Source: Chiloscyllium plagiosum (lineage: Eukaryota). From it: a stretch of 20,000 bases of DNA. Below are positions 1-20,000 of the stretch, one piece after another. The translations under genes and the position numbers were made by a program. The stretch is taken from positions 42,053,923-42,073,922 of the forward strand of contig NC_057718.1 of the NCBI RefSeq assembly GCF_004010195.1, read 5' to 3'. The notes below the pieces were generated by a model. The model was given only the letters and a program-made list of their open reading frames with translations, was not told the DNA's origin and ran no database searches. Positions within the stretch are counted from its first letter, which is position 1, and every line of letters begins with the position of its first letter.

Positions 1-1314
1 ACCTTTTGTCATCAAAGGGTTTCTGAAAATTCAAATACACCATGCATACTGCCTCTCCAGTATTGATTCTGCTAATAACTTGCTCAGAAAACTCTGTCAG
101 GTTTTCTAAAAATGTTTTACCCTTCAAAAATTCATATTGATTCTGTATAATCAATTATTTTCCAAATATCCAGTAATGGCATCCTTCAGAATAGATTCCA
201 GTACTTCCCCAACTACTGACATCAAGTTAGGTGTCTGTTGTTCCCTATTTTGTCTCTCCCTTCTTTCTTAAACAGTGTGGTTACAGCACATATTTGATGG
301 ACTGAAGAGCCTTTTCCTGTGCTGTGGACCTCTAAGACTCTGACTATGACAATGCATCCACTATTTCTGTAGATGTGTCGTTCATCACTCAAGGGTGAAG
401 TCATCATGTCACAGAGATTTGTGAATTTTCACTCCCATTATTTTCTTCAATTCTGTTCTTCTACTAAATTATTTTAGTCCCTCACTCTCACAAAACCGTT
501 GGACTTTAATTATTTCAGAGAGATTTCTTGTATCTTCCTTAGTAAAAACAGATACAAAGTACTCATTTAGCTTCTCTGTCAATTCTTTTTGCAAATTCTG
601 CTATCTTTGCCTGTAATATGCTTGCATTTGTTAACCTTTGCCTTTTTACAAATTTATAGAAGCCTTTGCAATCCTTTTCTATGTTACTTGCTATTTTATG
701 TTCATATTCTATTCCCTCTGTCTTTTCTAATTTCTTTGGCTTCCTTTGTTGAATTCTATATTTTTCCCAGTCCTCAGGCTTACATTTTTTTCGCAACTTT
801 ATAATCCTGCTCCATTGATTAAATTCTTTAACTTCCCTTGTAACTTATGTCTCTCTCACTTTTCCTGCTGGGTATTTTTGTCTTTGGAGAATCAAGTGTT
901 ATTCTTTAAATACTAGCAATTGCATATCTATTATTATCTCTTTTAATGTATTTTTCATACCACATCAGCCAAATTCCTCCTCATACCTTTTTGATTGCCT
1001 TGTTTTGACGTAACATCAATGTTTGAGATTGAGCTGTATCTTTATCTTTATCAAATATAGTAGAAATTTCTATTATACCGTGGTCGCTATTCCCTTAAGG
1101 TTCTTTTACAACTAGATTATTAATTATTCCTTTATCGCTGCATAATACTAGATCTAAAATAACCAGTCCCTGAGTTGGTTCCTCAAAATGTTGGTGCAGA
1201 AAACTATATCAAGCAAATTTCAGGACATCTTTCCCTACAGCATTGGTGCTTATTAGATTTATCCAATCTATATGTAGATTGAAATCACTATGATTACTGT
1301 ATTCCTTTTGCAAC

Positions 1315-1988
1315 TGTTACAACACAGGGTAAACCCAACTACACAGAACAGCGCTATCCCATGCAGTAACTGTGAAACTTCGAGAGGCCAAGAAATAGTT
1401 AAAGTAAAAGTAACAACTTTATTTCTTAAAGTATAACAGAGAATAATTAACTAACATCTATTTACAACTCCTTTTACTCACTTATCTTTTACTTTCCCTT
1501 CTATAATATTAATCCGATAAAACTTCCCATATTAATATTTACCAAAATTTAATTTTTCAAATACCAGCCAGATGTTGAATCATCTTTTTTTCTTTGGGAT
1601 TTCTGCTTCTCAGGTTACTGATCGATAAAGGTACCTTTGAGAGAGCTATTTTTCAGGCAATCTTTTTACATGCTGCTGGCTTGGTAGTTCTCCTCTCAAC
1701 TGTTCACTTTTCCCCAGTCTTATACCCTCAGAGCATTGGATAGTGTCACTGGCTTTTAAGATTGTCAATATACTAAATCCAAACTGAATTAGAGTTTAGT
1801 GTTTGTTTTGGGGTACATTTAAACTGGTTGGCCTAATTCAAATCTGTTTTGTCTCCAGGCAACTAACTACCTTAGCTACCCCAGTAGCTGGAGTACATGC
1901 TACATTGTGTCTTATTGAGAACACTTGGTACTGTCACTGCTAGCTTTTAACTCTCTTAAAGGTACAGTGCACCCACATCTTCATAACA
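1315..1988 (-). mobile_element. Solo LTR (~674 bp), probably Gypsy-type, inserted in the CR1 endonuclease region
   Basis: Termini TGTTA(1315)...TAACA(1988) are inverted repeats. The CR1 reading resumes across it (KEIRGAC | ..NTVI.DFNLHIDW). Minus-strand TATAA at 1720-1724 and AATAAA at 1418-1423 are in LTR order. Flanks CAAC/GTAC are at best a decayed 4-bp TSD. Confidence 0.75.
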
Positions 1989-2112
1989 GTACATGCACCT
2001 CTAATTTCCTTACTTTTGTCATAGACAGCATTAGATTTACTGTTTGATGACATACAAACCGCTCCTACCAATGTTTGCTCTAGTTGCTGTTTCTTAAGCG
2101 GCATGGTGGTCC

Positions 2113-2472
2113 GGGGGCAGCATGGTGGCTCAGTGGTTAGCACTGCTGCCTTACAGTGCCAGGGACCTGAGTTCGATTCCAGCCTTAGGAGACTATCTGT
2201 GCGAAGTTTGCACATTCTCCCTGTGTCTGTGTGGATTTCATGCAGGTGCTCCGGTTTCCTCCCACAGTCCAAAAATGTGCACGTTAGTGAGTTGGCCATG
2301 CTGAATTGCCCATAGTGTTTAGGGATGTGTAGATTAGGTGCATTTGTCCTGGGAAATATAGAGTAATAGGATAAGGGAAAGGGTCTGGTTGGTATACTCT
2401 TCGGAAGCTTAGTGTGGACTTGTTGGGACAAATGGCCTGTTTCCACACTGTAGAGATTGTATGATTTATGAT
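2113..2472 (+). mobile_element. tRNA-derived V-SINE (HE1-like)
   Basis: A box TGGCTCAGTGG 2126-2136; B box GTTCGATTCC 2171-2180; V-domain core (GTTTGCACATTCTCCC...GCTCCGGTTTCCTCCCACAGTCCAAA); CR1-like 3' end with (TATGA)-type tail; TTAA on both flanks, splitting the CR1 codons WMEL|KK. Confidence 0.9.
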
Positions 2473-2846
2473 TAATTCCATCCACATTGAATATGTATCC
2501 TGTTCTTCCAACTGGCGTCCCTGTCTCACTGATACATTACCCTGTCCCTGTTACCAGCATACCCCACCTATATTGCCTTGTTGCCTGTTCATCCTATCAA
2601 ATATCAAATACCCTTTAATATTCAGTTCCCAATCTTGGTCACCCTACAGCCATATTTCAACAATGGTAATTAAATCATATCTTTTTACTTCTACTCATGC
2701 CATCTATTTTGTTGTGAATGCTGTATGCAATCAAGTAGAGTGCTATCATTCTGCAGTTTTTACATTATTTTGTAATCTTACTTTTGTTGTTTCTAGAATT
2801 TGCTTCGATCGCTTTCCATTTTCACTTTCACTTTCACCATTTATTG

Positions 2847-3039
2847 TTCTGCTTCTCAGGTTACTGATCGATGAAGGTATCTTTGAGAGAGCTATTTTTC
2901 AGGCAGTTTTTAAAATATGCTGCTAGCTTGGCAGTTCTCCTCTCAACTATTCAATTTCCCCCAGTCTTATACCCCCAAAGCATTGGATAGTGTAATCGGC
3001 TTTTAAGATTGTCAATAAATTAAATCCAAACTGAATTAG
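2847..3039 (-). repeat. Internal fragment of the same LTR family as 1315-1988 (matches 1601-1792)
   Basis: Direct repeat of ~192 bp, about 90% identical by eye, including the TATA region; lacks both LTR termini. Confidence 0.9.
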
Positions 3040-3363
3040 GGGCGGCATGGTAGCTCAGTGGTTAGCACTACTGCCTCACAGCTCGATTCCCACCTTGGGT
3101 GACTGTCTGTGTGGAGTTTGCACATTCTCCCCGTGTCTGCATGGGTTTCCTCTGGGCGCTCCGGTTTCCTTCCACAATCCAAAGATGTGCAGGTCAGGTA
3201 AATTGGCCACACTAAATTGTCCATAGTGTTAGGTGCATTAGTTAGGGTTAAATATAGGGTAGAGGAATGGATCTGGGTGGGTTACTCTTTGGAGGGTCAG
3301 TGTGGACTTGTTGGGCTGAAGGGCTTGTTTCAATACTGTACAGAATCTAATCTAATCTGATCT
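3039..3363 (+). mobile_element. Second tRNA-derived V-SINE (HE1-like), different subfamily tail
   Basis: GGGGCGGCATGGTAGCTCAGTGGTTAGCAC head; a ~15-bp deletion relative to the first SINE clips the B box (CAGC|TCGATTCC); V-domain; (AATCT)n tail at ~3344-3363. Confidence 0.9.
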
Positions 3364-3829
3364 CTTTTTGCTTCCCATAACCAGCTTTGTTTTTATTCCA
3401 TTTGAATTCATGTCCCCACACCTTGACAGGCTAGTTTAATCTCTCCTGACAACACTCACAAATATTTCCATAAAGATGTTACTCCCAGCCCTCCAAAAGT
3501 GTAATCAGTCCTCCTTGCGCTTGAAATCTAAAGTCTTCTTCTGCACCATTTTTCAAGTCACATGTTTATTCACTCAATCTTCCTTTCTCTATTCTCAACA
3601 GCAAGTCACACTGGCGGTAATCCTGAGATTACTTCTTTGAGGTCCTGTATTACAGTCGCTTGCCTGGGTCCCAACATTCTGCTTTCTCATCTCTGTTTCT
3701 ACCTATGTCAGGTGTGCACATGTAGACCATGACCTTGGAGTTTCATGACCTCTAATGCTTTCCACAAGACATGCTGAGGTCCATTGTTTCCCTGGCCCAA
3801 TACAATCTGTCCTCTCTAATTATCATTGC

Positions 3830-4310
3830 TGCTGTTGCTTCAGCTACAGGCTTAGGAGCACTACTCTCTCAGAAGCAAAACAGTCAGATGTCATAAATCA
3901 GTGCACTGTGCCACAAGACATTGTTGGACTCAGTGTGCAGTCATAGAGAAGGTGGCCCTGTTGGTTACATGAGCGAGAGATTTTTAGACTAAATCCTTGG
4001 CCTCTAAGTGTTCATTGTGCCCGTAAACAAGGAGTCTCCCTACTAAATGAGGAAAGGTTGGTAAAGGTACCTCCAGAAATACAGAAATTGTGACTGCCTT
4101 ATGTGATTTCCTCTGAGACGATATATGTACAGGGAAACATTATAAATGTAAGACTTAAGATGTGCTCTCTAGAGCTACAGCCCACTGTCATACTCAGCAT
4201 GATGTGGAGATTGTCCCTGAAGTTGTGTTATATACACAGGCCATGTCAGCGTAATGGTCAGCAAGCCAAAATAGGCTCAAACAAATCTGGCAGGAAAAGC
4301 AGAGCAGACT
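3830..4310 (+). pseudogene. Gypsy/Ty3 pol remnant: RNase H and linker towards integrase
   Basis: Plus-strand fragments ASATGLGALLSQKQ, AVIEKVALLVT*A, VPPEIQKL*L, IYVQG, DVLSRA (4159-4176), SASQNRLKQI. These match the Gypsy RNase H motifs DAS..GLGAVL.Q, YA.IEKEALA..WA, PPRIQR.RL, YVPGK...ADALSR. Confidence 0.75.
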
Positions 4311-4811
4311 CTTAACTTTCGTAACAAGATATAGTTTGTTGTATTTCAGTAACTAAACACAGATAATACTAACAGGCACACTAACTATTACTAAGAAAAG
4401 GTAGAGGTAGAGAAAACACACATGCCTGTATCAGGTGACTGGCAGATTCCAAGTGATACTGTACCAAGAGGCTATGAGATATCATCAGGCTGTACAGAGC
4501 TCAGCATAACTCAAACAGTAATTTTTTTCTGAACCATTCCCTTGTTCAATATCTCCCTTAAGCTTTGTTTCCTTTAGCTAATCTATTACACAATCCCGTG
4601 CATAACTGTATAACATTAACCAATATCCTACTATCCTATGGTTTCTGACTTCACAAATTCAAACAGTGCACAATATTCCCAAATACATGCATTTTAGATT
4701 TAGAAGATTAGCATGCCTTTGCTTTGTAGAGATTGACCTTCCTTGTAGACATTGTTGGTCCATTATCTCACCTGGAGACCCTTTAATTTTATGATTGTCC
4801 ATCATGGAGGA

Positions 4812-5017
4812 CAGAGCTGAAAATGTGTTGCTGGAAAAGCACAGCAGGTCAGGCAGCATCCAAGGAACAGGAGAATCAACGTTTCGGGCATAAGCCCTTC
4901 TTCAGCCCGAAACGTCGATTCTCCTGTTCCTTGGATGCTGCCTGACCTGCTGTGCTTTTCCAGCAACACATTTTCAGCTCTGATCTCCAGCATCTGCAGT
5001 CCTCACTTTCTCCTCCC
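4812..5017. mobile_element. Penelope-like element-derived inverted-repeat (pseudo-LTR) insertion
   Basis: Arms 4812-4889 and 4905-4982 are reverse complements at 77/78 positions with a 15-nt loop, followed by a ~35-bp tail. Flanked by the direct repeat CATGGAGGACA (4803-4813, 5018-5028). Confidence 0.8.
4878..4905 (-). ncRNA. Minimal hammerhead ribozyme core (stem I disrupted)
   Basis: Minus strand reads CUGAAGA-A-GGGC-UUAU-GCCC-GAAAC-GUU: CUGANGA box, 4-bp stem II with tetraloop, GAAA box, palindromic ACGU in place of stem III. Confidence 0.65.
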
Positions 5018-5829
5018 CATGGAGGACAATTGTACAAGTGAAACAGACACTTCCTTTTTTGTCCTATCCCGGATTTATGAAGAGGGAAATCTGTTTCCAA
5101 TTGGAAAAGGTAGTCTCGCTTTTATGGTATCCTGGATTGTTAGAGCAGACAGCTTCTTCTTTGGGATCTTTCCCTGGATATGCCGCTTAACACCCTTGAG
5201 ATGTTAATGATGCTGACATCTTCAGTTACCCTTTGTGATTGTTTGAGTTGTGAAATGGACTTTTCCAAATTCTTTTAAATATTTTACCAAATGGTAGCTC
5301 AGCTGCAACCCTGTCGCTAGCATTGATTGCTTTGTTTTATTAATGTGTTCGGCAGACTGTTACATTATATGGACAACTTCAGTTGAAAGGTGGCAAATGA
5401 ACTTCAGAAAGAATTATTGCTTGAGCTATGCTGAGCTCTGTTCAGTCTGATGATATCTCACAGCCTCTTGGTAGAGTATCAGTTGGAATCTGCCAGTCAC
5501 CTGATACAGACATGTGTGTTTTCTCATTCTTGCTCTCAGTTTTTGATTGCTGTGCCAAACATTGTTGGTGGTTATCATCTGAAAGTCTTTTTGCTGATGA
5601 TAGGAATGGAGCCATTTCCTGGGTGAATCTGTGACTTCCTTGCTGTTAAGGATAAGAGATAATTCTCATAGGTATTTTCATCAGGAGTTTTCTTCTATTG
5701 ATTAAATGGATTTTAGACAATAACATAACTGATTCATATATGTTCGACGATTAGTCTTCAAGGGACTATGACTGGTTGGTCAATTGTTTGTTTCTGAAGG
5801 AGTGAAGCTATTGAAACTAATTCAACTCC

Positions 5830-6800
5830 AGCTGTGACTTTCAGGATGTTGAGGTCAGGGCATGTCTGCAAGCTTAAAAATAAGTGTTAATTATGAGCTA
5901 CATACACATTTTCAACCTTCTTAAGGACATTGGGTTACCAGATTTTCTTGGAGCATACATTTAGCCTTGTTAATTATTCCACCTGCATCATGCAGTTTTA
6001 CTTGTGTGAGCTGGAAATTGTTATTCTTCAGCCATGGTACTTGGTCTGTCAGGACAGCCCTTGTCCCTGTATCAAGTAAGATGGCCACTGACATAAATAG
6101 GTTCTGTCAAACTTGGTTCAGATGGATCATCAATTTCCCTTAAGAATGCCTGAGGTATTCCCTCTAATGAAGGTGCATTTACAAATGAGGAAATTTGATG
6201 TCACAGAGGTGTAGAGAGTGGTTCCACTGTTCTGGAACAGTTTCTGATTTGGGCATGTCCTCTGAAAGTTACATTTTTACAGATTTAACATTCTTCTGTA
6301 ATAGCTGGACATTGTTTTTACTTGTGAGGTGTTCCTGTTCATCAAGGCTGACATTATCACTTCATACATGATGTTTTGTCTTTTGTTTTGGCTTATCAGG
6401 AAGCTGATAAGAGTATTTGTACCTTATAAAGTTGATCATTTTTGTTGCTTTTCCATGCTGAGGTTCTTCTTGGCCTCTCAGGATTTGTCTATGATTTTCC
6501 CTGTCCTCTGCTTCAAGCACAATTTGAATAGTTTTCTCCAAAGTTAGATTTTCTTTAGACTGCAACCAACTTGATCAAATCATTCCAACAATGTGCCTCT
6601 CAGAATACCAATCGCCATATTTACAAGTTCCAAGTAATTTGTCGAGGCATTAGTGGCTGCCTCAGTGCCTTTTTCACTGACAAAATAATGCATTTGTGCT
6701 CTTTTCACAAAATAAACCACATTTTTAAAAAGGTCTCTGAAATGCTTTGCTGTTACTTTTGCAGCAGACTTAACATGTTTCAATTTGTTTCTGATGTCAT
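5830..6800 (-). pseudogene. Gypsy gag-protease remnant (may extend to ~7430)
   Basis: Minus strand: HFRDLFKNVV..KRAQ, CKYGD, HIVG, LQSKENLTLEKTIQI (gag); CPAITEEC*IC (degenerate zinc knuckle ~6250-6315); LDTG aspartic protease motif 6065-6076 followed by VLTDQVPWLK...ENVYV..LS..C.DLNIL. Confidence 0.75.
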
Positions 6801-7894
6801 TGGCTTTAATCTAAATTAGCTATGTTGCTGTTGTAAATTTTTCAGCATTTGTGACTGCAGCAATGCACTTTTTATTTTCCCAGCCTCCCACCTTGGGCTA
6901 TGCATTGTTCAGCTCAGTTTTCTACTCTTTTCCCTAAGGAATTTGACTTACTACTGGAATCCCCACTGTCTGTTCACTCTCTGGTTGAACTTCGACTCAG
7001 GTCCACTCTCTTCTGCCCAAGTGTAACTGTCTACATCTCACACTGGCTACACTGCTTTCATCCCCAGGACTGGCTTCCTTGTAGCCTTGGAGGACATTTT
7101 GCTTATGTTTTCTCCTGTTACAACTCCATGAACCTGTGTTGACTGACATCAGTTTAAAGGCTTTTAACTGCTGATCAAGTTGGTGAGCCTTTCTTAAAAT
7201 GGCAATGCTCCCAAACTGGTGCTCCACTTCTCTGCAAAATGTTTCCTCTTTTTTTTTCCCTTCAGGTTGCTCTGTGTTTTTTTCACTGTTGGCCTCATAT
7301 GGACTTTAAACAAAAGTGCACTCAGCACCAGTATTTGGTATTCAGCAATGATGTACACCACTGATAGCATGAGGTATTCCAGTGTGATACCAAACACTGG
7401 TGGCTTGTGTTTAGGGCAGGAGTACTGTCACCAACCCTCCTTCCTATACAACAGTAAGGGGCTGTGCAGTGGCAGAAGATATATCACAAATATGTCTCAG
7501 GTGAAGGATATATCTCATCTCTGATAAAAGATGTAGTTTATTACATCAGTGTAGTTATACATCATATCAACCATTGCAAGTAAGTAGTAAAAAATACACT
7601 TGTGTCTCAGTAAGGAGAATAAGCAAGGTTCCAGCTGATTTTCTACCCAGAAATTGAGTGATAGCATCATATTGGGGGAGCCTAGATTAGCTGAAACATT
7701 AGCTCTTTCAGAATCATTACCCTACACAACACTACCAGCCTTCCGAGTTCAAACAGAATGCATTCTAATGGAATTGCAAACTCTCCAGACCACTTGAATT
7801 TGTTAAGTCAAAGTCTAGGAGGGAGATGTGTGGTAAATATAATTATAAATGCATAAATGTATGCATACTAATAGTAGGAAAAAAATTGGCACAA

Positions 7895-10677
7895 TTTTTC
7901 ATATTCATTCATGGAGTCTAGCTAGGCCAACATGTAATGCCCACCCCTTGGCAAAGATGGTGGTGAGCTCTAAGTGTGTAGGGACACTTACATTGCTGTT
8001 AGGAAGGGCGATCTATGATTTTGACCCAGCGACAGTGAACTAACAACAAGCTATTCTTGTAGCCACAATATTCAAATGGCTGGTCTCAAACAACCAAATA
8101 TGTACAGTATGTACATGGAACAAGCCTTGTGCACTACACAATGTTGAAGAATCATTTTACTGTCTGTTCCCCTTTTCCTACAAGGCCTCCTTCTCACAAA
8201 GTCACCCTTGTTTCCAGAGAGGATCCATTTGTTTCAGCTGGCCTGCCCCACTGTCGCCTGCTGCTGGAGGTTCTGATGCAACTGTTCAAGCTCGCCTGTT
8301 AACCATTCTCCTTCACCATCACTGTTGTTGCTGGATGTTCCATTACATCATTAAACATCAAAAAGTGATAGTTAGATTCTCTCTTATTGGAGATGATCAC
8401 TGCCAGGCACTTGTGTCATGAATGTCACTTGCCACTTATCAGTAGCCCAAATCTCAATATTATCAAGGCCTTGCTACATAAGGACATGGATTGCTTTTGT
8501 ATCTGAAAAGTCCATGAATGTTGCAGAACATTGTGCAAAATTAATTAATATACCCACTTTTGACCTGATGATGGAAGGAAGCAGCCTAGGACACAAACCT
8601 AAGGGTCTCCTGCAGAGATGTACTAGAGTGGAGATAATGACCTCCAATAATGACAACCATTTTCCCTTTGTTCTGGATATGACCACAAACAGTGGAAACT
8701 TCTCTCCTTGATTTGCATGGTTTCTAGTTTTGCTAGCACTCCTTGATGCCATTCTCAATCGAATGCTTCTTTAATGTCAATGACAGTCACTGTCATCTCA
8801 CCTCTGCAATTCAGTTCTTCTGTCCATGTTTGAACAAAGCTTATAAAAAATATCAGAAGCTGAGTGGCCCTCATAAAACCCAATCCGTGAGCAGATTATG
8901 CAAACACTGCTTGATAGCATTGTCAAAGACCTCTATCATTTTGCAGATGACCAAGAATAAACTGATATGATGGTAATTGGCTGGGCTGGATTTGTCCTAC
9001 ATTTTGTGCACAGGGCATACCTGGGCAATTTTCCACATTGTTGGGTAAATGCAGTGTTGTAATTGCACTGAAACTTAACTAGAGACATGACTAATTCCAG
9101 AGAACAAGTCTTCACTACAATTGCAGAAATATTGTCAGAGCCCTTGAGCAGTTTCTTAATATCACTTGCAGTAAATTGAATTGGCTCAAGCTGGCAAATG
9201 TACTGTTGGTGCCCTGAGGAGGAGACCAATGTGGATTTTCCATTCTTCAGTTTTAACGAAATATTGTGGCAAATGCTTCAACCTTGTCTTTTGCACTGAA
9301 TCCTGAGTGCTGCCATCATTGAGGATGGAATTATTTGCAGAGCCTCCTCCTCTAGCAAGTTTTAAAAAAATATCCTCGATTCATGACTGAATTTTCTGAG
9401 ACTGCAGAATTTAGAGCTTACCAGATGAATAAGCTTTCATTTAACTTTTGTCTATTGCATGTTATCTGACATATAAGTACGCGTGTGATATCGCCTCATC
9501 AGGTGAAAACGTTCATGCCCTCCTGAACTCTTTATTGAACCAGAGTTGATCTGCCAGCTTGAAGGTAAAGGTAAAATGGGGTAATATACTCGGCTGATTG
9601 TGGCTGAACACAACTCTGCCACTGCTGATGGCCCACAGTGCCTCACTGCTGCTCAGTTTTGAATTATTACAGTCTGTTTGAAATCTGTCCCGTTTTGCAC
9701 ATTGATAGTACCACACAACATGACGGGAGGTATTGTCAAGGCGAAGACAAGATTTCATCTACACAATGACTGACAATGTCATGGACAAATGCAGTTGCAG
9801 TAAGGAGACTGGTTACAATAATGTCAAGCAAATTTTTCCCTCTTGTTACAGAGCCAGTCCTGCAGCTACTGACTTTGCCGTGTTTGGTTAATAGTGATGC
9901 TTCTGAGCCATTCCTAGTGATGGACATTGAAATCCCCCATTGTTCTGTGTCCTTGCCACTGACAGTGCTTTCTCCAAGTGTGAAGTTCAACCTGGGGAAA
10001 TGCTGCTTAATTAGCTGAGGGGTGCAGTGGGAGATCATCAGCGGGAGGTTTCCATGCCTACATTTAACTTGAAACCATGTGATTCCATGAGATCCAGAGC
10101 CAACGTTGAGGAAACCCAGGGCAACACCTTCCCTCCTATATAATCACTGTGCTGCCCCCTGTGCTGAGTCTGTCTTGTCAGTGAGACAAGACATATCCAC
10201 GGATAGTGATGGTGGTGTCAAGGACATGCTAAGATATGATTCCAAGAACATGACAATCTCAAGCTGATGCTATGTCAGAACTTTATGGGGTGGATAGGGT
10301 TGGGTTTGTCGTGGTCATTGCTGGATGGTCAGTCTGTTTTATTTCTTTGTTTAAACATTATGGTGGCTTGATACAATTTAGTGGTTTGCTCGGCCATTAC
10401 AGAGGCCAATTAACAGTCAACGACATTGCTGTGAATCTGGAGTTACGTGTAGACTAGGTAAGATCAGGATGGCACATTTCCTTCCCCAAAGGACATTTGT
10501 GAAACAGGTCAATGGCCACAATCATCGTTATACTAGTTTATTTCTTTTAAGTTTCCAGATTTTAATGAATTCAGATTTAACAACCTGTTGAGGTGATTCA
10601 AATCCACATTCTCAGACATTAGCCTGTGGCTTTGGAATTACTAGTTCCGTGACATTACCGCCAGGCTACTGCATTCC
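7895..10677 (-). mobile_element. Decayed CR1/L2-group LINE of a second lineage (EN + RT), with a tRNA-like 5' head
   Basis: RT-region fragments IQFTASDIKKLLKG.DNISAIVVKTCSLEL (8936-9229), LPSIIRSKVG...FMDFSDTKAIHVLM (8474-8758); EN fragments TRGKNLLDIIVTSL (9736-10038) and IVMFLESYL (~10230-10265). The 3' end at 7895-8045 is the reverse complement of the motif at 11140-11300. Most of the RT C-terminal region is deleted. Confidence 0.8.
10595..10677 (-). promoter_or_regulatory. Degenerate Pol III internal promoter (tRNA-derived head)
   Basis: Minus strand: A-box-like TAGCCTGGCGG (10658-10668) and B-box-like GGATTTGAATC (10595-10605). Confidence 0.55.
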
Positions 10678-11139
10678 TTTATTGATGTTGCATAATATGT
10701 GGTTGTATCAGGGTGTAAATGTCTGAAAGCATTAATGCTGAGGAGTGCATTAAGCACTGCCTAAATGAAAATGCCATATGAACTGGAGTGGCATTACAGC
10801 TTATGACTTCAAATGAGTTTGATCTGATGCCTGTTTAAGATAAGAGCTTTTTATCATTGTTTTCCTCAACCACAATAAACCAAGGAGTTTGTAAAAAAGA
10901 TAAGCAGGAGCTAGAACAAACTGTTGGTTCCAGTCATCCTATCTCCAACTGGATCCCTGTACAGGTGCATAACACGGGCTGAAGAGCTTGTTCTCATTGT
11001 CATACATATAGGTGATCGTATATATGTGACTACATGGAGACTAAGTTGAGTCTACAACACAGATTCTACTGTCAGCAATATCAAAGCCAGCCTCCTCCTC
11101 TCAGCGTTTTCTGTCACCTTGCACCTATACTGCAATTAC

Positions 11140-11302
11140 TGCCCTGAGGAACTCCCTTCCTAACAACACTGGAGTATCCCTATGTGCCAAGGACTGCAAT
11201 AGTTCAAGAAGACAACTCACCACCATCTCCAACAGGGCAGTTAGGGTTGGGCAAAAAAGGCTGGCTGAGCCACCAACTCCCACATCCATGGATGAATAAA
11301 GC
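11140..11302 (+). mobile_element. 3' terminal fragment of the same LINE family as 7895-10677, in opposite orientation
   Basis: GGAACTCCCTTCCTAACA...CTCACCACCATCT...GGGCA...GCTGGCTGAGCC...CCATGGATGAATAAA mirrors 7895-8010 on the other strand. Confidence 0.7.
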
Positions 11303-11579
11303 AAAGAAATATTTTCATACCAATGGTTGGAGAATCTCTGGAACAGCGTAGACTGGATTTTTCAGGCTGGGACCCCACTGGATCTCTGATGCAGCAGGCT
11401 CCATGTGAATTGAATTTTCCAATAAGTACTTTCCTCTGTCTGGAATTCTTCATTAGAATTCATATAAGTCAGATATTTCAGTGGGTGTACTGACACACTT
11501 TAGCTCAAAAGTCACCCAGGAAAAGTTAGATGATTAAAAACCAACTAAAACTCCAGGGTAACTATTACATTAAACCCTC

Positions 11580-11910
11580 AACTCACCATGCATCCACCCA
11601 ACCACATCCCCCCCGAACCCTGACACCTACTGAAGTAACACCACTCCTCCAGCCTTGCCTGGCCTTGCTGCAACTGACACCCTTCTCAACCCCATACCTA
11701 CTGTGCCTGGACTGATCTTGTTGGATATCCACATCCTCACCCACACCCACACTGATCCAACCCAACCCAACACACGTACTGACCCTAAACACCCACCTGA
11801 CACCTTACCCACCTCCCAACCTGGCACCCTACCCCTTCTCACCCACTGAGCACATTAACCCCCTTAGCTACACACCTGGCACACAACCTCCACATCTCCT
11901 ATACATTTCT
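11580..11910. repeat. C/A-rich low-complexity tract (CACCC/ACCC motifs)
   Basis: Strong G depletion on the plus strand with recurrent CACCC, CTGAC and ACCC; no fixed period seen. Confidence 0.5.
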
Positions 11911-12081
11911 ATTTCCTCAACCACTGTGGGACCTTTAACATCTGAAACAGAGCAACAAATGGACTGAAATCTACAGAGTAGTTTTAGAACATAGAACAGT
12001 ACAGCACAGAACAGGCCCTTCAGCCCACGATGAAGTGCTGACCATTGATCCTCATGTCAGGTAAACCTAATGTACGAACCC

Positions 12082-14657
12082 TCAAATTTCTGTGACCATA
12101 TGCATGTCCAGCAGCGTCTTAAATATCCCCAATGACCTCGCTTCCACAACTGCTGCTGGCAACGCATTCCATGCTCTCACAACTCTCTGCGTAAAGAACC
12201 CGCCTCTGACATCCCCTCTATACTTTCCGCCAAACTGCTTAAAACTATGACCCCTCGTGTTAACAATTTCTGCCCTGGGAAAAAGTATCTGGCTATCAAC
12301 TCTATCTATGCCTCTCATTATCTTGTATACCTCAATTAGGTCGCCTCTCTTCCTTCTTTTTTCCAATGAAAAAGGTCCGAGCTCAGTCAACCTCTCTTTG
12401 TAAGATAAGCCCTCCATTCCAGGCAGCATCCTGGTAAACCTCCTCTGAACCGTCTCCAAAGCATCCATATCTTTCCTATAATAGGGCGACCAGAACTGGA
12501 CAAAGTATTCCAGTCTAACCAAAGTTTTATAGAGCTGCAACAAGATCTCATGGCTCTTAAACTCAATCCCCCTGTTAATGAAAGCCAAAACACCATATGC
12601 TTTCTTAACAACCCTGTCCACTTGGGTGGCAATTTTAAGGGATCTATGTTCCTGCACATCAAGATCCCGCTGTTCCTCCACACTGCCAAGAATCCTGTCT
12701 TTACTCCTGTACTCAACTTTCAAGTTCGGCCTTCCAAAATGCATCGCTTTGCATTTATCCAGGTTGAACTCCATCTGGCACCCCTCAGCCCATCTCTGCA
12801 TCCTNNNNNNNNNNNNNNNNNNNNNNNNNNNNNNNNNNNNNNNNNNNNNNNNNNNNNNNNNNNNNNNNNNNNNNNNNNNNNNNNNNNNNNNNNNNNNNNN
12901 NNNNNNNNNNNNNNNNNNNNNNNNNNNNNNNNNNNNNNNNNNNNNNNNNNNNNNNNNNNNNNNNNNNNNNNNNNNNNNNNNNNNNNNNNNNNNNNNNNNN
13001 NNNNNNNNNNNNNNNNNNNNNNNNNNNNNNNNNNNNNNNNNNNNNNNNNNNNNNNNNNNNNNNNNNNNNNNNNNNNNNNNNNNNNNNNNNNNNNNNNNNN
13101 NNNNNNNNNNNNNNNNNNNNNNNNNNNNNNNNNNNNNNNNNNNNNNNNNNNNNNNNNNNNNNNNNNNNNNNNNNNNNNNNNNNNNNNNNNNNNNNNNNNN
13201 NNNNNNNNNNNNNNNNNNNNNNNNNNNNNNNNNNNNNNNNNNNNNNNNNNNNNNNNNNNNNNNNNNNNNNNNNNNNNNNACAAGGTCCTTTTCTTTAGTA
13301 AAGACAGAAGCAAAAAACTCATTTAGGGCTTCCCCTACCTCCTCAGACTCTATACACAAGTTCCCTATGCTATCCCTGATCGGCCCTACTCGTTCTTTGA
13401 TCATTCTTTTATTCCTCACATACGTGTAAAATGTCTTTGGATTCTCCCTAATCCTTCCTACCAAGCCTTTTTCGTGCCCCCTCCTGGCTCTCCTCAAACC
13501 ATTTTTGAGCTCCTTCTTCACCTATCTGTAATCCTCTAGAGCTGAGCAAGACCCTTGCTTCCTCCACCCTACGTAAGCTGCCTTCTTCCTTTTGACGAGA
13601 AGCTCATCTGCTCTCATCATCCAAGGTTCCTTTATCTTACCCTTTCTTCCTGTCTCAGACGAACACATTTAGGCATCACTCGCAACAACTGTTCCTTAAA
13701 AAGTCTCCACATGTCTATAGTGCCCTTTAAAAACACTTTAAATAGATGCGTTTCCACTCAATATAAATTGGAAAATATTACTCATGTATCTGACACATCG
13801 AATGGGAATGGGAAACAAACCCATTGCAGATGGTCGAGAAAGATTGGCGGGACATATAGAGAGAGCAATTGCTCCCAGTCCATGCTTCCCAACTCACGTC
13901 TGATAGCATCATAGTTTCCTTTTCCCCAATTAAATATCCTCCCATTGTGCCTGCTTCTCTCCTTCTCCATAGATATGTAGAATGTGAGGCAGTTGTGGTC
14001 ACTATCACCAAAATGCTCTCCCACTGCTAGATCTGACACCTGCCCCGCTTCATTGCCGAGCACCAAATCCAAAATGGCCTCTCCCCTCGTCGGCCTGTCA
14101 ACATACTGAGTTAGGAAACCGTCCTGAACACACCTTACAAAAATAGCTCCTTCCAAACCACCTGCCCGAAGGAGGTTCCAATCAATACTGGGAAAGTTAA
14201 AGTCACCCATTACAACAACCCTACTACATTCACACTTTTCCAAAATCTGCCGACCTATGCTTTCTTTAATCTCCCTGCTGCTATTGGGGGGCCTGTAGTA
14301 AACCCCTAATGAGGTGACTGCTCCCTTGCTGTTCCTAATTTACACCCATANNNNNNNNNNNNNNTCCCTATTCTTTTTAAATGTTCTAAACCCTGGAACA
14401 TCCAGCAACCCTGAGAAACCCACGTCTCTGTTATGGCCACAACATCATAGCACCAGGTACTGATCCATGCTCTAAGCTCATCACTTATTCCTGATACTCC
14501 TTGCATTAAAGCAAACACACTTTAACTGATCCCTTGGTTCTTTCCCAGGAAATTCCTTCCCACTGGCTGCGCTACCTCTTGCTATTGCCTCATCTCCATC
14601 GACTCTCACCACCGGTATATAGCTCAGGTTCCCACCCCCCTGCCACACTAGTTTAAA
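12082..14657 (-). pseudogene. CR1 copy A ORF2 (APE endonuclease + reverse transcriptase), disrupted
   Basis: Segments 14481-14657 (LKCVCFNARSIRNK), 14306-14518 (DELRAWIST..AITETW), 13782-14243 and 12082-13521. Frameshift near 14485, foreign insert at ~13729-13860, RT core hidden in an N gap. Confidence 0.9.
12805..13279. other. Assembly gap (475 N)
   Basis: N run; further N runs at 14351-14364 and 16921-17257. Confidence 1.
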
Positions 14658-15466
14658 CCCTCCTGAACCACTCGAGCAGACCTTCCACCCAGGACATTGG
14701 TCCCCTTCCAGTTCAGGTGCAACCCGTCCTTCATGTACAGGTCCCACCTACCCCAGAAGGCATCCCAATTATCTACATATCTGAAGCCCTCCCTCCTACA
14801 CCAGCTGCGCAGCCACGTGTTACCCAGCTGCACCCACTCCCTGTTCCTCGCCTCGCTATCTCGTGGCACCGGTAGTAAACCCGAGAACACTACTCTGTTC
14901 GTCCTGCTCTGCAGCTTCCACCCTAACTCCTTGAAATCACTTCTTATATCCTCAATCCTTTTCCTGGCTATATCATTGGTGCCAATATGTAACACGATTT
15001 CTGGCTGTTCACCCTCCCCTTTCAGAATCTTATACACCCGATCGGAGACGTCCAGGACCCTGGCACCAGGGAGGCAACATACCTTCCGGGAATCCCGATC
15101 CTGACCACAAAATCTCCGACTGATTCTCCTAACAATCGAGTCTCCTACCACTAGCGCTTTTCTATTCTGCCCCCTTCCCTTCTGGGCCACAGTGTCGGGC
15201 TCAGTGCCAGAGAACTGACCACTATGGCTTTCCTCTGGTAGGTCATCCCCTCCCAGCAGTATCCAAGACGATATACTTATTGCTGAGGGGAATGTCCACA
15301 AGGGATCTCTGCACTGTCTGTCTGTCCCCTTTCCTTCCCCTAACTGTAACCCATCTATCCTTTTCCTGAGCCTCAGGAGTGACCAACTGCCGATAACTTC
15401 TCTCAATTACCCCCTCAGCCTCCCGAATGATCTGCAGTTCACCCAGCTCCAGCTCCAATTCCCTGG
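14648..15466 (-). pseudogene. CR1 copy A ORF1: coiled coil + SGNH/GDSL esterase domain
   Basis: ELELELGELQIIRE coiled coil (15243-15476 frame), a frameshift near 15245, then VVGDS, LPGA, HIGTND, DGLHLN (SGNH blocks I, II, III, V), ending EGLN*. Confidence 0.9.
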
Positions 15467-15759
15467 CTTGCTCCAATGGATATATTTAGGACAGGCGAGA
15501 CCAGAACCTTAGCCTGAAAAATCACTGACAGCTAAATGGATAACTTTTGAATCTGTTCTCATAGTAATTGGAATATCTGGGACAACATTCATCAGAACCT
15601 TCACTTCTCCAGGCTATCAATCGAGAGTCTACGTCACCTGCCATGGATTCTGTTTCCTGCCCATATTGTTTTTAGAGTCGTAGAGTCATAGAGATGTACA
15701 ACATGGAAACAGACTCTTCGGGCCAACCTGTCCATGCCGACCAGATGTCCCAACCCAAT

Positions 15760-18358
15760 CTGGTCCCACCTGCCAGGATATGGAGGGCCCATATCCCTCC
15801 AAACCCTTTCTATTCATATGCCCATTCAGATGCCTTTTAAATGTTGCAATTGTACCAGCCTCCACCACTTCCTCTGGCAACTCATTCCATACATGTACCA
15901 CTCTCTGTGTGAAAGTGTTGCCCCTTAGGTCTCTTTTATATCTTTCCCCTCTGACCCTAAACCTACGCCCTCTAGTTCTGGATTCCCCAACCCCAGAGAA
16001 AAGGCTTTGTCTATTTATCCTATCCATGCCCCTCATGATTTTGTAAACCTCTATAAGGTCATCCCTCAGGCTCCGATGCTTCAGGGAAAAAAACCCTAGC
16101 CTGTTCAGCCTCTCCCTATAGCCCAAATCCTCCAACCCTGGCAACATCCTTGTAAATCTTTTCTGAACCATTTCAAATTACACCACATCTTTCCGATAGG
16201 ATGGAGACCAGAATTGCACACAATATTCCAACAGTGGCCTAACCAATGTCCTGTACAGCCGCAACATGACCTCCCAACACCTGTACGCAATACTCTGACC
16301 AATAAAAGAAAGCAGACCAAATGCCTTCTTCACCATCCTATCTACCTGCCACTCCACTTTCAAGGAACTATGAACCTGCACTCCAAGGTCTCTCTGTTCA
16401 GCAACACACCCTCGGACCTTACCATTTCATGTATAAGTCCTGCTAAGATTTGCTTTCCCAAAGTGCAGCACCTCACATTTATCTGAATTAAACTCCATCT
16501 GCCACCTCTCAGTCCATTGGCCCATCTAACCAAGATCCTGTTGTAATCTGAGGTATCCTTCTTCGCTGTCCACTACACCTCCAATTTTGGTGTCATCTGC
16601 AAACTTATTAACTGTACCTCTTATGCTCACATCCAAATCATTTATGTAAATGACAAAAGGTAGAGGACCCAGCACCGATCCTTGCAGCACTCCACTGGTC
16701 ACAGGCCTCCAGTCTGAAAAACAACCCTCCACCACCGCCCTCTGTCTTCTACCTTTGAGCCAGTTCTGTATCCAAATGGCTAGTTCTCCCTGTATTCCAT
16801 GAGATCTAACTTTGCTAATCAGTCTTCCATGGGGAACCTTGTCGAGTGCCTTACTGAAGTCTATATAGATCACATTTACCGCTCTGCCCTCATCAATCCT
16901 CTTTGTTACTTCTTCAAAAANNNNNNNNNNNNNNNNNNNNNNNNNNNNNNNNNNNNNNNNNNNNNNNNNNNNNNNNNNNNNNNNNNNNNNNNNNNNNNNN
17001 NNNNNNNNNNNNNNNNNNNNNNNNNNNNNNNNNNNNNNNNNNNNNNNNNNNNNNNNNNNNNNNNNNNNNNNNNNNNNNNNNNNNNNNNNNNNNNNNNNNN
17101 NNNNNNNNNNNNNNNNNNNNNNNNNNNNNNNNNNNNNNNNNNNNNNNNNNNNNNNNNNNNNNNNNNNNNNNNNNNNNNNNNNNNNNNNNNNNNNNNNNNN
17201 NNNNNNNNNNNNNNNNNNNNNNNNNNNNNNNNNNNNNNNNNNNNNNNNNNNNNNNNNATTCTTTTAAGGATTCACTCGATCTATCCTGTCTATACCTTAC
17301 ATATGCTTCCTTCTTTTTCTTAACCAAACCCTCAATTTCTTTCGTCATCCAGCATTCCCTATACCTACCAGCCTTTCCTTTCACCCTAACAGGAATATAC
17401 TTTCTCTGGATTCTTGTTATGTCATTTCTGAAGGCTTCCCATTTTCCAACCTTCCCTTTACCTGCAAACATCTGCCCCCAATCAGCTTTTGAAAGTTTTT
17501 GCCTAATACCATCAAAATTGGCCTTTCTCCAATTTCGAACTTCAACTTTTAGATCTGGTCTATCCTTTTCCATCACTATTTTAAATCTAATGGAATTATG
17601 GTCACTGGCCCCAAAGTGCTCCCCCACTGACACCTCAGTCACCTCCCCTGCCTTACTTCCCAAAAGTGGGTCAAGTTTTGCACCTTCTCTAGTAGTACAT
17701 CCACATACTGAATCAGAAAATTCGTTTGTACGCACTTAACACATTCCTCTCCACCTAAACCCTTAATACTATGGCAGTCCCAGTCGAAGTTTGGAAAGTT
17801 AAAATCTCCTACCATAACCACTCTATTATTCTTACAGATAGCTGAGATCTCCTTATAAATTTGTTTCTCAATTTCCCTCTGACTATTAGGGGGTCTATAA
17901 TACAATCCCATTAAGGTGATCATCCCTTTCTTATTTCTCAGTTCCACCCAAATAACTTCCCTGGATGTATTTCTAGGAATATCCTCCCTCAGCACAGCTG
18001 TAATGCTATCCCTTATCAAAAACTCCCCCTCCTCTCTTGCCTCCCTTTCTATCCTTCCTGTAGCATTTGTATCCTGGAAGATTAAATTGCCAGTCCTGCC
18101 CATCCCTGAGCCAAATTTCTGTAATTGCTATGAAATTCCAGTCCCACGTTCTTAACCATGCCCTGAGTTCATCTGCCTTCCCTGTTAGACCCCTTGCATT
18201 GAAATAAATGCAGTTCAATTTATTAGTCTCACCTTGTCCCTGCCTGCCCTGACTGTTTGATTCTCTTCTGTTCTCAACTGTACTTGTCTCAGACTGACCT
18301 CTTTCCTCACTATCTCCCTGGGTTCCCCCATGCCTCCCCCCCACCTTAATAGTTTAAA
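15760..18358 (-). pseudogene. CR1 copy B ORF2 (endonuclease + RT), frameshifted
   Basis: Consecutive fragments in ORFs 18006-18344, 17639-18103, 16914-17735, 16526-16873, 16178-16381 and 15686-16171. Confidence 0.9.
16921..17257. other. Assembly gap (337 N)
   Basis: N run inside copy B ORF2. Confidence 1.
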
Positions 18359-19050
18359 TCCTCCCAAGCATCTCTAGCAAATCTTCCTGCCGGTATATTA
18401 GTCCCCTTCCAATTTAGGTGCAATCTGTCCTTCTTGTACAGGTCACTTCTACCCCAAAAGAGATTCCAGTGATCCAAAAATGTGAATCCTTCTCCCATAC
18501 ACCAGCTCCTCAGCCATGCATTTCTCTGCTCTATCCTCCCATTCCTGCCCTCACTAGCTCGTAGCATCAGGAGTATTCCAGATATTACTACTCTCGAGGA
18601 CCTCCTTTTTAAATTCCTGCCTAACTCTCTGTAATCTCCCTTCAGACTCTCAACCTTTTCCCTTCCTATGTCATTGGTCCCAATGTGGACAATGACCTCT
18701 TGTTGGCCCCTCTCCCCCTTGAAAACATTCTGCACCCTCTCTGAGACATCCTTGTTCCTGGCACCAGGGAAGCAACAAACCATTCTGCTTTATCGCTACT
18801 GGCCACAGAAACGTCTGTCTGTACCTCGGGCTAGAGAATCCCCTAACACAATTGATTGCTTGGAACCCGATGTACCCCTCGTTGCATTAGAGCCAGTCTC
18901 AATACCAGAAACTTGGCTGTTCGTGCTACGTTCCCCTGAGAATCCATCACCCCCTACATTTTCCAAAACAGCATACCTGTTTGAAATGGGGAGAGCCACA
19001 GAACACACCTGCACTAGCTGCCTACTTCTCTTACGTTTGTTAACCATTGT
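18346..19050 (-). pseudogene. CR1 copy B ORF1 SGNH esterase, with premature stops
   Basis: PISNRYAVLE, IVLGDS, stop at ~18796, CCFPGA, HIGTND, DRLHLN, ending EDLNY*. Confidence 0.9.
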
Positions 19051-19710
19051 GTTTACCAGCATCTTTTTTCCTTCAAAAAGGTGAAAAAATGTCAAAGACA
19101 TATTTGAAGCATTTCTGAAAGATTACAATTTTATGTTTTTCCACTCTATGTGTGGTCATTTGACCACCTCCTTTCCTTTATCTAAAATGTACAATTTCTC
19201 ACCTTGCCCTTTGGTGAGCTTCCCGCACGAAGACTAGAAATGGTAAGCAACTCATCATGAAGTAATAAGGGGGGCACATTCTGAGTAATTGCAGGACATC
19301 ATCCTGCTGAAAATTATTGATCAGTGTAAGTGCTGTGCTAATGTTTGCTGTTGTCTGCCCTACAAAGAATCAATCCTCTACACTTTTGTACATGCACTAC
19401 TTCCCATCAGGTTATACGTTGACTACACACCTTGGCTCAAATGGACTGATGGGTTGTGTATGTGTGTACATGATGGGGTGGGGTTTTTAGAAAACCTTGT
19501 GACTACTGTGCAGCATGATCCAATCAGACTGCTCGCAGCTTGACACAGACTTTTAATGAAGGAATATGAAATACCAGTTAAGCTCTTAAATATGCTAATA
19601 TCCCTGGCCTACAGTTTCCTGATGTTGTCTGTTGTGGGTTTCCAAAACATTTTTAAAAAGCTTCCTGGGCCTTTTCATGTCTTTTCATTAAATTTATATT
19701 GTAGTAAATC

Positions 19711-20000
19711 CCCGGTCCCCAAAGCCTTATCTTCTCCATGGACATCCAGTCCCTGTACACCTCCATCCCCCATCACGAAGGACTCAAAGCCCTCCGCTTC
19801 TTCCTTTCCCGCCATACCAACCAGTACCCTTCCACTGACACCCTCCTTTGACTGACTGAACTGGTCCTCACCCTGAACAACTTCTCTTTCCAATCCTCCC
19901 ACTTCCTCCAAACCAAAGGAGTAGCCATGGGCACCCGCATGGGCCCCAGCTATGCCTGCCTCTTCGTAACCCTCCTTCGACTGACTGAACTGGCCCTCAC
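19711..20000 (+). pseudogene. Penelope-like element (Neptune-type) reverse transcriptase fragment, running off the window end
   Basis: Frame from 19711: PGPQSLIFSMDIQSLYTSIPHHEGLKALRFFL...TLL*LTELVLTLNNFSFQSSHFLQTKGVAMGTRMGPSYACLFV. TGA at 19849-19851. Confidence 0.88.

Follow-up and report, generated by a model that had tools for sequence, protein, structure and literature searches.

A candidate programmed -1 ribosomal frameshift signal at the ORF1-ORF2 junction of esterase-type (CR1-group) LINEs

Results

Organization of the LINE copy in the window

The window, a stretch of 20,000 nucleotides of the Chiloscyllium plagiosum genome (NC_057718.1, positions 42,053,923 to 42,073,922), carried on its minus strand a LINE copy with an esterase ORF1 and the remains of ORF2 (Table 1). 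ORF1 matched the Pfam families PF13472 (E 4.5e-12) and OSK (PF17182, E 1.7e-6) and, in the PDB, the esterase of zebrafish ZfL2-1 ORF1p (4c1b, E 3.4e-25). Its N-terminal part was probably incomplete, and the frame was listed from a TTG. The element was assigned to the CR1 group (CR1/L2-like) on the strength of the esterase ORF1 and the endonuclease, an assignment that does not distinguish CR1 from L2; the reverse-transcriptase stretches of the window copy and of intact copies elsewhere in the genome read N. Owing to the N stretch in its middle, the reverse-transcriptase part of ORF2 gave no Pfam match, and indels placed the remainder of the endonuclease domain in another frame. The -1 frame that continued past ORF1 was closed at 14483-14481, and two bases of an A run were missing between 14484 and 14485 in comparison with other copies; those copies in which the frame was open read ...SIRNKSD/SE... 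at this point. The ORF2 frame was broken within 552 codons in all 30 family copies examined, and the window copy is decayed and cannot make ORF2p.

Table 1. Features of the LINE copy and of the second junction in the window
Feature	Position	Strand	Basis
ORF1, SGNH/GDSL esterase, 252 aa, ends ...VVQEGLN	14648..15406	-	ORF list, Pfam, PDB
Slippery heptamer T_TTA_AAC (GGT TTA AAC), in X_XXY_YYZ phase with ORF1	14651..14657	-	sequence
ORF1 stop TAG, adjoining the heptamer	14648..14650	-	sequence
Spacer, variable part of the 10 nt, TGTGGCA	14641..14647	-	family alignment
G run GGGGGG (14640-14635) and TGGG (14634-14631), candidate 3' stimulator	14631..14640	-	
-1 continuation LVWQGGGN...LKCVCFNARSIRNK, 46-residue linker and endonuclease N-terminal motif, without Met	14481..14650	-	
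Endonuclease domain, remainder	13782..14243	-	PF14529 (E 2.7e-7), PF03372 (E 1.7e-6)
Reverse-transcriptase and C-terminal part of ORF2	12082..13521	-	ORF list; the middle is N
Second junction, lineage B copy, GAT TTA AAC TAT TAA	18346..18358	-	

A second junction, from a copy of another lineage (lineage B, see below), lay in the same window. Its ORF1 (18789-18346) ended in ...WEDLNY; the heptamer was intact, the stop was mutated to TAT, and a back-up TAA followed directly. By eye, the G-rich stretch of this junction was several bases longer than in other lineage B copies, and the endonuclease frame was displaced. The exact word TTTAAACTAR occurred once in the 20-kb window. When the contigs of a DNA run were aligned (4388 pieces), the heptamer, the stop and the G run each showed no variant or indel at a level of 10% or more. 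Of two raw RNA runs, X21 contributed 16 reads to the stretch and X22 none, numbers too small to judge expression or RNA-level indels.

The ORF1-ORF2 junction of the window copy

On the minus strand the junction read ...CAG GAG GGT TTA AAC TAG TGT GGC AGG GGG GTG GGA ACC. The heptamer U_UUA_AAC, which the initial annotation had placed in the phase of ORF1 and directly before its stop, was seen there as described. The stop position was occupied by TAG or TAA in all lineages. Only the -1 frame was open past the junction, because the ORF1 stop closed the frame of ORF1 and a TAA lay in the +1 frame of the heptamer. The corresponding ORF was listed at 14747-14481 on the minus strand and read ...GFKLVWQGGGN...LKCVCFNARSIRNK, with no Met between the upstream stop and its own stop. 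The initial annotation had described this frame as running into the endonuclease without an AUG, the listed "M" at 14747 being a GTG, and both points were confirmed.

The variable part of the spacer was TATGGCA in 28 of the 30 family copies, from which the window differed at 14646 (C>T on the plus strand). These 28 copies thus carried an ATG immediately after the stop (TAG T ATG G), which was considered as a start of ORF2 and rejected, since it lay in the +1 frame and was closed after 15 codons, as taken from the family alignment. Only a G run of different length, found in single copies (L010, L015 and L027), would put the post-stop ATG into the ORF2 frame.

Conservation within the shark genome

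Three diverged lineages (A, B and C; the window copy belongs to A) were found in the same 3.56-Gb genome, with ORF1 sequences of the own-genome lineages 46-64% identical to that of the window (tblastn). All three shared the layout GGT or GAT, TTA AAC, TAG or TAA, and the linker past the G run was unalignable between them. Of 30 copies of the window copy's family, 26 had the exact heptamer, as did 14 of the 23 junctions that could be read in lineages B and C, and its phase relative to ORF1 was unchanged in these two lineages. The -1 frame was open to the endonuclease motif in 15/26 lineage A copies and 6/14 lineage B and C copies. Among these open copies, no Met preceded the endonuclease motif in 14/15 from lineage A, 3/3 from B and 3/3 from C. 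Some open frames of 1040-1303 aa in the same genome resembled esterase-reverse transcriptase fusions, but proved to be artefacts with about 1200-1460 N starting just before the junction.

The comparative tests proposed in the initial annotation were run on natural copies. The wobble positions of T TTA AAC did not vary among lineages; in CLPGA, an ORF1 motif that is itself invariant, synonymous codons varied. From the codon usage of ORF1, NNT-TTA-AAC was expected for only 0-4% of x-L-N, per element.

Conservation in other organisms

Related ORF1 sequences (28-50% identical) were found in 43 metagenome loci, and the junction region was present in 18 of them. The exact TTTAAAC occurred in 16 of these 18 contigs, and the other two differed by one change. 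Eleven had an open ORF1 frame that ended in NNT TTA AAC TAG/TAA. By best match to named homologues, L072 paired with a penguin protein (98%) and the ORF1 of L068 with annelid proteins (72-76%); a turtle protein matched at 38-53%. The C-terminus was also kept at the protein level: among 60 ORF1 homologues whose C-terminus was complete, 56 ended in LN, and the residue before LN was compatible with a T-ending codon in 55 of the 56. In the annelid-like set, 81 of 120 proteins among the matches listed ended in LN, always after a T-compatible residue. One further match to the pattern (L103) was rejected as a junction because it lay inside the C-terminal region of ORF2 (GNGFKLKQ).

In the five intact foreign copies, the -1 frame ran from the heptamer for 495 (L064), 403 (L068), 463 (L071), 438 (L072) and 502 codons (L073), extending to the end of the locus in four of them, and encoded an APE endonuclease from about residue 40-93 in all five. 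Upstream of the heptamer, the -1 overlap covered 1-37 codons in these five copies; it was 1-14 codons in L071, L072, L064 and L068, and 1-2 codons in L063, L067 and L078. Because the overlap was so short, the heptamer was the sole crossing point between the two frames. Wherever ORF2 could be traced in a lineage, its frame was -1 relative to ORF1.

These findings bear on the simplest explanation of the layout, namely that ORF1p needs a C-terminal Leu-Asn, that codon habit does the rest, and that the frames are accidents of a dead element. The decay of the window copy and the broken ORF2 in each of the 30 family copies are what such an explanation predicts. However, the word was found in every lineage against the 0-4% expected per element, the layout was kept in intact copies elsewhere, and the G run is not part of ORF1. 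We thus regard an origin by chance, or by coding constraint on its own, as highly improbable, and as far as the compared sequences go, chance as the source of the layout is contradicted by conservation across lineages and organisms.

Start codons downstream of the junction

The absence of an AUG before the endonuclease, as claimed by the initial annotation for the window copy, held in the shark lineages and in the annelid-like copies, but did not extend to the bird-like copies: of the six that could be read to this point, three carried an AUG as -1 codon 5, 2 nt past the stop (L066, FKLDM; L071, FKLGM; L073, FKLAM). An AUG was also present at -1 codon 4 in L084. Elsewhere codon 5 was TCG (L072 and L068), TGG (L078), GTG (L064, L065 and L067) or GCA (L063), and it was TGG or AGG in the sharks. 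In L064 and L068 the first Met was residue 59, downstream of the endonuclease motif at residue 41.

The AUG that lies so close to the stop in some bird-like copies makes termination-reinitiation the main rival of a frameshift. Ribosomes would terminate at the UAG and restart a few bases further on in the -1 frame, at an AUG or a non-AUG codon, making a separate ORF2p, and the TTTAAAC-stop-G-run block would be the restart signal. This route would need no downstream hairpin, and none was predicted (see below); it is also the accepted one for SART1 (UAAUG) and human L1 in the accessible text of two sources (PMC2881922, PMC3894237). On the other hand, the AUG varied between copies whereas the heptamer did not, and it was absent from shark lineages A, B and C and from the annelid-like copies. 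Reinitiation also gives no reason for an X_XXY_YYZ word in the phase of ORF1 with its wobble bases held. Motifs of the TURBS type work from a position upstream of the restart, unlike the G run, which lies downstream of it. We therefore regard reinitiation as unlikely, though the bird-like copies with an AUG keep it the most probable of the alternatives.

The search for proteins longer than ORF1p returned no natural in-frame esterase-endonuclease-reverse transcriptase fusion; its three matches all looked chimeric, a result that weighs little either way.

The G run downstream of the heptamer

In the window the G-rich segment began 10 nt past the heptamer; taking the GG of TGTGGCA as part of it shortens the distance to 6 nt. 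GGGGG at +11 to +15 after the heptamer was present in 14 of 14 lineage representatives and in 14 of the 16 foreign contigs that reached that far. In the 14 representatives, the five G-run columns had a mean top-base frequency of 0.99, versus about 0.5 in the flanks. The G-run stretch lay outside the pattern by which the representatives had been selected; the heptamer was part of that pattern, so its value of 0.94 in the same set is biased, and the unbiased heptamer counts are those for the family (26/30), lineages B and C (14/23) and the foreign contigs (16/18). The run was also held at the level of bases: the third base of the preceding codon was always G, and the Gly codon was always GGG.

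The initial annotation had pointed to a G-rich segment with a possible CAGG/CCTG stem. The segment was real, but the stem was not conserved: the pairing appeared in the minimum-energy fold of lineage A only, where the window copy was no more stable than its shuffled versions (z 0.24). More generally, no nested downstream fold exceeded the stability of shuffled sequences in 13 representatives (90 nt each; z -1.24 to +1.41). A G-quadruplex was predicted in 4 of 19 sequences and was not general, and a C-run partner for the G run had no consistent place. Rfam gave no match at the junction; its only hit was a miRNA match at chance level (E 5.8) at 14372-14400 on the opposite strand. Downstream of the stop, what the alignments show as conserved is the G run itself. 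Signals driven by structure have spacers of about 6 nt in IBV and about 7 nt in MMTV, and the 10 nt found here is longer.

With a G run conserved at the RNA level (the Gly codon always GGG) and no known stimulator structure predicted, the block might instead be an RNA signal outside decoding, serving the binding of an element protein or RNP assembly, with ORF2 reached by internal entry or leaky scanning. Such a signal would leave unexplained the phase with ORF1, the adjoining stop, the constant -1 position of ORF2 and the short overlap. Leaky scanning in particular appears unlikely, because the ORF1 frame spans 147-391 codons in intact copies. Taken together, a role confined to RNA outside decoding seems improbable.

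Discussion

A proposed -1 frameshift at the junction

The proposal of the initial annotation, an ORF1p-ORF2p fusion made by -1 frameshifting, gains support from the conservation of the site, from the frame relation and from the lack of a conserved AUG. We consider it likely, with a probability of roughly 0.7, that esterase-type (CR1-group) LINEs carry at this junction a programmed -1 ribosomal frameshift signal, which gives an ORF1-ORF2 fusion. From these sequence features we infer the slippage, the existence of a fusion protein, the proportion of the products and the part played by the G run. Most ribosomes would terminate at the UAG right after U_UUA_AAC and release ORF1p. A minority would slip back by one base, so that tRNA-Leu exchanges UUA for UUU and tRNA-Asn exchanges AAC for AAA. 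In the -1 frame these ribosomes would first translate a short linker of variable sequence and then the endonuclease and reverse transcriptase. The predicted product is a gag-pol-like ORF1p-ORF2p fusion, made in small amounts relative to ORF1p. The run of five or six G located 10 nt downstream would be the likely stimulator, and it might act through a bound protein, through a G-quadruplex in some lineages, or through contact with the ribosome.

By what route the bicistronic RNA of LINEs yields ORF2p is still an open question, and for the esterase-type group a -1 slip would be a simple answer that lends itself to direct testing. If the frameshift is real, ORF2p carries an esterase at its N-terminus, the ratio of ORF1p to ORF2p is set by the efficiency of frameshifting, and the start annotations of CR1 "ORF2" need revision. 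A bare G run at a fixed distance of 10 nt may also represent a new kind of eukaryotic frameshift stimulator.

A wider and much more tentative reading, by analogy, is that U_UUA_AAC-stop-7 nt-G5-6 is an ancient recoding module, present from annelids to sharks, turtles and birds, whose unstructured G tract is bound by a host factor with affinity for G tracts or by ORF1p; the bound protein would block the ribosome and set the level of frameshifting, in the manner of nsp1beta and PCBP in arteriviruses. If this were true, ORF1p or cellular conditions would tune how much ORF2 is made, and every copying enzyme would arise in fusion with the esterase, from which cis-preference would follow naturally.

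Comparison with known systems

At frameshift sites of the gag-pol and coronavirus type, shifting depends on a pseudoknot or a hairpin placed 5-9 nt further downstream. The present junction differs in that no stable fold was predicted and a bare G run lies 10 nt downstream. The likeness lies in the arrangement, with an abundant upstream product, a rare polymerase fusion (here predicted) and a 0-frame stop near the shift site. Retroviral and LTR gag-pol (pro-pol) junctions and coronavirus ORF1a/1b share with it the same class of heptamer, IBV having the same word, and for mammalian ribosomes U_UUA_AAC is named as one of the shiftiest -1 sites in the accessible part of PMC5009743. Unlike the gag-pol elements, the element described here is a non-LTR LINE, and its ORF1 is an esterase rather than a capsid protein.

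For non-LTR elements, the available portion of a 2013 review calls the initiation of ORF2 "an interesting - and important - question" and does not contain the word frameshift (PMC3894237). No description of CR1 frameshifting was found in the searchable literature, a search that older CR1 papers lay outside. In SART1, with its UAAUG, and in human L1, as described in the accessible text, the RNA is likewise bicistronic, the expression of ORF2 depends on the translation of ORF1, and ORF2 directly follows ORF1 (PMC2881922, PMC3894237). These systems differ from the present one in having no slippery heptamer and a separate ORF2p, whereas the LINE junctions compared here lack an AUG or have one that is not conserved, and conserve a canonical shift site instead. 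The nearest precedent within non-LTR elements, to judge from the accessible part of PMC5911963, is provided by the APE-type elements TRE5-A and TRE3-A of Dictyostelium, which are said there to need a -1 frameshift for ORF2. They belong to another clade and another host, and that part of the source mentions no esterase ORF1.

The -2/-1 signal in nsp2 of the arterivirus PRRSV resembles the present junction in that no obvious structure lies downstream (PMC4937337). The conserved linear downstream motif that characterizes the nsp2 signal has its counterpart here in the G run. In the arterivirus the motif is C-rich (CCCANCUCC) and works with nsp1beta and poly(C)-binding proteins (PMC4937337), whereas the motif here is G-rich and follows a different heptamer. 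By analogy with that system, the layout of the LINE junction suggests that a trans-acting protein might bind at the G run.

The ORF1/ORF2 junction of the window copy

The product of ORF1 was an SGNH/GDSL esterase (PF13472, E 4.5e-12) and matched PDB 4c1b, the solved esterase of the zebrafish ZfL2-1 ORF1p, with an E value of 3.4e-25. The minus strand at the junction read ...CAG GAG GGT TTA AAC TAG TGT GGC AGG GGG GTG GGA ACC... The initial annotation had proposed a -1 frameshift at the heptamer U_UUA_AAC, and the points that it took from the sequence (the phase of the heptamer, the adjacent stop, the endonuclease in the -1 frame, the GTG start and the G run) were all correct. Translated, the -1 frame gave GFKLVWQGGGN...LKCVCFNARSIRNK, the endonuclease's N-terminal motif. 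Because the +1 frame was closed by a TAA within the heptamer, only the -1 frame stayed open. At the junction of a second LINE copy, which belongs to lineage B (18358-18346), the heptamer was intact and the stop TAG had become TAT. Its endonuclease and reverse transcriptase pieces extended to about 15686, and the element read N in part. By eye, its G-rich stretch exceeded that of other lineage-B copies by several bases.

Features of the two LINE copies in the window
Feature	Position	Strand	Remark
ORF1	15406-14648	minus	252 aa as listed; C-terminus ...VVQEGLN
Heptamer T_TTA_AAC	14657-14651	minus	X_XXY_YYZ phase
ORF1 stop TAG	14650-14648	minus	adjoins the heptamer
-1 frame ORF	14747-14481	minus	listed start is GTG
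G run GGGGGG	14640-14635	minus	begins 10 nt past the heptamer
Next ORF2 piece	14243-13782	minus	matches PF14529 and PF03372
Second LINE copy, lineage B	15686-19122	minus	directly upstream of the first copy
Esterase ORF1 of the lineage-B copy	18789-18346	minus	C-terminus ...WEDLNY

Three lineages within the genome

A 301-nt junction query against the 3.56-Gb genome of the same assembly gave 4716 candidates, and the 40 that were scored were 95-100% identical. Thirty copies of this lineage-A family were read with 1.5 kb of flank on each side. The heptamer region was TTTAAACTAG in 25 of them and TTTAAACCAG in one, and the other four carried a single change in the heptamer. In all 28 copies analysed (those of the 30 with the anchor pattern), the -1 frame was open for at most 207 of about 552 available codons. 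The window copy, whose ORF2 frame was closed at 14483-14481 and which had two A-run bases fewer than other copies, is a dead member of a large family. In contigs of a DNA run containing the family (4388 pieces), substitutions and indels all stayed below 10% across the heptamer, stop and G run. Since decay after insertion is neutral, conservation within the family says little, and a comparison between lineages was therefore the test that was needed.

A PF13472 search of the same genome returned 151 matches among 16992 candidates. The 30 loci examined, with ORF1 46-64% identical to that of the window (tblastn), could be assigned to two additional lineages, B and C. The junction was N in six and unrelated sequence in one, which left 23 readable junctions, with exact TTTAAAC in 14 and one or two differing letters in nine. 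ORF1 ended in GAT TTA AAC TAG TAA in lineage B and in GGT TTA AAC TAA in lineage C; in both, the G run came next and the endonuclease lay in the -1 frame. The linkers of the three lineages could not be aligned past the G run. The long "open frames" of loci from this search were rejected as an artefact: six lineage-C copies (L041, L044, L045, L048, L049, and L051) read N for about 1200-1460 bases from a few bases 5' of the heptamer, and the false open frames of 742-1260 aa reported for them were due to these stretches, which hint that this genome may contain copies whose ORF2 frame is open over a long distance.

Junctions and homologues in other organisms

Scanning of metagenome contigs with the ORF1 alignment yielded 43 loci that were 28-50% identical to the window ORF1. 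In 22 of these the homologue aligned to within 12 residues of its own C-terminus; four stopped short of the junction and 18 remained. Exact TTTAAAC was found in 16 of the 18 junctions and a one-letter variant in two (L061 and L070). An open ORF1 frame ended in NNT TTA AAC TAG/TAA in 11 of the 18, the preceding codon being TGT, CAT, GCT, TCT, or TAT. Among named homologues, L072 was matched best by a penguin protein (98%) and L062, L082, L084, and L088 by a turtle protein (38-53%). The group of L063, L064, L068, and L098 had its best matches in the annelid Ridgeia piscesae, whose proteins were 72-76% identical to the L068 ORF1. From the heptamer, the -1 frame ran for 495 codons in L064, 403 in L068, 463 in L071, 438 in L072, and 502 in L073, in four of the five to the end of the locus, and an APE endonuclease began at residue 40-93 in all five of these intact copies. 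Upstream of the heptamer, this frame was open for just 1-2 codons in L063, L067, L071, L072, and L078 and for 13-14 codons in L064 and L068. If both ORFs are read as one protein, the frame change would be possible only at the heptamer. TTTAAACTAR at L103:774 was rejected as a junction; it sits in-frame (FKL) in the conserved C-terminal region of bird-type ORF2 (..GNGFKLKQ..).

The window ORF1 query gave 96 homologous proteins, with named sources including sharks, rays, a chimaera, frogs, turtles, a penguin, and a catfish. The C-terminus was -LN in 56 of the 60 with a complete C-terminal helix. The residue before LN was G in 20, A in 12, T in 7, S in 4, D and C in 3 each, Y in 2, and V, F, N, H, and E in one each; in 55 of the 56 it has a codon option ending in T, which the heptamer needs. 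In the annelid-like set, 81 of the 120 matches listed ended in -LN after S, F, Y, C, or L. Some database names appeared to be wrong (P0005, P0014, and P0098). A 294-aa LINE ORF1 esterase, 68% identical to that of the window, was named a Pseudomonas aeruginosa SGNH hydrolase; its 4159-base contig is probably of animal origin within a bacterial assembly. Other ORF1 homologues were named as a 40S ribosomal protein S24 isoform (sawfish) and PDZ and LIM domain protein 5 (duck). In P0020, P0056, P0130, and P0160 the esterase continued through ...FKL... to the endonuclease (for example ..SREGFKLNLQG.. and ..LQLFKLVSQGG..). They represent single copies or gene models with the frames joined, which illustrate the -1 reading and are not evidence of frameshifting.

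Conservation of the junction and the start of ORF2

The heptamer was fixed among lineages while the synonymous codons of CLPGA, a motif invariant in ORF1, varied (Leu CTT/CTC/TTG/TTA, Pro CCA/CCT/CCG, Gly GGA/GGG/GGT, Ala GCT/GCC/GCG), so the proposed invariance of its wobble positions held; given the codon usage within ORF1 of each element, NNT TTA AAC would be expected as the spelling of x-L-N in 0-4% of cases. The frame relation was constant, ORF2 lying at -1 in lineages A, B, and C and in five of five intact foreign copies. Among 14 heptamer-anchored lineage representatives, the most common base had a mean frequency of 0.99 in the GGGGG at +11 to +15, against 0.55 upstream, 0.52 within the spacer, and 0.50 farther downstream. 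The value of 0.94 for the heptamer and stop is biased, since these sequences were selected by that word. Counts free of this bias come from the family copies, lineages B and C, and the foreign junctions. The G run played no part in the selection. As it calls for G in the third position of the -1 codon before it and for GGG as the Gly codon, the run is conserved as RNA and not as protein. The junction finding is real and extends far beyond one window: in the sequences compared, the junctions of esterase-type LINEs share a conserved TTTAAAC-stop-N7-GGGGG, whether the element is annelid-like, shark, turtle-like, or bird-like. It is best explained, with a probability of about 0.7, by a putative programmed -1 frameshift that would produce an ORF1p-ORF2p fusion.

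The main rival, termination-reinitiation, is plausible mainly where an AUG comes after the stop. Among copies of this genome with the -1 frame open to the endonuclease motif, no Met preceded the motif in 14 of 15 of lineage A, 3 of 3 of B, and 3 of 3 of C, and the annelid-like L064 and L068 had their first Met at residue 59, past the motif at residue 41. The claim that ORF2 lacks an AUG thus held for these elements and failed for the bird-like L066, L071, and L073, with ATG at -1 codon 5, 2 nt past the stop, and for L084, with ATG at codon 4. Codon 5 was TCG in L072, TGG in L078, and GTG in L065 and L067; given this variation the AUG is sporadic, whereas the heptamer is invariant. Reinitiation leaves the heptamer unexplained and was considered unlikely. 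In lineage A, an ATG directly past the ORF1 stop (TAG T ATG G) occurred in 28 of 30 family copies, with GTG in the window copy (14641-14647). It was rejected as the ORF2 start; in the alignment it lies in the +1 frame, which closes after 15 codons. One G fewer or two extra in the G run, as in the single copies L015, L027, and L010, would bring this ATG into the ORF2 frame.

Comparison with known frameshift signals

The review PMC5009743, in the sections consulted, gives U_UUA_AAC as the IBV site and counts it among the -1 heptamers on which mammalian ribosomes shift most; the only non-LTR elements mentioned there are HeT-A and TART. The word frameshift was absent from a review of non-LTR protein biogenesis (PMC3894237), a general non-LTR review (PMC2881922), a 2026 survey of the vertebrate CR1 group (PMC13343379), the ZfL2-1 esterase structure paper (PMC3905857), and an amniote CR1 paper (PMC4316615), and nothing on the junction was found in the parts of PMC4120745 and PMC2817409 reached by other terms. 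Within the searchable full-text literature, which lacks the primary CR1 descriptions (Haas 1997 and 2001, Kajikawa 1997, and Kapitonov and Jurka 2003), no link between CR1 and a slippery site was found.

Of the G-rich segment and possible stem described in the initial annotation, the G run was conserved with a 10-nt spacer, and the CAGG/CCUG pairing was confined to lineage A. Folding revealed no stable structure: the 90 nt past the heptamer were no more stable than shuffles in 13 representatives (z from -1.24 to +1.41, prediction without pseudoknots). A G-quadruplex was predicted in 4 of 19 sequences, no C run was found at a constant place downstream, and Rfam had no match at the junction. By eye and in the L066 fold, the bird-like copies L066, L072, L073, and L078 shared a small hairpin (CCAGGC...GCCUGG) at about +27 to +52 past the heptamer, some 20 nt beyond the G run; variants such as CCAGGCU...AGCCUGG seemingly kept the pairing. 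In layout, the LINE junction resembles the arterivirus nsp2 signal, for which the passages seen of PMC4937337 describe no obvious structure but a conserved linear motif 11 nt downstream; this motif is bound by a protein complex, which is why frameshifting is efficient only when the spacer measures 9-11 nt. By analogy, a protein-bound G tract as the putative stimulator would be a reasonable hypothesis, and nothing more, for the LINE junction with its arterivirus-like layout.
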